DNA of 64,000 nt, from IMG/VR virus record IMGVR_UViG_3300007644_000002, positions 1 to 64,000 of that record; one strand, written 5' to 3'. The notes beneath the pieces were generated by a model. That model was not told the origin of the DNA. It ran no database searches and saw only the letters and a program-made list of their open reading frames with translations. Below, one piece after another: positions 1 to 64,000 of this stretch. Made by a program: the position numbers and the translations under genes. How positions within the stretch are numbered: the stretch's first letter is position 1; every line of letters begins with the position of its first letter. This DNA comes from a virus.

Positions 1-78
1 AATAAATAATGTTGCTGCCCACTTAACATACCAATCTAGTGGATATGTTCCGTTTTTACTTTCTTCACGTGTTGTCAT
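1..78 (-). CDS. 5' part of a small membrane protein, truncated by the window edge
   Basis: ATG at 78 preceded by AAGGA; reads MTTREESKNGTYPLDWYVKWAATLFI open to position 1. Confidence 0.55.
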   Translation of the reverse strand, partial: MTTREESKNGTYPLDWYVKWAATLFI

Positions 79-93
79 AATATAATCCTTAAA

Positions 94-178
94 TGGTACG
101 AGTGAGAGGACTTGAACCTCCACTGATTTCTCAACAAGAACCTAAATCTTGCGCGTCTACCAATTTCGCCACACTCGC
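94..178 (-). tRNA. tRNA-Leu (anticodon UAG)
   Basis: Cloverleaf GCGAGTG..CACTCGT, anticodon arm CAAGA-TT-TAG-GT-TCTTG, long variable arm, GTTCAA T-loop, encoded CCA. Confidence 0.95.
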
Positions 179-182
179 ATTC

Positions 183-257
183 TGGCTCCGAAGGTTGGGA
201 TCGAACCAACGACCAATTGATTAACAGTCAACTGCTCTACCGCTGAGCTACTTCGGA
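183..257 (-). tRNA. tRNA-Asn (anticodon GUU)
   Basis: TCCGAAG/CTTCGGA acceptor stem, anticodon loop CT-GTT-AA, GGTTCGA T-loop, encoded CCA. Confidence 0.95.
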
Positions 258-283
258 ATTTCTTCTTTCTTACTAAGAACGCT

Positions 284-312
284 ATTATACTACACTATGA
301 GTTATTTGTCAA
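284..312 (-). promoter_or_regulatory. sigma70-type promoter for tRNA-Asn/Leu
   Basis: TTGACA(312-307), 17 bp spacer, TATAAT(289-284). Confidence 0.85.
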
Positions 313-686
313 CTATCTAAATCAGATAAATCAACAAAACCTTGTTCTAACCATTTTCTCTCAATTGGGGTTAACTTTATACGTTCTACTTCAGACGCTT
401 CCAATTCTAGACTATGGTTACGATAACCTTTCCTGAGAAATATCCACATATACCTCAAATAGAATCTAAGTACACCGTATCGTTTTATCTGGTAACAATG
501 CTCCAATTCATGTCTGAACAAAGTCTCTAGTGCCAATTGATTATTCATAGTATTAGCACCAATACTCATGGTAGTGAATTTTCTCGGTCTCATTATGATA
601 TAAGGATATAACACAACTCCTCGATACCGTGAGGGCCAAGGAAAGATAGAACCATCTTCTTCACGATATACTATACGGAATTTCAT
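309..686 (-). CDS. hypothetical protein with HExxH (zincin-like) motif
   Basis: RHELEHCYQ followed by a downstream LELEA glutamate. Confidence 0.55.
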   Translation of the reverse strand: MKFRIVYREEDGSIFPWPSRYRGVVLYPYIIMRPRKFTTMSIGANTMNNQLALETLFRHELEHCYQIKRYGVLRFYLRYMWIFLRKGYRNHSLELEASEVERIKLTPIERKWLEQGFVDLSDLDS

Positions 687-898
687 TACGCTGCGTTTAA
701 CTCAGTAATGGCTTGCTGAGTGAATCCTCGTTTAACCAGTTCATTACGGAACTTTGCTTTAATCTTAGGAGTCCTACATCTAGAATACTCTTCGATAAGT
801 TCAGGTGTCTGAAGTGTTTTCACGAAGAATCTCTCGGTAGTAAATTTACCGGTAGTGCGATTGTGGTGGACGACATCGTCTTTATACTTAATAGGCAT
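686..898 (-). CDS. hypothetical protein
   Basis: 70 aa ORF, stop/start coupled to the next gene. Confidence 0.7.
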   Translation of the reverse strand: MPIKYKDDVVHHNRTTGKFTTERFFVKTLQTPELIEEYSRCRTPKIKAKFRNELVKRGFTQQAITELNAA

Positions 899-920
899 TT
901 CAGTGTTCTCAGTTAATAAG

Positions 921-996
921 TGGCGTCCCGTAGGGGAGTCGAACCCCTGTTACCGCCGTGAAAGGGCGGTGTCCTAGGCCTCTAGACGAACGGGAC
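921..996 (-). tRNA. tRNA-Glu (anticodon UUC)
   Basis: GTCCCGT/ACGGGAC acceptor stem, CCGCC-CT-TTC-AC-GGCGG anticodon arm, encoded CCA. Confidence 0.96.
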
Positions 997-1000
997 TTAG

Positions 1001-1258
1001 TTAATGTAATTTTTCTATCATTATGGTAAGTTCGCCAGCATTACCACTGACGTATATAGCAGCGTCACTTATATCTACATGAACACTGTTATATTGATAG
1101 TCTGCGCAGACCTCTTCTACTGCTCGGTCTATCGCACTATCAGGACAAGTATAACATCCCACTATCCAACCCATATGGTCATATATGATATAGACATGCC
1201 GTTCAGACGATTCGTCTATTTCATGAGCAAGACCTAGTGGAGTGTTAAAATATTCCAT
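1001..1258 (-). CDS. hypothetical protein
   Basis: 85 aa ORF filling the gap between the hydrolase gene and tRNA-Glu. Confidence 0.6.
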   Translation of the reverse strand: MEYFNTPLGLAHEIDESSERHVYIIYDHMGWIVGCYTCPDSAIDRAVEEVCADYQYNSVHVDISDAAIYVSGNAGELTIMIEKLH

Positions 1259-1275
1259 ACGATTATATAGGGAAA

Positions 1276-1782
1276 TTATAGCGTCTCCAAATAAAATATA
1301 TGGTCACCTATCCCACCGATGAGTATCATACTTTCATTCCAGAAAGGGTCAACATAATCAGTATGATAGTGAGTAGCACCCTCAGTCAATCCTCTATACT
1401 TACCTACCGAAAGCATTTGTGTCGCAACAGATAATGAACGATACCACGCATCCATTTCACTGGGGGTGTCTGTCTTACCATCACAATACCATGAAAACTG
1501 ACACTTATTGCGAACTGGGTAACCTTCCCACAAACGTGCTTGGTGTACCACTTCGCATACTGTATCAGGGAATCGATTAGACTCAACCCTATTGAGTACT
1601 ACATCAGCAACCGCATACTGACCAGCAAGACTCTCTGAACGTGCTTCGTGGTAGATATTCATCGCGAGACATCTAACGTCTGGTTGGATATCAGTATACG
1701 AAGTGGGAGCAGATTCACTGATTACTGGAAGAGTGATTAGACCTACTAGTGACATTGACGCAACTATTAACTTCATGTTCAT
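1276..1782 (-). CDS. SleB/Hydrolase_2 family cell wall hydrolase
   Basis: N-terminal signal-like segment; CLAMNIYHEARSE, VVLNRV, CQFSWYCDG, GATHYH, IGDHIFY motifs. Confidence 0.9.
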   Translation of the reverse strand: MNMKLIVASMSLVGLITLPVISESAPTSYTDIQPDVRCLAMNIYHEARSESLAGQYAVADVVLNRVESNRFPDTVCEVVHQARLWEGYPVRNKCQFSWYCDGKTDTPSEMDAWYRSLSVATQMLSVGKYRGLTEGATHYHTDYVDPFWNESMILIGGIGDHIFYLETL

Positions 1783-1949
1783 TATATGTACCTCTTGAAG
1801 ATATAATTATGCGTTTCTGAAATAAGATAGAACATAGCAGGAATAGAGGCAAAAACAACAGCTGTATCAGCAACACCAAACGTATTTCTCTGATATACCG
1901 CAGCACTTACGACTAAGATACTTAGAATACAAAACACAATAGATTTCAT
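1782..1949 (-). CDS. small membrane protein (start likely 1949)
   Basis: AAGGAG Shine-Dalgarno before ATG at 1949; two hydrophobic segments. Confidence 0.6.
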   Translation of the reverse strand: MKSIVFCILSILVVSAAVYQRNTFGVADTAVVFASIPAMFYLISETHNYIFKRYI

Positions 1950-1973
1950 GTGGTCTCCTTTAGTTAATGGTAC

Positions 1974-2002
1974 ATTATACACGAGACCCGAAACTTTGTC
2001 AA
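1974..2002 (-). promoter_or_regulatory. sigma70-type promoter
   Basis: TTGACA(2002-1997), 17 bp spacer, TATAAT(1979-1974). Confidence 0.85.
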
Positions 2003-2015
2003 GGCATTTTAAAGC

Positions 2016-2042
2016 AAAAAAAAGAGACCGCTAGGGTCTCTT
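2016..2042 (-). terminator. intrinsic terminator
   Basis: AAGAGACC-CTAGC-GGTCTCTT stem followed by a T run. Confidence 0.85.
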
Positions 2043-2063
2043 CTTAAACTACCAGTAAACCGG

Positions 2064-2747
2064 CTATTTCTTCTGCTGTGCGATCCACTTCTTCGCTATA
2101 GGGTTTTCTATAGGCGACTTAGTAAACCTAGTAGCATCACGGTATGCGCGTACAGTCTCTTGTTTGTAGTCTTTACCTTCAGAGTTGTCCACAACTAGAA
2201 AGTTCTTCTTACCGAACATCTGTTGGAACTTACCAATATTACGTTGTACTGCTTTCCAGTATTTGGTTGCCTCTGCTGCGCCGATAGTACGTTCGCGTTC
2301 AGCGTCTCGTTTAACAGCAGTGTCCACATCAGTGTTCACAAAGACCATTGCGACATCATAACCAATCTCACGTAACGAAGCTGCCTGTTTAGCAATCTTG
2401 TCGGGGTCTTTACCCGTACCATCGATAACGAGACCAAGACGACCTTTAATGTACATCGCCTGTTTGGTACCTGTTAGTGCCTTCGCTTTACCGCGAAGTT
2501 CTTGTCCTTGAACAGAGAAGATATTATCGGGATTCATTTCCATCCCAGCCTTCTTCATTGCTGCTTCGAATGCGTCATCAGAGTTAACAACTTTATAACC
2601 CATTGAGGTCAATCCAGTCTTACCTACGATAAATGATTTGCCAGAGCCTGGCCCACCCGCAAGAAAGATTGCCTTGAAGATCGCGGGGTCATTGACCCCT
2701 TCTTGTAAGTAAGTATTGAATGATTTTACCACGGTTGAAGTGCCCAT
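2064..2747 (-). CDS. P-loop kinase (zeta-toxin/AAA_33-like)
   Basis: Walker A GGPGSGKS, VVNSDD, LVIDGTG, R-x-x-x-R-x-R lid. Confidence 0.75.
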   Translation of the reverse strand: MGTSTVVKSFNTYLQEGVNDPAIFKAIFLAGGPGSGKSFIVGKTGLTSMGYKVVNSDDAFEAAMKKAGMEMNPDNIFSVQGQELRGKAKALTGTKQAMYIKGRLGLVIDGTGKDPDKIAKQAASLREIGYDVAMVFVNTDVDTAVKRDAERERTIGAAEATKYWKAVQRNIGKFQQMFGKKNFLVVDNSEGKDYKQETVRAYRDATRFTKSPIENPIAKKWIAQQKK

Positions 2748-3010
2748 AACTGTAATGCTGACTCTACAAGGTCTGCTTTCTTAGTAGGTAGACGATCTGC
2801 CGGAAAACCAAGACTCTGTCGTTTCAGTTGAATAAAGACTTTTAGTTCTTTAACAGTCATGGCATTCAACAATGCTCGTTCTGCTTCTTTCGCTTCTTCA
2901 GACGGGCCGGTAAGTACAGTTCGAGTATTCTCACCTCTCTTACTTAACCACACTCCGACTAGCACAGCGACTATTACAAAAAGACCGATTGTTAACGTAG
3001 TATCACTCAT
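2726..3010 (-). CDS. membrane-anchored protein with small helical (SAP/Rho-N-like) C-terminal domain
   Basis: N-terminal TM helix; LNAMTVKELK...KKADLV pattern. Confidence 0.55.
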   Translation of the reverse strand: MSDTTLTIGLFVIVAVLVGVWLSKRGENTRTVLTGPSEEAKEAERALLNAMTVKELKVFIQLKRQSLGFPADRLPTKKADLVESALQLWALQPW

Positions 3011-3051
3011 AATTTTTTGCCTATATTAATTAATGTTAGGTTATTTTACTT

Positions 3052-3059
3052 TATTTATA
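3052..3059 (-). promoter_or_regulatory. T4-type late promoter
   Basis: TATAAATA upstream of ORF 3010. Confidence 0.75.
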
Positions 3060-3071
3060 CAAATAGTAAGT

Positions 3072-3866
3072 TTAAGTTTCAATACTATCAAATTCTGCTA
3101 ACATGAGATCTGACCATACATGCTGAGTCTTCTCGCCCGGATGACCAAACTCTTTAACGTCCTGAAGTTTTTTGGCGGTAACATACATACATGGGCCTTT
3201 ACCTAGTCCGTATCTACTTCTTGGTCTTAGAGCACCTAGAGCATCCTTCACCCACCTATTGTACATTGGAGTATCTCCGATAAACCCCACGTTGTGGTCG
3301 GGGCAGACCCCGACCTTCGGGTCTTTGAGGTTAAGAACTCCGAGCAAGTTAGACCAACTGCGATAGTGGAAAACTCCCTGTATGAGTTTAATACCAAGTG
3401 CGTCACACATCACTTCCATAGTCTTCATCATGGTAAGGTGGTGCATGATGTCTGTACGGGAATCATAAGCTTCGTTATAATAGTGTGCTAATATGTCCCG
3501 TTTCTTTTTAGTTCCAATAGTAGCGGTACGTACCGGAGAGTACTGAGTAGCATTCTCCGGTCGGTTTAGTCCAACAACGTTTTCACGAGACATTCGCATA
3601 TATTCGACAACTTCTGCCCGTTGCCATGCCGACCATATCACAACCATGTGAGTCGGATTCTCTAACTCAGGATTGTGAAGGTGATCGGTTACAGCACGGA
3701 ATATTCTGTCATTAGATGAACCACATACACCTAAGTTGACATAATCCATATTCAGTTTTTTCGCAAGAATAGAAGTCCATGTTTTGTCCCAATGTTCAGG
3801 TGGGTTACGGTCGAACCCCTCTAACTCATCTCCCCATACAAAGCTACAACCAGCAGTCAACAACAT
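3072..3866 (-). CDS. SGNH hydrolase-like protein
   Basis: GCSFVWG nucleophile block, NLGVCGSSN block, C-terminal GHP. Confidence 0.7.
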   Translation of the reverse strand: MLLTAGCSFVWGDELEGFDRNPPEHWDKTWTSILAKKLNMDYVNLGVCGSSNDRIFRAVTDHLHNPELENPTHMVVIWSAWQRAEVVEYMRMSRENVVGLNRPENATQYSPVRTATIGTKKKRDILAHYYNEAYDSRTDIMHHLTMMKTMEVMCDALGIKLIQGVFHYRSWSNLLGVLNLKDPKVGVCPDHNVGFIGDTPMYNRWVKDALGALRPRSRYGLGKGPCMYVTAKKLQDVKEFGHPGEKTQHVWSDLMLAEFDSIET

Positions 3867-3906
3867 GTAATACTGTCCCTAATTAGTAATTAATTTATGA
3901 GAGTAT

Positions 3907-4344
3907 TTATACTACTTCAGAATCGTGCTCTAAGTCATGTATGTACAGTTGAATCAACGAGTAGTGTAACACTTTAATAATGTCCTTACGCCACTCTTTA
4001 GGAGTCTCACCCTTCTTACCATAACGTTTTAAATACTTCTTAGCGTTACCGATACAAAACCCTGTTCCATGCCCATCGTCAATAATATCTTCGGTCGCCT
4101 GAATCTTACCGCCGGCATAGTGTTGGTTATAAGTTGAATCAATGTACAACCGTAATTCATCGAGTAACTGACCTTCACGGAACTTATATGGTGTAGACTT
4201 CTTATCGGCATCAAGGAGAGCGACTAGTTTGTCGTATCCAATGGATTCTTTAGGGGCCCTTACACCAAACCCAGCCTTATCCCACCCTGCGGGAGTTGCG
4301 TCATTCAATCGACTAGCAAGTTCTTGTTCTGAATAATGACTCAT
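3907..4344 (-). CDS. DUF3310 / T7 gp1.7-like putative nucleotide kinase
   Basis: QHYAGGKIQ, GFCIGNAKKYLKRYGKK, KDIIKVLHY. Confidence 0.65.
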   Translation of the reverse strand: MSHYSEQELASRLNDATPAGWDKAGFGVRAPKESIGYDKLVALLDADKKSTPYKFREGQLLDELRLYIDSTYNQHYAGGKIQATEDIIDDGHGTGFCIGNAKKYLKRYGKKGETPKEWRKDIIKVLHYSLIQLYIHDLEHDSEVV

Positions 4345-4580
4345 ATGAACAACTCCTCGTACAAATCAAAGACCTCATTAGTTTCAGAACGAGCTTCATC
4401 TAGATTTCGTTTATGATAGATGTTGGCAATCTTACGAAAGTGTTTCTTATCAATCTCGTACTTTTCAGCAGTAACGTCGACGATATCTTTCATCAACTCA
4501 CGTTCCGCTTCGATACGTAACATGCTATCGGACATTTCTCTTACCGCCGCAGCGACTTTATCTTTATCTGCTAAAATCAT
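4341..4580 (-). CDS. T4 DsbA-like dsDNA-binding protein
   Basis: 79 aa helical protein with SDSMLRIEAERE and FRKIANIYHK, resembling T4 DsbA/GapR. Confidence 0.65.
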   Translation of the reverse strand: MILADKDKVAAAVREMSDSMLRIEAERELMKDIVDVTAEKYEIDKKHFRKIANIYHKRNLDEARSETNEVFDLYEELFI

Positions 4581-4849
4581 TATAGTATAATCCCACTAGT
4601 TGCTCGTGTATATTCCTTAGAAAAGTCTTGATTTGTTTCAGTAACAAACACATACTGTTGGAATGCCACAGACCTAGTGTCTTCATCACTAGTCATACAA
4701 ATACCACGGGCAAAACCAACACCCTGATCACCATGAATTAACATACGTGGGTCTTTTAGTGTTACCACTCCATTGGAGTTCATAGATTCAAACTTACCTA
4801 CATATTCGCCACTTACCGTGACTACTGTTACCACATCATTTAATTTCAT
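4580..4849 (-). CDS. hypothetical protein, possible Sm-like fold
   Basis: VTVVTVSGEYVGKF...VTLKDPR beta pattern; C-terminal SGIIL. Confidence 0.55.
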   Translation of the reverse strand: MKLNDVVTVVTVSGEYVGKFESMNSNGVVTLKDPRMLIHGDQGVGFARGICMTSDEDTRSVAFQQYVFVTETNQDFSKEYTRATSGIIL

Positions 4850-5526
4850 TCTTCACTCTCAATTTCATCAATTAACATATCACGCATCGCTCTCGCTTGC
4901 GCATCTTCAGGGTTATTCACACTACCACCATTAACAAACTTATATGCTAGTGTAATGCGTTGACATCCTGCGTAAGCAGCGTGCCAACAGTGTAAATCTT
5001 CTTCTTCTCCAGAACCAAAATAATAGTGTCTAGCTTGCCATCCAGGCACATCTTGGATACGAACTATTTCGTCAGTCTTCTTATCATAGTACTCAAAGTA
5101 ACCATCACCAGTCTCAGACCAAGTGAATAGTATTTGATAAGCGTTCGCATCATAGTTAGTATGCCATCCGACAAAACCGCCTGGCGGGTAATAGGAGAGT
5201 AATGCGGACGTGTGTGCTCCAATCTCCGCAGCGAAGTCATACTTGACCTTCTGCATAAAGTCTCCCCACATTTCCTTATCTTCACGTACCATCTTAGAGA
5301 TAGGTTGCGCAAAGTAACGGTCGGGTGGGCCTACTAACTCAGGGTATCTAGATAGACAATCATCAAGATACTCACGAGACGTATAGTAAATACCTTTGTT
5401 GATATCTTCAACTTCGTGGTATGTCCAATACTTCTCATTATTGTAAGAAGGTTTTGATAACATCTCTTGCGAGAAACCATCGAGAACCTTTAACAACTCT
5501 TTATTCCTAATAACAACTTCGCTCAT
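4846..5526 (-). CDS. 2OG-Fe(II)/DSBH oxygenase-like protein, paralog 1
   Basis: YYPPGGFVGWHTN...HCWHAA...RITLAY; paralogs at 34402 and 62127. Confidence 0.6.
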   Translation of the reverse strand: MSEVVIRNKELLKVLDGFSQEMLSKPSYNNEKYWTYHEVEDINKGIYYTSREYLDDCLSRYPELVGPPDRYFAQPISKMVREDKEMWGDFMQKVKYDFAAEIGAHTSALLSYYPPGGFVGWHTNYDANAYQILFTWSETGDGYFEYYDKKTDEIVRIQDVPGWQARHYYFGSGEEEDLHCWHAAYAGCQRITLAYKFVNGGSVNNPEDAQARAMRDMLIDEIESEE

Positions 5527-5529
5527 AAA

Positions 5530-5718
5530 TCACTTCTTGTTTAACGTAAAACTTCCATCGATTAATTGTTTCCATTGTAACACATCGCCCACCTTCAAGT
5601 CAAGGGCTTCCATGAGTTCATCAGAGAATTCTATAGCAAGCTCTCCATCTTCCACTTCAACTATAGGGCAGGTGAATATATTTTTATCTTCCGCGTCGCT
5701 CATTTTCAAATCGTTCAT
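5530..5718 (-). CDS. AbrB/MazE-like DNA-binding domain protein
   Basis: LAIEFSDELMEALDLKVGDVLQW pattern. Confidence 0.65.
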   Translation of the reverse strand: MNDLKMSDAEDKNIFTCPIVEVEDGELAIEFSDELMEALDLKVGDVLQWKQLIDGSFTLNKK

Positions 5719-5872
5719 TGGCTGTTTTAATATCCTCGTCAGTTAACACATCATAGTTCGTTAAGTAATTTATAGTGTTGGCAATACCGCTCGCTAATCC
5801 AGACCGTCTACCTATCCTATAGGCAATAGCAATAACTGCCAACGCAATTACGGTGTGTAGTATTGGATCCAT
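5684..5872 (-). CDS. small membrane protein
   Basis: N-terminal hydrophobic helix; AAGGA before ATG. Confidence 0.6.
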   Translation of the reverse strand: MDPILHTVIALAVIAIAYRIGRRSGLASGIANTINYLTNYDVLTDEDIKTANERFENERRGR

Positions 5873-5883
5873 TATAGGATTCC

Positions 5884-7284
5884 TTATAGTTTGAAGTCAG
5901 AAAAATTAGATCTCTCCGTTAACAGTCTCTGGCCAGATGCGCTATTATCGAACGCTGGGCCATTGTCCTCTTCTTTATTTAGAGGCGAATCATTCTGGTC
6001 AACATCATACAATCGCATCTTACTTCTATCTACACCGATAACGAATCTCTGGTTCGCACCAAGGTCGTTATATCGGTTCTTTAACTGTTTCACTAATATC
6101 TGATTTGACGCTTTAAGTTCGTCATTCACTATGAGCGCAAACATAAGGTCTGCGGTCGCAGGCAATCCAAAAGACTCAGACGTATCTTCCAATCCGACAT
6201 CATCATTATTGTAACCACCACGAGTAGTTTGTGTCGCCGACACGACAGGCACGTCAAACTCGACAGCAAGTCCACGTAACTCTTCAGCAATTGACTTGAT
6301 GTAACTATAAGAGTTGATTGACCCACCCATACCCTTCATACGCGCACTTGAACAAATGTTCAGATAGTCAATGAAAATAATATCAGGTATCATATTACGT
6401 TTAAGTTTTAGCTCATTCAGTAACGCACGGAAGTGATTAGCATGAGCGGAACCAGTTGGATACTCTTTAATGATTAACTTACCATTAGTCTTAGTAGCAA
6501 TATTCTGAACCTTCTTAGTAAATGAATCTTTACTGAGATGTTCTAATTGATCAATAGGGACATTCAGTAAGTTCGCATCAATACGTTCTGCGATACGTTC
6601 TTCGGACATCTCCATAGTGATGTATAGGACGTTCTTACCCTGAGACAGAGCAGAAGCTGCCATATGGCACATGAACAGAGACTTACCAACACCAGTACCC
6701 GCAAGAGCGATGTTCAATGTCTTCTTAGGTAGACCGCCTTTAGTAATACGATTGAAATAGTCTAAATCAAATTCTAGACGTTCTTCTTCCAAGTGGTAGA
6801 AATCAAAACGTTCATCAGCGTTATCAATATAGTCGTGACCAATGTTAGTATCGAACGATACGGACAGGGCTTTAGACAGTACATCAGGAATAGCATTCTT
6901 ACCCAACTCAGCGTGTTTGCCGTCGATGATAGAGATAGACTCCATGACAGCATTAAACACCGCACGGTCTTGACACCACTTCTCAGTGCGCTCAAGTAAC
7001 CACTCTAAGTTTTCCTCAGAGTAATTGAAGATGTCCGGAAGGATATCCATAGCATGACGGTACTGCTCGTCAGTGAGACGGTCAGTACTGTCCAGTTCAA
7101 TCTTGAAAGCTTCCTTAGAGGGAAGACGATTGAACTTAGCAATGAACTTAGTAAACTCTTTGAAGAGTGCCTGATAGACACCCTCAAAGTAGTCAGGATT
7201 TATAAACGCTGCGACCTTACGTGTGTAAGGATCATTAGTCAATAGATTCCGTAGAATCGTCTGTTGTAGATTGATTTCCGTCAC
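5884..7284 (-). CDS. 41: replicative DNA helicase gp41 (DnaB-like); GTG start at 7284 likely
   Basis: LAGTGVGKS Walker A, YITMEMSEE, IFIDYLNI, SATQTTR, SESFGLPATAD, KQLKNRY. Confidence 0.95.
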   Translation of the reverse strand: MTEINLQQTILRNLLTNDPYTRKVAAFINPDYFEGVYQALFKEFTKFIAKFNRLPSKEAFKIELDSTDRLTDEQYRHAMDILPDIFNYSEENLEWLLERTEKWCQDRAVFNAVMESISIIDGKHAELGKNAIPDVLSKALSVSFDTNIGHDYIDNADERFDFYHLEEERLEFDLDYFNRITKGGLPKKTLNIALAGTGVGKSLFMCHMAASALSQGKNVLYITMEMSEERIAERIDANLLNVPIDQLEHLSKDSFTKKVQNIATKTNGKLIIKEYPTGSAHANHFRALLNELKLKRNMIPDIIFIDYLNICSSARMKGMGGSINSYSYIKSIAEELRGLAVEFDVPVVSATQTTRGGYNNDDVGLEDTSESFGLPATADLMFALIVNDELKASNQILVKQLKNRYNDLGANQRFVIGVDRSKMRLYDVDQNDSPLNKEEDNGPAFDNSASGQRLLTERSNFSDFKL

Positions 7285-7600
7285 TTGCTGCTCCAATTGA
7301 ACCATCTTTAATTGCTAGTTCTATTACATCAATTAATATATCTGTGCAAAACTGCTGCAACTCTTCATTTACGAGATTGACCGTCTCAGGATAGCGTGTG
7401 GAGACGACATCAAAATTAAACTTTAATTGAGTCTCTTCACCTTCACCATCAAGTTGTACATTTTTATAACGGATTCTACTCCCATCAAATGGAGCACGTA
7501 GAATCATTACTTCCCACGTTTGACTATCGTCCTGCGCGTACGCAGGCACTAATTCGTAATCAACACCTTGACTAGGTTTATCTAAATCTAACGCTCTCAT
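7235..7600 (-). CDS. hypothetical protein at the T4 gp40 position
   Basis: 121 aa ORF between uvsX and 41; positional inference only. Confidence 0.5.
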   Translation of the reverse strand: MRALDLDKPSQGVDYELVPAYAQDDSQTWEVMILRAPFDGSRIRYKNVQLDGEGEETQLKFNFDVVSTRYPETVNLVNEELQQFCTDILIDVIELAIKDGSIGAASDGNQSTTDDSTESID

Positions 7601-8652
7601 TCAATTATCTCCTTTAACGCATCAAGTGTATCTAAGTTGATGGGGCTATTATACCCTATTTGATAGGTCTTGGCAAGGAATTCTTTGAAATCACTTTCAG
7701 AAAAGATAGGTTCCCAGAATTCTTCGGTTAGAGTGTCCTTGGTACGAAACTTCTTATCTTCTGCTTCGGTGCCATGACAACGCGAATACCAACCATTACT
7801 TGGTTTGATAACATATCCACCAGCCAAGGCAACCTCGAGCAGACCAGACCACTTCTGTACACCACCTTCCCAAGATACGCCAATCGGAATCTTCGACTGT
7901 TCTTTCACATATCGAGACTTCTCAACCTTGATGATGAAGTTGTAACCAGTGATTTCCATGCCAGTCTTTTCTTGTTGACGGCCAATAATCCAAATGTTAT
8001 CAGCTGAGTAATAGATGCCGGTGCCGCCACTAACCACATCTTTCGGAAACAAACCAATCTCTTTATAAGTGTGATTGATTGCCAACATTGGAATGTTCTT
8101 CATCGCAAGATACGGAGTACACATTCTGAACAGACCCTTCAGTGCCTTCGCACGTGACATGTCCGCAACACCTTTCTCGCTCAAGGCATCGTCCAGTTCT
8201 TTTTTAGACGCAAGGTTACCAATAGAGTCAATGACAATGATTACATCGTCGTCACGGTCTAGTTCTTCAAGCTGACTAATCAAGTCAAACTTCAAGTCTT
8301 CGACGTGTTTGATAGGCGTGTGTAACACACGAGAGGTATCAATACCAAACTGCTCGAAGTATGATTGAGGCGATCCAAACTCTGAATCATAGAACAACAT
8401 AACCGCATCTTTCTTCGCTTTCAGGTAAGCACCTGCCATCAACAATGCGAATGAAGTCTTGAAGTGTTTAGATGGGCCTGCAAGAACAGTTAGACCTGGC
8501 GCCACACCCCCATCAACAGAACCCGATAAAGCGACGTTCACCATTGGAACGTCGGTCGGTATCATATCTTTTGCTGTAAAGAATTTACTCGTACTGAGAA
8601 CTTCAGTCTCTTTAATCTTAGAGTTCTTCTTTAGTTTGTCCATTATACTCAT
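7597..8652 (-). CDS. uvsX: UvsX RecA-like recombinase
   Basis: AGPSKHFKT, FYDSEFG, IVIDSIGNLASKKE, GGTGIYYSAD. Confidence 0.95.
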   Translation of the reverse strand: MSIMDKLKKNSKIKETEVLSTSKFFTAKDMIPTDVPMVNVALSGSVDGGVAPGLTVLAGPSKHFKTSFALLMAGAYLKAKKDAVMLFYDSEFGSPQSYFEQFGIDTSRVLHTPIKHVEDLKFDLISQLEELDRDDDVIIVIDSIGNLASKKELDDALSEKGVADMSRAKALKGLFRMCTPYLAMKNIPMLAINHTYKEIGLFPKDVVSGGTGIYYSADNIWIIGRQQEKTGMEITGYNFIIKVEKSRYVKEQSKIPIGVSWEGGVQKWSGLLEVALAGGYVIKPSNGWYSRCHGTEAEDKKFRTKDTLTEEFWEPIFSESDFKEFLAKTYQIGYNSPINLDTLDALKEIIE

Positions 8653-9566
8653 TAATCTTTTGCCTCACCAAAGTTAGCGAATGTGATGTTATTAACCTTT
8701 TCTCTTTCATCAAGGTCGTATTGTACACGATAACGAGTGTTTATGTCAAGTACTTTCTCAAGTAAGTCAAAAGATATTTCTTGGTCATCCACCTTATGGG
8801 CAGAGAACTTTAAGAAAGCATTCGTATCTTTAGGAAGACACGCACCACCGAAACCTCGTTTACCATCAAAGCCAGGCACACGAGTGTGGCCCATACCAAC
8901 ACGTTCGTCCAGTCCTGCCGCACGAGTAATGATGTTATAAGAACATCCATATAGATTAACCAAGTCATATAACTGATTAAAGAATGTTACCTTCGTAGCA
9001 AGATAGGAGTTGATTGTATACTTAACGAATGATGCCTCGAATGCGGTCATACGGTGATAGTCATTAGACTCACAACCACTGAAGATATCATAGATTTCAA
9101 TCAGTTCTTGAGTTGCCTGTGGAGAACCACCCATGACGTGGAACTTGGCAGTAACGAAGTCAGCCTTAGCGTTCTTCTCTGTCAGGAACTCAGGATTATA
9201 ACAGAATCGGTCTACTTGACGACGATCCATAGTATTGTATAGTCGCTGGACTACATCCGGAGTGACCGTAGATTTAACTACGACCAATGCGTTAGTGTGA
9301 TAAAGAGTCTTCAGTACAGCATTTTCCACGATAGTAGAGTCTACAGTTCCGTTGTCATTAGATGGAGTCGGAGCACACACAAATACACATTGTGGGTCGA
9401 ACTCTTTTAGATCATCTACCGATGTATTGTACTTCGGGTCAATTAGTTTGAAAGCAACCATCGGATGAGTAAACGCATACTCAACCGCTTGGCCAACAAA
9501 ACCGTGACCTACGATTGCCACACGAAAAGGATTCGCTGGACTTAGTGGAGCATCATTATTTGACAT
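8652..9566 (-). CDS. UDP-glucose/GDP-mannose 6-dehydrogenase family protein (short, lacks C-terminal domain)
   Basis: GHGFVG Rossmann motif, CAPTP, KSTVTP, YNPEFL, catalytic GFGGACLPKD. Confidence 0.85.
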   Translation of the reverse strand: MSNNDAPLSPANPFRVAIVGHGFVGQAVEYAFTHPMVAFKLIDPKYNTSVDDLKEFDPQCVFVCAPTPSNDNGTVDSTIVENAVLKTLYHTNALVVVKSTVTPDVVQRLYNTMDRRQVDRFCYNPEFLTEKNAKADFVTAKFHVMGGSPQATQELIEIYDIFSGCESNDYHRMTAFEASFVKYTINSYLATKVTFFNQLYDLVNLYGCSYNIITRAAGLDERVGMGHTRVPGFDGKRGFGGACLPKDTNAFLKFSAHKVDDQEISFDLLEKVLDINTRYRVQYDLDEREKVNNITFANFGEAKD

Positions 9567-10507
9567 TATTTAATCCCATTATAAGTTTTGTACCATTCAT
9601 AAAAACGTTCAACACCTTCGGCGATACTTACCTTGGGTTGATATCCTAGAGCCTCTAACTTAGAAGTATTAGACCAAGTCTCTAGAGTATCCGCTGGATG
9701 TTTAGGTGCGAGGTTTTTAATTGCCTCTTTACCTACATTCTTTTCAATTTGCGTGATGAATTCCATAAGTTCGACTTGTTCACCACGACCGATGTTGAAA
9801 ATCTCTCCCGATTCAATCTCAGGATGATTTAAAACGCACTCGATACCATCTAGGATATCTTCCACGAAGGTAAAGTCTCGCTTCATGTTCCCGTAATTAT
9901 ACACGGTAATCTCTTCCCCGTCAAGGATTTTATTCGTAAAATCAAATAAAGCCATATCAGGACGACCCCAAGGGCCATATACAGTGAAGAATCGTAGACC
10001 GACAGTGTTGAGTCCTGACGATTGGAACTGACATTCGTTTGCCCACTTGGTGTAACCATATGCGTTCAACTGTTTACCGGTCTCTTGACCTTCAGTCCAA
10101 GGTACCTGAGAACCCGCGTACACACAAGACGTTGACGCATAAATGATACGAGTGTCGGGAAGGTATTTCTTACACACATCAATAAGATTCTGAGTAGCAT
10201 CAATGTTGTTACGGTGATACTGTTTCTCTTTACCCATTGAGTCACGTACGCCCGCGTGAGCAGCGAGATGGATGATAACATCTGGAGAAAATTCACGCAA
10301 TAACGCTTCAGTCTTGATGTCGTCCGCGAGGTCACAGTTCCAGATAAACAGGTCAAAGTGAGTCATGCGGTCTATTTTGAGTTTCGGGTCATACAGGTGA
10401 CGATTGAAATTATCGATACCTTTTACTTCATACCCATTGTTTTGTAAACGTCCAGCGAGTTGTGAACCTATGAATCCGGCAGCGCCGGTTACAAGTATTT
10501 TCTTCAT
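9566..10507 (-). CDS. NAD-dependent nucleotide-sugar epimerase (UDP-glucuronate 4-epimerase-like)
   Basis: TGAAGFIG, HLAAHAGVR, YGYTK (YxxxK), LRFFTVYGPWGRPDMA, RDFTFVEDI. Confidence 0.9.
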   Translation of the reverse strand: MKKILVTGAAGFIGSQLAGRLQNNGYEVKGIDNFNRHLYDPKLKIDRMTHFDLFIWNCDLADDIKTEALLREFSPDVIIHLAAHAGVRDSMGKEKQYHRNNIDATQNLIDVCKKYLPDTRIIYASTSCVYAGSQVPWTEGQETGKQLNAYGYTKWANECQFQSSGLNTVGLRFFTVYGPWGRPDMALFDFTNKILDGEEITVYNYGNMKRDFTFVEDILDGIECVLNHPEIESGEIFNIGRGEQVELMEFITQIEKNVGKEAIKNLAPKHPADTLETWSNTSKLEALGYQPKVSIAEGVERFYEWYKTYNGIK

Positions 10508-10510
10508 TGT

Positions 10511-11479
10511 TTAACCATTCCTATAAATGTATTCTAATGCTCGATCAGCCTCTACCAACAGAGGCCTACTAGCATACCAGTTTCCAGTATCGTTGTCGAA
10601 CTCACGAATTAGGTCTGCGAGTTGGGTGGCGGTGAGGGGATATCCTTTCGCATATGCGTTACCCGCAATTGACAACATAATGCTGTACATCTTACCATAC
10701 CACCCAGTGTCGCTAATTTGTTGATACTCCGCACCCAGTCTTCGAGGCCAGAACGGGCAGTCACGATATGATGACCATCTGAAGTCAGTATTATTTAGAC
10801 CGTCCTTACGATGTTGAATTACGGCAGATGCCAAGTGTGGAGGTAGTCTATCTAGAAAAGAATTACCAGTCTTCTCGTGATAAGGATGTTTAGCAATCAA
10901 CTCTGACACATTCAGAGCAGCTCCTTTATTCTCAAAGAAGAACGACCACGCGTTAGGATATACCGCAGGGATATAGTACATACGCGCAAGGTCTTTAGTC
11001 TGTGGGTCACCGATCTCACCCAGTTCAGTGTTGAGTGCGTACCAGAACGCTTTGATGCGCTCGGTCTCAACCGTCTCGTCTAATCGAAAGACAATGCGAA
11101 ACTTAGGATAGTTATCTACGTCTTTCGGATGAGTCGGCTCACGTGAACTTGCTGTATTGTAGACCACATAATCATACTGACCGAAGTCTTCACGTAATGC
11201 GTCTTCTAGGGCACTAAGAGAACCGGTAGGATAATTATGATCGTCCACATCAACACAGCACCAACCACCCCAACGTAGAGTATTGCGGTTAGCGCGAGTC
11301 GTGCCGTCCTCGAAAACAGCAGGAGTAATAAGAGCAGAACTGTTAGCACCACCTTTTTGTCCCTCTTTAGTCGAGAGTGCTTTCAGTAAACCAACGAAGG
11401 CATCCCAAGTATCAAAAGATTGCTTGCGATGAGTCTTGTTGTCGAACTGATTTTTAAATATAGTTAATTCGTAATTCAT
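10511..11479 (-). CDS. putative archaeo-eukaryotic primase (PrimPol-like) protein
   Basis: hhhDhD motif (CCVDVDD), YNTASS, KFRIVFRL, DPQTKDLARMYY; helical C-terminal domain. Confidence 0.65.
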   Translation of the reverse strand: MNYELTIFKNQFDNKTHRKQSFDTWDAFVGLLKALSTKEGQKGGANSSALITPAVFEDGTTRANRNTLRWGGWCCVDVDDHNYPTGSLSALEDALREDFGQYDYVVYNTASSREPTHPKDVDNYPKFRIVFRLDETVETERIKAFWYALNTELGEIGDPQTKDLARMYYIPAVYPNAWSFFFENKGAALNVSELIAKHPYHEKTGNSFLDRLPPHLASAVIQHRKDGLNNTDFRWSSYRDCPFWPRRLGAEYQQISDTGWYGKMYSIMLSIAGNAYAKGYPLTATQLADLIREFDNDTGNWYASRPLLVEADRALEYIYRNG

Positions 11480-11485
11480 GTGACC

Positions 11486-11514
11486 ATTATACCATAATAT
11501 AGAGTGCCTGTCAA
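11486..11514 (-). promoter_or_regulatory. sigma70-type promoter (leaderless) for the primase-like gene
   Basis: TTGACA, 17 bp, TATAAT, then GGTCAC-ATG. Confidence 0.8.
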
Positions 11515-14006
11515 CCGAAGAAATCCTCTAGTGACGACGGAGGTTCCGCGTCCCAACCAACCGCATCAAGAATGGGAGTAAGTGGGTCTAGGAAACTTTT
11601 AGTAAACATCAGGTCATAATCGATATGAGTATGTAGACGCAACTCTTTTGGCATATTAAGTGGGTATGATATAACATTCTGACCCAAGTAATTAGGAACT
11701 TTCAGATAAACGAACTTAATCTTCTCGCCCGTCTGGACTTCCTGATACTTCTGTGTCAGACCGTGAGTCTTCAATGCGGCATTGTAACACAACGCACCGC
11801 GCACATGAATCGGAGTACCTTTCTTGAAGATAGTCTTGCGGTCTACCCATTTGTTCAGGGCAGATATACCACGAGGGAATGAAATATCTTCGGGTGGTAA
11901 GGTTCTGAAATGGGACTTAAAGTCTCGAATGTACTGTTGTGTGTCTGATTCGGTACCTTCTACGATAACCCGAAAGATTTCCTTGAACTTGTCACGCACG
12001 ACCGAAGGTGTCGAAGACTTGATTGCCTCGATACCCATCATCTTGAGTTTAGGTTCTGCGTATTGGACACCCTCGTTGTTATGGACGTTCAGGATGTAAC
12101 GTTTCTTAGCCATCCAGATACCACGGTCAGCGATAACTTCACGTCCCATCTCCATACGATTACTATATGCGCCAGTAATCTTCGCCATCTCTGCGTAAGA
12201 TGTTTCCAGAACTTTCTCAAAGTGTTCGGAACAAATCTTGTCTAGGAATTTAACAGGGTCTTTAGGAGCAAACTTATCAACCAAGGCACCCATACGAATA
12301 TAAACAGAGTCGGTATCAATTGCCACAACGTAGTCTTCATCTGTTTTAAGGAGGTTTTGCATTTCATTGTTAACGGCTCTCTCTGCCCATTTGATTGCGA
12401 GTTGACCCGCAATAGTAATTGATTCCGCAACTCGCTGATCAAAATATCTAAAATAGCGATTCCCAAGGGCGCCATAAAGTGAATTCATAAGAATCTTGAT
12501 GGCGGCCTGTTTATTGTTCAGAGAGGTAATCTTATACTGGAGCGCCTTAGATGGATTATGTTGATACTCTTGTTGAAGTTCCAACATCTCTTTCTTGACT
12601 ACCCGACGTTCCGAATAGTATTGTTCGATGATTGAAGGAACAACACCTTTTCGGTCGTGCGAGAATCTAACACCAGTAGGCGCAATAGAATGACAGAGTT
12701 TAGAATAATCAAAGTCGTCACTATACATAGTACCGTCTAGTATTTTATCCACAGACATATTTGGAACAATACCATCCAAAACAGTCTCGGGGGACATGTT
12801 GTACTGTACAATGATGTTAGGATACAGAGAGTTCAAATCGAAAGAGGTTACCCAGTCGTGCGAACCGACTTGAGGTTCTTTCACGTAACCACCGGCAAAT
12901 GCGGACTTAGGTTTATCTGTCTTAGGTGGAACCACAATCTGTTTCGCGTTCAGCATACGATAGATGATGCTGTCCCAGATATTAGTAGTACCTAGGGTAT
13001 CACCGTAGTTGGCACCTGCCTTATATGCCATAGTCAGGATAAGGGAGATGAGGTCGAGTTTCTCGTCCAACGCATGAACGAGTTCAACATCCTTAATGTT
13101 ATAGTCGATGAACTTCTGGTAATCTTCTTTGTAGAGATTAAACAGGGTACCGTGTTCTTCGTAGTCGATTTTACGCTCACCGAGTTCGATAGTCGCGATG
13201 TGGTCGAGACGATACGATTCTTGTTGGGTATATGTGAACTTCTTGTAAACATCCAAGTAATCGAGATGCTCAATACCCTCAAGGATATATTCTTGAACCT
13301 TCTTACCGAAGTATTCCCGATTGCGCTCGCGGATGATACCCCAAGGCGATAGTTTAGAAAGTAGTGTTTCGTCACCAAATAGATTACGCGTACGGTTGAT
13401 GATGTACGGAATATCAAATCCCATAGTGTTCCAACCAGTAATTACGTCGGGAGTATGGCGACTCCAGTGGTCAATAAACTTACGCAACAAATCCATCTCG
13501 TTATCGCATTTGATATACAAGACATCTTTACGTGTGACCACATAGTCATTCAGACCCCACACCCAGTAGACACCGTCGTTCTTGCGTAACGTAATAGAGA
13601 TGACAGGATGTTCGGCCTTACTAGGTTCAGGGAACCCCGCGTCAGACGCAACCTCAATATCGAAGTTGGTGACTTCTACCGAAGAACGGTCGAACTCGAT
13701 ATCGGTCGGGAATTTTTTAGCGATGTACTGAAACACCATGTTATTCATACCGTACACATTGACGTTAGAAACGTCACGATACAGTTTATCAAACTCGGTC
13801 GCCTCAGACATAGAGTCGAAAGTCACGGGCGCGACATTCTGACCGTCTAGGGTTTTCCAAGGTGAGGTTTTGTCACTATTGACAAATAGAGTGGGTTTAA
13901 ACGCAATCTTTTTCTTGACGCGTTCGCCATTTTTGTATCCGCGATACAGCAAGTTATTGCCGCGACGGACAACTGAGGTATAGAATTCTTTAGTATTTTT
14001 TATCAT
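11511..14006 (-). CDS. 43: family B DNA polymerase gp43
   Basis: Exo motifs FDIEV, GWNTMGFDIPY, YNIKD; pol motifs SFDLNSLYP, KILMNSLYG, DTDS; no intein seen. Confidence 0.97.
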   Translation of the reverse strand: MIKNTKEFYTSVVRRGNNLLYRGYKNGERVKKKIAFKPTLFVNSDKTSPWKTLDGQNVAPVTFDSMSEATEFDKLYRDVSNVNVYGMNNMVFQYIAKKFPTDIEFDRSSVEVTNFDIEVASDAGFPEPSKAEHPVISITLRKNDGVYWVWGLNDYVVTRKDVLYIKCDNEMDLLRKFIDHWSRHTPDVITGWNTMGFDIPYIINRTRNLFGDETLLSKLSPWGIIRERNREYFGKKVQEYILEGIEHLDYLDVYKKFTYTQQESYRLDHIATIELGERKIDYEEHGTLFNLYKEDYQKFIDYNIKDVELVHALDEKLDLISLILTMAYKAGANYGDTLGTTNIWDSIIYRMLNAKQIVVPPKTDKPKSAFAGGYVKEPQVGSHDWVTSFDLNSLYPNIIVQYNMSPETVLDGIVPNMSVDKILDGTMYSDDFDYSKLCHSIAPTGVRFSHDRKGVVPSIIEQYYSERRVVKKEMLELQQEYQHNPSKALQYKITSLNNKQAAIKILMNSLYGALGNRYFRYFDQRVAESITIAGQLAIKWAERAVNNEMQNLLKTDEDYVVAIDTDSVYIRMGALVDKFAPKDPVKFLDKICSEHFEKVLETSYAEMAKITGAYSNRMEMGREVIADRGIWMAKKRYILNVHNNEGVQYAEPKLKMMGIEAIKSSTPSVVRDKFKEIFRVIVEGTESDTQQYIRDFKSHFRTLPPEDISFPRGISALNKWVDRKTIFKKGTPIHVRGALCYNAALKTHGLTQKYQEVQTGEKIKFVYLKVPNYLGQNVISYPLNMPKELRLHTHIDYDLMFTKSFLDPLTPILDAVGWDAEPPSSLEDFFG

Positions 14007-14012
14007 GTGGCC

Positions 14013-14041
14013 ATTATAGGTTAATATGAACGCTGTGTCAA
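14013..14041 (-). promoter_or_regulatory. sigma70-type promoter (leaderless) for gp43
   Basis: TTGACA(14041-14036), 17 bp, TATAAT(14018-14013), then GGCCAC-ATG. Confidence 0.8.
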
Positions 14042-14907
14042 GAGAAAAAATCGGAAAGGGTAGCAGTATTGTTCTGTTCGTACCAGTCTCTACAAATGTC
14101 CATCACTCGCTGACGACGTTTGTAATTAATCTCACCATTATCTATTAGTGTTTCAAATAACTTGTCTATCCCGCCACCTAGTTGTAGGTTGATGTGGGGT
14201 TTGACCTTACCAAGAACTTTTTCGATCTCAAACTCTTCTCGAATTATATTCTTCTGTTTTGGTTTGTTGAGTTCTTCCCACGAGAACTTCATAAAGAACT
14301 CGCGTACGCGTGGATCTAGATACGGAGTAACATGAACCTTACCATGTTTCTCTGCTAGATTAGTGTGTTGTTTTAGTCCTGCGCAGTCACCGTCGAGGTA
14401 GGCATTACGGAACTCATTCCAGTTGACTCTCTTCTGGTTGTTTTCTTTACAGTACTTGACATAGTTGCGCTTCTTTTTAAAAGAAGAGTATCTAATCATT
14501 GCTTTCTTAGAACACCCGAAGTATGCGTCAGCACCCCATCCAGTGATACAGTATTCTTCTGTCATGTTTTCATAACAATAGAGGAAGGGAAACACTGCGG
14601 CTTCGTAGTGGGATTTCTTGCGACAACCATGTTTGACTAGTCGGTGCCAGTCTTCAACTAGGTTATCAGTAGGGACAATAATAGTGGTGAACTCCCACCC
14701 CATGATTTCTGCGACTTCCTTTGCCTTCGCGTGGTCATAAGATGGTTGTCCTTCAAGATGGAAACTATACGCGTGTACAGTCTTCCCAGCATCCTGTGCA
14801 GCGATTGCCACACTGATACTGTCAACACCACCAGAAAGAAGTACCGCAACTTTATCATGCGGCACCTTTCCTGCTATGTGGTCAGAGAGAATTTCTCTAA
14901 TCATCAA
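14038..14907 (-). CDS. asparagine-synthetase-like ATP-dependent amide ligase (synthetase domain only)
   Basis: PP-loop VLLSGGVDS, TGWGADAYFG, TPYLD, KxxIR; no N-terminal Cys glutaminase domain. Confidence 0.75.
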   Translation of the reverse strand: MMIREILSDHIAGKVPHDKVAVLLSGGVDSISVAIAAQDAGKTVHAYSFHLEGQPSYDHAKAKEVAEIMGWEFTTIIVPTDNLVEDWHRLVKHGCRKKSHYEAAVFPFLYCYENMTEEYCITGWGADAYFGCSKKAMIRYSSFKKKRNYVKYCKENNQKRVNWNEFRNAYLDGDCAGLKQHTNLAEKHGKVHVTPYLDPRVREFFMKFSWEELNKPKQKNIIREEFEIEKVLGKVKPHINLQLGGGIDKLFETLIDNGEINYKRRQRVMDICRDWYEQNNTATLSDFFS

Positions 14908-15768
14908 TTACCCCATATGGCTCTTAATATAACTACCATTTAAAATATCCTTATCCCACTCACTCATAGGTCGTCTAGCAACATCTAGAAGTGTGCCCAT
15001 TCCCATTAAATCAGTACCCTGAACTCGACAATGATTAAACTTAGTATTAGGTTTGCGATAATCGTAGTGTTTCACAACAGGGAGACCATCAAGACTCATC
15101 AATAGGTCGGTACACGTATGACCATTCCATGTCTGGTCTAGATATTGAACAGTCGCATCATTCTTGAATAACATATATTGGATGTACGGCTGGTCTGTTA
15201 TATAATAACTCGCATCTATACCAGAATCCTGAATAACCTCAACATAGTCTTTAAGGTCGAACCACCCTTCCGTACGTGCGCGTATACGCATCTTCTTCGA
15301 ATATATCACAACACCACTGTTTAACGCAATAGGTAATTGCCCATCTATACTAGGAAACTCAACACCCAACTTAGTTCTCACCAAGTTATCCCATTCTATA
15401 AGTTCAATGCGTTTGTGGTCTGGCATAGGATTATCCAGTACCCACAATTCAGGTACCATACCAACATCCATATTCTCATTGAATGCGTCGAATATATTAT
15501 ATTGTAGTTTCTCTGCGGGAAATATATCTAAGTCAGCAAACAGAACTTTATCATATTCATCGAACATAGGGTCGAATATAGGTTTTAGTGCTGAAAAGAA
15601 GTAACCCTTATCACCTACCGAATAGTTAAAATGTTTTGATAAGAAGTCAGGGTTATGTTCAAATATGTAATGAACACCTATACGTCTAGCATACTCCTCC
15701 ATCATGCGACGACCCAACAAGATATCTGCTCTTAAATCACCATCCCAGTACTGGTAAATGACATTCAT
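14908..15768 (-). CDS. GT-A fold glycosyltransferase (GT8-like), paralog A
   Basis: VLFADLDI (DxD), LNSGVVIY, TDQPYIQY, WNGH. Confidence 0.7.
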   Translation of the reverse strand: MNVIYQYWDGDLRADILLGRRMMEEYARRIGVHYIFEHNPDFLSKHFNYSVGDKGYFFSALKPIFDPMFDEYDKVLFADLDIFPAEKLQYNIFDAFNENMDVGMVPELWVLDNPMPDHKRIELIEWDNLVRTKLGVEFPSIDGQLPIALNSGVVIYSKKMRIRARTEGWFDLKDYVEVIQDSGIDASYYITDQPYIQYMLFKNDATVQYLDQTWNGHTCTDLLMSLDGLPVVKHYDYRKPNTKFNHCRVQGTDLMGMGTLLDVARRPMSEWDKDILNGSYIKSHMG

Positions 15769-16655
15769 GTGGTAGAATCTTGGTTGATCTGAAACTTGCG
15801 GTATACCCCAGTTTTATTCAGACTAACATGATTGAAGTTAGACACATTACCATGTAATTGGATATTCGCGTGACCAAATTTAAGGAATCTATCGGACGCA
15901 ACACATAGACACTGGAACATGAAAGTTGCGCGACCAGAGTTACTCATAGACCACGACTGTTCTTTGAAGAACTCAAAGAAATCGGTAGTTAAAGCAAAAC
16001 TATCTTGTCCTAGAATTTCGTCTTTCAAGCAGTCTAGAAACTGAATCGCAGTGTCTTCTTCACCAATCTCCGACATGAGAGATGCCCAAGAAGCAAAGTT
16101 TCTTCGGTAGGGGGAATATTCTGAAACGCTATCAAAGAAATCGTCTATAATATCATTACCTCTCTTCACTATACCGGAATAACTTTTCCAATATTCAATG
16201 GCATTTGACATGTTAAGGGAAGGGAGACCCTTACGTTTTACCGCATCGCCCAGAGTAGTTATCTCACTAGCCTTTGCCTTTGGATACTTGCGTTGAATCT
16301 CATCACCGGCAGTACGCTTACGAGCTTCGGTTCCTTTGGTAAAGGTGTCAGGCATAACTCCCAGTATAACCGGAACTAATACCGTTATACCTAACTTTAT
16401 CACAGCGATCAATCTATGCTGGAACTCGGTTATGTTACCATCGGTGTTGAATGTTAAAGCACCACCATCCCACAACCAACCTTCTCTCTCAATATTCCTA
16501 ACAAGATTATTGACTTGATTCTTTTTAATAAGTCTATTATCATAGTTATGGTTGTCAAGAATGTATTGGGCGACTGTTGGAGTTAATAACAGCTGGGTAA
16601 CCCCTTTTGTTTCTGATTTGGGATCAAACCCCAATTTTTCTACTCTTAAAGTCAT
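15765..16655 (-). CDS. ParB/Srx-like N-terminal domain protein
   Basis: TPTVAQYIL..N..NR, then FNTDGNITEFQHRLIAV (variant of DGQHR). Confidence 0.6.
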   Translation of the reverse strand: MTLRVEKLGFDPKSETKGVTQLLLTPTVAQYILDNHNYDNRLIKKNQVNNLVRNIEREGWLWDGGALTFNTDGNITEFQHRLIAVIKLGITVLVPVILGVMPDTFTKGTEARKRTAGDEIQRKYPKAKASEITTLGDAVKRKGLPSLNMSNAIEYWKSYSGIVKRGNDIIDDFFDSVSEYSPYRRNFASWASLMSEIGEEDTAIQFLDCLKDEILGQDSFALTTDFFEFFKEQSWSMSNSGRATFMFQCLCVASDRFLKFGHANIQLHGNVSNFNHVSLNKTGVYRKFQINQDSTT

Positions 16656-16697
16656 ATTTCGAATCCTCTATTTTATGACGTTTATATAATAGTACTA

Positions 16698-17411
16698 TTA
16701 CTTTATCGCAATAGCACCCACAAACAGGTGATTCATCCAGAACGGTTGAATCTTTGTTGAATCAAAACCAACTGAGGTCAGTAGACTAGTCAGGTCATTC
16801 CAAGTCATCGGTTTCAACATAGTTCGGAGAATCTTCTCTTTCTCCATAATATCTTCATAGGTAAAGTGCTGTGCCTTGTACTCATAAAACGTAGAGGTCA
16901 TCATATCTTGGATACGTGAGTTCTCCGCATAAGTCTTCTCGGCAAAGATAAACGCACCACCTTCGTTGAGTCCGTCATAGATGTTCTGTAGTACTTTCTT
17001 TCTCCATAAAGGTTGCATAAACTGTAACGTAAAGATAGATGTCACAAGAGAACAGTTGGCGAAGTTGTGGTGGATGATGTTTTTGTTTTGAAAACAGACG
17101 TGATGACCACCTTCGTTAAGTCTTGTCTGTCGCGCAGTCATATCGTCTTGAAATACCGGAGCATACTCAACACCACAGTAATGTGCGTTAGGGGCAGTAG
17201 TATGATTCTGTTCAACCATTGCTTCGATAGTCTTACCTGTACTACATCCAATGTCAACGACCTTAGTATCGTTCTCTACAAAGTAACGTGATAGGTTTAC
17301 CACGTCATCATGGAGCGTGGAGTAGTGACGAATCGAAGCATCGATGTGATTATCGAAACCTTCTTCGCGGTGACCAAACGTAAAGTCTTTATACTTCTCT
17401 CTATCTTTCAT
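16698..17411 (-). CDS. CmoA-like (carboxy-SAM synthase family) SAM-dependent enzyme
   Basis: FDNHIDASIRHY, VVDIGCSTG, SIFTLQF, IYDGLNEGGAFIFAEK align by eye with E. coli CmoA blocks. Confidence 0.8.
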   Translation of the reverse strand: MKDREKYKDFTFGHREEGFDNHIDASIRHYSTLHDDVVNLSRYFVENDTKVVDIGCSTGKTIEAMVEQNHTTAPNAHYCGVEYAPVFQDDMTARQTRLNEGGHHVCFQNKNIIHHNFANCSLVTSIFTLQFMQPLWRKKVLQNIYDGLNEGGAFIFAEKTYAENSRIQDMMTSTFYEYKAQHFTYEDIMEKEKILRTMLKPMTWNDLTSLLTSVGFDSTKIQPFWMNHLFVGAIAIK

Positions 17412-18549
17412 TATACACCTTCAATACGTTCTCATAAACGCTCTCTGCGACTGCTTTCATCATTAGTGGAGGAACCATACGACCAACACGTTCTGCCTTC
17501 TGGTTCCACTTACCCGTGAGTTTAAAATCATCAGGAAGTGACATTATACGCTTTAATTCACCTAGTGTCAACTTTCTTGGTTCACTCCAGTGAAATGCGC
17601 CGGCAGTAGTGTCACCATTACCCATTGCGGTAAGAGTAGGAGCAGGAGCTTCGAGAGATACACGTTTAAGGTTGAAGTGATGTCCTTTAGGATGATAGTC
17701 ACCACCAGTCAAGACCTTATCAGGGAACCTTGGCATTAGAGATCCCGTGTCTTTCCAGTAGGCGGTTCTCTCGAACTTCTCGGTCAGGTATTTGACTTCT
17801 TCGTCATCATACTCCAAACCAAGGAGAGCATCCTTCAGTGGAATTGTGGTGTTAGATGGTGTAGGGAATAAGTGATTCATTGTCAAGAAATGTAGACCAA
17901 CCTTGTCAGCAACATCTTGTCTCACGGCAATGAAGATTACACGTGAACGAGTTTGCGATACACCATAGTAACGAGCATCTAGTACTTCCGACACAACCTC
18001 GTAACCAATATTCTCAAACTCATTTAGAATACGTGCGTAGTATTCCTTAGCCTCACCAATAGTAAGACCTTTAACGTTCTCCGCGATAATAACCTTGGGT
18101 TGAATATCGTTAGCAACACGAAGGAACTCGAAGAACAGGTCTTCAATATTCTCGACAATTTTACCATCAGAGTATTTTTTAGTTTGTCCCCATCCATCAG
18201 AATGTTTGCCATCCGATGAATGGGAAAGTTTCCCTGCGACAGAGAATGCTGAACACGGGGGTGACCCGTCAAGAATGTCCAGTTCACCTTTCTTGAGACC
18301 GACAAGGTCTAGAAAGTCTTGACCAGACAATTCTTTGATATCGTTGGGGACGATAGGAGTGGTAGGATAGTTATCTTTGTAGGTGTTACGTGCTTCTTCG
18401 ACAAACTCATTGATCGCGAGAATATCACCACCGGCAAGACGATAACCAGTGGATGAACCGCCACCACCCGCAAAGGTGGAGACTACGTTAAATTTCTTTT
18501 GAGATGCTGCGTCGTAAACATCTTGTAATGTATAGGGGGTGTAAGTCAT
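17401..18549 (-). CDS. DNA cytosine-C5 methyltransferase homolog, putative carboxymethyltransferase
   Basis: Motif I FAGGGG, IV GSPPCSAFS, VI ENV, VIII QTRSRVIF; motif X reads VGRMVPP rather than IGNAVPP. Confidence 0.9.
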   Translation of the reverse strand: MTYTPYTLQDVYDAASQKKFNVVSTFAGGGGSSTGYRLAGGDILAINEFVEEARNTYKDNYPTTPIVPNDIKELSGQDFLDLVGLKKGELDILDGSPPCSAFSVAGKLSHSSDGKHSDGWGQTKKYSDGKIVENIEDLFFEFLRVANDIQPKVIIAENVKGLTIGEAKEYYARILNEFENIGYEVVSEVLDARYYGVSQTRSRVIFIAVRQDVADKVGLHFLTMNHLFPTPSNTTIPLKDALLGLEYDDEEVKYLTEKFERTAYWKDTGSLMPRFPDKVLTGGDYHPKGHHFNLKRVSLEAPAPTLTAMGNGDTTAGAFHWSEPRKLTLGELKRIMSLPDDFKLTGKWNQKAERVGRMVPPLMMKAVAESVYENVLKVYNER

Positions 18550-18575
18550 AATATACCTTCAGTTGTATAAGTTGC

Positions 18576-18604
18576 ATTATACAGTATTTAGCGTAGTATG
18601 TCAA
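18576..18604 (-). promoter_or_regulatory. sigma70-type promoter P1 of the MTase operon
   Basis: TTGACA(18604-18599), 17 bp, TATAAT(18581-18576). Confidence 0.85.
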
Positions 18605-18643
18605 CTAGAATATAGCACATACAGTCATTCAATTCATGCTGAT

Positions 18644-18672
18644 ATTATACATGACTCTGAAGGGTTTGTCAA
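18644..18672 (-). promoter_or_regulatory. sigma70-type promoter P2 of the MTase operon
   Basis: TTGACA(18672-18667), 17 bp, TATAAT(18649-18644). Confidence 0.85.
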
Positions 18673-19469
18673 TCAATTATTGCGAAAAACTTGTGTCGTG
18701 TCCAAGGTTCATTAATATGAGTCTCATTATAACCGTGATGGTCTTGAGTAACTAACAACCTCTTAGAGATGACTTGAGTGGTAGGTGTAAGAATACCTTT
18801 ACCATTCTTGTCAAGCATATTGAACGGTTCGCCAATGTCGCGACAAAAGGTCAAAGTATCACACCCATGCCATGGATGTATAGCAGTATCAGATAACCCC
18901 AGATAGTTTACTTCAGGTAGTGCCAGATGAGACGTGGTGTACGTTCTAAACAATCTCTGTAGGGTACAGTACGGGCCGCAGTTGATTGGAAAATTATTAT
19001 TAACAAGAGTATGATTCGCCCAATGAGCAAACCGTCTATCTAGGGAATACATCCCCATAAACAAACCTATGTTGGCGTAAAGCATACTGTCCGACGCCTT
19101 CGCGAGAGATTTAAACACCTCGTATCGCTCAGGAATCAGATAGGTATCATGTTCTATAACCCAAAACTTCTCACCGGACTCTGCTTGTTGTCTCATGAGT
19201 TCCCAATGAGAACACATTCCTGCCTTCTCTGTAGGAGAGTGATCGTCCTTCGCGTTACCAGAATGTAGGTCGACTCCCATGAGACTAGCCTTCCAGTTGT
19301 AACGGTCTACATGTTCTTGAAACGTATCAGACTCAGGAGTGATAGCATCAAACACTTCTATACCATCAATAAACCCATCGTCAATAGCACATTGAAAAGA
19401 CTTCCGAGAAATCTCAGCATACTCTTCTGACCTTTCATTACCCTTGATTACTATCTGTCTTACTTTCAA
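18669..19469 (-). CDS. GT25-like glycosyltransferase
   Basis: FDAITP, SPTEKAGMCSHWELM, VIEHD resemble GT25 blocks. Confidence 0.6.
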   Translation of the reverse strand: MKVRQIVIKGNERSEEYAEISRKSFQCAIDDGFIDGIEVFDAITPESDTFQEHVDRYNWKASLMGVDLHSGNAKDDHSPTEKAGMCSHWELMRQQAESGEKFWVIEHDTYLIPERYEVFKSLAKASDSMLYANIGLFMGMYSLDRRFAHWANHTLVNNNFPINCGPYCTLQRLFRTYTTSHLALPEVNYLGLSDTAIHPWHGCDTLTFCRDIGEPFNMLDKNGKGILTPTTQVISKRLLVTQDHHGYNETHINEPWTRHKFFAIID

Positions 19470-20239
19470 GAAATTCTCCTTTTGATAAACTCTTCCTGAT
19501 TACCACTTCTTAACCTACAATGAACAAACTTAGTAGTTGGGGTTCTCATATCATTCCAGATTTCAGACACATTATTAAAAAGCTTCACGCTGTCTGTCCA
19601 TATATGACCATTCCAGTCCTGACTTAACAATTGTATGTCAGCATTATTCTTATGTAACATATACTGAAGATATGGTTGAGCGGTCAGAAAATATTCATCA
19701 GGCATTCTATTTTCAAAGTCATTTAACCTAGGTGCCTTATCAATCATCCACTCTACGTATTCAGGTAGGTCAAACCAGTTCCTCGCTTTCTCTCTGATTT
19801 GTTTTGAATACAACACGACTCCGCTGTTAAATGATACATCAACAACAGCAACTTCTTCCTTCCATTCTTTTAGTTTCTTTAGTTTAGTCGGAGGAATTCT
19901 ATCATGGAAGGTTTCTTCGACGACTCCGACTTCACCCGTGAGTTCATCAAATATATTATCAGTCAGTCCCTCGATAGGAAGAACATCAACGTCCGCGTAA
20001 AGAATTTTGTCGTATTGGTCAAACCGAGGGTCTAGTAAGGGTTTCAGTGAACCGAAGTACACGTCATTATTTTGGATACGATTACCAGTAGTGTATTGGT
20101 AATGTGTTTGTAAGAAATCGGTATTATGCTCGAACATGTATTCAACACCGACAGTCTTAGCATATTCTGTCATAAGATGAACGCCCGCTTCTACTTCAGG
20201 GGTGATATCACCATCGAAATATTGATATATAAGATTCAT
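19466..20239 (-). CDS. GT-A fold glycosyltransferase (GT8-like), paralog B
   Basis: ILYADVDV, FNSGVVLY, QPYLQY, WNGH; colinear with the 14908-15768 protein. Confidence 0.7.
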   Translation of the reverse strand: MNLIYQYFDGDITPEVEAGVHLMTEYAKTVGVEYMFEHNTDFLQTHYQYTTGNRIQNNDVYFGSLKPLLDPRFDQYDKILYADVDVLPIEGLTDNIFDELTGEVGVVEETFHDRIPPTKLKKLKEWKEEVAVVDVSFNSGVVLYSKQIREKARNWFDLPEYVEWMIDKAPRLNDFENRMPDEYFLTAQPYLQYMLHKNNADIQLLSQDWNGHIWTDSVKLFNNVSEIWNDMRTPTTKFVHCRLRSGNQEEFIKRRIS

Positions 20240-20257
20240 TCATCAGTTTCCATAATT

Positions 20258-20287
20258 AAAAAAAAGGGAGACATTGCTGTCCCCCTT
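20258..20287 (-). terminator. intrinsic terminator
   Basis: GGGGGACA-GCAA-TGTCTCCC stem followed by T8. Confidence 0.85.
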
Positions 20288-20293
20288 ATTTAG

Positions 20294-20401
20294 TTAAGCA
20301 AGTAAGGTTAGACAATACATAATGGTATAGCCACTAAGTACCGCAGCACAGATAACACCGATTTGGTCAATACGACTGTTATACGATTTTCTCTTTTGCA
20401 T
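20294..20401 (-). CDS. 35 aa small membrane peptide (not in ORF track)
   Basis: GAGGA SD; MQKRKSYNSRIDQIGVICAAVLSGYTIMYCLTLLA; ends just before the terminator. Confidence 0.5.
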   Translation of the reverse strand: MQKRKSYNSRIDQIGVICAAVLSGYTIMYCLTLLA

Positions 20402-20831
20402 TTTTTGTTTCCTCGTTAGAATTGATTGATATCTTACGAGGCTTCTGACTATCAGGTATTACGACTTCCAATTTTATGGCAAGTAACCCATTCCTGAAAT
20501 CAGCTCCAGTTACTTCAACATACTCCGACAGACGGAATTGTTTCTCAAACTTCTTAGTTGAGATACCCTTGTGAATATATTCCCTACCACGGTCTTCATG
20601 CTTACCTCGAACGGTAAGTGTGCGGTTCTGTATTACGATATCGATTTCATCTTCACCGAAACCGGCACATGCTAATTCGATAAGGTAATTGTTACCCCCA
20701 GTAGTAATAATATTATGTGGGGGAAAGTTATCGCCCGAGTTGCGTGAGACGCGGTCTAGGTCTTGAAACATAGAATCGAATCCTACGAATGCTGAGCGAG
20801 GGAATAGTGATTTTGTTGCTGTGTTTGTCAT
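20379..20831 (-). CDS. small heat shock protein (Hsp20/IbpA-like)
   Basis: FPPHNII, IELACAGF, YIHKGIS, F-x-L-x-E-Y-V-E-V, NGLL, KPRKISI. Confidence 0.93.
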   Translation of the reverse strand: MTNTATKSLFPRSAFVGFDSMFQDLDRVSRNSGDNFPPHNIITTGGNNYLIELACAGFGEDEIDIVIQNRTLTVRGKHEDRGREYIHKGISTKKFEKQFRLSEYVEVTGADFRNGLLAIKLEVVIPDSQKPRKISINSNEETKNAKEKIV

Positions 20832-20837
20832 GTAATG

Positions 20838-20890
20838 ACTCCTTAATTAAAAGCAAGTATAATAGGATACCCGAACCATTCGGCATATCC
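20838..20890 (-). promoter_or_regulatory. ROSE-like RNA thermometer in the hsp20 leader
   Basis: ACUUGCUU pairs with AAGGAGU (SD) with a bulged G; second hairpin upstream. Confidence 0.6.
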
Positions 20891-20898
20891 TGAGTCGC

Positions 20899-20906
20899 TA
20901 TTTATA
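20899..20906 (-). promoter_or_regulatory. T4-type late promoter for hsp20
   Basis: TATAAATA. Confidence 0.75.
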
Positions 20907-20918
20907 CAAATAACAACC

Positions 20919-21458
20919 TTAGTAGTATTTCGACGGACAAGGGTCACCTTCAACTCCGAAGGAGAAGGAGACTCGTGATTCTCGTGGAATTACTTGATGA
21001 TGCGTACCTCGGGGGAGGTACACGTACATACCCGGCTTAAAATCAAAAGGTTCATTGTTATTGACACCTTCTACTTTTAAACCGACAGTGCTGATCACTT
21101 GGACGAGAAAAACGTCCATAGAGTCTTTATGCCAAGGGTATGACCCACTCGCACGACCAAATCCACTAAACGCGATGTTAGTGATTTTATTGGCGTGTAG
21201 GGTGAATACGTCTTGCATCTCTTCATAAATGTTCTTAGCAAACTCCGGAGCACTTCCGCGAGAATGAAACTTATTTAATCCGATACGCATTTTGTCTGAG
21301 TTGCGATCATATAGATCGTCTGGATGCGAGTCCATCATCTTCATGAACTCATTCCAGCTGTAGGTATCTTCCATATTAAACGGAAGACTACCCACAAACG
21401 GAATTTTATTTTTTATATTGTCGTCACGGTTTTCAAAAATATCATAATAATCTGACAT
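20919..21458 (-). CDS. JmjC/cupin 2OG-Fe(II) oxygenase
   Basis: WHKDSMDVFLVQ (HxD), PGMYVYLPRGTHH, RVSFSFG. Confidence 0.8.
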   Translation of the reverse strand: MSDYYDIFENRDDNIKNKIPFVGSLPFNMEDTYSWNEFMKMMDSHPDDLYDRNSDKMRIGLNKFHSRGSAPEFAKNIYEEMQDVFTLHANKITNIAFSGFGRASGSYPWHKDSMDVFLVQVISTVGLKVEGVNNNEPFDFKPGMYVYLPRGTHHQVIPRESRVSFSFGVEGDPCPSKYY

Positions 21459-21478
21459 GATTTAGGTATTCCAAATAA

Positions 21479-21889
21479 TTAATTATTACCTATATTGTAC
21501 TTAGGCTGTAATGTCCAGTTGGCCTTATCTTGGTACGATATAATTTTAATCTGCCTCATCGGAGCGCAGTCTTTAGCAACTTCTTTATTCACTATGGCAA
21601 CAAGACCCCAGTCCTGTAATAGAGTTGCTATGGTATTGCGACGTTCTACATCGCCTTCCTCAAGATTACTTTTCTTCCCATCTAGTAAAAACAGTTCTTT
21701 AAAATGAACTATGAAGTATCTACCCTGCTTATGTAGGATATGACAAGATTGGAATAGAGTATTGTCGCGACGGGATGCGACACCTATTCTGGTCAAAGTT
21801 TCTCTAACTTTGAGGAAGTCATCTGGCTCAGCCAACGTTATTTCTAACATCATATCTAAGTTCCATTTAACGAGATTTTTCTCTTCCAC
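21479..21889 (-). CDS. regA: RegA translational repressor
   Basis: PDDFLKVRETLTRIG, QSCHILHKQGRYFIVHFKELF, RRNTIATLLQDWGL. Confidence 0.95.
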   Translation of the reverse strand: MEEKNLVKWNLDMMLEITLAEPDDFLKVRETLTRIGVASRRDNTLFQSCHILHKQGRYFIVHFKELFLLDGKKSNLEEGDVERRNTIATLLQDWGLVAIVNKEVAKDCAPMRQIKIISYQDKANWTLQPKYNIGNN

Positions 21890-22274
21890 CTTTATACACC
21901 TTATTTTTTATTACGCTGATCTGTTCATCAGTCAATAATGATAGAGCCTGCCTGGCCTTTTCATTACTGTATCCATAATATTCTTTTATTAATTGAATGG
22001 CATCAGTCTGACTTGCTTTATTCCACTTAGAAAATCTCTTTCTTTTCCTAACAATATTTATAAGAAAGTCATTCTGAAGTCGCACACTAATATGATGTAA
22101 TCTGTTCATTTCGTTGGCAAGAATTACGGTATCTGAGAAGTAGGATAGAGACCTATTAATCAGATAACTGTTATAATATGTATCATTATCCGCGTCTCCG
22201 ACCAACAAATTCTTCTTGGTGTCATTAATGCTTTTTACGAAGTCAAAGGGACTTAATTTTTTAGATTCGGTCAT
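21867..22274 (-). CDS. 62: clamp loader small subunit gp62
   Basis: SPFDFVKSIN, INRSLS, RKRFSKW, EYYGYSNEKA. Confidence 0.9.
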   Translation of the reverse strand: MTESKKLSPFDFVKSINDTKKNLLVGDADNDTYYNSYLINRSLSYFSDTVILANEMNRLHHISVRLQNDFLINIVRKRKRFSKWNKASQTDAIQLIKEYYGYSNEKARQALSLLTDEQISVIKNKVYKGGREKSR

Positions 22275-22917
22275 CTATCTTACACCATCCTCTTCTAAAG
22301 TCTTTTTCATATAACGTATTAATTCTAGCAATCTGGTCTGCAGTCATGATACCATCGTATACTTTCATAGTACTAGCGTTGTCATGAATGTTTAGTCTAT
22401 CCGCAGACAACCCCAGAGCAGAGGACTCATTTATCAGCACTAGTAATCTATTTAGTTCACTGATATCTACGACAATATCGTAGTCTTCCGGAACGCCCAT
22501 GTACCATGACTGAGTATAGAAGTGATTATTTTTAACAGAACCATCTTCCATAGATATAATAACTTTTTCAATGTCACTATCCAATGAAGGAAGTTCATTA
22601 CCACGGCCGCTGCGAATGTGGCGGGCCTGGTTCGCTACGATGTACTCACACGCAGATTTGAATCTATCAATTGGATCTCTTCGAACCGCAAGTCTAAAAC
22701 TATCCTTACGGAAGGGAATATCGAATTGGTCTCCTTCTTTGCGGACTTTATCTAGTCTACCCGCACGACCAATATACTCATCGTGACCTCTATGAATTCT
22801 ATACAATTCTTTTAGGGTAGACATACCGTTCTTGGGGCAAAGTCTCACATCAACATTATTAGGAAAATATAATACGTTATCGGCGGGAGACATTTCATAT
22901 AGTGAAGTATTTTGCAT
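22261..22917 (-). CDS. sulfotransferase family 2-like protein
   Basis: 5'-PSB-like PKNGMSTLK, RDPIDRFKSA, NHFYTQ, LYEKDF. Confidence 0.7.
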   Translation of the reverse strand: MQNTSLYEMSPADNVLYFPNNVDVRLCPKNGMSTLKELYRIHRGHDEYIGRAGRLDKVRKEGDQFDIPFRKDSFRLAVRRDPIDRFKSACEYIVANQARHIRSGRGNELPSLDSDIEKVIISMEDGSVKNNHFYTQSWYMGVPEDYDIVVDISELNRLLVLINESSALGLSADRLNIHDNASTMKVYDGIMTADQIARINTLYEKDFRRGWCKIDDRI

Positions 22918-23861
22918 TATGCTTTTATTTCCACGTTTGCCATGACCTCAGTGAGGCAGGCGACTAGGTTAAGTTCGTGATCTTGAACAAACGCATTCTT
23001 ATATTGATAATCACCAAGTATCAGCACTAATTGTGGAATACTATTGGGCACAACATAATCATACATTTTATCGTATATGCCGCGAAAGATTGCGGCGGGC
23101 TCTATATCTATATTATTTACGACCCAAGAACGCATACTCTTAAAGTTTTTATCTCGAATAGCCTTGAATAACGCAGTATATGGGTCAGAGACTTGCTTAG
23201 CTGCTGTTAGCGGGATGTTCAGAGTGCCAGAGATAGAACCACGCTGCATCTCATTGATGACCCTGCGCCAGTCAGGAGCGTGCCGCATGATGAGGTTTGC
23301 GATCACGTTATTATCAAACTGAACGTTCTCTTCTTTGAGAATATGTTGGGCGCGAGACATGAATTGCCCACACAACTGAACCATAACTGTTTTGTTAAAA
23401 TTGAACTGGTATTTGGAACATCTAGAGTGAAGAGGTTCGATAATACGGTTCTCGAAGTTACAAGTCATAATAAAACGACAGTTCTTAGAAAACTCTTCGA
23501 TGAACCCACGGAGAGCAGGTTGGGTCGATTGGGGATTGAGGTAGTCCGCCTCATCTAGGATGACAACTTTGTAACCACCCTGTAAGGATACCGAGGAAGC
23601 AAACTGTTTAATCTTACCACGTAGGGTATCAATGTTACCTTCTTCCGACCCGTTCACAATGATGTAATCTACGTCCAGTTCTTCACAGATAGCACGTGCG
23701 ACAGTAGTCTTACCAGTACCAGCGGTACCAGTGAACATCATATTAGGAATCTCGCCACCATCGACGATTTTCTGGAAGGTGGTCTTCAGTTCTGTAGGAA
23801 GGATTGTTTCTGAAACTTTTGATGGGCGATACTTCTCAACCCAAAGGAATTCTTTGCTCAT
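22917..23861 (-). CDS. 44: clamp loader large subunit gp44
   Basis: LWVEKYRP, GTAGTGKTT, ILDEAD, PLHSRC. Confidence 0.95.
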   Translation of the reverse strand: MSKEFLWVEKYRPSKVSETILPTELKTTFQKIVDGGEIPNMMFTGTAGTGKTTVARAICEELDVDYIIVNGSEEGNIDTLRGKIKQFASSVSLQGGYKVVILDEADYLNPQSTQPALRGFIEEFSKNCRFIMTCNFENRIIEPLHSRCSKYQFNFNKTVMVQLCGQFMSRAQHILKEENVQFDNNVIANLIMRHAPDWRRVINEMQRGSISGTLNIPLTAAKQVSDPYTALFKAIRDKNFKSMRSWVVNNIDIEPAAIFRGIYDKMYDYVVPNSIPQLVLILGDYQYKNAFVQDHELNLVACLTEVMANVEIKA

Positions 23862-23904
23862 GTGTTACTCCATAATAAAATAAATGTATCTTTCAACGAG
23901 AGCT

Positions 23905-23933
23905 ATTATACTACAATAACTCTCTCATGTAAA
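23905..23933 (-). promoter_or_regulatory. sigma70-type promoter for gp44
   Basis: TTTACA, 17 bp, TATAAT. Confidence 0.7.
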
Positions 23934-23939
23934 TAGGTA

Positions 23940-25028
23940 TTAATCAAATAAGTTAAATAAATCTAAAGATTCCCACGGCCAGTAGGTGTAACCAAAATGT
24001 CCCCACCTCGCGGTCTCTTTTAAGTTTATGGAAAAGAGATCGAAACGGTCAATGATTCCTTTGGGTGTCAGGTCAACAGTATCCAGAACCAATTTTACGA
24101 GGTCTTCGCGCACTTGTCCGTCCGCATAGATGTATAAACTAGTGGGTTCTTTCACACCAATAGCATAACTCAACTGAACGGTACAGTTACTCACACCAAA
24201 AGAATGAACAATATTCTTTGCGATGTAACGTGCCATATATGCGCCAGAACGGTCAACCTTGGTACAGTCTTTACCACTAAACGCACCACCACCATGTGGA
24301 CAGTACCCACCATAGGTGTCTACAATAATCTTTCGACCAGTAACACCAGCATCACCATCAGGGCCGCCAATGATAAACTGACCTGTGGGATTAATAAGAT
24401 ATTCAGTTTGGTTATCGACCCAATCACCGAGACATTTTTTGATAAGTTCTTTTATATTAGTTCGTACAATCTCTATATCTTGCTTTGCGGTATGTTGCGC
24501 ACTACAAACGACTTTAGACACTCGAAGAGGTTTACCTGTTTCAGCATAATCGACAGAGACCTGAGACTTGATGTCGGGGCCATACTTTGAATACGCACTA
24601 ACACTTTCTATTATCTTTTTACTGAGACTAATTGCGAGAGGCATATAGGTATCGGTCTCTGTACACGCATAACCAAACATTAGTCCTTGGTCACCCGCAC
24701 CGAAGTCATCAGTACCTAGAGCGATGTCAGCAGATTGACCGTGTAGTTCATTGTAAACCTTTAAGTTTCTCCAATGGAAACCATCTTGTTCGTAACCAAT
24801 TTCATACACAACGTCTCGAACAATCTGTTCAATACGTTTCTTGTCAAACTTATCGCTCTTATATTCTCCAGCAAGGACTACCATGTTAGTAGTTACAAGG
24901 GTTTCGACCGCAGCGCGATGGGAGGGGTTTTTATCTATCAGGTAGGTTGCTACAGCATCAGATATGATGTCAGCAATTTTATCGGGGTGGCCACTACTAA
25001 CGCTTTCACTAGTAAAAGTGTAACTCAT
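23940..25028 (-). CDS. metK: S-adenosylmethionine synthetase
   Basis: FTSESVSSGHPDK, GAGDQG, GRKIIVDTYGG, HGGGAFSGKD, KVDRSGAY. Confidence 0.96.
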   Translation of the reverse strand: MSYTFTSESVSSGHPDKIADIISDAVATYLIDKNPSHRAAVETLVTTNMVVLAGEYKSDKFDKKRIEQIVRDVVYEIGYEQDGFHWRNLKVYNELHGQSADIALGTDDFGAGDQGLMFGYACTETDTYMPLAISLSKKIIESVSAYSKYGPDIKSQVSVDYAETGKPLRVSKVVCSAQHTAKQDIEIVRTNIKELIKKCLGDWVDNQTEYLINPTGQFIIGGPDGDAGVTGRKIIVDTYGGYCPHGGGAFSGKDCTKVDRSGAYMARYIAKNIVHSFGVSNCTVQLSYAIGVKEPTSLYIYADGQVREDLVKLVLDTVDLTPKGIIDRFDLFSINLKETARWGHFGYTYWPWESLDLFNLFD

Positions 25029-25052
25029 AATAAATTCTCATAATATATAAAA

Positions 25053-25128
25053 TGGAGCCGCCTATCCGATTCGAACGGATCACCTGCTGATTACAAGTCA
25101 GCTGCTCTACCAAATGAGCTAAGGCGGC
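25053..25128 (-). tRNA. tRNA-Thr (anticodon UGU)
   Basis: GCCGCCT/AGGCGGC acceptor stem, GCTGA-CT-TGT-AA-TCAGC anticodon arm, encoded CCA. Confidence 0.95.
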
Positions 25129-25155
25129 ATTTACTTTCTAACTATTAGTATATAG

Positions 25156-25338
25156 TCAGAGTTTAACTATCAATGTTACCAGTATAGCAAGTAGTAACAT
25201 ATTAGTCGTAAAGATTTCTATCGCTAGTATTGTGTGATACCAAACCCAACGAGTCTTGTAAGCATTCTCGACGGTAATATCGTCGGGGTCTGCATCGGTC
25301 ATTGGTGTTGAGGTTATTCCTCTTAAAAATTTAAACAT
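25156..25338 (-). CDS. small membrane protein
   Basis: 60 aa with a C-terminal hydrophobic helix. Confidence 0.55.
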   Translation of the reverse strand: MFKFLRGITSTPMTDADPDDITVENAYKTRWVWYHTILAIEIFTTNMLLLAILVTLIVKL

Positions 25339-25978
25339 CGTTACGCCGTATGAGAGTTACTTTAGCATTATGGTTTTCCGTTTTAGCAGGCCCTTTACTA
25401 GGAAAGTACCTACAGTAGTTTACAATAGAATATAGACCGTCGTGTTCAGCATTAAACTTTCTAAACGTACTAGCGACAGAATCAGTTTCAGTGTCGTCTA
25501 GGACTATAAAAGGTACTTTAAGTTGATGACATAAATTAAGGTCGTTCATAGCACATTCTTTACTATGACCACCATCAACAAATACCACGTCTAGACCTTT
25601 AGGAAAGTTGTCTACAGTCATTGTCAATGAATCTATTTTAGTGAATTCAAATCTATCACCAAATAGTTCTTTAGTTAACACGGCATTAGGTTCGGTGTAA
25701 TCATGAAACCCTATGTCGTAAGAATGTACTTTAAGATTAGGAAACAAAGTGAGTAGCAAATTACTACTATGTCCTGCGTTAAATCCTATCTCAGCAATAC
25801 TCTTAAAGTTAGTTAACTTCTGAACACCATACCAGAACTGAAATAATCTGGTTTGAGGTTTCATATAGCCTTCAGTTATCTTTCGTGTTTCTAGATAGGG
25901 GAAAGATATTGCCTCTAACTCGTCATATGTGTATTTAGTACGATCTTTTAAATAATCAGTCATTTCTTCTTTTTTCAC
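25331..25978 (-). CDS. class I SAM-dependent methyltransferase (Methyltransf_24-like)
   Basis: IAEIGFNAGHS, VFVDGGH, IVLDD. Confidence 0.8.
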   Translation of the reverse strand: MKKEEMTDYLKDRTKYTYDELEAISFPYLETRKITEGYMKPQTRLFQFWYGVQKLTNFKSIAEIGFNAGHSSNLLLTLFPNLKVHSYDIGFHDYTEPNAVLTKELFGDRFEFTKIDSLTMTVDNFPKGLDVVFVDGGHSKECAMNDLNLCHQLKVPFIVLDDTETDSVASTFRKFNAEHDGLYSIVNYCRYFPSKGPAKTENHNAKVTLIRRNDV

Positions 25979-26183
25979 TATAATGACGCACTATGTATAT
26001 TCGAGTAAATGCGACAACAGAAAACCAACAAGTAATTATGTTAGAAATCCAGAACGGACTGGTTATCTCCCACTCACCTACAATCAACCACAAAAAGAAA
26101 ATGTTGAGGGGGTAATTTATCATCGCCCCCGTCAACACATGTATCGCAGCTTCTTTAGCTATATAGGGATTTAGTTTAAACAA
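25956..26183 (-). CDS. small two-TM membrane protein
   Basis: Two hydrophobic segments ending in RIYIVR. Confidence 0.6.
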   Translation of the reverse strand: MFKLNPYIAKEAAIHVLTGAMINYPLNIFFLWLIVGEWEITSPFWISNIITCWFSVVAFTRIYIVRHYSEKRRND

Positions 26184-26707
26184 CTATTTCTCAAAACATC
26201 TACTAGATTCTCGGGAGAAGAAACACTGTACGGGTCAAGTGGACAGTCATCCATACAACCATCTTCAGGTAAGAAATTCGTGACAACCATGTCATTAACT
26301 ACCATAGAATATCTCCAAGAACGTTCACCAAATCCTAGATTACGTTTAGATACAGACATTCCAAGACTGAGAGCAAAGTCACCATTACCATCTGGTAACA
26401 TCTTAACATTCTTGATACCTAACTTTTCTGCCCACTGAAACATACTGAAGGCATCATTGACAGATGTACAATATATTTCATCAATACCTAAGTCCATAAA
26501 CTCTTGGTACATATGTTCGTAAGAAGGTAACTGTTCGTTAGAACACGTAGGAGTAAATGCGCCTGGCAGTCCGAAGATTACTACACGTTTACCACCGATC
26601 AGTTCAGATAGATTTTTGCGCACCCAAACAAATGGGTTGTCTCCACCTATAGAGTCATCACGTTCTCTGAGATGAAATGTCACGTCAGTTAAAAACGGGT
26701 CAAACAT
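26171..26707 (-). CDS. peroxiredoxin (Prx5/Redoxin)
   Basis: LPGAFTPTCS, SVNDAF, PDGNGDF, GFGERSWRY. Confidence 0.93.
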   Translation of the reverse strand: MFDPFLTDVTFHLRERDDSIGGDNPFVWVRKNLSELIGGKRVVIFGLPGAFTPTCSNEQLPSYEHMYQEFMDLGIDEIYCTSVNDAFSMFQWAEKLGIKNVKMLPDGNGDFALSLGMSVSKRNLGFGERSWRYSMVVNDMVVTNFLPEDGCMDDCPLDPYSVSSPENLVDVLRNSCLN

Positions 26708-26815
26708 ATTTTACTCCAATAAAAGTGATGGTGTGGGGTGATCATAATAAACATATATTCAATCAAATCAATGGGGGCAAAGAAATATTGCCCACACCAT
26801 CAAAAGGGTTACAAA

Positions 26816-27046
26816 TTATTTCTTAGCAGGTTTACTGCTGGATTCTTCGATAGCGGCAGCTGCGGCTGCTTGAGCAATACGCTCATACAACGCGACTACT
26901 TGAACACCTTGGTCACGTAGTTGACCGATAGTGGTGAGTTCTTCACCTTTAAAGGCACCACGGGTTACGATGGTATCAATAACTGCGATACACGAACGTG
27001 CTACGCGGTTTGCTAAATCATTAAGTTGTGCTTGTTCTGGGGTCAT
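26816..27046 (-). CDS. hypothetical protein
   Basis: 76 aa, coupled to the gp45 stop; IDTIVTRGAFKGEEL core. Confidence 0.7.
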   Translation of the reverse strand: MTPEQAQLNDLANRVARSCIAVIDTIVTRGAFKGEELTTIGQLRDQGVQVVALYERIAQAAAAAAIEESSSKPAKK

Positions 27047-27729
27047 TATTTTGCTCCTGTTGATGAATTTTCTACTGCAATAAAGTATTCGATTTCTGAT
27101 TGAAGAGACTTGAATTTAGAAATGAGACGATTGCTCACACCAACCTCGTAGTCTTCACCAATCAATTTAAGGTTATTCACACCAATAACATAATTAAACT
27201 CAGAACCTTCGGGGTACGTACCCTCTACGGTAATTGAGAATGAATTAGATGATTGGGATGTCTTGGACTTACCGTCGACGACGATCTCAATAGCACCATT
27301 ACTTGGTCGTATATTAATCTCTTCGTGACCTAGCGCTGAGGCGGCACGTTTGATTTTAGACAAAGTATCGTTAGTGAGAACGAACTTGACTTCAGCATCT
27401 GGCATCTGAATATCTTTCTTAGGTGCCGTCAGCATTTCTGGGTCGCAATAGAAATACTTGACTGAAGATAGTCCGCTTCCATCCCGTATAGAACAGTTCT
27501 TTTCATCGAACTCGATTCTTGGATTGTCTACAAGATTTAGTACTGACAAAAACTCAGACAAATCATAGATACCAAAGTCAGTCGGGAAAGACTCTTCTAT
27601 TACAGCAGTTACAACCAAGTTCTTCTTGATTGACATAGTTTTTAAAATGTTGCCTTTAGCGACAACGATGTTGGGGTTAATGTTTGCGAAGTTTCGCAAG
27701 ATGTCGATTGTTCTACTAGTTAATTCCAT
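27046..27729 (-). CDS. 45: sliding clamp gp45
   Basis: ILRNFANINPNI, FGIYDLSEFL; syntenic with 46/47. Confidence 0.93.
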   Translation of the reverse strand: MELTSRTIDILRNFANINPNIVVAKGNILKTMSIKKNLVVTAVIEESFPTDFGIYDLSEFLSVLNLVDNPRIEFDEKNCSIRDGSGLSSVKYFYCDPEMLTAPKKDIQMPDAEVKFVLTNDTLSKIKRAASALGHEEINIRPSNGAIEIVVDGKSKTSQSSNSFSITVEGTYPEGSEFNYVIGVNNLKLIGEDYEVGVSNRLISKFKSLQSEIEYFIAVENSSTGAK

Positions 27730-27757
27730 TGAATGTTTCCTCGTTCAAGATGTAGCC

Positions 27758-27786
27758 ATTATATATTAAATGGGGGTGAGTGTCAA
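27758..27786 (-). promoter_or_regulatory. sigma70-type promoter for gp45
   Basis: TTGACA, 17 bp, TATAAT. Confidence 0.85.
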
Positions 27787-29507
27787 GTAATTTCTTTCAT
27801 TTTACTGAAGTTTTTGTCTTTATAGAATGTCAACTTACGTTCGAAGTGAGCATCCTCAAGTTCAGCCTTGTGTGATATAACGAACACGTTAGTGTCCTCT
27901 TTCAGGGTTTCGATAATCTTCATTAGGTTATCTACACCCTCACCGTCAAGTGACGAGTCAAACGTCTCATCTAGTACCAACAAGTTAGTCGACACCGAGT
28001 TCTTCATCTTAGCAATGGTACGCCAAGTGAATAACAGAGATAAATCGATGCGCTGTTTCTCGCCCTCAGAGAATGAGTCGTAAGAAAACGCATCACGATA
28101 ACGTGACCGAATAGTCTCGTTAAAACTTTCATCCAGTTCAAAGTGAACGAAGAAGTCCAATATTTGGAGGTACTGGTTCGTTAACTGATTGATTACTGGA
28201 ATATATTGCTTAATAATTTTAGTCTTGATACCAGTATCACGCAGTAGTTCACTCGCAATTCTATTGTAAGCAGACTTCTCGCTCAACACATACTTGGTAT
28301 CGGTAAGAGAATGACTCTCTCCTTCGAGGGTTTCTAGGTCTCTGTTGGCCTGACTCTGGTCACCATCACTATCTACCATACCATCCATATCAACACGGAT
28401 ACGGTCGATATCACGGTGAAGTCTTTCAATAGTCTGCTGATTGTGATGAAGTTTATTCTGGTCATTCATACACAACTGTAACTGTTCTTCTAGAGAATCA
28501 ATTTCCGACTGATATTCAGTCAGTTTTTCTTTCGCCTTATCCATAGCATGTTTTAGTTCTTTCGCCTTGGATGTAGCAGCGTCCTTCTTAGATGTGCGCA
28601 AGTCTTCCGCAATATCTTGGTCACATGTAGGACAGTGTTCGTTCTCATCAAAGAACTTAGCATCCTTAACTACAGTCTTTACTTGGGCATTAAACTGAGC
28701 ATAGTACTGGTCTAGTTGCTGTTTATTTCCACGTATAGACGCTAATTGTGTAGTAACAGTCGGCAGTAAAGCGTTTACAGTTTTAGATAGTACCGAATTG
28801 TTATCATTAATAATTCGAATCTCGTCCTGTAACTCAATAATATGAGACTCTTTCTCTTTACGATGCGCAGTGTTAATGGCTGTCAGATCACGGATATATT
28901 TTCTCTGAGCAGAAATCTTAGTCTTAACGACTTCTATCTGGTGAGAATTACCTTCAATCTCAGTTTTAAGGTGAGATATCTTTTCTTTTAGAATGGTGTT
29001 CATCTTAGAGAAGATGTTAATATCCAAAAGGTCTTCGATAACATCACGACGACTGGTAGAGTTAAGTTGCATAAATGGAACAAACGAAGACGAACCGAGA
29101 ACCACAATCTGGTGAAAACTCTTATGAGACATTTGTAAAACGTTCTTCTCAAGAATTTCCTGATATTCCCTAGCGTGTGAACTCTGGTTAATCATAACAT
29201 CATCCTTCCAGATTTCAAACTTGGCTGGTTTGATACCACGGACGACACGATACTCCATACCATTTACGGAGAACTGTACTTCAACAGAACAATCTTTATT
29301 ATTGATTGTGTTAATCAACTGATTCTTGGTAATTTTACGGTGGGGTTTACCGAACAACGCAAACGACAGTGCGTCCAGCATAGTAGATTTACCCGCACCA
29401 TTCTGACCAACAACTAGATTGGTAGACGCTTTTAATAAATCAATCTCATTAAAGTAGTTACCCGTCGAAAGAAAATTCTTCCATTTAAGTGTTTGAAACT
29501 TAATCAT
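27783..29507 (-). CDS. 46: recombination ATPase gp46 (Rad50/SbcC-like)
   Basis: GQNGAGKST, CPTC zinc hook, FSEGEKQRID signature, LDETFD. Confidence 0.95.
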   Translation of the reverse strand: MIKFQTLKWKNFLSTGNYFNEIDLLKASTNLVVGQNGAGKSTMLDALSFALFGKPHRKITKNQLINTINNKDCSVEVQFSVNGMEYRVVRGIKPAKFEIWKDDVMINQSSHAREYQEILEKNVLQMSHKSFHQIVVLGSSSFVPFMQLNSTSRRDVIEDLLDINIFSKMNTILKEKISHLKTEIEGNSHQIEVVKTKISAQRKYIRDLTAINTAHRKEKESHIIELQDEIRIINDNNSVLSKTVNALLPTVTTQLASIRGNKQQLDQYYAQFNAQVKTVVKDAKFFDENEHCPTCDQDIAEDLRTSKKDAATSKAKELKHAMDKAKEKLTEYQSEIDSLEEQLQLCMNDQNKLHHNQQTIERLHRDIDRIRVDMDGMVDSDGDQSQANRDLETLEGESHSLTDTKYVLSEKSAYNRIASELLRDTGIKTKIIKQYIPVINQLTNQYLQILDFFVHFELDESFNETIRSRYRDAFSYDSFSEGEKQRIDLSLLFTWRTIAKMKNSVSTNLLVLDETFDSSLDGEGVDNLMKIIETLKEDTNVFVISHKAELEDAHFERKLTFYKDKNFSKMKEIT

Positions 29508-30562
29508 ACTATTTCTACGCTCTGCGCCTCAATCATTAATTCACCCAATACAGACTTAATGCGATCTTTATCTAAGTCAGTATCTACATCTTGGATATAA
29601 TTATACACTAAAGTTTCGGTATCGTCAATAGTTATATCAGCATCATCGACGTTTTCTCCACGGAATTCTTTGAAGTCTTCAGCAATCTTCAACTCATAAA
29701 TCTTTTGGTTGTTGATGCGGTCGATGAATCGTTCGAACTTTTTCATGTCAGTACGATTTGCCACCATCACTTTCACAAACTTATTATCGAGGTAAGACAA
29801 ATCTTCGAAGTGATTTACTGTGTCCTCATTATAATGTAACTTGTGGTATAGTGTCATGGGGTTCTGTACAGGAGTTAACTTACCAGTATCAGTATCAAAT
29901 ATATGGAAGTATTTGGGGTCATGCGCATCATTCCAGAAGAATTCCATCTGAGCACCCAAGTAATGGATATGCCCGTTGTTAGACTTGGTATGAAAGTGAC
30001 CTGACATTACTAAGTCAAAGCGTTGTAGTGGAGCAGGATTCATACCATGCTGACACATAAGACCCTTATCCATCTCAAACCCAGCCAACTCGAAGTGACC
30101 ACCGCAAATACTAGACTTAGTGTTCGCAAGGAATTTAAGTATATTTTTCTCATTCTCAGGATTAATCCAAGGGACAAGCGCGATAGTTGTATCACCGTAC
30201 TTCATGTCAATAGGTTCTTCAACTATATTAATCTCATTCATATAGTGACCCATCAACTCCTTCAACGAATTGAGACGATTGGTGTTTTTAAAATAAGTAT
30301 CATGGTTGCCTGGGATGATATCCATAGTGATACCAAGTTCCCGCAATCGATCAAGGAAGATGCGTCTATTATGATTCAGAGCTTTGATGTTGATAGTTTT
30401 ACGGTTATCATAGTAATCTCCCAAATGGAGAATCTGGGAGATGCCGTGTTCTTGTAAGTATGGGAAAAATACATCCGAGTAGAATCTTTCCTGATACTCC
30501 ATAAAGATGTCCGAAGAATTCCTGACACCACAGTGTGTATCATTCAGTATTGCGATTAACAA
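29504..30562 (-). CDS. 47: recombination nuclease gp47 (Mre11-like), TTG start
   Basis: DTHCG, LGDYYD, PGNHD, GHFH. Confidence 0.95.
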   Translation of the reverse strand: MLIAILNDTHCGVRNSSDIFMEYQERFYSDVFFPYLQEHGISQILHLGDYYDNRKTINIKALNHNRRIFLDRLRELGITMDIIPGNHDTYFKNTNRLNSLKELMGHYMNEINIVEEPIDMKYGDTTIALVPWINPENEKNILKFLANTKSSICGGHFELAGFEMDKGLMCQHGMNPAPLQRFDLVMSGHFHTKSNNGHIHYLGAQMEFFWNDAHDPKYFHIFDTDTGKLTPVQNPMTLYHKLHYNEDTVNHFEDLSYLDNKFVKVMVANRTDMKKFERFIDRINNQKIYELKIAEDFKEFRGENVDDADITIDDTETLVYNYIQDVDTDLDKDRIKSVLGELMIEAQSVEIV

Positions 30563-30649
30563 TTCTAATAACCTCTCAAATATGTTTCATTAAATATACA
30601 TTGTACAATATAAGACACACTCATGTGACATGTGTGTAATCTAGAAGCC

Positions 30650-30678
30650 ATTATATCAGATTGACCGCGTACTGTCAA
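30650..30678 (-). promoter_or_regulatory. sigma70-type promoter for gp47
   Basis: TTGACA, 17 bp, TATAAT. Confidence 0.8.
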
Positions 30679-30683
30679 GTACT

Positions 30684-31289
30684 TTAATCAAAGAAATCTG
30701 AGAGGTCTGAGTCAACATGTACCGCACGTCGTTTACGCATTTTCTTTTCTTCTTTTGCGTAAATCTTAAACTCTTGATCCGCAGATTTGACGGTGTCAAT
30801 ACGCAGGCGCAGAGTGTCGACTAAAGTGGATGGGGAATCCATGACGGAACCACCATTGTAAGAATCATTGTTATTGCTATCAACGAATTGGTCTATACCC
30901 GCTTCGGATATGAACTTCATCTTAATATCTTGTTGCTTCTTCTCTTTTTGGATTCGTCGTAGAAACGCATACCAAGATATCTGAGTGAAGTATGCGAACG
31001 CGTTCGGTTTACCAGAACGAGTGGCAGCTTCAATATCATAGTTTTCAATTGCTTTAAGACAGTTCTCTACCGCATCCATTACCATTTCTTCACGGTAAGT
31101 GTAACGGACAAAGTTTGCTTTGTGTGATAGACCTTCTGATATGCGTAGGAAACATTTAGCAATGTAATCAGTGACCACCGGAATAGATTCACCCTTATCC
31201 TTGGCATATTTTACTTGCGTACAATAATCTACTACAGACTCAGAGAACTCTCTGTTATTGACGTAATGTGGTTTTTCTTTTGGTTTCAT
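30684..31289 (-). CDS. 55: late sigma factor gp55
   Basis: HYVNNREF, NFVRYTYREEMVMD, NAFAYFTQI, AFLRRIQKEKKQ. Confidence 0.95.
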   Translation of the reverse strand: MKPKEKPHYVNNREFSESVVDYCTQVKYAKDKGESIPVVTDYIAKCFLRISEGLSHKANFVRYTYREEMVMDAVENCLKAIENYDIEAATRSGKPNAFAYFTQISWYAFLRRIQKEKKQQDIKMKFISEAGIDQFVDSNNNDSYNGGSVMDSPSTLVDTLRLRIDTVKSADQEFKIYAKEEKKMRKRRAVHVDSDLSDFFD

Positions 31290-31316
31290 TCATATATTCC
31301 TATTAACAATACACGT

Positions 31317-31345
31317 ATTATACACGAGACCCGGCAGGGTGTCAA
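31317..31345 (-). promoter_or_regulatory. sigma70-type promoter for gp55
   Basis: TTGACA, 17 bp, TATAAT. Confidence 0.85.
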
Positions 31346-31785
31346 GGGTTAATACCATCTTTCATACCAATCAATGGGTCTTTCATAGCGACTCGTTTAC
31401 GTAGGTCACTAGTGGAGAAACGATGGTCTCTCCTATTAAAGTATATCTCTATACCCCGTGCGGCACAAGTCGCACGTCCAGTGAAGGTCTTGTCTTTATA
31501 CTCACTACCGATAATTCGTACATCAATATCAACCATCTTGAGAATGTCTTCTAGGTCTGTTTCTGTCTGATAGGGAATGATTTCGTCAACGTACTTAACT
31601 GCGGAGAGTTGTGTGTGTCTTTCGACTAATGTTTGTACAGGAGAGTTTTTATTTTCTCTGTCTTTGGAGGGGTCTACTTGTATAGCACAAATGAGGTAAT
31701 CACATTGTGTTTTCGCTTCGCGTAACATTGATATGTGGCCAGCGTGTAATAAATCAAAGGTGGAGGCGGTAAAACCAACTTTCAT
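31342..31785 (-). CDS. cytidylyltransferase (TagD/glycerol-3-phosphate CTase-like)
   Basis: FDLLHAGH (HxGH), KYVDEI, RDHRFSTS. Confidence 0.85.
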   Translation of the reverse strand: MKVGFTASTFDLLHAGHISMLREAKTQCDYLICAIQVDPSKDRENKNSPVQTLVERHTQLSAVKYVDEIIPYQTETDLEDILKMVDIDVRIIGSEYKDKTFTGRATCAARGIEIYFNRRDHRFSTSDLRKRVAMKDPLIGMKDGINP

Positions 31786-31814
31786 AACATAATCTCATAT
31801 AATAAAAATAAAAC

Positions 31815-31843
31815 TTGACACGGCGTCGTTTATAGTGTATAAT
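31815..31843 (+). promoter_or_regulatory. consensus sigma70 promoter on the plus (antisense) strand
   Basis: TTGACA(31815-31820), 17 bp, TATAAT(31838-31843), A-rich UP-like tract upstream. Confidence 0.8.
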
Positions 31844-31872
31844 CTACTTGTTGTCCGGAGGGGAGAATATAG

Positions 31873-32277
31873 CTAATGTTTCACTAGTCCTGAAGTATCA
31901 GAATCAATCAGTGAGTAGTTCTCCATATGATTGAACCACTCTTCGTCAGTCATATCATCTTGAAGGTCATCATCAGTAACAGTGCTATACGAATTCATCG
32001 AGTCAACTGCTATTGCGTACTGTTGAAGCATATCTTTAGAAGGTGTACATAAAGCAACAACCTTACTGTTCATCAATAATATAACATCCAATGGACTGTC
32101 TTGGTACGTCATCAAACTACGGAAGACAAAATATCTCTGACCATCCGAACCCATTCTATCCTCAAGGGTAAGACAATTTCTTACTGCTATAGAATCAACT
32201 TGCTCATCTAATACGTCACAAATAACCTCTTCACCGGTAGACAGTTTAAGTTGTTTGATCGAAGACTGTATCATCAT
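31873..32277 (-). CDS. hypothetical protein (Sm-like N-terminus, acidic tail)
   Basis: KQLKLSTGEEVIC; directly downstream of uvsW. Confidence 0.65.
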   Translation of the reverse strand: MMIQSSIKQLKLSTGEEVICDVLDEQVDSIAVRNCLTLEDRMGSDGQRYFVFRSLMTYQDSPLDVILLMNSKVVALCTPSKDMLQQYAIAVDSMNSYSTVTDDDLQDDMTDEEWFNHMENYSLIDSDTSGLVKH

Positions 32278-33778
32278 ATAATCCCTTTATAGGTTTAAGG
32301 TCAATGGGATATATCTTGTAGGAAAATCCTTCCTTAGTATATATCTTAATCCTTTCGGCACTATGTTTCAGAGTAAAATTCTTATGGCTGCCCACATGGA
32401 GGTCATCAGCAACATCGAAAAGCTTAGTAGTCCTACCATCGTCAGACTGACGAAGGCCCCTTCCAATTGATTGTAGTACCTTGACTTGGGACTTAGATGG
32501 GGTCGCGAATATAATATTATGCAAATTGCGGATGTTGATGCCAGTGCTGAAAGTACCGAGAGAAGCAACAATAATTGAATCATTCTGAGTTTCTACAATC
32601 CCTCTTATTTGTTCACGATCAGCAGCACCTACTTCACCGGAGACATAAAATACTTTACGATCTTCTCCGACCATGCTCCTGATCATCTCATACAATACCT
32701 TACCATGTTTCTCAACGAATTGGAACATGACTAAGGTATTTCCTTTTTGGTCTATTGCAAGCTTACTTATAAACTTATTACGTGGTTCATATTGGACGAT
32801 GTAATCCAGTTCATCTTGATACTTCATATCTTTTATCATATTACACGCATCACTATGGTAGCGCAATAAGAGAATAGATATATCAAGATCGGCAAGCTGT
32901 TTACTTTTCTGTAATTTCACGGTGCTAGTCACCGTAAAAGTCGGCCCGAATAAACCTTCTAACACCAATTTGTTAGTTTCCGTACCATCCAGTGTTCCTG
33001 TGAGACCAAAGCGATATTTCGCCTCAGTACACTTGTCCATCATAGTAGAGAGAGACTTTGCTTTGAAAAGATGTACTTCATCCCCAAAGACAGTTTCAAA
33101 CTGTTCAAACCACTCATGGTCAAATCTATAGATTGACTGCCACGTTGATATGATAATACGTTTGTCAGTGACTTTCTCTTTACCTGAGTAAATACGATGA
33201 CAGTACTGACCTACATCATATCCGTAGTCTTCGAAGTCTTTATACATCTGTTCTACTAGAGATGTAGTAGGAACAATTACCAGTATATTACCTTGAGTAG
33301 CTTCTAGAGCATAACGCATTAGGTTATAGATGATAAATGACTTACCGCTACCGGTGGGAGATAATAGAATAGAACGGTAGTTTTCTATACCGTGAGCAAT
33401 TGCTTTATATTGATAGTCTCTTGGTTCGTATGGACTATCCAGTGACGCTAGAAACTTAACTAGAGTTGGGTGATCGATGTCGTCCTTTGCGCTAGGTATA
33501 CCATAGACTTCGTGCTCAAGTATCTCTAACTTATAGAATCTATCCGCGCAGAAACGACGTAGATGACTATAAAGTCCTACGTTAAGTTGTTTAGAAACCA
33601 TGTTATAGAGACGGATTTTTCCATCCCAGCGACGTGCTTTAAACGCGGGAGTCCACTTGGCGCCAGGCACCATGAAGGAGAAATACTCACGGAGTTCTGC
33701 TTCTTGAGCAGGGTGCGACTCAACCGCGAAGTAACTGTGGTTGACCATCCTGATTCGAATCTTGTTGTCTACGCTCAT
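32246..33778 (-). CDS. uvsW: UvsW SF2 helicase
   Basis: PRDYQ, SPTGSGKS, GDEVH, GLTGT, QSIGRGLR. Confidence 0.95.
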   Translation of the reverse strand: MSVDNKIRIRMVNHSYFAVESHPAQEAELREYFSFMVPGAKWTPAFKARRWDGKIRLYNMVSKQLNVGLYSHLRRFCADRFYKLEILEHEVYGIPSAKDDIDHPTLVKFLASLDSPYEPRDYQYKAIAHGIENYRSILLSPTGSGKSFIIYNLMRYALEATQGNILVIVPTTSLVEQMYKDFEDYGYDVGQYCHRIYSGKEKVTDKRIIISTWQSIYRFDHEWFEQFETVFGDEVHLFKAKSLSTMMDKCTEAKYRFGLTGTLDGTETNKLVLEGLFGPTFTVTSTVKLQKSKQLADLDISILLLRYHSDACNMIKDMKYQDELDYIVQYEPRNKFISKLAIDQKGNTLVMFQFVEKHGKVLYEMIRSMVGEDRKVFYVSGEVGAADREQIRGIVETQNDSIIVASLGTFSTGINIRNLHNIIFATPSKSQVKVLQSIGRGLRQSDDGRTTKLFDVADDLHVGSHKNFTLKHSAERIKIYTKEGFSYKIYPIDLKPIKGLYDDTVFDQTT

Positions 33779-33872
33779 ATATAAGTTTCGCTAATTCCAC
33801 TATATCTAAATTGGGGTAGTGCCCTACGTCTTTTAGCATCCCCGCTTTAATTAAATCATCTTCTTCAAACAT
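33720..33872 (-). CDS. possible 50 aa protein overlapping the uvsW start
   Basis: ATG 33872 to TGA 33720: MFEEDDLIKAGMLKDVGHYPNLDIVELAKLIYERR... Confidence 0.4.
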   Translation of the reverse strand: MFEEDDLIKAGMLKDVGHYPNLDIVELAKLIYERRQQDSNQDGQPQLLRG

Positions 33873-33916
33873 CTATTTATCTCTCTCTTAACTCGCGATT
33901 ATTGGTAGGTTTGATA

Positions 33917-34363
33917 TTAACCACCTGCCTCAAATTGGCGCCACTTAATCATGTTACCAATTGTCTGGTGTCTCCATTTTAAAGTATCCACTATATTACT
34001 TAGAGTTTCAATAAGTGTCTTATAGTACGCAATCCGTTCCTCAGACTTTTGAATTTCTGGGTCTGCGTCGTAGTATAAATCCATATCACCTTTGAGTATA
34101 CGAAGACCATTGAAGGGGTCTAAGTCCCAACCAGTAGCACGTAGTTCATCTTCGTCCATCTTACCGTTGTAGTACTTAAACTTTTTAAGTAAAAGAGTCT
34201 TCTGAGAGTTCTCACAACGTTTGAGCTGTAACTTTGCGAGTGCGTGATATTGTAGATACTTTGCGTGTAACGACGGTGTGTGTCTAGAGACTTCGTCTAG
34301 TTGATGCTGAGGTATAGTACAGTCTTCTGACCATTCTTTGAGAACGGTTTCCAAATCAATCAT
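33917..34363 (-). CDS. uvsY: UvsY recombination mediator
   Basis: PSLHAKY, KYYNGK, YYDAD, IKWRQFEAG; next to uvsW. Confidence 0.9.
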   Translation of the reverse strand: MIDLETVLKEWSEDCTIPQHQLDEVSRHTPSLHAKYLQYHALAKLQLKRCENSQKTLLLKKFKYYNGKMDEDELRATGWDLDPFNGLRILKGDMDLYYDADPEIQKSEERIAYYKTLIETLSNIVDTLKWRHQTIGNMIKWRQFEAGG

Positions 34364-34395
34364 TATATAGTACCTTTTTAATGGGGGAATGCTGT

Positions 34396-34424
34396 ATTAT
34401 ATCACACTTCGGTAATATAGTCAA
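34396..34424 (-). promoter_or_regulatory. sigma70-type promoter for uvsY
   Basis: TTGACT, 17 bp, TATAAT. Confidence 0.7.
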
Positions 34425-35049
34425 TCATATCCTTCCAATAATCATAATCGTGTCCTAGGACGTAGGACAGTGTCATTCTGTAACAGTTTGTTTTTGCCGC
34501 ATGGTACACTACATCACCTGAACCGTACGCGCCAAAGTACCCTGCTTTCATGTTCCATCCCTTCTCATCCTGAATGGTAATCACTTCACCTGTTGTAGGT
34601 TCTACATACTTGAACCATCCATCACCATCCTGAGACCATGTGAAAATTACGTTGAACATCGCTGCGTTGGCGTTATTGTGCCAGCATATAAATCCTTTAG
34701 GTGGATATAGTTGTGATAGGGCAGAAGAATATAATCCGAGTTCTTCCTTTAATCTCTTATCCAGAGCAATGTACGTTTTACGGTACTCTTCTGGATGAGT
34801 TCCTTGATAGTGGTCTGGTTTTATAGGGTGTGAGTAACCATGCTCGGCAGCACCATTGTGGTTCTCCCCCAGCGCTATAATTCGACGCATTTCCTTGTCT
34901 GAAGTATATTGGTCTGCCGCATTTTCTAAGCCAGGGCTCAATACCTCACAACATTCTTCTGGTCTGTACAAATCTCTATAGGTGTAACGAAAATCTTCAA
35001 GAATTGCCAATACATTCGAATTCTTGATTTCGTACTTTTTCAAACTCAT
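34402..35049 (-). CDS. 2OG-Fe(II)/DSBH oxygenase-like protein, paralog 2
   Basis: LYPPKGFICWHNN...VYHAA...RMTLSY. Confidence 0.6.
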   Translation of the reverse strand: MSLKKYEIKNSNVLAILEDFRYTYRDLYRPEECCEVLSPGLENAADQYTSDKEMRRIIALGENHNGAAEHGYSHPIKPDHYQGTHPEEYRKTYIALDKRLKEELGLYSSALSQLYPPKGFICWHNNANAAMFNVIFTWSQDGDGWFKYVEPTTGEVITIQDEKGWNMKAGYFGAYGSGDVVYHAAKTNCYRMTLSYVLGHDYDYWKDMIDYITEV

Positions 35050-35510
35050 AATATAGTAAATTCCGTAAATCTAAACACAGCATCAAAAGTTAATACTGGA
35101 ACATCACCTGAAGTAGAATTGAATTCGATTGCGCCAATACTTGTAGGTACACAATCCTTATACTTAATGCGAACGTTTCCGTTATTGTGGCTTGTTAGGA
35201 TAATTAATGTTATATCATTATATAGTGCCGATGTTTCGTTCTCAGTTACAGTTCTTTCCATCCACGATTGCATTTCTTTATATGCGGACATATCTTCGTC
35301 CAGAATAAGATTAACCGACAATTCTGAATAAGTAAGTTTTGATCCCGACATGGGCATTCCCATCAACCTAGGGATAGGAACTTCTATTGTATTTACAATA
35401 GAGCCTGGGTGCTGTACTGACAGCGCGAAGTATTCTAGACTAGAGTATTTCTCTTTGTCTATAATGATTTTAAACCCAGTGGGTTGTAGAAAATTTTTAT
35501 TAATGCTCAT
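35046..35510 (-). CDS. 3: tail tube terminator/completion protein gp3-like (start likely 35510)
   Basis: NFLQPTGF, LDEDMSAYKEMQSWM, DITLIILTS; GAGGA SD; late promoter upstream. Confidence 0.75.
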   Translation of the reverse strand: MSINKNFLQPTGFKIIIDKEKYSSLEYFALSVQHPGSIVNTIEVPIPRLMGMPMSGSKLTYSELSVNLILDEDMSAYKEMQSWMERTVTENETSALYNDITLIILTSHNNGNVRIKYKDCVPTSIGAIEFNSTSGDVPVLTFDAVFRFTEFTIL

Positions 35511-35535
35511 GACATATCCTCGGACGACTCGCATG

Positions 35536-35543
35536 TATTTATA
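35536..35543 (-). promoter_or_regulatory. T4-type late promoter
   Basis: TATAAATA. Confidence 0.75.
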
Positions 35544-35578
35544 CGAGAATTAAGTACCATCCTTGGTCGGTATACTCC

Positions 35579-35788
35579 TTACTTTGTTTCTTCGGGTGCT
35601 GTCGCAGCTGTCCCCGTCTTATCAGCAACATCTTTAATCACGTTAGACGTTACATCCAAAACACCGGCAGTGATACCAAAGACATCGGAACTGACACCTT
35701 TAATAATACCACCCGTACCATCAATAGTTGACTCGACGGTTGAACAAGCAGACAGAGCCAATGCGAACGCAATTGCGATTATACGCAT
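35579..35788 (-). CDS. small lipoprotein (entericidin-like)
   Basis: Lipobox LSAC after a short signal peptide; amphipathic mature part. Confidence 0.7.
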   Translation of the reverse strand: MRIIAIAFALALSACSTVESTIDGTGGIIKGVSSDVFGITAGVLDVTSNVIKDVADKTGTAATAPEETK

Positions 35789-35880
35789 AGTAATCTCCTA
35801 TCCTGTAATTCCGAGGGTGGTCTCCTACCCACTCATGTGCAGTACGTACCACTTGATACGTAGAACATCTTCCTTACATA

Positions 35881-35888
35881 TATTTATA
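35881..35888 (-). promoter_or_regulatory. T4-type late promoter
   Basis: TATAAATA just after the gp23 terminator. Confidence 0.75.
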
Positions 35889-35893
35889 CGCAT

Positions 35894-35923
35894 AAAAAAA
35901 CCCCCATCCGAAGATGAGGGTTT
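35894..35923 (-). terminator. intrinsic terminator after gp23
   Basis: CCCTCATC-TTCG-GATGGGGG stem followed by T7. Confidence 0.9.
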
Positions 35924-35967
35924 AAAAGTGGTAGGTTAACCCTACTCTATTTTTTATTCATTATTGC

Positions 35968-37248
35968 TTATGCAGCAGGGGTGTTACCCATGATGTTAGC
36001 AACGTTGAATCGACGGTAGTACTGGTTAGTACCAGCAAGCGCTAGACCATCGGCAGGTGCAGCACCTACGAATGGGTTAGACGCCATACCATAACGAGTC
36101 TTGAACCCGATACGTGGCTGGAAGTCATTCTCGCCGACAGCTTTAACCATCTGGAGAGGTACGTATGGGCAGTAGAAAATACCTGCGTCATATGCGTTAG
36201 TACCTTTATAACCTACAGTGATGTAGTCTGAAGAGGCATATGGGTCGATATAGACCTTAGTGCGACCGTTAAGGACACCAGCAAAAGTGTTACCAGTATC
36301 GTCAACCTGAAGACCAGTAGACATAGCAGGTGTGTAGTCAAGCATACCAGAGGCAGCAAGAGCAGTAGCAACATCTGAAGAACAGATTACTACGTTACCT
36401 TTACCACGACGAGTTTCTTTAGCAATTGCGTTCGCTTCGCGATCCAACTGAACTACTAGACCCTTGAACTTCTCTGCAGACCAACGGCCGTCAGCATCAG
36501 TTTCTAGATCGAATGTGCCTGGAACGATAACGTTTGAAGTAGTCGCGCCTTGCTTCGCTTGGCTGTTAATTGTGTGAATAACTTCACGGTTGATTTCAGC
36601 AAGAATCTCAGTAGAAAGAATGTTAGCAAGTTCTGTTTCAGCATCCAAACCGTGGATTGCTTTCAAATCTTGTGCTAGTTCTAGAGAGTATTCAGCCTTC
36701 AACGCACGAGACTTAGCAGTTACAGTTGCTTTCTCGATTGTGAAACCCATTTCTGCGAATGAACCTGAAGGTTGACCTTCAACGTCAACGCCGCCACGAC
36801 CAAGAGCTTCACCAGCTGCGGTAGTAGTACCTTTACCGGCAGGGTGAGTGCCCGCGCCAGAGAAACCAGTATCAGCTTCGCCGAATAGTGCTTCAGGGTT
36901 AGTAGTAGCTCCGCCGTCGTAACGTGACTTCATCGCGAAGATAAGACCAGTTGGGCCTGACATTGGCTGTACGCCACATACGTCATATGCCATTAGGTTA
37001 GGCATTGCACGACGTACTAGAGAGATCAATACTGGATCCCACTTAGATACAGAACCAGTGTTGGCTCCGCCAGATGCGTCTTCGGTCATGAAACCAGAGT
37101 AAGCAACACGCTCTTCCATCATTGCTTTTTCTTGGTTTTCTAGGATAGCAGCGGTTACTGCTTTACGGTGGTGATCGTGGATCGCGCCCGCAGACTCTTC
37201 GTTAAGAACTGGAGCCCATTTTTCGATAAGAGTATCAAAAGATTGCAT
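35968..37248 (-). CDS. 23: major capsid protein gp23
   Basis: LVRRAMPNL, GVQPMSGPTGLIFA, KSRALKAEYSLELAQDLKAIHGLDAE, FQPRIGFKTRYG. Confidence 0.97.
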   Translation of the reverse strand: MQSFDTLIEKWAPVLNEESAGAIHDHHRKAVTAAILENQEKAMMEERVAYSGFMTEDASGGANTGSVSKWDPVLISLVRRAMPNLMAYDVCGVQPMSGPTGLIFAMKSRYDGGATTNPEALFGEADTGFSGAGTHPAGKGTTTAAGEALGRGGVDVEGQPSGSFAEMGFTIEKATVTAKSRALKAEYSLELAQDLKAIHGLDAETELANILSTEILAEINREVIHTINSQAKQGATTSNVIVPGTFDLETDADGRWSAEKFKGLVVQLDREANAIAKETRRGKGNVVICSSDVATALAASGMLDYTPAMSTGLQVDDTGNTFAGVLNGRTKVYIDPYASSDYITVGYKGTNAYDAGIFYCPYVPLQMVKAVGENDFQPRIGFKTRYGMASNPFVGAAPADGLALAGTNQYYRRFNVANIMGNTPAA

Positions 37249-37259
37249 TTTAGTATTCC

Positions 37260-38309
37260 TTATTTTTTAGAGGTTTTTCGTAGAGCAGAGATGTAGCCTT
37301 CCATCATGGAAGATACTTCAACTTCTTCATCAGCGTCAGCGGATGCTGATTCTGTGATTGGCTCTGGGATTTCTTTAGAAAAGTATGATTGCTTGATAGT
37401 AGCGATTTTCTTAACGAAGCTTGCTTCGTCTTCAAAGTCTACGTTCTCAACGAGTTCTTTTAACTTTTCTGCTTGGGTGTCCGCAAGGTCACGTGAAGCT
37501 TCAGCAATAAGAGTATTACGCTTGTAAGTTTCAAGTTCTTCTGCGAGTTGAATTGCGTCACCAGTTGTTGCGTTTAGTTTTTCTTCTAACTCGTCAACTT
37601 GTAATGCTAATTCGTCAACTAGGTCAACCTTGGATTCTGGAACGTCAACATAAGATTCTACGAATAGATCTCTCATTGATGACATAAAGTTTTCTGCGAT
37701 TTCGGTACGTAGACCACTTTGAATCGCTAACTTGTTGTCTTCCATCCAAGTTTCAACTACATAGTTTAGGTAAGAATCTACTTTTGTTACGAGGTCAGTC
37801 TTAATAGACTCGACTTCTTCAGATAATTCTTCTGTGTATTGTTCTTCAAGACGCGTTACTTCTTCTGACAACTTTGTTTTAACAGCTGCTTCGAAAATAA
37901 GTGCGGTCTTTTCCTTGAACTCTTCAGATAGAGTTGCTTCACCTTCGACAATAGCACGTAATTGTGATTGAGTGTCGTTTTCTTGTGCAACATCTTCATC
38001 CAGATCTACACCGGCTTGTTCACATACTTTGGCATATGCTGCTTGCAAGTCACCTTTCTTCATTTTTGAAGCGGTTTGGTACATTGCGTTCAACATTCCT
38101 GCCTTGGTTTTTGGAAGCGATGTTTTGGATGTAGCGTCCGCAGCCTTATCTACCGATGCGATTGACTCAGGTTCGGATACTGGTGTAGCCTCTGCCTTAC
38201 CCTTCGCTTTAGGTGCTTGTGCTTCGTCCAGAGTTTCCTCCACGATTTCGTTAGTATCAACAATGCTATCGCGGATTTCAACTTCGACTTCTTTTTTAAG
38301 ATTAGTCAT
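37260..38309 (-). CDS. 22: prohead core scaffold gp22
   Basis: LSEEFKEK..IFEAAV, VDSYLNYVVETWM; acidic coiled coil. Confidence 0.9.
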   Translation of the reverse strand: MTNLKKEVEVEIRDSIVDTNEIVEETLDEAQAPKAKGKAEATPVSEPESIASVDKAADATSKTSLPKTKAGMLNAMYQTASKMKKGDLQAAYAKVCEQAGVDLDEDVAQENDTQSQLRAIVEGEATLSEEFKEKTALIFEAAVKTKLSEEVTRLEEQYTEELSEEVESIKTDLVTKVDSYLNYVVETWMEDNKLAIQSGLRTEIAENFMSSMRDLFVESYVDVPESKVDLVDELALQVDELEEKLNATTGDAIQLAEELETYKRNTLIAEASRDLADTQAEKLKELVENVDFEDEASFVKKIATIKQSYFSKEIPEPITESASADADEEVEVSSMMEGYISALRKTSKK

Positions 38310-38318
38310 AGTGACTCC

Positions 38319-38981
38319 TTATAGTTTAGATTTGATTAACGAGAGGAAATTCTTAAACTCACGCATCTGCACTTCAGGTCGATATGCAGCGGGTGTTGCT
38401 TTGATTTCAGTCTCTATCTCTTCAATTGCTTGAGGCTCAAGAATTCCATTATTCCAAACCCAGTCTACACCTTCCATAATACCATTAACAAAAGCATTTG
38501 GTGCACTTGGGTCTTGTACGATATCTACTGTACTAAGAATAAAGTCTTCTCCGACATAATTTATGCCATTTTTGCTCACAAGACTTCCCATACCACGAGT
38601 TGACACTCCTAGTTGAACACCACCAGCAAGAAGACCTTTTACAATCTTACCCATAGGAGTGTCCAATATTTGCGCCCTTCCGATTACATCATTGCCTTCA
38701 AAGTGAAGGTCAGTGATTAAATGCGAAACTTTATCCAAGTTAACAGTTGGGCCTTCCGGATGATTTAACTCACCGACTGCTCTCTTCTTGCTAACTTGTT
38801 CGGTAACGTACTTATTTACAGCACGTTCCATAATTGCTTTGGGGTAAATTCGCCCATTACGGTTTTTTGAATCTGCTTGTGCGAACACACCCTCGATGAC
38901 ATAATTCTTTTCGCCATTCTCCTTGGCTTCCACGATACACTGTAAATCGTGGCTGTCATTAAATTCGGTAATCAGCTTCAT
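38319..38981 (-). CDS. 21: prohead protease gp21
   Basis: NRNGRIYP, GELNHP, GVSTRGMGS, DIVQDPSAP. Confidence 0.95.
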   Translation of the reverse strand: MKLITEFNDSHDLQCIVEAKENGEKNYVIEGVFAQADSKNRNGRIYPKAIMERAVNKYVTEQVSKKRAVGELNHPEGPTVNLDKVSHLITDLHFEGNDVIGRAQILDTPMGKIVKGLLAGGVQLGVSTRGMGSLVSKNGINYVGEDFILSTVDIVQDPSAPNAFVNGIMEGVDWVWNNGILEPQAIEEIETEIKATPAAYRPEVQMREFKNFLSLIKSKL

Positions 38982-39178
38982 TTTAATTTTCCTAAGTCTA
39001 TGAGGACTTGTTTAGCAGTTGACTCTGCTTCCTTCTGCGTCTTGAAAGCATCTACGTAGTCTCCATCAATATTCAACTCAAACCCTTTTTTGGTCTGATT
39101 AATTACTACCGGATAACCACCCATCTTCTTACTGAAGACTTTTTTAGATGATTCTCTAATTTGTTGAAATGATTTCAT
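38978..39178 (-). CDS. small prohead core protein (gp68 position)
   Basis: MKSFQQIRE N-terminus; immediately upstream of gp21. Confidence 0.6.
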   Translation of the reverse strand: MKSFQQIRESSKKVFSKKMGGYPVVINQTKKGFELNIDGDYVDAFKTQKEAESTAKQVLIDLGKLK

Positions 39179-39196
39179 CTTTTACTCTTTTCCTAT

Positions 39197-39204
39197 TATT
39201 TATA
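39197..39204 (-). promoter_or_regulatory. T4-type late promoter
   Basis: TATAAATA. Confidence 0.75.
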
Positions 39205-39216
39205 CAAAAATAAAAC

Positions 39217-39858
39217 TTAAACGTAAATTTTCTTTGTACTTCCCCACATTTGTTCAGCATATATCTTATCATTACCCATATAAGGAGTGGAACGAATAGA
39301 ATAATGCCTCGGGATAGTATAATAGGAAGGCCAGATAGTTAATTTATGTTTCTCTTTATCAGGTACAAACTGTGAGAGAAATTCATTACCGGTAGACTGC
39401 CACGGTTTTAAACTAAGCTCTTCTACTTTCAATTCATGTAAGGTATCTATCAATAACTTAACTAAGGTATTCCCCGCGTTACATGCCTGTATAGGGGATA
39501 TCCAGTTCGGTGCTATATGTTCATCCCTGTCATTTTCATATACGGTGTACGCATAATCTGACGGGCTGGTGAACACTTCATCCATATTCTCATAGCATAT
39601 AGCGTCTGCGGGTGGTAAGAAACCACCGTCCTCATATAATAATTCATAACGAATTAAATCTGCGACACCTGCCCAAACTTCTTTGGAATAGTACTCATCC
39701 ATGAGATGTTGATTATACCACGTGCGTGACTTGTACATCTCATCGGTGAATATACTATAGTCCCAATCGGGGTGTTTCTCTTTCCACGTATTCATCCATT
39801 GGATGGGGGGTTTAAAAGGCCCAATCCAAATGTGAACCATCTTCTTAGTTAGATTCAT
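39217..39858 (-). CDS. GT32/OCH1-like glycosyltransferase
   Basis: VHIWIG, TWKEKHPDWDY, ADLIRYELLYEDGG. Confidence 0.8.
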   Translation of the reverse strand: MNLTKKMVHIWIGPFKPPIQWMNTWKEKHPDWDYSIFTDEMYKSRTWYNQHLMDEYYSKEVWAGVADLIRYELLYEDGGFLPPADAICYENMDEVFTSPSDYAYTVYENDRDEHIAPNWISPIQACNAGNTLVKLLIDTLHELKVEELSLKPWQSTGNEFLSQFVPDKEKHKLTIWPSYYTIPRHYSIRSTPYMGNDKIYAEQMWGSTKKIYV

Positions 39859-39865
39859 GTTAGAA

Positions 39866-40129
39866 TCAGTCTTCGTCAGACTCGGTTTCGTCGTCTAAAT
39901 CATCTTCTAGATCATCGTCTAGGTCATCACCGTCTAATTCTTCTTCATCATTGAATATCCGTCCTGCGACTGCGATTTTCTCTGCGTCTAAAGACGACTG
40001 TACTTTATCCGCGAGCATATCGTTGAATATACTTTCTGCGGAACGGAAGTCTCCACCTTGTAGAGCATTGACAAAGTCCATGCCTGGCTCTTCGATATCT
40101 TCATTTACTACGGTTGTTACTTCAGTCAT
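39866..40129 (-). CDS. acidic prohead core protein (gp67-like); start likely 40129
   Basis: GGAG SD; very acidic tail; directly after the portal gene. Confidence 0.6.
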   Translation of the reverse strand: MTEVTTVVNEDIEEPGMDFVNALQGGDFRSAESIFNDMLADKVQSSLDAEKIAVAGRIFNDEEELDGDDLDDDLEDDLDDETESDED

Positions 40130-40130
40130 A

Positions 40131-41630
40131 TTATATCTCCAAATCATCCGCGTCGTCAGAGTTGGCATTTTCTGCTTCAACTTCTTTACGCATATTTTCT
40201 ATATCGTCATCATTCATCATCATGACATTCTTCATTACCCACTCACGTGAGAAATATTCACCTACATATTGTGAAACCTGATCCATAGTCTGTAGACGTT
40301 CACGCAACAACTCAGCATCCTTCATCTCAGTGAAGTGATTATCCCTGTTATAGTCTACTTGAATCTCACGTTTCCATAGTTCCCAATCCTGTTCTGTACA
40401 GATACCTTTAAGAAGAAGTTGTTTCTTCAGAATATCAATGAACAGATGAGAGAACTTTTTACGCAGACGGTCAATGAACTTCTGAAATTTAACTTCATCT
40501 CGACCAATCTCTGTAGAACGACCTAAACTAAATTGCGCCTCTTGTTCGAGTCTATTTAGAGGAACATTAAGTGACCTATATAACTTCTTCTGGAAGTATA
40601 TAATGTCGTCAATCTGTCCTAGGTTTTCACCGCCAGGTAGTGTACTAATCTCAGTACCACGACCACCTTCGCGACGAGGTAACCAGAAATCTTCGAGCAT
40701 AGACATATGTTTACGGTCATCTTTAATTTCACCGCTACTCGCGTCATAGACTACTTTGTTTCTATAACGTGACATAATATCTTTGATATGTTGTTCAGCT
40801 TTACCCTTCGGTAAGTTGCCCACGTCAATATAGAAGATACGACGTTCAGGCGCACGTGCCATACGATAGATGACTAGAGAGTCTTCCATCATACGTAACT
40901 GATTAACTGGTTTGACTGCTTTATGTAAATATGATAACACACGCTTCTTCGAGGAGTCTAATAGACCCGACGTGACATAATTTACTGAGTCTGGAGTAAG
41001 TTTTACTCCGTTAGTACCACCGGCACGTTCTTGATAGATGTAGAAGTCCAGAGTTTTATCTACGATCTTAGCACCAGTCTTCTCATCTTTCTTGTACTTT
41101 ACTTCTTTTACCTTCCTCATCTTAGTAGCATCGATAGGTCGAATTTCTACAATACCCGCTTTTAAATTGGACTCGTTTACCACTAAATGGTGGTACAAAC
41201 GTCCATCTACATACCACGAACGGAAGATGTCGTGTCCATGTTCTTCAAAATTCAACATAGAACAAATGTTGTTGAACTCTTCGGTAATGGTTTTTTTAAT
41301 GCTGTCTGTTGTTTTGACTTTGTCTAAATTAATACTTACAGCTGATTCTAACTCGCCGCCAACAATACCCTCATTAATAATATCTTCAATAGCAGCATCA
41401 CATTCTGGATGTTCCGCAATAGTACGATATTTTTTAATAAGTTCTTGGTTGTCTTTGGCTCCAGTTCCTTCTAGGTCTACATATTGACCAAAATAAGAAC
41501 CAGACGCTGACACATAGCCCGCGCCATCTTCATCGACTGCGGGAACTATTGATTGCGCCTTTTTGGCTTCAGGTTTCTCAACTTTCTTTAATTCAAAACC
41601 AAACGCTTTAAAAAAACTATTATCTGCCAT
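40131..41630 (-). CDS. 20: portal protein gp20
   Basis: WYVDGR, IYRMARAPERRIFYIDVGNLPK, EDFWLPRREGGRGTEI. Confidence 0.97.
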   Translation of the reverse strand: MADNSFFKAFGFELKKVEKPEAKKAQSIVPAVDEDGAGYVSASGSYFGQYVDLEGTGAKDNQELIKKYRTIAEHPECDAAIEDIINEGIVGGELESAVSINLDKVKTTDSIKKTITEEFNNICSMLNFEEHGHDIFRSWYVDGRLYHHLVVNESNLKAGIVEIRPIDATKMRKVKEVKYKKDEKTGAKIVDKTLDFYIYQERAGGTNGVKLTPDSVNYVTSGLLDSSKKRVLSYLHKAVKPVNQLRMMEDSLVIYRMARAPERRIFYIDVGNLPKGKAEQHIKDIMSRYRNKVVYDASSGEIKDDRKHMSMLEDFWLPRREGGRGTEISTLPGGENLGQIDDIIYFQKKLYRSLNVPLNRLEQEAQFSLGRSTEIGRDEVKFQKFIDRLRKKFSHLFIDILKKQLLLKGICTEQDWELWKREIQVDYNRDNHFTEMKDAELLRERLQTMDQVSQYVGEYFSREWVMKNVMMMNDDDIENMRKEVEAENANSDDADDLEI

Positions 41631-41644
41631 ATATCCTCACGATA

Positions 41645-41670
41645 AGAAAAGTGGGGAGTATTCTCCCCAC
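41645..41670 (-). terminator. hairpin/terminator between gp19 and gp20
   Basis: GTGGGGAG-AATA-CTCCCCAC followed by TTTTCTT. Confidence 0.75.
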
Positions 41671-41692
41671 GATACACTTACTTATACCATTA

Positions 41693-42214
41693 TTAACTAG
41701 TCGTATTAGATTCCCAATACTGGACTTGAAACTCAACTGTAAACTCTTCGATTGCTTCGTTATCATAACTAACTTCAATTGATGAAACGTTAGTCGGAAA
41801 ACATCCACGAAGGTTATAAGTTTTTACAGTAGAACCATCTTTATCTAACTGCTCAACAATGAGGTCAGATTGATATAAGACTGGGTTGGTGATACCAGTA
41901 TTTGAACTATGTGCGTTCATACCGTTCATCCAACGTTCCATAGAATTTCGAACCTCGAAACCAGTGTCGTTTAAGACAGTGATTGTCCAAGTTTCGAATG
42001 TCCGATCCCCTGCTATCTTAAGCATACGACCACGAAAAGGAACTTCTACAAATCCCATTGTCGATGCTGGCAACTGAGCACCCTTACACATAAACGATGT
42101 AAGTTCTGCGTCTCCGCCAGCATAGGCAGGAAAGTTTAATGTAGCTTTGAAAAGGTTGGTACGAGCACCACCACCTTTCAGTTTTGCTTTAAAATCATCG
42201 ACTCTTAGTGACAT
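41693..42214 (-). CDS. 19: tail tube protein gp19
   Basis: GGARTNLF, FRGRMLKIAGDRTFETW, IEEFTVEFQ. Confidence 0.95.
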   Translation of the reverse strand: MSLRVDDFKAKLKGGGARTNLFKATLNFPAYAGGDAELTSFMCKGAQLPASTMGFVEVPFRGRMLKIAGDRTFETWTITVLNDTGFEVRNSMERWMNGMNAHSSNTGITNPVLYQSDLIVEQLDKDGSTVKTYNLRGCFPTNVSSIEVSYDNEAIEEFTVEFQVQYWESNTTS

Positions 42215-42225
42215 TATATATCTCC

Positions 42226-44121
42226 TTAAACTGTGCCAACGACTTCTTCAAACTCGACACCTGATCTAACTGCTACGAAGTTTAATGTTACGTAGTTGAT
42301 AGAACGTGCTGGTTTGATGAAGACTGTTGCTACGAATTCGTTACGATCAACGACTGCTGATGTATTGTTTGTTTCATCACAAACAACACGGAAGTCAGTG
42401 ATACCGCGACGACCCTGAATCTCACGTAGGAACGGTTCTACGATGTTAACAAATTCTGCGCGAGTAAACTCATCGTTGAATTCGAACATTGCGTTTTTAC
42501 CCGCCTCTGCGATTGAACGTTCAATCACCAAGAACAAACGACGTACGTTGATACGGTCGAATGCTGATGGACGTGATAGGTGAGTCTTATCACCGAATAG
42601 TACAGTACCTTGGCCAGGCAAGCTGACGATTGGATTTACTTTTGCGCTATATAATGTATCACGTTGTGCCTTGGTTGGATTGAAGACAAGAGATGTTACA
42701 CCAAAGTATTGACCACGACGTGAACCAGCTGGTGAGAACCAAGGTGCTGAATCTCTATCTGCTGCTGCCATGATACCTGCGGTAGATGATGCCGCCGCGA
42801 TAGTCTCGTACTTGTCCTGATACTTGTTGTATACCTTTAACCAGTTACCGTCACAAATGAGGTAATCGCTGTCGGGTAATCCATTAGACCAAGCTATAAT
42901 GTCGTCCATGCTTGATGCTTTGACTGCGTCCCCATAAGGAGATGCTACCGCAACACAATCTCTACGTGTTTTGGCCAAAGCTGCTACCTCAACATCAATC
43001 CCGTCATTTGCTCCGCGAGAAGGTGCTACTAAGAAATCTACTGTAATTGAATCTACGTCTGCGTACTGGTCGAATGCGCGAATATAGTCCGCCTTACCAT
43101 GTACACCGTTAGCTCCACCTGACAAGGTGAATGTCACAACACTAGTTGTTAAAGTACCAATGCTAGACGCCCAAACCCAATCGGATTTGTTATTGATAAC
43201 ATCCAATACATTGTTCGCTGAACCGTCTGGTAGTTTTGCGCCTTCAACAGTTGATAAGTACTCGTGAGTCTCAACAACTTCACCGTCGACTAAGATCACG
43301 ACGTGAACTTCATTACCTACTGGCGCAGAAGAAAACTTGCTTGCGTAAGTCCATTGGGCAAATGCTGCAGGAGGGCAAACTTGAACACTAATGAGGTTAC
43401 CACGGTCGCCAGGATAGCGTGCTATAATCTTGTAAAAATCCAAATCTTGCTGTTCGTAATCTTCAGCATTAAGTACTTGGATACCAGTAGGTAGTGGTTG
43501 GTCATATAACCATGTTGCTACGATTTCTGGATGTGGAGTTACCACTCCATCACCGTCAGCTTCAGGGGTATATACTAACCGACTGTTACCAGTTAGCGGA
43601 GGAGTTGTTAATGTCAACTCACCATCAGCCGAAGTGCCGACAGCATGAACTACGGCTCCGGTGGCGTCAAGAACATTAGTTTTCCATGTGCTATCAATTA
43701 CAGGGTTTAACGCATTATCTCCGACGCGGAAGGGTAATTCATAGAAATACACTTCGCCTTCGGTGACATACCGCAAAGTTAGATCGCTACCACCGGCAAC
43801 AACTTCTGTCCCGCCTGCCGAACCTTCAGCAACAGCGTTAGTGTCTCCATCGCTTACAATACGCGTAACGTATGCAGTTGATGAATATTTGAGGAATTGC
43901 GCAACAGACAAAAAGTCTGAGGCGGCCGCGCCTCCTTGTACAGGTGACCCAAATTTAAGTGCCAACTCTGCTTCGTTAGAAACGATAGTTGGTTTAAGTG
44001 CGGGGCCCCAGTTAAATTCTCCAGCGAATGCGCCAGTAGTACTAGACGTAGCAGGAACAACGCCTGTTAGATCGACTTCGCGTACTGTAACATTTGGAGA
44101 CTCTGACGATTTAAGAGCCAT
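42226..44121 (-). CDS. 18: tail sheath protein gp18
   Basis: SPNVTVREVDLT, PWFSPAG, FDRINVRRLF, IKPARSINY. Confidence 0.96.
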   Translation of the reverse strand: MALKSSESPNVTVREVDLTGVVPATSSTTGAFAGEFNWGPALKPTIVSNEAELALKFGSPVQGGAAASDFLSVAQFLKYSSTAYVTRIVSDGDTNAVAEGSAGGTEVVAGGSDLTLRYVTEGEVYFYELPFRVGDNALNPVIDSTWKTNVLDATGAVVHAVGTSADGELTLTTPPLTGNSRLVYTPEADGDGVVTPHPEIVATWLYDQPLPTGIQVLNAEDYEQQDLDFYKIIARYPGDRGNLISVQVCPPAAFAQWTYASKFSSAPVGNEVHVVILVDGEVVETHEYLSTVEGAKLPDGSANNVLDVINNKSDWVWASSIGTLTTSVVTFTLSGGANGVHGKADYIRAFDQYADVDSITVDFLVAPSRGANDGIDVEVAALAKTRRDCVAVASPYGDAVKASSMDDIIAWSNGLPDSDYLICDGNWLKVYNKYQDKYETIAAASSTAGIMAAADRDSAPWFSPAGSRRGQYFGVTSLVFNPTKAQRDTLYSAKVNPIVSLPGQGTVLFGDKTHLSRPSAFDRINVRRLFLVIERSIAEAGKNAMFEFNDEFTRAEFVNIVEPFLREIQGRRGITDFRVVCDETNNTSAVVDRNEFVATVFIKPARSINYVTLNFVAVRSGVEFEEVVGTV

Positions 44122-44187
44122 AATAGTTTCCTTTTCGATTAAGGTATAATAAGTTTATCATAATACGGATTTTTTTCTCAATACTTC

Positions 44188-44195
44188 TATTTATA
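44188..44195 (-). promoter_or_regulatory. T4-type late promoter for gp18
   Basis: TATAAATA. Confidence 0.8.
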
Positions 44196-44207
44196 TTATT
44201 TTTAAAT

Positions 44208-45830
44208 CTACCATTCTTCGGGAGTAAACTGCTGTGCTGATATGTCATGCCAACCCGCATTATAGGGATCTGTCAGGTCAAGTTCGGTACTATATGATGA
44301 GCCATCATCAATAATTCCGAATGGGGGTATGTCGTCTTCAATCTCTTTCATTCGTTGTTCAAATAGCATTGTTCTAAAATCAACATCCGCAACATTGCCA
44401 AAAGATTGTGAGCTAACAAAGTATCCAAACATCACAAGGTTCATCATTAAGTCATCATGGTTACCGTCACTCGCTTCGAAAGACAACCCCTTAGATATAA
44501 AGGTTGATATTTCCATGATAGTATTTTCATCGTAAATATCTAGTTTATGATTTTCGATGATGTCCTTGATTGCCGAACATCCAATTCGTTTGACTTTTTT
44601 GTCCATACGAATACCAATAGAATCTGCCTTGATTGCTGACTCTAGATGGATGTTCTCATACTCTAAGTCTTGATATAGACCAACACACACGACCATACCT
44701 TGGTCATTGTTCTCTACGACAACATACGCTTCGTTGTATACGGTAGCATATTTATATATTATGTTGGGATAAAGAATTGGGGATATTCGGTTATTGCGAT
44801 ACACGCATACCTGTTTGAATGGTTGTACTGAAACATCAAATATAGTAAATGTAGAATAATCTTGTCCACGCCCTTGACAAACATCAACGGTCATGATATA
44901 CTGGTGATCTATAATGGGTTCTTCATATACTGATACGTCCCCGCCTTCCAATCGACGAACTGGTTGACGCGCACGTAAATCTAGAAGTATCTGACCCTCA
45001 ATGAGAGTATTACCCGTACCGAAGAACGTATTACCAAATTCTTGGTCAAACTGTAAGGAGGAGGTGTTTGCTATAGTTTGCGCTTTCCACTTCTCGTCTC
45101 GGCCAGGGACATCCCACCAATCTACACGAAACGGTTTGTAGGCATTAACACCCTGTACAGCACCTTCCCATATCTTTTGGAAAGTATTACCAATACCGTT
45201 TGCGGTACTTGTTATGATAACTTTTGTGTCCTTACCGGACGAAATTACAGGATAGGTTGATGTATAGAACTCTGCCGCATTCTCTACGAACGCAAACTCG
45301 TCTAGGAACAGAAGGTTAACCGACATACCACGAATAGAAGAACCAGAGGTTGCTGCAGCAATGATACGAGAGTTATTAGAGAACTCTATTGACCCTTTGT
45401 TAAGTGCTTTACAGCCAGGCTGTAGGAAGAACGGGAGGTTCTCTAACATGAGTGTTACACGAGATAACATCTCACGTGCCGTCGCGCCTTTGTTAGCAAG
45501 AACCGCAATAGTCTTTTCTGGATGAAATACGGCATACCATAAAATATACCCTACCGAACTAATTGATTTACCAGATTGCCTACAAGCGAGAACGATAGAA
45601 AATCTATTATCATTAAAGTGATTAAACATATTTTCTTGATAATCATATAGATCGAAAGGTACTAGACCTTTATCAAGATGAACTACCTTAACATACTTCC
45701 TACAGAAATACGCGGGGTCTTTCATACACTTCTGGTATTCTCGAAGTTTCTTCTTATCCCACTCCTCTGAGACACCGTCACGTTTTACTTGAGGGTTTCC
45801 GAGATAGGAGTTCTTAGTGAAAGATGCCAT
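44208..45830 (-). CDS. 17: terminase large subunit gp17
   Basis: CRQSGKS, LFLDEFAF, ITSTANG, GNHDDLMM. Confidence 0.96.
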   Translation of the reverse strand: MASFTKNSYLGNPQVKRDGVSEEWDKKKLREYQKCMKDPAYFCRKYVKVVHLDKGLVPFDLYDYQENMFNHFNDNRFSIVLACRQSGKSISSVGYILWYAVFHPEKTIAVLANKGATAREMLSRVTLMLENLPFFLQPGCKALNKGSIEFSNNSRIIAAATSGSSIRGMSVNLLFLDEFAFVENAAEFYTSTYPVISSGKDTKVIITSTANGIGNTFQKIWEGAVQGVNAYKPFRVDWWDVPGRDEKWKAQTIANTSSLQFDQEFGNTFFGTGNTLIEGQILLDLRARQPVRRLEGGDVSVYEEPIIDHQYIMTVDVCQGRGQDYSTFTIFDVSVQPFKQVCVYRNNRISPILYPNIIYKYATVYNEAYVVVENNDQGMVVCVGLYQDLEYENIHLESAIKADSIGIRMDKKVKRIGCSAIKDIIENHKLDIYDENTIMEISTFISKGLSFEASDGNHDDLMMNLVMFGYFVSSQSFGNVADVDFRTMLFEQRMKEIEDDIPPFGIIDDGSSYSTELDLTDPYNAGWHDISAQQFTPEEW

Positions 45831-46207
45831 TATGAATCGTCCTGATCAATCACCTTTTCATCACCACCCAATAACATGCGCTGAAGGTCTGTAGTAGAAC
45901 CTACAAATAAATTGTTATTAGTAGTTGTTGCGTCTGCGGGTCTATCGTCTTTTAAAAGTTCTTTCTGCTTCTTGTTCAAATCCATTAACTTATCGTTAAC
46001 GTCAGCGATACCTTTAATCATACCAGCCAGAACTTCAAATGCTCGGGGGTGCTCACTTTCGCGAGCTACCTCAATCATCAACTCTAAAGACTCACGACCC
46101 TTTTCAATAAGGTCGTAGTAAGTTTCACGAGAGTATTCATAGTCTTGTTCATGTACAAAATTACGTTTCTCTTCTTTGTTAGATACCGTTGGGACTTTGC
46201 TCATCAT
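45830..46207 (-). CDS. 16: terminase small subunit gp16
   Basis: DYEYSRE, SEHPRAFEV, NNLFVGSTTDLQ. Confidence 0.92.
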   Translation of the reverse strand: MMSKVPTVSNKEEKRNFVHEQDYEYSRETYYDLIEKGRESLELMIEVARESEHPRAFEVLAGMIKGIADVNDKLMDLNKKQKELLKDDRPADATTTNNNLFVGSTTDLQRMLLGGDEKVIDQDDS

Positions 46208-46958
46208 TAATCTCTATAGTAAATCCATAGTCACTATCAGGACTCACGTCAATTGGGTCTGTAGTAATTCTTATATTACTCAAGAACGGGTTTAAATCAT
46301 CATTGGAAAGCATGTGTATATTAGTGTTAACTTCTCTAATAAGCGTGCCTTCCTTCACTGGCCCGTAGAAATTAGTTTTCATCTCAAAGTTAAGATTATA
46401 TATAATTGTTCTACGTTGCTCTAATGGGCCTTCATAATCATCTTGAAAATCTACACCAGTGAGAGTGACCGGAATATCTTCGACTATATCGGGTAAATCG
46501 CTGAATGGTTTTACCGAGAGCGTGTATTGCGGAGCAAAGTATGGTATAATTTGTTCAACCACTTGTAACGCATCATCTTGCGATTTAGCATAAACTGCTA
46601 ATTGAAACGACAATATATACGGAACACCTGTGTATAAATCTTTTCTTTCACCAATAGGTGCCGCATTAAACGTATTCATTTTAGGTAACTGACGCTGCGG
46701 GTCATAATTAATACCAATTATCTCGAAGGACATTCTAGGTAACTTAATGGCGACGCGACGTTCAGCCTCTTCACCTTGCGACATCTCTTCGAGTCTCTCT
46801 AAGAAACTCCTCTTCGGAGCATAAGATAATGGTACTTTGACTTGTGATAAGACTTTACCGTTAGAGTCTGTTCTCAAAACATGTATGTCATTAAACAGAG
46901 AACCAAATATAGATACGGAAGTCCTTACTCGCTTGTTATAAAAATAAGTACCTAACAT
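46179..46958 (-). CDS. 15: tail sheath stabiliser/completion protein gp15
   Basis: FGSLFNDI, KVPLSYAPK, LPRMSFE, EQIIPYFAP. Confidence 0.92.
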   Translation of the reverse strand: MLGTYFYNKRVRTSVSIFGSLFNDIHVLRTDSNGKVLSQVKVPLSYAPKRSFLERLEEMSQGEEAERRVAIKLPRMSFEIIGINYDPQRQLPKMNTFNAAPIGERKDLYTGVPYILSFQLAVYAKSQDDALQVVEQIIPYFAPQYTLSVKPFSDLPDIVEDIPVTLTGVDFQDDYEGPLEQRRTIIYNLNFEMKTNFYGPVKEGTLIREVNTNIHMLSNDDLNPFLSNIRITTDPIDVSPDSDYGFTIEINDEQSPNGI

Positions 46959-47848
46959 TATGAAACATCTCCGAAGGGGTTCGATTCTGAAAAGTCTAGG
47001 AAATCATTTTCGAAATCATCAAATATTTTATTCTGTGATAGAGGTTGTATTTCGTTTACATTATCCCCAATGGTTCCCTGTACCGGCATATACACCGCAC
47101 CAGACTCCGCAAATACTTCTCGGTCATCAGACCACATGTGGTATTGTCCGTCATCAGCACCCGTGTGCGCGATAGATAGCACACGTGTTTGACTGTTCCA
47201 CGCAGTAACTTCACCGCCAAGTTCAAAATCGTCAAACGTCTGGAATACGTATTCTCCGGTCTCGTAGAAACCACCTTGGTTAGAATCTGGTTCAGCCATA
47301 GTCATATGATACTGATAGGCGTGTTCTTTTTCTACGATATCAATTGCGTCAATACCAGTGTCAAAGTCTTCATCAGAGAACTCAAACAACTCACACTGCA
47401 TACGGAAGAGTGGTAACTGGGATAACTGATAGAAAGGAGTTTCAGTCTCAACTTTCTTGACCTCGAACAAAGACTGAGATAGAGGTAAGAATATAAGATC
47501 ACCCTCCCTTGGTCTGAATTTCTTGTCTGATAGTTTATCACCAATTAATTCCTGCCATCGCCGACGAGCAATCACAAATGTTGCTTGATCGCGTAACTCG
47601 ATACCAAACTTGGTGAACAGGTCTCCCTCTCCGTCAAATCCGTCAGTATTCTCTATGAAAACCTCTACCTTATAGGCGTCAGAGAACTGGGACTGAATGC
47701 TGTCCAGAAAGATATCTTCCCTCTCTACAACTTCTCGGGGTAGATAATAAATGTCCTGACCATAGAATTTAATAGACTCTATAATTAAGTCTTCGTATAA
47801 ACTCTGTTCTGGTCTGTGATTTTGACTTATATATGGATTAGTTGCCAT
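46958..47848 (-). CDS. 14: neck protein gp14
   Basis: ESIKFYGQDIYYLPR, TKFGIELRD, RPREGDLI, NPFG. Confidence 0.92.
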   Translation of the reverse strand: MATNPYISQNHRPEQSLYEDLIIESIKFYGQDIYYLPREVVEREDIFLDSIQSQFSDAYKVEVFIENTDGFDGEGDLFTKFGIELRDQATFVIARRRWQELIGDKLSDKKFRPREGDLIFLPLSQSLFEVKKVETETPFYQLSQLPLFRMQCELFEFSDEDFDTGIDAIDIVEKEHAYQYHMTMAEPDSNQGGFYETGEYVFQTFDDFELGGEVTAWNSQTRVLSIAHTGADDGQYHMWSDDREVFAESGAVYMPVQGTIGDNVNEIQPLSQNKIFDDFENDFLDFSESNPFGDVS

Positions 47849-47851
47849 GGG

Positions 47852-48622
47852 TTACCCTACAAAAAAGATTGGGCCTTCGTCTTCCTCTTCACGGAATTTC
47901 TCCATGATTTTTTCGATGTCTTGTAGAGCATCTTCATAGATTTGACGAGCGTTTACAGTGACACCGCCTGGCAATGTCATTCCATCAAACTTAATCAAGT
48001 TAGTACCCCACTGTCTCTTAATGAGCGCAGTACAATATGATTTGAGAAAACGATGATTCCAAAGAGAGTTATATTCTGTTATTGAATCGTCTGGGTCTCT
48101 AATACCATATACCTCAAATACGATATAATCCCCCGCAGTAAGTTTGCTTTTACCTATAGTTAGATTTATTCTATTATATTGTCTATCGAATAAAATCTCT
48201 GGTTGTCCAGTTAACTTCATGTCCAACAACGATAAGTGTTGCTGCATCTGTTCGTACTGAGCAAGGTCTCCCAAGATGCCATTTCCGGCAACAAAGTCTG
48301 ACATGGTAAATTTCATGTACTGCCATGCGTCACTGAACCATCCATTCTGTGAACCGTTAAAGGACATGGGGAGCATACGAACTACACTTATCATATCCAA
48401 ATTGTCAGGAAAATCGATAGATTGATTGTCGATATCTTCCTGAGTCAATTGATGCTTCAAGTAAAAGCGTTTACTTCCATCTGGATGAAATTCACGAAAC
48501 CACTGAAGTGCTTCGTCTACACGGTCATCCAATTGTTCTTCATCTATATTGACTTCTACTACTGGGTGCCCTAATGCACGCAAGCAATAGTCCATCAAAT
48601 CATCTCGGTTAGTTACATACAT
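47852..48622 (-). CDS. 13: neck protein gp13
   Basis: YCLRALGHPVVEVN, KRQWGTNLIKF, LPGGVTVN. Confidence 0.92.
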   Translation of the reverse strand: MYVTNRDDLMDYCLRALGHPVVEVNIDEEQLDDRVDEALQWFREFHPDGSKRFYLKHQLTQEDIDNQSIDFPDNLDMISVVRMLPMSFNGSQNGWFSDAWQYMKFTMSDFVAGNGILGDLAQYEQMQQHLSLLDMKLTGQPEILFDRQYNRINLTIGKSKLTAGDYIVFEVYGIRDPDDSITEYNSLWNHRFLKSYCTALIKRQWGTNLIKFDGMTLPGGVTVNARQIYEDALQDIEKIMEKFREEEDEGPIFFVG

Positions 48623-48650
48623 GAGGTGCGTCCTAAAGTTATTCTAGTTC

Positions 48651-48658
48651 TATTTATA
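48651..48658 (-). promoter_or_regulatory. T4-type late promoter for gp13
   Basis: TATAAATA. Confidence 0.8.
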
Positions 48659-48675
48659 CGTTTTATAGCGCACAT

Positions 48676-48704
48676 AAAAAAAGGGACACCGAAGTGTCCC
48701 CTTT
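48676..48704 (-). terminator. intrinsic terminator
   Basis: GGGACAC-TTCG-GTGTCCC followed by T7. Confidence 0.9.
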
Positions 48705-48726
48705 CGCATACTACTTATTAGTAATA

Positions 48727-51700
48727 TTAGTTTACAATAACACCATTGATATCATAGATGTCAATACGGTAGTGAGAAGGAGCTTGTCCACCCAAACCGT
48801 TCGCGTTAGTAGATGATGCTACGTGTAGAGATGAAGCAGTTTCCGCTTCGTCAATCTTGATTTCACCAGTGGTTGAATTGTAAGTGATACATAGACCACC
48901 AGACAATACCGACTTAGTACGTTCCGGAGTCCAGTACTTGTTAGTACCTTCACTTAGGTCATCAGTGTCCCAATTTTCGATAGCACCTACTTTAGTATTT
49001 AAAGTAGAGATACTAGCATTGTTAGAACTGACCAATCCTTGTAACGTTCCATCAGCAGATTGGAAAGCAGCAACAATCTCTGTCAATGAATCCAAAGCAG
49101 CTGGATCAGTGTTAGAGACAATACTGTTAATCTGATTCTGAAGTGAATTATCACCAGCAACACGTAACGCAACTTCTGTGTTAATGTTATTCTGGAGAGT
49201 AGTATCACCGGCAGCACGAACAACCAATTCGGCAGCAAGACCGACCTGTAGGTCACTATCAGCAGCCGCACGAGTTGATGCTTCTGTATCAATGTTACCC
49301 TGTAAGAGGATATCCGCAGCAGAACGAGCTGATGCTTCCGAAGTAATCGCAGTATCGTTGACACCTTCCGCAGCAGTAGCACGAGTGATTTCGTTACTGA
49401 TTGAAGTGACAGCAGTATTTAATTCACCGTGTAGTTCGTTGATAGCAACTGCTAGTGAAGCAGCAGTAGTATCAAGAGCAGTACCTATACCAGTGAATGT
49501 CTGTAACGAATCAACATTACCTTCTTCAGTAGACAGACGACCACCCTGAACAGCTACTGTAGATGCTGTGGCAGATGCGAGTCCCTGAACCACTGCCATA
49601 TCTGAGTCTAAAGTATCTACACGACCGTCAATAACATTAATCGCTGAAGAGTTTCCACTCATCAATGACTGTAAATTACCGTCAGCAGCCTCAAACGCAG
49701 CAACAACTTCTACTATAGTATCTAGAGCAGGAATTGTACCGGTAGTGATTGCGTTAACCGCATTCTGTACAGAAGTAATTGCCGCTTGTAGGTTGTTATC
49801 ACCTGTGATACGAGCAGTATTAGCATTCGCAACATCAGTGATTAGACCTGATACAGCGTTTGCGCGTGAAGTAACTTCTGCTGTAATCTGACTCTGTAGA
49901 TCACTGTCAGCACTTTCGCGAGCAAGTTGTTCCGCATCAATATTACTCTGGAGAGTAGTATCAGCAGACGCACGGGTTGATGCTTCAGATGAAATTGCTG
50001 TCGCATTAACACCTTCCGCAGCAGTAGCACGAGTAACTTCTGCCGTGATATTACCTTGAAGTACACTATCAGCAGACGCACGGGTTGATGCTTCAGTAGA
50101 CGCACCAGAACTTAGAGTATGAATCTGTCCCTGTAGGTCATTGTCTAGAGCAGTAACCGCAGATGCGATATCTGCCGCAACAGCTGATTTTGCTTTAGCA
50201 TCAGTAAAGTACTCATTAGAACCTTCCACTAGGTCGCTAGTAGATAGCGCAATCTTAGTGTAAGAAGAACCGTCGAATACTTCCCACTGATCTGAGGTTT
50301 CATTCCATCGAATCTGAGCAGCAGCTTCGTCACCACGCATTACGCGGAAACCAGCATTCTCAGTCGGAGTACCAGAAGTAACATTTGAGTTCAAGTCAAT
50401 GATGTTATCTGCTAATGAGATAGTCTCAGAGTTAACTGTAGTTACAGTACCTTGAACAGATAAATTACCTTGAACATCAACGTCGCCTAAGAAAGACTTA
50501 TTACCTACGTGATCAGCAGCAATCTTACTATCAACATATCCTTTGTTAGCAGCTTCGCCGTCTGTTTGTGGAACCGCAACATTAAAGATGCAGTTACCAT
50601 TCATTTCAACGTCACCGCCGAATTGAGTAGCAGCGCCACCAACAGTTGTGATTGTTTTGCCAGAAGACAGGATAAAATTAGATTTAACCTGAATAGATTC
50701 TGAACCAGCGTTTAGATCAATTACACCACCACCGGAAGTACCGAATGATAGGTTCTGACCTGAGTCCGCGTACATTGTGATTGTACCGCTGTTGTCCTCA
50801 AGGATTTTAGTACCGTTGATGTATAATGAGCCAGGGCCGATATACACATCACGCCATACTTTGTCCGGAGAACCAAGACTATACGTGTCATCTAGAGAAG
50901 GAACCAAATTCTGCCCGATAGATGTACCATCAATAGAGATAGTACCACCAGATACACTAACACCGTCACCAGCAACTAGGTTAGTTGAAAACTCACCGGT
51001 TGATTGGTTATAAGACAATCCAGTACCAGCTTGTACCGACGCACGTGCCTTGGCAGTAGTGAAGTACTCATTAGAACCTTGTGGAATATCAGTAGTAGAA
51101 TATCCTTCTACCGCAGTTATACGAGAACTTAACGCGGTATCAGCAGCGGCACGAGTATTCGCTTCAGCGTCAACAGTGCTACTAACAATAGAAACCGCAT
51201 ATGCGTTCGCTGCCACTTTGGCAGCATCTGCCTTAGTAGTTGCGTCTGCGGATGCCGTAGTTTCCGCCGCCAGTTGGGCAGCGTCTGCTTTAGAAGTCGC
51301 GTCTGCGGATGAGGTAGCGATTGCTGCAAGGACATCACTGTCACGAGCAGATTCTTCCGCACTAAATGATGCAGCAACATCAGATGCGTTTGCCTTGAGA
51401 CCAAGAGCAGCAGTAGTCGCAGTATCGTCAGCTTTAGTTGCGATAGACGCAGTAATTGATGACGCAAAGTTCGCGTCGTCACCCAAGGCAGCTGCCAACT
51501 CGTTAAGAGTATCTAGTGCGCCAGGAGCAGAAGCAACCAATGCGGCAACTTCAGTATCAGTATATGCGTTTGCAGCAGCTTCAGCAGCGTCTGCTTTAGT
51601 AGTTGCGTCAGCAGATGCTGCAGAGATTGCTTCTGATTTAGCAGTATTAATTGCTGAAGTTAGAGTTGTAGTATCTCCGGTCTGCGCACTTTTTACAGTA

Positions 51701-52155
51701 GCAACTTCAGATACTAGTTCGTTAATTGCCGGAACAACATTAGTCGCGACAGTTGAAAGTGAAGCACCACCTTTGACAAATGTTTCTAGGACACCAATAT
51801 CGGAATCTAAGCCACTAATGTCAGCAGGAGTTGCGACTCCACTCGCCAGAGTGTTATTAATTGTAGTAATAGCAGATGCGTTAGCAGCAACAGTTCCGGT
51901 TAAAGTACTGTCCGCAGCTTCAAAAGCAGCAACAATCTCTTGTAAAGTATCCAGAGATTCCGGAGAACTCCCAAGAATTGTAGTTACCTGTGCCTGCAAA
52001 TCAGCCAAGTCGCCTGCGGTTAGTGACGCAACTGCGGTAGCAATCGCATCCGCACTAACGTTACCGTTCGCATCAATGATAGTAATATCATCGATAGACA
52101 GTTCACCGATTATGTTAACGCCATTCTGAATTCTAAATTTTTTGTTCGAAGACAT
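48727..52155 (-). CDS. long fibre protein (1142 aa, coiled-coil repeats)
   Basis: Repeated LDTLxEIVAAF, EAxTRAxAD and TxDLxEGSNxYFT modules; wac/fibritin-like position upstream of gp13. Confidence 0.8.
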   Translation of the reverse strand: MSSNKKFRIQNGVNIIGELSIDDITIIDANGNVSADAIATAVASLTAGDLADLQAQVTTILGSSPESLDTLQEIVAAFEAADSTLTGTVAANASAITTINNTLASGVATPADISGLDSDIGVLETFVKGGASLSTVATNVVPAINELVSEVATVKSAQTGDTTTLTSAINTAKSEAISAASADATTKADAAEAAANAYTDTEVAALVASAPGALDTLNELAAALGDDANFASSITASIATKADDTATTAALGLKANASDVAASFSAEESARDSDVLAAIATSSADATSKADAAQLAAETTASADATTKADAAKVAANAYAVSIVSSTVDAEANTRAAADTALSSRITAVEGYSTTDIPQGSNEYFTTAKARASVQAGTGLSYNQSTGEFSTNLVAGDGVSVSGGTISIDGTSIGQNLVPSLDDTYSLGSPDKVWRDVYIGPGSLYINGTKILEDNSGTITMYADSGQNLSFGTSGGGVIDLNAGSESIQVKSNFILSSGKTITTVGGAATQFGGDVEMNGNCIFNVAVPQTDGEAANKGYVDSKIAADHVGNKSFLGDVDVQGNLSVQGTVTTVNSETISLADNIIDLNSNVTSGTPTENAGFRVMRGDEAAAQIRWNETSDQWEVFDGSSYTKIALSTSDLVEGSNEYFTDAKAKSAVAADIASAVTALDNDLQGQIHTLSSGASTEASTRASADSVLQGNITAEVTRATAAEGVNATAISSEASTRASADTTLQSNIDAEQLARESADSDLQSQITAEVTSRANAVSGLITDVANANTARITGDNNLQAAITSVQNAVNAITTGTIPALDTIVEVVAAFEAADGNLQSLMSGNSSAINVIDGRVDTLDSDMAVVQGLASATASTVAVQGGRLSTEEGNVDSLQTFTGIGTALDTTAASLAVAINELHGELNTAVTSISNEITRATAAEGVNDTAITSEASARSAADILLQGNIDTEASTRAAADSDLQVGLAAELVVRAAGDTTLQNNINTEVALRVAGDNSLQNQINSIVSNTDPAALDSLTEIVAAFQSADGTLQGLVSSNNASISTLNTKVGAIENWDTDDLSEGTNKYWTPERTKSVLSGGLCITYNSTTGEIKIDEAETASSLHVASSTNANGLGGQAPSHYRIDIYDINGVIVN
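49959..50096. repeat. exact 30 bp direct repeat inside the fibre gene
   Basis: tatcagcagacgcacgggttgatgcttcag at 49959 and 50067 (108 bp period). Confidence 0.85.
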
Positions 52156-52226
52156 TTTATTACCTTTGTTTTAGAATTTTTATTTGCGGAGGGGGACGAA
52201 TCCCCCTCCACCTAGGGTTAAAGTTA

Positions 52227-55200
52227 TTATGCGTCGACGTATGTAGCAGATACAGAAACTACAGAACCAGCTGATACAGAAGTGTATAATAGTTCAACAG
52301 TAGAACCAGTAACACGTATATCAGTATCACCTAGTAATGCCGCACCAGTGTATACGATACCGTATTCAGTGATGAAAGCGTCAGTTCCGTTGTGAATAAC
52401 TAGACATTCGCGTGTTTCGAACTCACTACCATTTGCGACAGTAACGATGTACTTAGCAGTTCGGTAGTTTGCTGAGTTGAATGAAGAAACTACTGTAGCA
52501 GAAGTTCCTACAACAATATCATTGCCTTGTTCGAAGACTTTGATGTTATCAGCAAGAGTTTCTAGACCAACAGACTTAGGATCTAGTACACCAACCGAGT
52601 TAGTAGACTGAGCGATAACTACCGCTTGTGTACCAACAGGAATCGCTGCGTTGAAACTGATTGTCTGTGCTTCAGAGTCGATGTTATAGTGTACAGATGG
52701 ATCCTGTACAACACCACCAACAAATACCATCGCGTTAGCTTCTAGAGTTGCGAAGTTTAATGCGAATGTAGTCTGAGCACCGTCACCACTAATAGTCTGA
52801 CGTTGAGCATTGTTAAACGCCAGCTGTGTTGGGTCAACAAGTTCGATACCAGAACCATCAGTCTTAACACGAGCAACAAAACCTTCCTTACCAGTGATAG
52901 TTGAATCTGTAACATCAGTTAGTTCAACGAATGCCTTAGCAGTGTTTAAAGAGAACACACCGTTTGTTACAGAAACATTACCTTCACCAGAAACGTCAGT
53001 GACGGATACTGCCGCGTGAACGCGAGCATTTGTGAAGTAAAGGTTAGTACCATTCGGATCTTCTAGAAGGTCGCTAGTATCAAACTGAGAGATATGCTGT
53101 GCAGCAAGACCCGCGTCCAACTGACCTTTGTTAACTGCGTCAGCATAAACCGTACCGTCTGCAAGACCACCGACCTTGTTACCGGACATGTCTAGATCGC
53201 CAGACATCGCATCGCCAGACTTAGAAACCTTACCGTTAATGTTTGTCTGAAGAAGAGTGTCAGCAGCAGCGAACTCACCACGAATCGCAGAACCCTGTGC
53301 CGCACGTGCGGTAAGTTCCGCAGCAAGACCTGAAGCGTTAGTTGCGATATCAGTTTGGTTCTGAGATACTAGACCAGTAAGAGTACCGTCAGCAGCCTGG
53401 AAGGCAGCTACGATTTCAGTTAACGAATCCAGAGCAGCAGAATCAGTGTTGGCTTTAATAAAGTCGATCTGAGACTGTAAGTTAGCATCGGCACTTTGAC
53501 GTGAATTAGATTCAGTCACAATCGAAGCAGCGTTAATAGAAACGTTAGATGTCAATACACCTTCAGCAGCAAGAGCACGTGATACTTCCGCGTCAAGACT
53601 AACCTGTAGGTCAGAGTCGCCCGCGATTCTAGCAGCAATTTCGTTGTTGATTGAAGTAGTGTTTGCGCCTTCAGCAGCAAGAGCACGAGTCTGTTCCGCT
53701 TTAAGAGCAGCATCCAATTTACTATCAGCATCTTTCAATGTAACAGCAGTGTCTAGGAAGTTAGTACCACTTGGAGCAACATAGTTACCGTTAGCAGCAA
53801 GACCAGCACCTGACTGAGTCGCAGTCATTTCAGTTTCAAGTACAGTAGCACGTGAACTTAGAGTAGCGTCAGCACTTAGACGGGCAGTTACTTCAGCATC
53901 GATTGCGGATTGTAATACGGCATCAGCGTTCGTGCGATCAACTACTTCGTCACCAACAATAGTGTCTGCGTAAATCTTAGCAGCTGCTTCAGCGTTGTTC
54001 GCTTTAGTAGTTGCGTCGACAGAGGCAGATGAAAGAACAACCGCATCGGCAGCAATGTAAGCAGAAGTTATGGCAGTATCAGCAGCAGCAAATTCTGAAC
54101 GGATGGCAGTTTCCTGACCAAGCGCACGAGAAGATTCAGCTGAGATAGCAGCAGCGTTTGAAAGGATGTCCGCTTCCGCAGAATCTACGCGAGCCTCAAT
54201 AGCATTAATTTCACCGTGTAGTTCGTTCGAAGAACCAACAGCAGTTTGTGAAGTTGTAGCGAATACGCCAGAACCCATCTTAGATTCTAGTGAGTCGATG
54301 TCACCTTCGTTAACTGTTAAACGACCTGCCTGTAGAGCTTGTTCAGCTTCAACAGCATTCATTTCGCCTTCTAGAACTGTGACTTGACCTTCAACAGCAG
54401 TCATCTCACCTTGTAGTGTAGAAACTTTACCAGCTTCAACATCTAGTTCAGAGTGGATTTCATTGATAGCAGCAGATAGGTTAGTAGCAGTAGTACCTAG
54501 AGTGGCAACGCCAACTTTAGATTCTAGACCGTCAATGTCACCTTCGTTAACTGTTAGACGACCACCTTGTGCTAATTGCACAGACTCAAGAGTAGTAGCA
54601 CGACCTTCAAGAGCAGTTGAGCGTGACTCTAAATCAGTAGCGCGTACTTCAACAGCATCGATGTCACTTTCAGCAGCAGTCAAACGACCAGAGTTGTTAT
54701 TGATAATGTTCTGGATGTCTGAATCAGCACCTTCGAACGCAGCAACGATTTCTTGAAGTGTATCAAGAGTTTCTGGAGAAGTACCGATGATAGCATCAAC
54801 ACGACCGGTTACTGTGTTAACGTCAGTGCGTAGACCAGACTCAATGCCAGTAGCACGAACGATTTCTGCAGCAAGACCAGATGCGTTAACACCTTCTGCG
54901 GCAGTAGCACGAGCGATTTCAACAGAAAGATCAGAGTCAACACCAGAGATTGATAGGGCATTCGCGTCAACGTCAGTACGTAGAGCAACATCGCCAGCAG
55001 CACGTAATCCAGCTTCAGTTGCGATTGAAGTTGCGTTAACACCTTCCGCAGCAGTAGCACGAGCGATTTCTGCAGCAAGACCAGATGCGTTGACAGCTTC
55101 AGCAGCAAGAGCACGAGTAGTCTCGACACTAATTGCGGCAGCGTTAGCAGCACCAGTAACAGTGTTTGCGTCTACATCAACACGTAGTCCACTTTCGACA

Positions 55201-57257
55201 CCAGATGCGCGAGTTACTTCGTTAGAGATTGCGGTTGCGTTAGCAACTTCTGCCGCAGTAGCACGAGTAGTTTCCGCTAGGATTGCTGATGCGTTAACAC
55301 CTTCCGCAGCAGTAGCACGAGTGATTTCTGCAGCAAGACCTGCCTGAACACTTGCGTCTCCAGATACACGTAGAGCAGTCTCAGCAAGGATGTCTGCTTC
55401 AACAGTATCCATCTCACCTTGAAGAGTTGAAACATCACCTTCTAATGCAGATGCGCGTAGAGACAATGCGTTATCAGCTGCCAAACGAGTTGCTGCTTCA
55501 GCAGAAACCTTTGTGTCAGTGTAAGTAGATGCTTGAGATTTAGCAGTTGCGATACGAGCAGTAAGAGTATTACCAACAGTACCATCAACAGATGCGTCAC
55601 CGATAAGTGCGGTGTCTTGTGCGTCTGCGTGAACGATAGCGGCAGCTTCAGCAGCGTCTGCTTTAGAAGTCGCATCTGTTTGGGCAGATACAAGAGTTGC
55701 GGCATCACCGGCAATTCGAGCAGTTGCTTCAGCAGTAATATTAGATTGTAAAGTAGTATCAGCACCTGAGCGAGTTGATGCTTCAGTTGTGATATTAGTT
55801 TGTAGTACTGAGTCCGCAGATGCGCGAACACCAGCTTCAGCATTAATTGCTACAGTGTTTGACGCGATCAACGCAGACATATCAGAGTCAGCAGATACGA
55901 ACGCAGCAACGATTTCAGTCAATGAATCAAGAGCGGCGGGATCGGTGTTAGCAATAACATTGTCCAATTTCGCTTCGATTCGACTTTCTTCACCAGTCGC
56001 ACGACTAGTCTCTGTAGAGATTGCGGAAGCATTAACGCCTTCAGCAGCAGTAGCACGAGCGATTTCTGCGTCTAGACCTGATTGAAGGTCACTATCGGCA
56101 AGAGCAAATTCACTACGAATAGCAGATTCTTGACCCTGCGCACGAGTTGTTTCAGTAGCAACTGCTGAACTAACACGATCAGTAACAGTATTACCTGAAG
56201 AACCGTCGACAGATGCGTCACCGATTAGTAGGTTGTCATTTGCTTTAGCAGATACAAGAGTTGCAGCATCACCATTAGTAATCAATGAAGTCATGTCAAC
56301 GCGGACTGAAGTGTCAGCAGCGGCACGAGCAGTGATTTCTGCTTGAAGGTTAGTAGCGTTAGCAGCTTCTGCTCCAGTCGCACGAACGATTTCCGCAGCA
56401 AGACCAGATGCGTTAACTTGTTCTGCTTGACCAGCGCGAGAAATTTCTGCGGCAAGATCAGTTTCTAGTGAACTTACATCACCTTCAGCAACAGTCAAAC
56501 GAGCGTCAAGAGCACCATCGGCAGCCAAACGAGTTGCCGCTTCACTAGTGATTGAAGACTGTAGACCAGCTTCAACGCCAGTTGCGCGAGTTACTTCACT
56601 AGCGATAGCAGTTGCGTTAGCAGTCTCAGCAGCAGTGGCGCGAGCGACTTCACCCGAGATAGCACTAGAGTTAGCAATAGTAGACGCGGTCAATACACTA
56701 TCAGCGTTTTGGAAAGCAACAACAATTTCTGCTAGAGAGTTAAGTGCGTCAGAATCAGTATTTGTTAGAATGTTATCAATACGAACTGATAAGGCAGCGT
56801 CAGCTGTCTGGTATGCGGATTCGATTGCGTTTTCGCGAACAGTTGCGCGATTTGTTTCTGTTGAAATAGCAGTTGCGTTAGCAACTTCAGCAGCGGTAGC
56901 ACGATTTGTTTCAGTTACGATTGAAGTTGCGTTAACACCTTCAGCAGCAGTAGCACGAGCAGTTTCTACAGCAACAGCAGAAGCAATATCTGCGGCAACA
57001 GCGTCTTGAGCGCGTTGCGGTGTAAAGTACTGTTTGGAACCTTCTGCCAAGTCGTCAGTATCAAAGCTTCCGAAGAATGCCGCAGTACTAATTTTCTTAA
57101 GCGAGTCAGAACCTACATCGTATAGCAGCGTAAAGCAATCTGCAGGATTGGCCATTCCGGTAAGAAGGGTTTGTCCCGTAACAGCACTTGAGTCTAGTTT
57201 GGTACTAATTATAGACCGATCTGCTAATGCTGGTGATTTAATTTGTCTAAATGACAT
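52227..57257 (-). CDS. very long fibre protein (1676 aa)
   Basis: Many E-x-x-RATAAEGVNA repeats, LDSLTEIVAAF modules, beta-rich C-terminus. Confidence 0.8.
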   Translation of the reverse strand: MSFRQIKSPALADRSIISTKLDSSAVTGQTLLTGMANPADCFTLLYDVGSDSLKKISTAAFFGSFDTDDLAEGSKQYFTPQRAQDAVAADIASAVAVETARATAAEGVNATSIVTETNRATAAEVANATAISTETNRATVRENAIESAYQTADAALSVRIDNILTNTDSDALNSLAEIVVAFQNADSVLTASTIANSSAISGEVARATAAETANATAIASEVTRATGVEAGLQSSITSEAATRLAADGALDARLTVAEGDVSSLETDLAAEISRAGQAEQVNASGLAAEIVRATGAEAANATNLQAEITARAAADTSVRVDMTSLITNGDAATLVSAKANDNLLIGDASVDGSSGNTVTDRVSSAVATETTRAQGQESAIRSEFALADSDLQSGLDAEIARATAAEGVNASAISTETSRATGEESRIEAKLDNVIANTDPAALDSLTEIVAAFVSADSDMSALIASNTVAINAEAGVRASADSVLQTNITTEASTRSGADTTLQSNITAEATARIAGDAATLVSAQTDATSKADAAEAAAIVHADAQDTALIGDASVDGTVGNTLTARIATAKSQASTYTDTKVSAEAATRLAADNALSLRASALEGDVSTLQGEMDTVEADILAETALRVSGDASVQAGLAAEITRATAAEGVNASAILAETTRATAAEVANATAISNEVTRASGVESGLRVDVDANTVTGAANAAAISVETTRALAAEAVNASGLAAEIARATAAEGVNATSIATEAGLRAAGDVALRTDVDANALSISGVDSDLSVEIARATAAEGVNASGLAAEIVRATGIESGLRTDVNTVTGRVDAIIGTSPETLDTLQEIVAAFEGADSDIQNIINNNSGRLTAAESDIDAVEVRATDLESRSTALEGRATTLESVQLAQGGRLTVNEGDIDGLESKVGVATLGTTATNLSAAINEIHSELDVEAGKVSTLQGEMTAVEGQVTVLEGEMNAVEAEQALQAGRLTVNEGDIDSLESKMGSGVFATTSQTAVGSSNELHGEINAIEARVDSAEADILSNAAAISAESSRALGQETAIRSEFAAADTAITSAYIAADAVVLSSASVDATTKANNAEAAAKIYADTIVGDEVVDRTNADAVLQSAIDAEVTARLSADATLSSRATVLETEMTATQSGAGLAANGNYVAPSGTNFLDTAVTLKDADSKLDAALKAEQTRALAAEGANTTSINNEIAARIAGDSDLQVSLDAEVSRALAAEGVLTSNVSINAASIVTESNSRQSADANLQSQIDFIKANTDSAALDSLTEIVAAFQAADGTLTGLVSQNQTDIATNASGLAAELTARAAQGSAIRGEFAAADTLLQTNINGKVSKSGDAMSGDLDMSGNKVGGLADGTVYADAVNKGQLDAGLAAQHISQFDTSDLLEDPNGTNLYFTNARVHAAVSVTDVSGEGNVSVTNGVFSLNTAKAFVELTDVTDSTITGKEGFVARVKTDGSGIELVDPTQLAFNNAQRQTISGDGAQTTFALNFATLEANAMVFVGGVVQDPSVHYNIDSEAQTISFNAAIPVGTQAVVIAQSTNSVGVLDPKSVGLETLADNIKVFEQGNDIVVGTSATVVSSFNSANYRTAKYIVTVANGSEFETRECLVIHNGTDAFITEYGIVYTGAALLGDTDIRVTGSTVELLYTSVSAGSVVSVSATYVDA

Positions 57258-57312
57258 TGAGTAATCTCCATGAGGTTTTAGTTAGGATTGTGTTTAAACG
57301 TTTAATAATATA

Positions 57313-57672
57313 CTAACGAAATTTAATATAAATGTCCGTCCCTTGCGGGGGGATTTCACTGAACTGAATGACATCACCAATAGTGTCATATGTCTCAACA
57401 TGGTGTTGAAGAACATCATTCACCCAAACATCTACAAGATCCGCCCTAGAAGGAGCAGCATTTAATGTAAATATCGCGGTTTCACCGTCAGCAATAATAT
57501 GTTGTGCTTCAGGTATGATTGAGTTGTCATTGGTGGAAGAAGAAGTACCTTCGATAAGTTCGAATATCTCCGTCTCTGAGCCAGGCGATTCTTCAACTTT
57601 AGATTTTTTCTGAGATGCTAGATTAAATAAGCTCTCAGCAAATACCCTGTTAAAAGATTTTCCGTTGATCAT
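57313..57672 (-). CDS. small virion protein with beta-sandwich repeat domain
   Basis: ADGETAIFTL...VWVNDVLQ...IQFSEIP, similar to a domain in the neighbouring fibres. Confidence 0.6.
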   Translation of the reverse strand: MINGKSFNRVFAESLFNLASQKKSKVEESPGSETEIFELIEGTSSSTNDNSIIPEAQHIIADGETAIFTLNAAPSRADLVDVWVNDVLQHHVETYDTIGDVIQFSEIPPQGTDIYIKFR

Positions 57673-57713
57673 AGTGATGTGTCATCTATTTTATTAGAGT
57701 TAATATATGATGT

Positions 57714-57721
57714 TATTTATA
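57714..57721 (-). promoter_or_regulatory. T4-type late promoter
   Basis: TATAAATA. Confidence 0.75.
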
Positions 57722-57747
57722 ATAAATAGATTTTCTGATATGAAGTT

Positions 57748-60009
57748 CTAGTTAACTAAAGTTCCATTTATATCGTAAATATTAACTCTATAATATGAAC
57801 CATGTTGCCCGTCGAGTTGGTCTGCATCTGTCGCAGTGTCCGCATTACCTTGTAGATTACCTACAAAAGTCGCAGCTGTAACAGATGAGAAGGTTACATC
57901 ATCCGAACTGTCAATACCGAATTCACCTGTAGATGGGTTGAATGATAACCCATTAGACACAGATAATGATTGTCTTACACGTTCTTCTGTAAGGTATAAG
58001 TTATTAACGCCTTCTTCTATAACATCTGTTGTGGCGTTAGCGTCTAACTTTTGATTAATCCAGTTTTGTACTGTTCCGATAAAGTCGGAGTCGTCACCTA
58101 AGGCTGCCGATATTTCATTCAAAGTATCAAGTACTTGAGGCGCGCCATCGATAAGATTTGATATAGCAATACTAATTGCGCTGTCGGTGTATGTTACCGC
58201 AGCGGCGTCTGCCGTTATTAAGGCGGCAGATATAGCAGAGTTAGTGTAGTTCTCTAAAACCAGTTGAATGTTTGATACTGAACTGTCGGTATAAACGTTT
58301 GCTGAGTTTAGTGTTAGTAAGACTGCCGAGTCTGTATATAGTTCAGTATAATCTTTAGCTAATTGAAGATTTATAACATCTTGACTTTCTGCGTAGTCAT
58401 TTGCTGATTGTAATGTAATCGCATCATTTGAAGACGCATAAGATTTTGCTAATACTAGAGTGTCAGAGTCTTGTTCTACAGCATAAGATTTAGCAGCGAG
58501 CAATACGACCGATGCCGCAGAGTCTGCCGCAGAGTGCGCGTACAACTCGCTATAGGTCTTAGTCGCAATAGTATTATCTACTGAGATGACACCTGTCGCA
58601 GAGCTGTAGTCAATACCAGAACCCCCTGACAAGGCCTCCAGTACATTCTGTGGTATTACAGATACGGGTACTGGAAAATTAGACCGTACAGGAGATGTAC
58701 CACCAAACTGAAAATCATATGTAGTGTTAACATTACCAGTAATTTCATTACCATAGTATTTTATTACTACACGGTCAGTTGCGGTGAAATCAGTTGCTGG
58801 TAATAACGCATCTGCGTAAAACTCACCATAAGTATCTAGAGAAATTTTGCTTGTGGTTGATGAAGTAGATAATAAAGTCTCTACACCAGCAGCACTTCTT
58901 TTATATACTTCGAAATAGAATGATGCTGAACCGCCAGAGCCATCTGGATTAACTCTCACGTTACCAACAGTATGAATGTTAATAACACCAGTGTTACCTA
59001 TTAATACACCCTGTTCCGTAGCAAGTGACGCAATCAACTGATCGGCCCCAGATATGGTTCCAGTGTTGATATCTACAGCAACGGCATTAAAATCTGAGTC
59101 ACCGATAGAAGTGACCATCTTCGTGTATATACCGTCAACAGCAATAGTAGTGGTCGTTGGATATAATACAATAGAGGCGTTAAGGGCAGAAATGTCTAGT
59201 TTGGTACTATGTAGTTCATCAATCGCATCCTGAACGTTGGTAGCAATCATGTCACTATCAGGTACATAAGATACGGAGGCAGCACTTATATTCAGTGCTT
59301 CAACAAATCCAGTGTCAACCTCAGTATTGATGGTATTAATAACATCCGCTAGAGTAACAACAGATTCGCCATTAAGACGGAAGTCGCCGAATATATTTAC
59401 TCCAGCACTATCAACATCAATACGGTCACTATCGCGGTATTGGATCTTTAAATCCCCACCGTTGTAACCAAGATGTTTTAAAATCGTGTTGGTACCATTA
59501 TGATAGAACTTAGTCTCTTCATCGGTACCAACGGTAAACGAAAATCCATCGTCTAGTATGAGGTCTGCGTCAATGGACGCACCGTCTGAGTTATATGCCG
59601 CAACTTGAACTACTTGATCTACGCCAATAGGAAAGGCGAAGGTTATAGAGGAACCATCAGCTGCTGTATAGTCTATACCTTGGTGTAGTAAAACACCGTT
59701 GAGGTATACTTGAATTCTTCGGGGGGAAGCAAGGTCGTATGAAAGATAATTTCCGTAATCGTCTGCTCCGGAGAGCGTCAATAGCGTTCCGTCAGACGTG
59801 TAGATATACGTATTGAAAGTACTTACTAAGCCGGATCGTGCGTCACCACCGACTTCAATAACCTGTTCAATACCATCGTACTGTCTTTTTAAGTACAGTT
59901 TACCATCTGCGGTGTTTACTGCTAACTCACCGAGGTTCAACTGCTCTATCGTTGGGACGTTGCCTGCGACAGCACTTCGTCTTAAACGAATATCTACGTT
60001 ACGTGCCAA
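57748..60009 (-). CDS. fibre/structural protein (753 aa)
   Basis: N-terminal RRSAVAG..P...GELAVNTADGKLY module; APQVLDTLNEISAALGDD; C-terminus shared with the 1142 aa fibre. Confidence 0.75.
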   Translation of the reverse strand: MARNVDIRLRRSAVAGNVPTIEQLNLGELAVNTADGKLYLKRQYDGIEQVIEVGGDARSGLVSTFNTYIYTSDGTLLTLSGADDYGNYLSYDLASPRRIQVYLNGVLLHQGIDYTAADGSSITFAFPIGVDQVVQVAAYNSDGASIDADLILDDGFSFTVGTDEETKFYHNGTNTILKHLGYNGGDLKIQYRDSDRIDVDSAGVNIFGDFRLNGESVVTLADVINTINTEVDTGFVEALNISAASVSYVPDSDMIATNVQDAIDELHSTKLDISALNASIVLYPTTTTIAVDGIYTKMVTSIGDSDFNAVAVDINTGTISGADQLIASLATEQGVLIGNTGVINIHTVGNVRVNPDGSGGSASFYFEVYKRSAAGVETLLSTSSTTSKISLDTYGEFYADALLPATDFTATDRVVIKYYGNEITGNVNTTYDFQFGGTSPVRSNFPVPVSVIPQNVLEALSGGSGIDYSSATGVISVDNTIATKTYSELYAHSAADSAASVVLLAAKSYAVEQDSDTLVLAKSYASSNDAITLQSANDYAESQDVINLQLAKDYTELYTDSAVLLTLNSANVYTDSSVSNIQLVLENYTNSAISAALITADAAAVTYTDSAISIAISNLIDGAPQVLDTLNEISAALGDDSDFIGTVQNWINQKLDANATTDVIEEGVNNLYLTEERVRQSLSVSNGLSFNPSTGEFGIDSSDDVTFSSVTAATFVGNLQGNADTATDADQLDGQHGSYYRVNIYDINGTLVN

Positions 60010-60085
60010 TGTTGGCTTCCTCTTTCACTCGACCTTATATAAGGCGACTAGCTAAAACCATAAAATATATGATCTACTTAATGCT

Positions 60086-60093
60086 TATTTATA
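60086..60093 (-). promoter_or_regulatory. T4-type late promoter
   Basis: TATAAATA immediately after the stop at 60094. Confidence 0.75.
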
Positions 60094-61404
60094 TCAATAA
60101 GTTCCACCGTCTAAATGCGTAATGGTTACCGCGCCTGCGTTTAACGCAAACTGGGCAGAGTCGAAAGATGCGACACCCGCATTAGAGTTTGTTGCTAATT
60201 CCGCAGCAATGATTAATTCATTGGTTTCATCGGAATATGTTAGATCAATACCTTCGCCAGCAGTTAAGAGGTTAGCAACTTTATCATCGATGAATTCACC
60301 GATCTCTACATCATTAATAGATAGTGGAGCAAGAACATTAAGTCCTTTGTCGATATCTATCTGGTCTTTGGATGCGTTGTATACTATTGATACATCAGCA
60401 CCCGCAATAAAGATACCAGCACCATCAGCTTCTGCTGGGGTGGATGCTTCATCAGCAAGAGTAAGTGTAAGGTCATTAACCGACATTACTGTCGAGTTAA
60501 TTATTGTCTGGGTACCTTGAACAACAAGGTCACCACGGATTACTAATGTACCACCGTCCGAATCTGTCGGAGCAGGGTCAATGTATAGGGTGTTGGAACT
60601 ATCAGTAGAAGATAGTGTGTTACCTGTTAGTTTTAGGTTACCAACTTCTATTGAATTGAGGTCAAGAACATTAGGTTCTAGTGAAACATTGACAGTGTTT
60701 GTTGCTGTGTCATATGCTACATTGACGTTATCAGAACCACTAAACGTTAGGTCTGAATCCAACAGAGAAATACTGTCGCCATTTACTGTTAGGTTAGTAC
60801 CAATATTTACAGTACTAGCCGCAGTAATACGACCGTCTGAATCAACAGTAAAGGTTGGGATTTCAGTCTGAGAACCGTAGTCTCCCGCAGTAACTCCAGT
60901 GGGTACCAGACTAACTGTTAACGAGTTAGCATCTGAGTCCGCAAGGGTAGTAATACCACGACCACCGGCAAAGGTGATTGCTTCGGTTGCTAGGAAAATA
61001 CTACCAGAACCACTGTCACCAGAGAATAAGAAGTTAGACCCCAACTCTTGCGCAGATAGTATCCCGTCAACGTATGCTTTGTTTGTTACATGACTGGGAT
61101 CAGTTGGGGTTCCTACCTTTAAAAAGTCTACCGCACCGTCTGAGTCGACGATGAGCGCTTTGTTAGGTAAGTTACTACCATACTGCGCAGCACCTTCACC
61201 GTGTAATAGGTTGACGTAATACGCACCACCTATGACGGTATGGTTGACCGCATCTTCGTTTGTTTCTGTGCCAGTGCCAATATATAATCGATCACCACCA
61301 TTCGCCCCATTATTTGCTAGATATGAATAGGCGAGTTCACCCTGTGCGAGGACAGATGGATTCCCCGCTACACCGGAACGTTTAATTCTTATTATTGACG
61401 CCAT
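60094..61404 (-). CDS. fibre/structural protein (436 aa)
   Basis: IRIKRSG...GELAY N-terminus, GVTAGDYGS..IPTFTVD..GRIT module, ends LDGGTY. Confidence 0.75.
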   Translation of the reverse strand: MASIIRIKRSGVAGNPSVLAQGELAYSYLANNGANGGDRLYIGTGTETNEDAVNHTVIGGAYYVNLLHGEGAAQYGSNLPNKALIVDSDGAVDFLKVGTPTDPSHVTNKAYVDGILSAQELGSNFLFSGDSGSGSIFLATEAITFAGGRGITTLADSDANSLTVSLVPTGVTAGDYGSQTEIPTFTVDSDGRITAASTVNIGTNLTVNGDSISLLDSDLTFSGSDNVNVAYDTATNTVNVSLEPNVLDLNSIEVGNLKLTGNTLSSTDSSNTLYIDPAPTDSDGGTLVIRGDLVVQGTQTIINSTVMSVNDLTLTLADEASTPAEADGAGIFIAGADVSIVYNASKDQIDIDKGLNVLAPLSINDVEIGEFIDDKVANLLTAGEGIDLTYSDETNELIIAAELATNSNAGVASFDSAQFALNAGAVTITHLDGGTY

Positions 61405-61680
61405 TTAGTATTGACCCCCATTGATCACTTGTTTGTCTAAAAGTTTTTGAGCGTGCCACTTTTCATCAGTGCCGTGGTACACTAGAACATCTCCATCCTC
61501 TGGATGTGGAGATTCAAAATTAATGTCAGAAAGTCCACCGATACTACTTCCAGTAGCAGTGACTCTCTGTACAGGTCTACCTAAAGTAACTCTTTTAACT
61601 TGAGTACCAGAACTAGTGGAGGCACTCGTATTAATATGAGTTGTGCCGCCATTAGATATAGAAACTTTGCGAATAGGCAT
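61405..61680 (-). CDS. small structural protein
   Basis: GLSDI...DGDVLVY...KW fibre-type module; ends INGGQY. Confidence 0.6.
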   Translation of the reverse strand: MPIRKVSISNGGTTHINTSASTSSGTQVKRVTLGRPVQRVTATGSSIGGLSDINFESPHPEDGDVLVYHGTDEKWHAQKLLDKQVINGGQY

Positions 61681-61686
61681 GTATGT

Positions 61687-62043
61687 TTACCTTGTTACCG
61701 AAGGAGATACTTTAATTTTCCCCTCTAAAATACGCTCTACTACGGGATATCCGTTCGCATCGATATAGGTTATTTCGACATCATACACGTACCTACCACG
61801 GGTAGATAGGGCATCAGTCTGCTCATTTGTGAGGGATAATACTAGGATACCGTCGGATGACGGGTCAGCGACCATCGCAGAGAACTCGATAGTGTCTTCG
61901 TCTTTACTGTTGAAGTTCCGCTTCATTTTGGCGGATACAGTATAAGCACTTAAATCTTTCACAGAACCATCAGCTTCAGTAAGCTCTATCTGAAAAGCAA
62001 TATCTGTGCCTTGGTCTATTGTAAAATCTTCGTAAGCTGCCAT
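61687..62043 (-). CDS. virion adaptor protein (BppU N-terminal-like)
   Basis: IDQGTD, DLSAYT, LSLTNEQT, GRYVYDVE, RILEG...VSPSVT. Confidence 0.7.
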   Translation of the reverse strand: MAAYEDFTIDQGTDIAFQIELTEADGSVKDLSAYTVSAKMKRNFNSKDEDTIEFSAMVADPSSDGILVLSLTNEQTDALSTRGRYVYDVEITYIDANGYPVVERILEGKIKVSPSVTR

Positions 62044-62083
62044 CCCTAAAACCTCAGATTGTATTAGTAAAATTATCTAGTAC

Positions 62084-62091
62084 TATTTATA
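62084..62091 (-). promoter_or_regulatory. T4-type late promoter inside an inverted repeat
   Basis: TATAAATA flanked by CCTCAGATTGT / ACAATCTGAGG. Confidence 0.8.
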
Positions 62092-62126
62092 ACAATCTGA
62101 GGCCTTAAGAATTAGCAAATCATATT

Positions 62127-62837
62127 TTATTCAGCAGACGCAATGTCTTCCAATACTAGATCACGTAGAGCATCTGAACCATCAGTAGTATCAAATACAT
62201 AAGATACTGTACAACGCCAGTCAGTATCGGCAGCAGCTGCGTGATAAAGAAGGGTTTCTGGTTCACGGTAGTGTCCGAAGTATGCGGCTTTACAAGTCCA
62301 CACGCCGGGCTTGTCTTGGCAACGAACAACTTCCTTAGTTTCAGGATGAATGTAATCAAAGTAACCAGAACCATCTCCAGAATAAGAGAAGATTAGGTTG
62401 AAGCCCGGAGCGTTAGCATTATTGTGCCAAGAGATATATCCGCCTGGCGGGTATACTGCGCACAATGCGTTATGTTTAACTGATAAGAAGTTCATCATCC
62501 TATCATTCAACTCACCTAGGTGTCTAGTGAGGTCTCTTTTAAAGATAGGGTCAGCATCACCCTCAAACATTGAGTGAGCCCGTTCGGATAACTTGAAGTT
62601 ATATCCTACTAGTTGGTCAGGGAACCCTTCATGAGCAGTCTTCTGGTCAAGAATTTCGTTCATATATGGCGCGCCGACGTAGTAACTACGCTGGCGAATA
62701 TGTTCTGCTCCATTCAAGTGGCAGTTCTTTTCAAAACCAGCCCAAGTATGAAGTTTAGCATATTCCCCAAGTATCTCCAGAAGTTCTGGATTATTAACGT
62801 CGATATGCTTTAGATATTGGTCGTTTACCTGTGTCAT
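62127..62837 (-). CDS. 2OG-Fe(II)/DSBH oxygenase-like protein, paralog 3
   Basis: VYPPGGYISWHNN...LYHAA...RCTVSY. Confidence 0.6.
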   Translation of the reverse strand: MTQVNDQYLKHIDVNNPELLEILGEYAKLHTWAGFEKNCHLNGAEHIRQRSYYVGAPYMNEILDQKTAHEGFPDQLVGYNFKLSERAHSMFEGDADPIFKRDLTRHLGELNDRMMNFLSVKHNALCAVYPPGGYISWHNNANAPGFNLIFSYSGDGSGYFDYIHPETKEVVRCQDKPGVWTCKAAYFGHYREPETLLYHAAAADTDWRCTVSYVFDTTDGSDALRDLVLEDIASAE

Positions 62838-63562
62838 ACGATTGGTGTGTCCTTATTTAAACCAGCAGAGAAGTGACGTAAAATCACGGGCCCTGTCTCA
62901 GGTTTAGTTCTTGCCCAGTTGAAGGCATTGTAATAATTCCATCTCAAGTCGTCATCGAAGATACCAACTTTGAGATCCTTATATTTTTCTTCTTTCTCGG
63001 TCAACCACCAGAGGGAGAACTGATCCCAAGACTTTAGAGAATCAATATAACCTTCGGGCCACCAAGTATCATTCATTTGCTTGTATGTTAAATCCCACCA
63101 ATCCTGCATAAATTCGCGGACGATTGGTTTAGTCATATCATACAAACATACCCCACCACAAAGAGTAAATTTAGCCATACCTTCTGGTGTGGAGAAATCA
63201 CGTTCCGCATAAATGTAGTCGCGATCATCAGTCAGTTCAGAGAATACCACATCGTAGTCTTTCATCTCATCCCATACCTTGATGATGTCTTCGTGCTCAC
63301 ATTCCATGTCAGCATCAATATACATTGTTATGTCATATGGCGAACGTGCCATACCCCATAACTTAGCACGATAATGGTTGTCGCAGATAATAACATCATC
63401 GGCAACATCATAACCACGTTCGTCAATATATTTTTCTTCTGTCACGAGACAGATTTTACAATCCTCATAGAAGTCTCTTAGACTTTCTGCGAGGTTAAGA
63501 GCATACAAATAAAAGTTAGGTTTATTTGATGCTACAATTACGAACCCTTTGGTCTTCTCCAT
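62834..63562 (-). CDS. GT-A fold glycosyltransferase-like protein
   Basis: RAKLWGM..SPYDITMYIDAD (DxD), GGVCLY, WDQFSLW, RWNY. Confidence 0.7.
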   Translation of the reverse strand: MEKTKGFVIVASNKPNFYLYALNLAESLRDFYEDCKICLVTEEKYIDERGYDVADDVIICDNHYRAKLWGMARSPYDITMYIDADMECEHEDIIKVWDEMKDYDVVFSELTDDRDYIYAERDFSTPEGMAKFTLCGGVCLYDMTKPIVREFMQDWWDLTYKQMNDTWWPEGYIDSLKSWDQFSLWWLTEKEEKYKDLKVGIFDDDLRWNYYNAFNWARTKPETGPVILRHFSAGLNKDTPIV

Positions 63563-63993
63563 TACTCAGTCCCTTCCAGAGATTCCTGTAGAATGAGAAT
63601 AGAGTACAAGTCTACTTCGATACGAGACTTCGCACGACGTAACTTTCCTTTTAATTTGCGGTTCTTAGAGGCTTTAATCTCATCAACCTCAAATGCTTCT
63701 AATTTATAATTGAAGAGTTTCTCTAACTTACGCGCCTTCTGGTGTTCTAGTTCGCGCTGCTTTTCTTCTTCTTGCTCGGCATTTTTGCGTGTTACCCGAT
63801 TAGTTGTTTCTTTATCAATGTTATCTTCACCTACAGACCCGATGACTTCATCAAACAACTCATTTGGATTACCGTCTTTATCTACACGGTTCAGTAACAT
63901 TACTTGCCTTGTTACTCTTCCAACATCATCTTCCATTTCTAGGATACAGTTCAACTTATCTTTTGCGTCTGTTTCCCAAAAAGCATTGTCCAT
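63562..63993 (-). CDS. hypothetical protein (may extend beyond the window)
   Basis: 143 aa; LEKLFNYKLEAFEVDEIK; frame open to the window edge. Confidence 0.6.
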   Translation of the reverse strand: MDNAFWETDAKDKLNCILEMEDDVGRVTRQVMLLNRVDKDGNPNELFDEVIGSVGEDNIDKETTNRVTRKNAEQEEEKQRELEHQKARKLEKLFNYKLEAFEVDEIKASKNRKLKGKLRRAKSRIEVDLYSILILQESLEGTE

Positions 63994-64000
63994 CCACTTT

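Follow-up and report, generated by a model that had tools for sequence, protein, structure and literature searches.

Our analysis indicated that a marine T4-like phage probably carries, next to its DNA polymerase gene, a CmoA-CmoX-CmoY-type module that is expressed early and hypermodifies DNA after replication. We place this reading, which includes clamp docking of CmoY, an accessory role for a ParB-like protein and passenger status for a glycosyltransferase, at a probability of about 0.85. The window analyzed is the 64,000-nucleotide stretch at positions 1 to 64,000 of IMGVR_UViG_3300007644_000002. Orthology, catalytic and cofactor motifs, gene order and promoters were established by sequence and structure comparison, and we infer the chemistry, the target motif and the amine. 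The core of cytosine carboxymethylation and amide ligation is already known and not new, since its three genes are close orthologues of the CmoX/CmoA/CmoY genes of Synechococcus phage S-B43, a published DNA camouflage system (Yang et al., Nat Commun 2025, PMC12783734).

Gene order, promoters and genome setting

Five minus-strand open reading frames follow one another at 14038-18549, matching exactly the limits and the shared orientation given by the original prediction; all features located below also lie on the minus strand. They encode CmoX, a C5-methyltransferase (C5-MTase) homologue (17401-18549; 382 aa; PF00145); CmoA, a carboxy-SAM synthase homologue (16698-17411; 237 aa; TIGR00740); a ParB/Srx-like putative accessory protein (15765-16655; 296 aa; phrog_5931, function unknown); GTa, a GT8-like GT-A glycosyltransferase (14908-15768; 286 aa; assigned from an AF2 model and Foldseek); and CmoY, a predicted ATP-dependent amide ligase on 5-carboxymethylcytosine (14038-14907; 288-289 aa; PF00733). 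The CmoX and CmoA frames overlap by 11 nt at 17401-17411, as had been predicted. The ParB-like frame overlaps GTa by 4 nt, and GTa is followed by cmoY at a spacing of 0 nt, or 3 nt if cmoY starts at ATG 14904, as in its relatives. These last three genes are translationally coupled and together form one 2616-bp indel relative to a near-identical phage.

The window contains 11 perfect TTGACA-N17-TATAAT matches, where chance would give 0.03. Two of early type stand in tandem upstream of cmoX (18644-18672 and 18576-18604), and another, within the cmoX 3' end and upstream of cmoA (17543-17571), is the likely promoter for the four genes from cmoA through cmoY. PolB, a gp43-like family B DNA polymerase (11511-14006; phrog_262, PF00136), is the next gene downstream; the five genes had been described as running into it, but it has its own perfect sigma70-type promoter (14013-14041), with the cmoY stop codon inside the -35 hexamer. 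The window also encodes a gp45-type sliding clamp (27046-27729; PF09116 gp45-slide_C at 3.4e-13; 66% identity to the C48C1 processivity factor), a gp55-type late sigma factor (30684-31289; phrog_234 at 2.6e-49) and, outside the module, GTb, a GT8-like paralogue of GTa (19466-20239), and a 266-aa GT25-like protein (18669-19469). The backbone is distant from cyanophages, with a PolB 46-47% identical to cyanophage PolB, and the nearest complete genome, Phage C48C1, is without psbA; a non-cyanobacterial host is plausible. The module sits in a variable 'DNA-modification slot' adjoining the polymerase gene.

The core enzymes and their relation to S-B43

The published account of S-B43, as far as its available text goes, demonstrates the enzyme activities by LC-MS, a delta-cmoA control, a crystal structure and native phage DNA (PMC12783734). 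This is the cyanophage MTase-plus-ligase precedent that the original prediction had correctly pointed to, and close orthology to these experimentally characterized enzymes upholds its reading of a route from CxSAM (carboxy-SAM) to 5-carboxymethylcytosine. Its C5-MTase, CmoA-like and Asn-synthetase-like assignments were likewise borne out. CmoX matched PF00145 at 1.5e-53 in a Pfam search. Over residues 4-377 it also matched PDB 8YF3, the structure of SpCmoX with Cx-SAM (E 3.4e-154), and it is ~70% identical to SpCmoX. Its SPPC motif occupies residues 96-99, its GRMVPP aligned to GNAVP of HaeIII, and Arg357 (codon 17479-17481) aligned with the carboxy-SAM-binding Arg350 of SpCmoX; S96, P97, P98, C99, E157, N158, V159 and R357 showed no variation in 19 homologues. 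CmoA is 52% identical to SpCmoA and matched TIGR00740 at 1.1e-29. The score of 103.8 bits falls short of the NCBIfam equivalog cut-off (193.3), as does that of the biochemically validated SpCmoA (115.6 bits). The PDB matches of the CmoA studied here were CmoA structures only (4GEK, 1IM8, 4IWN). CmoY matched PF00733 at 6e-17 in a Pfam search and is 46% identical to SpCmoY (E 7e-81); its PP-loop (SGGVDS) spans residues 25-30, a glutaminase domain is lacking, and there is a basic insert of ~16 aa that is missing from SpCmoY and common to a CmoY subclade. In the gene-neighbourhood survey that had been proposed, which covered 80 CmoX loci from IMG/VR, CmoA lay beside CmoX in 75 and CmoY was present in 39.

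By homology to these enzymes, CmoA would convert SAM and prephenate to carboxy-SAM, CmoX would carboxymethylate DNA cytosines at C5, with Cys99 as the putative catalytic residue and Arg357 gripping the cofactor carboxylate, and CmoY would turn the resulting 5-carboxymethylcytosine into an amide. The target is probably a GC dinucleotide, by analogy with SpCmoX. As in S-B43, the genome of a T4-like phage harbours the Cmo genes as a cluster, and they retain SPPC, the position-350 Arg, the PP-loop and a glutaminase-free CmoY. The gene order is X-A-[ParB-like]-[GT]-Y here versus X-Y-A in S-B43, and CmoY has, besides the insert, a PolB/gp55-like tail that SpCmoY lacks. A basic residue at the Asn position of motif X also permits carboxy-SAM use by the C5-MTase M.MpeI N374K, a carboxymethyltransferase cited in PMC12783734; that enzyme is engineered, has Lys and targets CG, whereas CmoX here is natural and has Arg, and its target, judged by homology, is probably GC.

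The ParB-like protein and the glycosyltransferase

The ParB-like call for the 296-aa protein held at the level of a modest fold match and found no counterpart in profile searches. Its model (AF2 pLDDT 87.4) comprises an N-terminal ParB/Srx-like domain (~residues 16-110), which resembled Srx (Z 6.1), SerK (5.3), PadC (4.8) and KorB (4.0) in structure comparison, and a helical C-terminal half; the best Foldseek matches were ParB-N, Noc and PadC (E 0.045-0.3), the Pfam search was empty and PF02195 (ParB_N) gave no match at E<=1. The motif E77-x-Q79-H80-R81 was invariant. We regard a ParB/Srx fold as moderately supported. The family occurred in 7/80 CmoX loci, five of which were without CmoY, and this co-occurrence with CmoX-CmoA in the absence of CmoY suggests that the protein, most likely an accessory or activator of DNA-acting enzymes, probably serves CmoX. 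Published precedents are DpdB, required by DpdA for activity on dsDNA (PMC10164549), and ParB176, required on dsDNA by the phage thymine dioxygenase 5mYOX176 (PMC13229309). Like them, the present protein belongs by fold to the ParB/Srx superfamily and is encoded next to a post-replicative base-modifying enzyme; unlike them, it shows no detectable ParB_N homology, its fold match is modest and its putative partner is a C5-MTase homologue. The association had been proposed as novel, but ParB-type neighbours are known to recur in Cmo systems, with 1660 ParBc sequences already reported in contigs of 5615 CmoX candidates (PMC12783734); the accessory protein differs from these neighbours in having no PF02195 match.

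GTa had no Pfam match. Its confident model (AF2 pLDDT 92.3), Foldseek matches to LARGE1, XXYLT1, LgtC, UGGT and PBCV-1 A64R (E 4e-8 to 1e-6) and invariant D79 and D81 (DxD) bear out the predicted GT-A fold, and N150, G152 and H246 were invariant as well. GTa and GTb are 41% identical, and the pair of GTb and the GT25-like gene is conserved and found without Cmo genes in many relatives.

A polymerase-like tail on CmoY

CmoY ends in TLSDFFS-COOH (14041-14061), a candidate sliding-clamp-binding epitope that closely resembles the ends of PolB (...SLEDFFG) and gp55 (...DLSDFFD). The pattern L[SE][DE]FF, defined after the tail was seen, occurred three times in 219 six-frame ORFs of the contig, in each case at the extreme C-terminus (PolB, gp55 and CmoY), against expectations of ~0.07 anywhere and 0.0005 at the extreme C-terminus. 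Such a tail was present in 19/26 distinct CmoY, and Dam-like (D12 MTase) and Mom-like enzymes of sister phages bear it too. In T4, the tails of gp43, gp55 and gp33 bind gp45 and are interchangeable (PMC2988020). By analogy, this tail probably attaches CmoY to the sliding clamp, the presumed partner being the gp45-type protein at 27046-27729. The peptide is, like the T4 epitopes, short, acidic-hydrophobic and extreme C-terminal after a polar linker, and is common to the phage's own PolB and gp55; it differs in sitting on a base-modifying amide ligase here and on Dam-like and Mom-like enzymes in sister phages. The clamp gene and the tailed CmoY occur in the same genome.

Alternative explanations

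The complete PF00145 domain, with every catalytic motif present, would also suit an ordinary 5-methylcytosine methyltransferase beside unrelated metabolic genes, with no carboxymethylation. We consider this highly improbable, given the ~70% identity to SpCmoX, the motif X Asn-to-Arg exchange exactly as in SpCmoX, and the adjacency of CmoA in 75/80 loci; moreover, wild-type SpCmoX is reported to have taken Cx-SAM only, and its R350N variant neither cofactor (PMC12783734). As for the end product, plain amidation (+57 Da) had been predicted, but the sequence favours an amide with glycine or a different amino acid, because CmoY is without a glutaminase domain and shares 46% identity with SpCmoY, a glycine ligase. 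That same limited identity, together with the basic insert of the subclade and a published remark that some ligase clusters differ in their active-site residues and use amines yet to be identified (PMC12783734), leaves a lesser chance that the pathway is unchanged and CmoY ligates a non-glycine amine, for instance a polyamine or a different amino acid; against this, every residue that is invariant in the alignment of 26 CmoY sequences is also found in SpCmoY.

Decoration of the base by GTa, as originally predicted, would have CmoY add a hydroxyl-bearing amine (serine, threonine or ethanolamine) and GTa a sugar; the product would be a glyco-aminoacyl-carboxymethylcytosine. The coupling of GTa between the ParB-like gene and cmoY and their shared indel give some room for a functional link, the CmoY insert absent from SpCmoY fits, and a GT8-like fold is compatible with a DNA acceptor because C5-MT/5mYOX pathways use phage GT-A enzymes with predicted GT8-like/A64R-like folds, encoded near a C5-MTase homologue as GTa is, to glycosylate DNA bases (bioRxiv 10.1101/2023.12.21.572611). 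Those 5hmC pathways obtain their hydroxyl from 5mYOX/ThyS, and a search of the 82.7-kb contig (46% complete) turned up no hydroxyl-generating DNA enzyme (ThyS-like, Tet_JBP). An in-cluster GT was present in only 2/80 CmoX loci, both 99-100% copies of the window, and CmoY genes 90-92% identical to this one (loci L010, L030 and L031) sit in GT-free clusters. CmoX was missing within 10 kb in 72/78 GT-family loci and occurred in 0/5 large GT-bearing contigs. In many GT-family loci the GT lies beside a GT25-like gene, with a Dam-like, a Mom-like or no modification gene near; unlike the 5hmC-glycosylating enzymes, the family is mostly without any cytosine-modifying gene, and the closest non-self homologue of GTa (46%) is surrounded by RNR, segE, denV and PhoH genes. 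Because the family stands mostly at CmoX-free loci and the in-cluster copy is confined to this lineage, a role on the base is unsupported and quite unlikely; GTa is most likely a lineage-specific paralogue of the separate GT8+GT25 pair, carried in the cluster as a passenger. A stronger contender, though still the less probable reading, is that the tail common to CmoY, PolB and gp55 is not a clamp epitope; it might, for instance, have arisen from the overlapping PolB promoter or serve to recruit some other partner. In the window, the codons for the CmoY tail sit immediately upstream of that promoter's -35 element and run into it, the tail is missing from SpCmoY and six more distinct CmoY, and T4 glucosyltransferases have been reported not to bind gp45, which disputes an older claim for alpha-GT (bioRxiv 10.64898/2025.12.06.692756). 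The tail is nevertheless kept where cmoY lies upstream of cmoX rather than of PolB (e.g., L007, L050 and L061), is found on unrelated DNA enzymes (D12 MTase, Mom) and was absent from all scanned CmoX, CmoA, GT and ParB-like ORFs; T4 also has three classical clamp clients with tails of this kind, and PolB and gp55 are two of them, beside gp33 (PMC2988020).

Implications

Clamp docking of CmoY, which we continue to prefer, is a new lead, unlike the published core; no mention of tethering such enzymes to the clamp through this tail was found in the available text of the CmoX paper or in the literature searched. The likeness of the CmoY tail to those of PolB and gp55, which are clamp-binding epitopes in T4, and its presence on Dam-like and Mom-like enzymes of sister phages suggest that DNA modification in these phages may be tethered to the sliding clamp.

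The Cmo module and its published counterpart

The ORF coordinates bore out the original prediction of five co-oriented genes on the minus strand: cmoX, for a C5-methyltransferase (C5-MTase) homologue (17401-18549; 382 aa; PF00145, 1.5e-53); cmoA (16698-17411; 237 aa; TIGR00740, 1.1e-29); a gene for a ParB-like protein (15765-16655; 296 aa; phrog_5931, no Pfam match); GTa, for a glycosyltransferase (GT) (14908-15768; 286 aa; neither Pfam nor PHROG match); and cmoY, for the ligase (14038-14907; 289 aa; PF00733, 6e-17). The overlap of cmoX with cmoA is exactly the 11 nt predicted, the ParB-like gene and GTa overlap by 4 nt, and GTa abuts cmoY. Perfect TTGACA-N17-TATAAT sites number 11 in the window (span 284-31843) against 0.03 expected; 10 lie on the coding (minus) strand before early or replication genes, and one on the plus strand at 31815-31843. 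Two of these promoters stand ahead of cmoX, one within the cmoX 3' end before cmoA, and one ahead of PolB, suggesting that early host-sigma70-type promoters drive the module and that PolB expression does not just depend on read-through from upstream. The earlier statement that the genes run into gp43 therefore stands in that the family B polymerase gene PolB (11511-14006) comes next downstream, but PolB has its own perfect promoter.

The comparable cyanophage core of MTase and ligase mentioned at the outset is that of Synechococcus phage S-B43. According to Yang et al. (Nat Commun 2025, PMC12783734), SpCmoA produces carboxy-SAM (Cx-SAM), and SpCmoX, a C5-MTase homologue, forms 5-carboxymethylcytosine (5cxmC) at GC sites; Arg350 of SpCmoX touches the cofactor carboxylate, and R350N is dead. 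SpCmoY joins glycine to the 5cxmC carboxylate, and the glycine amide is present in native S-B43 phage DNA (PMC12783734). The CmoA-CmoX-CmoY core described here is thus not new but a further example of a recently published system and, since the pathway was published in December 2025, the value of this main finding is confirmatory.

Window CmoX matches the SpCmoX sequence of PDB entry 8YF3 over residues 4-377 (E 3.4e-154), with S96, P97, P98 and C99 (SPPC) aligned to S95-C98 of SpCmoX. R357, within GRMVPP, occupies the position of SpCmoX R350 and HhaI N304, where HaeIII has GNAVP. S96, P97, P98, C99, E157, N158, V159 and R357 were all invariant in the alignment, which took in 19 IMG/VR homologues from the 80 CmoX loci; R357 is a basic residue at the motif X position. 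From the approximately 70% identity to SpCmoX, we infer that window CmoX forms 5cxmC in a Cx-SAM-dependent manner and targets GC. Window CmoA is 52% identical to SpCmoA over its full length (E 6e-80), and its PDB matches were three CmoA structures and nothing else. It scored below the TIGR00740 equivalog cut-off of NCBIfam (103.8 vs 193.3 bits), as did the biochemically validated SpCmoA (115.6 vs 193.3 bits), indicating that this cut-off defines bacterial CmoA and not the phage clade; at two positions where the pocket of window CmoA departs from that of E. coli CmoA, SpCmoA departs as well. A search of the 82.7-kb contig for a phage-encoded prephenate supply found no chorismate mutase (PF01817).

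The predicted route from Cx-SAM through 5-carboxymethylcytosine to amidation holds in outline; its end product requires revision. The PF00733 match of CmoY begins at residue 19, the PP-loop SGGVDS spans residues 25-30, and there is no glutaminase domain. CmoY is 46% identical to SpCmoY (pairwise E 7e-81), which would place both in the same cluster at the published similarity-network threshold of 1e-56 (PMC12783734), an approximate assignment since pairwise and database E scales differ. These features make an amino-acid amide, glycine by homology, the more likely product of CmoY than the plain carboxamide originally proposed.

The phage carrying this module is distant from S-B43. A blastn search with the module returned only six Synechococcus phage records (16-27% coverage), and PolB is 69.8% identical to that of Phage C48C1, a complete genome, against at most 47.7% to cyanophages. 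C48C1 has no psbA, found in S-B43 by the same search; a literature search on C48C1 gave nothing relevant. The host is plausibly non-cyanobacterial, as suggested before, and marine. As a separate observation, the 82.7-kb contig strongly avoids several palindromes (observed/expected: TGCA 0.16, 60 vs 370; GATC 0.40; AGCT 0.61; CATG 0.64). Two of these palindromes, TGCA and AGCT, include the GC that SpCmoX modifies, so that avoidance may add a layer of defence to that given by modification.

A modification hotspot on the polymerase side

Searching IMG/VR with CmoX gave 391 confirmed relatives, 80 of which were retained and mapped by tblastn; the maps of the CmoX and GT loci kept matches covering at least 40% of the query. 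One homologue collection left out matches below 85% coverage, duplicates and the loci L003 and L004. The co-occurrence expected in related phages was found: CmoA adjoins CmoX in 75 of these 80 loci (in three of the other five, truncation occurs within 500 nt), and CmoY is present in 39 of the 80.

The surrounding backbone has a conserved order, p179, Hsp20, (GT), a 266-aa protein, a variable slot, PolB and primase. The 266-aa gene (18669-19469; GT25-like) directly abuts PolB in Phage C48C1 and in the related loci L094 and L095. A D12 Dam-like methyltransferase lies in or beside the slot in L092, L100 and L102, as do a DruA-like protein in L085 and a Methyltransf_24 protein in L019, and a Mom-family protein sits between PolB and primase in L026 and L033. 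The variety of these genes suggests a hotspot for modification genes next to the polymerase, with the Cmo module as one cassette among several. This hypervariable hotspot comprises two intervals, from the 266-aa GT25-like gene to PolB and from PolB to primase, and was seen in the window (11400-20300) and in L001, L026, L033, L085, L092, L094, L102, L132 and L135. Its contents differ among phages: none in C48C1 and L094, and elsewhere the Cmo module, a Dam-like MTase of the D12 family, a protein of the Mom family, or a DruA-like or Methyltransf_24 protein. A search for cassette-flanking repeats gave only chance-level pairs of 16-30 nt, leaving the promoters as the sole common elements.

Locus L016, whose PolB region is 97% identical in DNA to the window, keeps CmoX-CmoA and lacks the 2616 bp corresponding to window 16675-14060, which hold the ParB-like gene, the GT and cmoY. 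It retains the final 22 nt of cmoY ahead of the PolB promoter, a remnant that points to deletion in the L016 lineage. The interval between cmoA and cmoY is itself variable: in relatives, a 330-aa ORF (L010:3540-4535, L031:11997-12989) or a 456-466-aa ORF (L019:4123-5523, L081:9622-10992), none with a Pfam match, replaces the ParB-like protein and the GT. Several slot ORFs of relatives had been taken by eye as ParB-like. Pfam, scanned over hand-picked ORFs of the relatives, supported none of them: of 10 ORFs, six had no significant match, and the matches of the other four were a Methyltransf_24 protein, a D12 MTase, a DruA-like protein and a sub-threshold DUF2664.

The ParB-like protein and the glycosyltransferase

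The two additional genes of the module had been put forward, together with the probable non-cyanobacterial host, as what would be new. The ParB-like protein has no Pfam match at E<=0.01, the whole contig has no match to PF02195 (ParB_N/ParBc) at E<=1, and a profile of 25 ParB-like homologues (the window protein and 24 of 48 homologue matches, from marine metagenomes including Tara) found no PDB chain below E 0.46. In the structural model built from these 25 sequences (pLDDT 87.4), 13 of the top 15 Foldseek rows were ParB-N, Noc, PadC or ParB, at E values (0.045-0.57) that fall short of the tool's own confidence level. Residues 16-110 aligned with sulfiredoxin (Z 6.1, rmsd 4.5, 84 aligned) and with SerK (Z 5.3), PadC (4.8) and KorB (4.0), all under the confidence level of that aligner. 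The two structure aligners are thus consistent with a ParB/Srx-like N-terminal fold for the modelled protein, at modest signal.

The family occurred in seven of the 80 CmoX loci (80 of 391 relatives), five of which have no CmoY (L017, L018, L033, L035, L072). This presence beside CmoX-CmoA without CmoY makes CmoX or DNA the more likely partner of the ParB-like protein. The association is known in kind, since ParBc (PF02195) neighbours of CmoX have already been reported (PMC12783734), although the window protein would escape the PF02195 criterion of that study. There are two precedents: DpdB is an ATPase required for DpdA (PMC10164549), and a thymine dioxygenase has a phage ParB as its activator on dsDNA (PMC13229309).

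For the GT, an alignment of 13 sequences (GTa, its paralogue GTb and 11 of 12 homologue matches, the remaining one, P0001, being the window's own protein) yielded a model with pLDDT 92.3. Its Foldseek matches, at probability 1.00, were LARGE1 (3.9e-8), XXYLT1 (8.8e-8) and LgtC (3.5e-7), with UGGT and PBCV-1 A64R also in a set spanning E 4e-8 to 1e-6, and D79-x-D81, N150, G152 and H246 were invariant. By this model, GTa is a predicted GT8-like GT-A enzyme with a DxD motif. GTa had no match to PF01501, GTb scored 17.8 bits, under the 24.3 cut-off, and a distant relative in L005 passed it (25.7 bits). GTb (19466-20239), 41% identical to GTa, adjoins the 266-aa protein, which was placed near GT25-bearing clusters in Atlas, a lead only.

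Whether the GT decorates the modified base, as originally proposed, was weighed from gene neighborhoods and from precedents in other phages. Glycosylation of DNA bases has been shown for phage GT-A enzymes whose structural neighbours resemble those of GTa (bioRxiv 10.1101/2023.12.21.572611), so that the fold is no argument against a DNA acceptor. The neighborhoods, however, do not support a link to the Cmo pathway. An in-cluster GT was found in two of the 80 CmoX loci (80 of 391 relatives), L003 and L004, each from a different sample and each a copy of the window at 99-100%. The reciprocal search, with the alignment as query, confirmed 222 GT relatives and retained 80; among the 78 counted (L005 and L084-L160, without L003 and L004), just six had CmoX within 10 kb, L098, L125 and L126 being the same contigs as L016, L035 and L033, so that a few contigs are counted twice in the GT-locus and tail counts. 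CmoX was present in none of five large GT-bearing contigs (36-85% complete), C48C1 has a GT 29% identical and no CmoX, the nearest non-self GTa homologue (46%) is set among RNR, segE, denV and PhoH genes, and CmoY genes 90-92% identical to that of the window occur without a GT. Action of the GT on the modified base therefore appears improbable.

The phage GT-A pathways mentioned above depend on 5mYOX or ThyS enzymes for their hydroxyl (bioRxiv 10.1101/2023.12.21.572611). A hydroxymethyl route for the GT found no support here: the 82.7-kb contig, a fragment 46% complete, carries neither a thymidylate-synthase/dCMP-hydroxymethylase gene (PF00303) nor a Tet_JBP gene (PF12851, E<=1). In two related loci (L015:1647-2357, L033:8421-9143), a PhyH-family 2OG-Fe(II) dioxygenase (PF05721, 6e-21) lies between GT8-like and GT25-like genes, which suggests a separate hydroxylation-glycosylation module. 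A three-gene overlapping cassette (62127-64011) was also seen directly downstream of the gene for a 1675-aa repeat protein (64137-69164); its middle gene has a weak GT2 match (E 0.0054), and Pfam gave nothing for the 236-aa gene (62127-62837).

Polymerase-type tails on modification enzymes

The cmoY remnant in L016 drew attention to the C-terminus of CmoY (...TLSDFFS), which resembles those of PolB (...SLEDFFG) and of the ORF at 30684-31289 (...DLSDFFD), a gp55-type late sigma factor (phrog_234, 2.6e-49). Among 219 six-frame ORFs (>=60 aa) of the 82.7-kb contig, L[SE][DE]FF occurred three times, each at the C-terminus, in CmoY, PolB and gp55; composition would give 0.07 occurrences anywhere and 0.0005 at the extreme C-terminus, for a pattern defined post hoc. 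The acidic-hydrophobic C-termini of T4 gp43, gp55 and gp33 are interchangeable epitopes that bind the gp45 sliding clamp (PMC2988020), and the window has a gp45-type clamp gene at 27046-27729.

Across 161 loci, 107 of 2994 ORFs (>=100 aa) end in L[SEDQ][DEGQNAS][FY][FMILY]x: 53 PolB, 26 CmoY, one primase and 27 others. The latter include 10 D12 methyltransferases, six Mom-family proteins (PF25680, 1e-55) and seven gp55 homologues, the rest being three copies of a 148-aa ORF overlapping the PolB end and one PD-(D/E)XK protein. None of the CmoX, CmoA, GT or ParB-like ORFs among these 2994 carried the tail. In a comparison of matches reaching within 40 residues of the query C-terminus, 19 of 26 distinct CmoY sequences had the tail and seven, SpCmoY among them, did not. 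Neither the PolB ORF of S-B43, the characterised phage (760 aa, with a match that stops at residue 754 of 831), nor its gp55-like ORF ends in the tail. The possibility that the CmoY tail is a by-product of the adjacent PolB promoter is contradicted by its retention where cmoY is upstream of cmoX.

In sister phages, the Mom-family and D12 MTase genes end ...SLEEFFG, ...SLEQFFS, ...TLEDFFG or ...TLDGFFS (L026:11795-12604, L033:16129-16947, L092:5389-6270, L102:3521-4405, L001:14513-15397), as does PolB of the same loci. The 148-aa ORF overlapping the PolB 3' end (L015:7601-8047, L016:11050-11496) ends in a second PolB-type tail, ...AEPVASLEDFFG, and has a weak SinI-like match (E 0.0011). One possibility is that this ORF is an inserted endonuclease and that its insertion duplicated the PolB C-terminal coding end.

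Judging from these C-termini, modification enzymes of at least three unrelated families, namely the CmoY amide ligase, Dam-like D12 methyltransferases and Mom-family enzymes, would ride on the gp45 sliding clamp by virtue of a polymerase/gp55-type tail. In this clade of marine T4-like phages, base hypermodification would thereby be tied physically to replication or to clamps remaining on the DNA, making it the viral equivalent of DNMT1-PCNA. Clamp-tailed cassettes would be exchanged at the slot near the polymerase, and the tail-less CmoX would have the ParB/Srx-like protein as its corresponding helper. We assign this reading, with coupling, swap site and helper included, a probability of roughly 45%. 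The terms clamp, C-terminal, gp45, replication and processivity occur nowhere in the accessible text of PMC12783734, and our literature search did not turn up any description of phage DNA-modifying enzymes with clamp-type tails.

Implications

Our analysis places CmoA-CmoX-CmoY, complete with every residue that defines cofactor use, in a T4-like lineage remote from the characterised cyanophage. The Cmo system behaves like an exchangeable cassette at a polymerase-side hotspot, where sister phages carry Dam-like, Mom-like or Cmo modules. The most interesting outcome is the putative clamp-type tail common to CmoY, PolB, gp55 and unrelated modification enzymes. Coupling of DNA modification to the replisome via the clamp was proposed for T4 alpha-glucosyltransferase and has recently been contested, its interaction with gp45 now being disputed (bioRxiv 10.64898/2025.12.06.692756). 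Because the modification enzymes described here bear an explicit copy of the tail of the polymerase, the clamp-coupling idea can be tested cleanly with them. For tool-building, a clamp-tethered ligase together with a ParB-type helper could explain near-complete, genome-wide modification.

Follow-up and report, generated by a model that had tools for sequence, protein, structure and literature searches.

The closest described relative of the locus studied here is found in Synechococcus phage S-B43, whose enzyme SpCmoX was reported by Yang et al. (Nat Commun 2025, December 2025; PMC12783734) to be a DNA cytosine C5-carboxymethyltransferase that accepts carboxy-SAM (Cx-SAM) but not SAM, the Cx-SAM being supplied by a phage CmoA. 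SpCmoX acts on double-stranded DNA, requires a GC motif, and forms 5cxmdC both in vitro and in E. coli, in the latter only when cmoA is present (PMC12783734). In the 1.9 Å crystal structure 8YF3, Arg350 of SpCmoX replaces Asn304 of HhaI and directly contacts the carboxymethyl group of Cx-SAM, and the R350N variant accepted neither SAM nor Cx-SAM (PMC12783734). The neighbouring gene product CmoY, a homolog of asparagine synthetase, joins glycine to 5cxmC, and the genomic DNA of S-B43, a phage without CmoB, carries the glycine amide (PMC12783734). By mining IMG/VR v4, UniProtKB and MGnify with filters of their own, the authors collected 5,615 candidates with both SPPC and the Arg, as well as 4,257 CmoA, 2,251 ligase and 1,660 ParBc sequences on CmoX contigs (PMC12783734).

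The same authors liken the Arg of SpCmoX to the engineered N374K change in M.MpeI (PMC12783734), a variant that, according to PMC13288465, uses carboxy-SAM to make 5cxmC, a base described there as recently discovered in phage genomes. The classical user of the CmoA product carboxy-SAM is CmoB, which has tRNA (U34) as its substrate, and an Arg in the CmoB of Vibrio vulnificus has been proposed to recognise the carboxymethyl group of the cofactor (PMC12783734). The concept that ties a motif-X Arg to DNA carboxymethylation from Cx-SAM is thus already in print, and the protein described below is an uncharacterised new member of this family, which may already be among the 5,615 published candidates because IMG/VR v4 was mined for them.

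Identification of a CmoX homolog and its motif X

The window analysed here consists of 64,000 nucleotides, positions 1 to 64,000 of the IMG/VR virus record IMGVR_UViG_3300007644_000002, which has 82,714 bases and is estimated to be 46% complete, the phage being known only as this fragment. On the minus strand, at positions 17,401 to 18,549, the window encodes a protein of 382 amino acids with a C5-cytosine methyltransferase fold, which we refer to as the cmoX homolog and predict to be a DNA cytosine C5-carboxymethyltransferase. It matches PF00145 (C-5 cytosine DNA methylase) in Pfam (E = 1.5e-53, residues 20-371) and TIGR00675 in NCBIfam (E = 2.6e-43), and its best match among solved structures is chain A of 8YF3 (E = 3.4e-154, residues 4-377). 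The protein is identical to SpCmoX at 238 of the 372 aligned residues (64%), and 62% identical to the homolog in phage S-CRM01. An initial annotation of this DNA had described the catalytic PC, ENV and RxR motifs as intact, and each of them was found, all on the minus strand, namely, motif IV SPPC (Ser96-Cys99, positions 18,253 to 18,264), which corresponds to S95-C98 of SpCmoX and contains PPC at residues 97-99 with the catalytic Cys99; motif VI ENV (residues 157-159, positions 18,073 to 18,081); and motif VIII QTRSR (residues 199-203, positions 17,941 to 17,955).

The reverse complement of positions 17,467 to 17,493, GAACGTGTTGGTCGTATGGTTCCTCCA, translates to the motif X ERVGRMVPP (residues 353-361), whose second Arg is residue 357, encoded on the minus strand by CGT at positions 17,479 to 17,481, in agreement with the motif and the codon given by the initial annotation. 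We placed this residue by sequence alignment together with the published crystal structure of SpCmoX, and it corresponds to Arg350 of SpCmoX and Asn304 of M.HhaI. The similarity of the cmoX homolog to M.HhaI is distant (E = 3e-14); HMMER aligns residues 332-368 without a gap to residues 279-315 of M.HhaI, and within this block Arg357 stands opposite Asn304, so that the proposed equivalence of the Arg with the motif-X Asn of C5-methyltransferases holds. With M.HaeIII, HMMER likewise pairs Arg357 with the Asn of GNAVP. The further proposal that the Arg binds the carboxylate of Cx-SAM and marks a natural carboxymethyltransferase describes what is seen in 8YF3 for the 64%-identical SpCmoX (PMC12783734), and the parallel with M.MpeI N374K that accompanied it, a motif-X change permitting the use of Cx-SAM, is likewise found in the literature cited above.

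Comparison with SpCmoX and canonical methyltransferases

The cmoX homolog has motifs I, IV, VI, VIII and X and the covalent Cys mechanism in common with M.HhaI and M.HaeIII, but carries Arg357 where M.HhaI has Asn304. Neither element of the canonical M.HhaI-type signature, i.e., the Asn of GN[AS]V in motif X and the Gln of PCQ, is present: G-N and PCQ occur in all five canonical phage controls (Wphi, IPP52, vB_SR7, phiKp_9 and P23-45), whereas the window protein has G-R and PC-S. M.MpeI N374K is similar to the window protein in having a basic residue at the position of the motif-X Asn. However, it was derived from a SAM enzyme by a single engineered change, has Lys instead of Arg, and acts on CpG, whereas CmoX is reported to be specific for Cx-SAM and GC and belongs to a subfamily with SPPC-S in motif IV as against PCQ. 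The window protein would resemble CmoB in using carboxy-SAM, and no CmoB-type family was found among its Pfam and NCBIfam matches.

Residues F25, E47, F48, D69, S95-P96-P97-C98 and R350 of SpCmoX are all kept in the window protein, as F26, E48, F49, D70, S96-C99 and R357, respectively. The two proteins thus agree in fold, in the SPPC motif, in the cofactor residues and in the Arg of motif X, and both are partnered with a CmoA and an asparagine-synthetase-like ligase. All the sequence-level criteria of the CmoX authors, namely, SPPC, the Arg and a linked CmoA, are found for the cmoX homolog. We put the probability that the window gene encodes a CmoX-type DNA cytosine C5-carboxymethyltransferase at about 0.9. 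We infer the activity, target sequence and final product of the window protein; for its 64%-identical homolog, the chemistry, the contact between Arg and carboxylate, and the GC motif are in print.

Identity to SpCmoX is 73% over residues 1-213, but only 47 of 109 residues (43%) in the variable (target recognition) region, residues 214-322, so that the target may be other than GC; across the window, the GC dinucleotide has an observed/expected ratio of 0.89, a value that favours neither case. The divergence of this region would also suit a carboxy-SAM user whose substrate is not double-stranded phage DNA but, for instance, RNA, single-stranded DNA or free nucleotides. We consider this extremely improbable, since SpCmoX acts on double-stranded DNA and the genomic DNA of S-B43 carries the derived base (PMC12783734), since the fold and motifs of the window protein are those of DNA C5-methyltransferases, and since the cmoX homolog, like its counterpart in S-CRM01, belongs to the replication module, with the clamp loader on one side and the DNA polymerase on the other.

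Under the preferred reading, a CmoX-type enzyme acting on phage DNA, the neighbouring CmoA would convert SAM and prephenate to carboxy-SAM; CmoX would flip the target cytosine out, Cys99 would attack C6, and the carboxymethyl group of carboxy-SAM would be transferred to C5, while Arg357 of motif X would hold the extra carboxylate of the cofactor. The expected product is 5-carboxymethylcytosine in the phage DNA. By analogy with S-B43, where the amine is glycine, the CmoY-like ligase would most likely adenylate the carboxylate and join an amine to it, and the likely benefit would be a phage genome shielded from host restriction. The locus would then be a further example, from an uncultured phage, of the 5-carboxymethylcytosine/carboxy-SAM pathway first described in December 2025.

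Genes surrounding cmoX

The gene order on the minus strand is hsp20, a glycosyltransferase (GT)-like gene (positions 19,466 to 20,239), a gene for a 266-aa protein (positions 18,669 to 19,469), cmoX, cmoA, a ParB-like gene, another GT-like gene, the ligase gene, and the DNA polymerase gene (positions 11,511 to 14,006). The cmoA homolog (positions 16,698 to 17,411, minus strand, 237 aa), a predicted carboxy-SAM synthase, shares 11 bp with the end of cmoX. Its best match in NCBIfam is TIGR00740 CmoA (E = 1.1e-29), at 103.8 bits, which is under the curated cut-off of 193.3; its best matches among structures are E. coli CmoA 4GEK (E = 1.6e-17) and H. influenzae YecO, and it is identical to the assayed SpCmoA at 120 of 229 residues (52%). 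The ParB-like protein (positions 15,765 to 16,655, minus strand, 296 aa) matches phrog_5931 (E = 3.1e-19) and has no match in Pfam or NCBIfam; homologs of it occur in 7 of the 80 close cmoX loci described in the next section. The GT-A/GT8-like glycosyltransferase-like gene that follows (positions 14,908 to 15,768, minus strand, 286 aa) shares 4 bp with the ParB-like gene and directly borders the ligase gene.

The ligase gene itself (positions 14,038 to 14,907, minus strand, 289 aa) is a cmoY homolog, predicted to encode a stand-alone asparagine-synthetase-like, ATP-dependent amide ligase. Its product matches PF00733 (E = 6e-17, residues 19-146), contains the asparagine synthase domain only, without a glutaminase domain, and is identical to SpCmoY, the 5cxmC-glycine ligase, at 130 of 268 residues (48.5%). 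The order cmoX-cmoA-ParB-like-GT-cmoY in the window differs from the order cmoA-cmoY-cmoX in S-B43, and neither the ParB-like gene nor the GT-like gene embedded here gave a tblastn match in a 15-kb stretch of S-B43. In S-CRM01 the order is cmoA-cmoX, in a replication module as in the window.

Linkage between the motif-X Arg and CmoA

Relatives of the window protein are abundant among IMG/VR viral contigs: 391 of 398 stretches encode a confirmed one, and we examined the best 80 of these (75-100% identical to the window protein). The motif-X residue was read from an alignment covering all 80 loci, and full-length CmoA-like open reading frames (ORFs) were found with a profile built from first-round matches. 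The Arg is present in all of the best 80 of the 391 relatives, as is the sequence GSPPCSAFSV, and a full-length CmoA-like ORF accompanies 74 of the 80. With tblastn, a CmoA match was found in 75 of the 80 close loci, and it starts at or just past the end of cmoX. Among the six loci that have no full-length CmoA-like ORF, one (L046) contains only part of CmoA because the contig ends there; four of the six have fewer than 500 bases left, with just 168, 472 and 6 bases remaining after cmoX in L051, L059 and L066, respectively. The other two, L082 and L083, carry the Arg and have no CmoA-like gene within the 4.1 and 7.6 kb downstream, respectively; in L083, RecA-like and DnaB-like genes come next.

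A second Arg-bearing clade gave a similar picture. The enzyme of the Streptomyces phage TurkishDelight is 37% identical to the window protein, and in 80 loci with relatives of it (49-94% identical to the TurkishDelight enzyme) both the Arg and a CmoA-like gene are present without exception, accompanied by a ligase homolog in 36 and a ParB homolog in 71. For the two clades together, all 160 relatives have the Arg and 154 have a CmoA-like gene, these counts being drawn from contigs that vary in length and from relatives that are close kin within each set. In addition, a 14-sequence alignment that extends down to 40% identity shows no variation at E353, R354, R357, V359, P360 and P361. As the Arg is kept in 80 of 80 and again in 80 of 80 relatives, and is invariant in this alignment, its presence in motif X is not due to chance, and it provides a practical marker, readable from raw sequence, for CmoX-type enzymes.

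The nearest clade without the Arg is represented by the enzyme of the Methylophilales phage Melnitz, which is 41% identical to the window protein. In all 80 Melnitz-like loci the position of the Arg is occupied by Leu, and neither a CmoA-like gene nor a CmoY-type ligase homolog was found in any of the 80, 65 of which have at least 1 kb downstream. Instead, the next gene encodes a Tet/JBP oxygenase, a homolog of which is present in 65 of the 80 loci. The Melnitz-like methyltransferases have in common with the window protein both membership of the SPPC subfamily and a place adjoining DNA polymerase B in Kyanoviridae-type genomes. A pairing of methylase and TET in phages was reportedly noted by Burke et al. 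in 2021.

Among individual phage records, the motif-X residue is Arg in S-B43, S-CRM01, TurkishDelight, Moraxella phage Mcat8 and Erwinia phage pEa_SNUABM_23; Leu in Melnitz; Met in Flavobacterium phage FPSV-S2 and Bacteroides phage BI-TP1; and Asn in Wphi, IPP52, vB_SR7, phiKp_9 and P23-45. A search of the whole records with TIGR00740 gave no match in any of the eight non-Arg records (Leu, Met and Asn), and a match in both further Arg records, i.e., in Mcat8 (62 bits, adjoining the methyltransferase gene) and in Erwinia pEa_SNUABM_23 (138 bits, about 20 kb from the methyltransferase gene). The initial annotation had raised as a test whether GR-motif methyltransferases consistently adjoin cmoA; a CmoA-like gene accompanies 154 of the 160 Arg-bearing relatives, L082 and L083 have none in the downstream stretches given above, and in the Erwinia phage it is distant. 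The sister clades that bear Leu, Met or Asn and are devoid of CmoA add a negative control to the published work.

These data bear on the possibility that the window protein is an ordinary SAM-dependent 5-methylcytosine methyltransferase, in which the Arg is neutral or structural and CmoA serves host SAM depletion, tRNA or another purpose. It would account for the full set of C5-methyltransferase catalytic motifs in the window protein and for L082 and L083, which have no CmoA nearby despite their Arg. Moreover, the nearest non-Arg relatives are also without the canonical Asn, having Leu or Met, and the Leu clade, which adjoins a Tet/JBP oxygenase in 65 of 80 loci, is implied to make 5mC with SAM, so that departure from Asn alone does not amount to a new cofactor. 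However, the 64%-identical SpCmoX accepted no SAM (PMC12783734), the Arg is accompanied by a CmoA-like gene in nearly all the relatives counted above, and a CmoA-like gene is absent from the whole Leu clade and from all eight non-Arg phage records. The CmoX-type reading also explains the presence of cmoA here without a CmoB homolog, of which S-B43 has none either (PMC12783734). We therefore regard an ordinary methyltransferase as very unlikely.

Phylogeny of the Arg-bearing enzymes

We constructed a maximum-likelihood tree with 28 rows, from which the Erwinia enzyme was left out, being split by an intein (PF14890). The 15 Arg rows form one group (support 89/90, not starred), which sits with the Leu and Met clades inside a subfamily of support 100/99. 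In this subfamily, motif IV reads SPPC followed by Ser, Ala or Pro, whereas the canonical enzymes have PCQ. The Arg enzymes thus group together within an SPPC subfamily, the remaining members of which are paired with TET oxygenases; this placement adds to what was published on CmoX.

The Arg may have arisen once. Since all 15 Arg rows fall in one group, a single origin, retained thereafter, may underlie the link between the Arg and CmoA, instead of a series of separate events; the clades do not represent independent origins, and for this reason we dropped a Fisher-type test in which they would have been counted as such. If the origin was single, the most fitting reading of the link is that it was kept over a long time (down to about 35% identity), not that it arose repeatedly by convergence. 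The canonical Asn and Gln have been lost throughout the SPPC subfamily, including the TET-pairing members that presumably use SAM; only the Arg goes together with CmoA.

This arrangement also bears on two statements of the initial annotation. It had termed the change an Asn-to-Arg substitution, which stands as a contrast with textbook enzymes but is not a likely evolutionary step, as the nearest non-Arg relatives carry Leu or Met. It had also anticipated that an R-to-N revertant would switch cofactor preference, an expectation contradicted by the published R350N variant of SpCmoX, which is dead with both cofactors (PMC12783734). That this variant is dead is not surprising, given that Asn is not the alternative state in the SPPC subfamily. 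Its inactivity with both cofactors indicates that the Arg marks such enzymes but is no simple switch, and that it does not by itself set the cofactor preference.

CmoA-linked enzymes without the Arg

A CmoA match was found in 70 of 50,697 phage records, and four of these from other groups were inspected. In the Staphylococcus phages SPbeta-like and vB-SscS-F1, cmoA adjoins a C5-methyltransferase gene whose product has PCQ, ENV and QKR(K/R)R, but reads VGGVIN in motif X, with Gly at the position of the Arg; in vB-SscS-F1, an asparagine-synthase-like gene lies between cmoA and the methyltransferase gene. These Staphylococcus phage enzymes sit among the canonical Asn enzymes in the 28-row tree. 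The other two, MT835562 (searched over the whole record) and Alcaligenes phage Afa-NA1 (searched within ±10 kb), have a CmoA-like gene and gave no C5-methyltransferase match.

Among 28 IMG/VR relatives of the Staphylococcus phage enzyme, 17 could not be aligned at motif X; VGGVIN was read in four, each with a CmoA-like gene (4/4), and G-N in seven, none of which has one (0/7). The Arg is thus a good positive marker, present in all 160 relatives and accompanied by a CmoA-like gene in 154 of them, but it may not be the sole natural solution, for which the Staphylococcus phage enzymes provide a lead. A filter based on the Arg would miss this possible second, Arg-less lineage of CmoA-linked C5-methyltransferases.

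Glycosyltransferase-like genes

The 286-aa and 257-aa (positions 19,466 to 20,239) GT-like proteins of the window are paralogs with 41% identity. The 257-aa protein shows a weak GT8 signal (PF01501, E = 0.0026), and the Atlas neighbours of the 286-aa protein are viral clusters with PF01501 on 13-26% of their members. A copy of the 286-aa gene in the embedded position was seen only in two near-identical contigs (L004 and L005). Loci of the GT-like family numbered 3 when searched for with a single protein and 79 with an alignment-based search. Of these 79, 11 have cmoX within 10 kb and 44 have the 266-aa gene nearby; in one locus (L038), the GT-like and 266-aa genes are fused in a single frame of 557 aa, and another (L259) has a 46%-identical GT-like homolog with no cmo gene within 10 kb. 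In view of the 44 pairings with the 266-aa gene as against 11 with cmoX, and of the fusion, we did not count the GT-like genes as members of the pathway; the GT-like and 266-aa genes look like a mostly independent module within a variable island bounded by hsp20 and the DNA polymerase gene.

A role of the GT-like proteins on the carboxymethyl-derived base in the window phage is possible but unsupported. In the main text of the CmoX paper, glycosylation is mentioned only for hydroxymethyl handles (PMC12783734). In the window, a GT-A/GT8-like gene is translationally coupled between the ParB-like gene and cmoY, and two more GT-like genes lie just upstream of cmoX. On this basis the final base may be a sugar-bearing aminoacyl-carboxymethylcytosine, for example, if the ligase were to join a hydroxy-amino acid and not glycine, which we regard as unlikely; we know of no such base having been described. 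If true, the carboxymethyl handle would be taken one step beyond S-B43.

The CmoA homolog and the reach of the motif-X arginine

When the window CmoA homolog (16698-17411) is aligned to E. coli CmoA (4GEK), a Glu of its EKEKILR segment faces the Arg of the E. coli QKRS segment. SpCmoA of Synechococcus phage S-B43, which has been assayed and is highly active, shows the same pattern at this site (EKEKELR), and therefore the Glu-for-Arg replacement is no argument against carboxy-SAM synthase activity of the window protein.

The motif-X arginine (Arg357 of the window CmoX homolog) is also found in homologs without an adjacent cmoA gene. The homolog in Erwinia jumbo phage pEa_SNUABM_23 (L087, 3001-5130) is a protein of 709 aa split by an intein (PF14890), and the CmoA gene of this phage is located about 20 kb away. 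Two close relatives of the window protein, at 10001-11128 of the phage stretch L082 and 3400-4527 of L083, are 78% identical to it and keep the Arg; no CmoA-like gene was found in the available flanks of either cmoX gene. In L083 the immediate neighbours of cmoX are the DNA polymerase gene on one side and, on the other, a RecA-like gene. These two enzymes may depend on a cmoA located elsewhere in the genome, or on that of the host.

The nearest CmoX relatives lacking the Arg are represented by the enzyme of Methylophilales phage Melnitz (L085, 3001-5185), and in the 80 IMG/VR loci related to it (L089-L168) the motif-X position is Leu without exception (80 of 80). A Tet/JBP 2OG-Fe(II) oxygenase gene comes next after that of the Leu-type enzyme in 65 of these 80 loci, the two adjoining DNA polymerase B; this arrangement resembles a methylase-TET pairing, sister to that of CmoX with CmoA.

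C5-methyltransferases adjoining cmoA are also encoded by Staphylococcus phages, namely, SPbeta-like (L250, 10648-11646) and vB-SscS-F1 (L252, 11494-12501), the latter with a CmoY-like ligase between the two genes, and enzymes of the same kind occur in four further loci (L336-L339). All of them retain the PCQ, ENV and QxRxR motifs and have Gly instead of Arg at the motif-X position (VGGVIN), and the tree places them among the enzymes with the canonical Asn. This may be a second carboxy-SAM-using lineage, one without the Arg, which, if so, an Arg-based filter would overlook.

CmoA-like genes are also present in MT835562 and Alcaligenes phage Afa-NA1, with no C5-methyltransferase match in the stretches searched; the neighbours in Afa-NA1 encode a NUDIX hydrolase, a dTMP kinase and adenine methylases.

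Other genes around the cmo operon

The cmo operon contains a GT8-like gene (14908-15768), and is flanked by a paralog of it (19466-20239) and by a 266-aa gene (18669-19469), whose product has no family match. The GT-like and 266-aa genes occur together in 44 of 79 loci, where cmo genes are mostly absent, and their products are joined as one fusion protein at 4374-6047 of the locus L038. The same replication-module island carries genes for a cupin/JmjC-like protein (20919-21458; PF08007, E-value 1.1e-6) and a 218-aa protein (22261-22917) weakly matching a PHROG annotated as galactose-3-O-sulfotransferase (E-value 3.2e-5).
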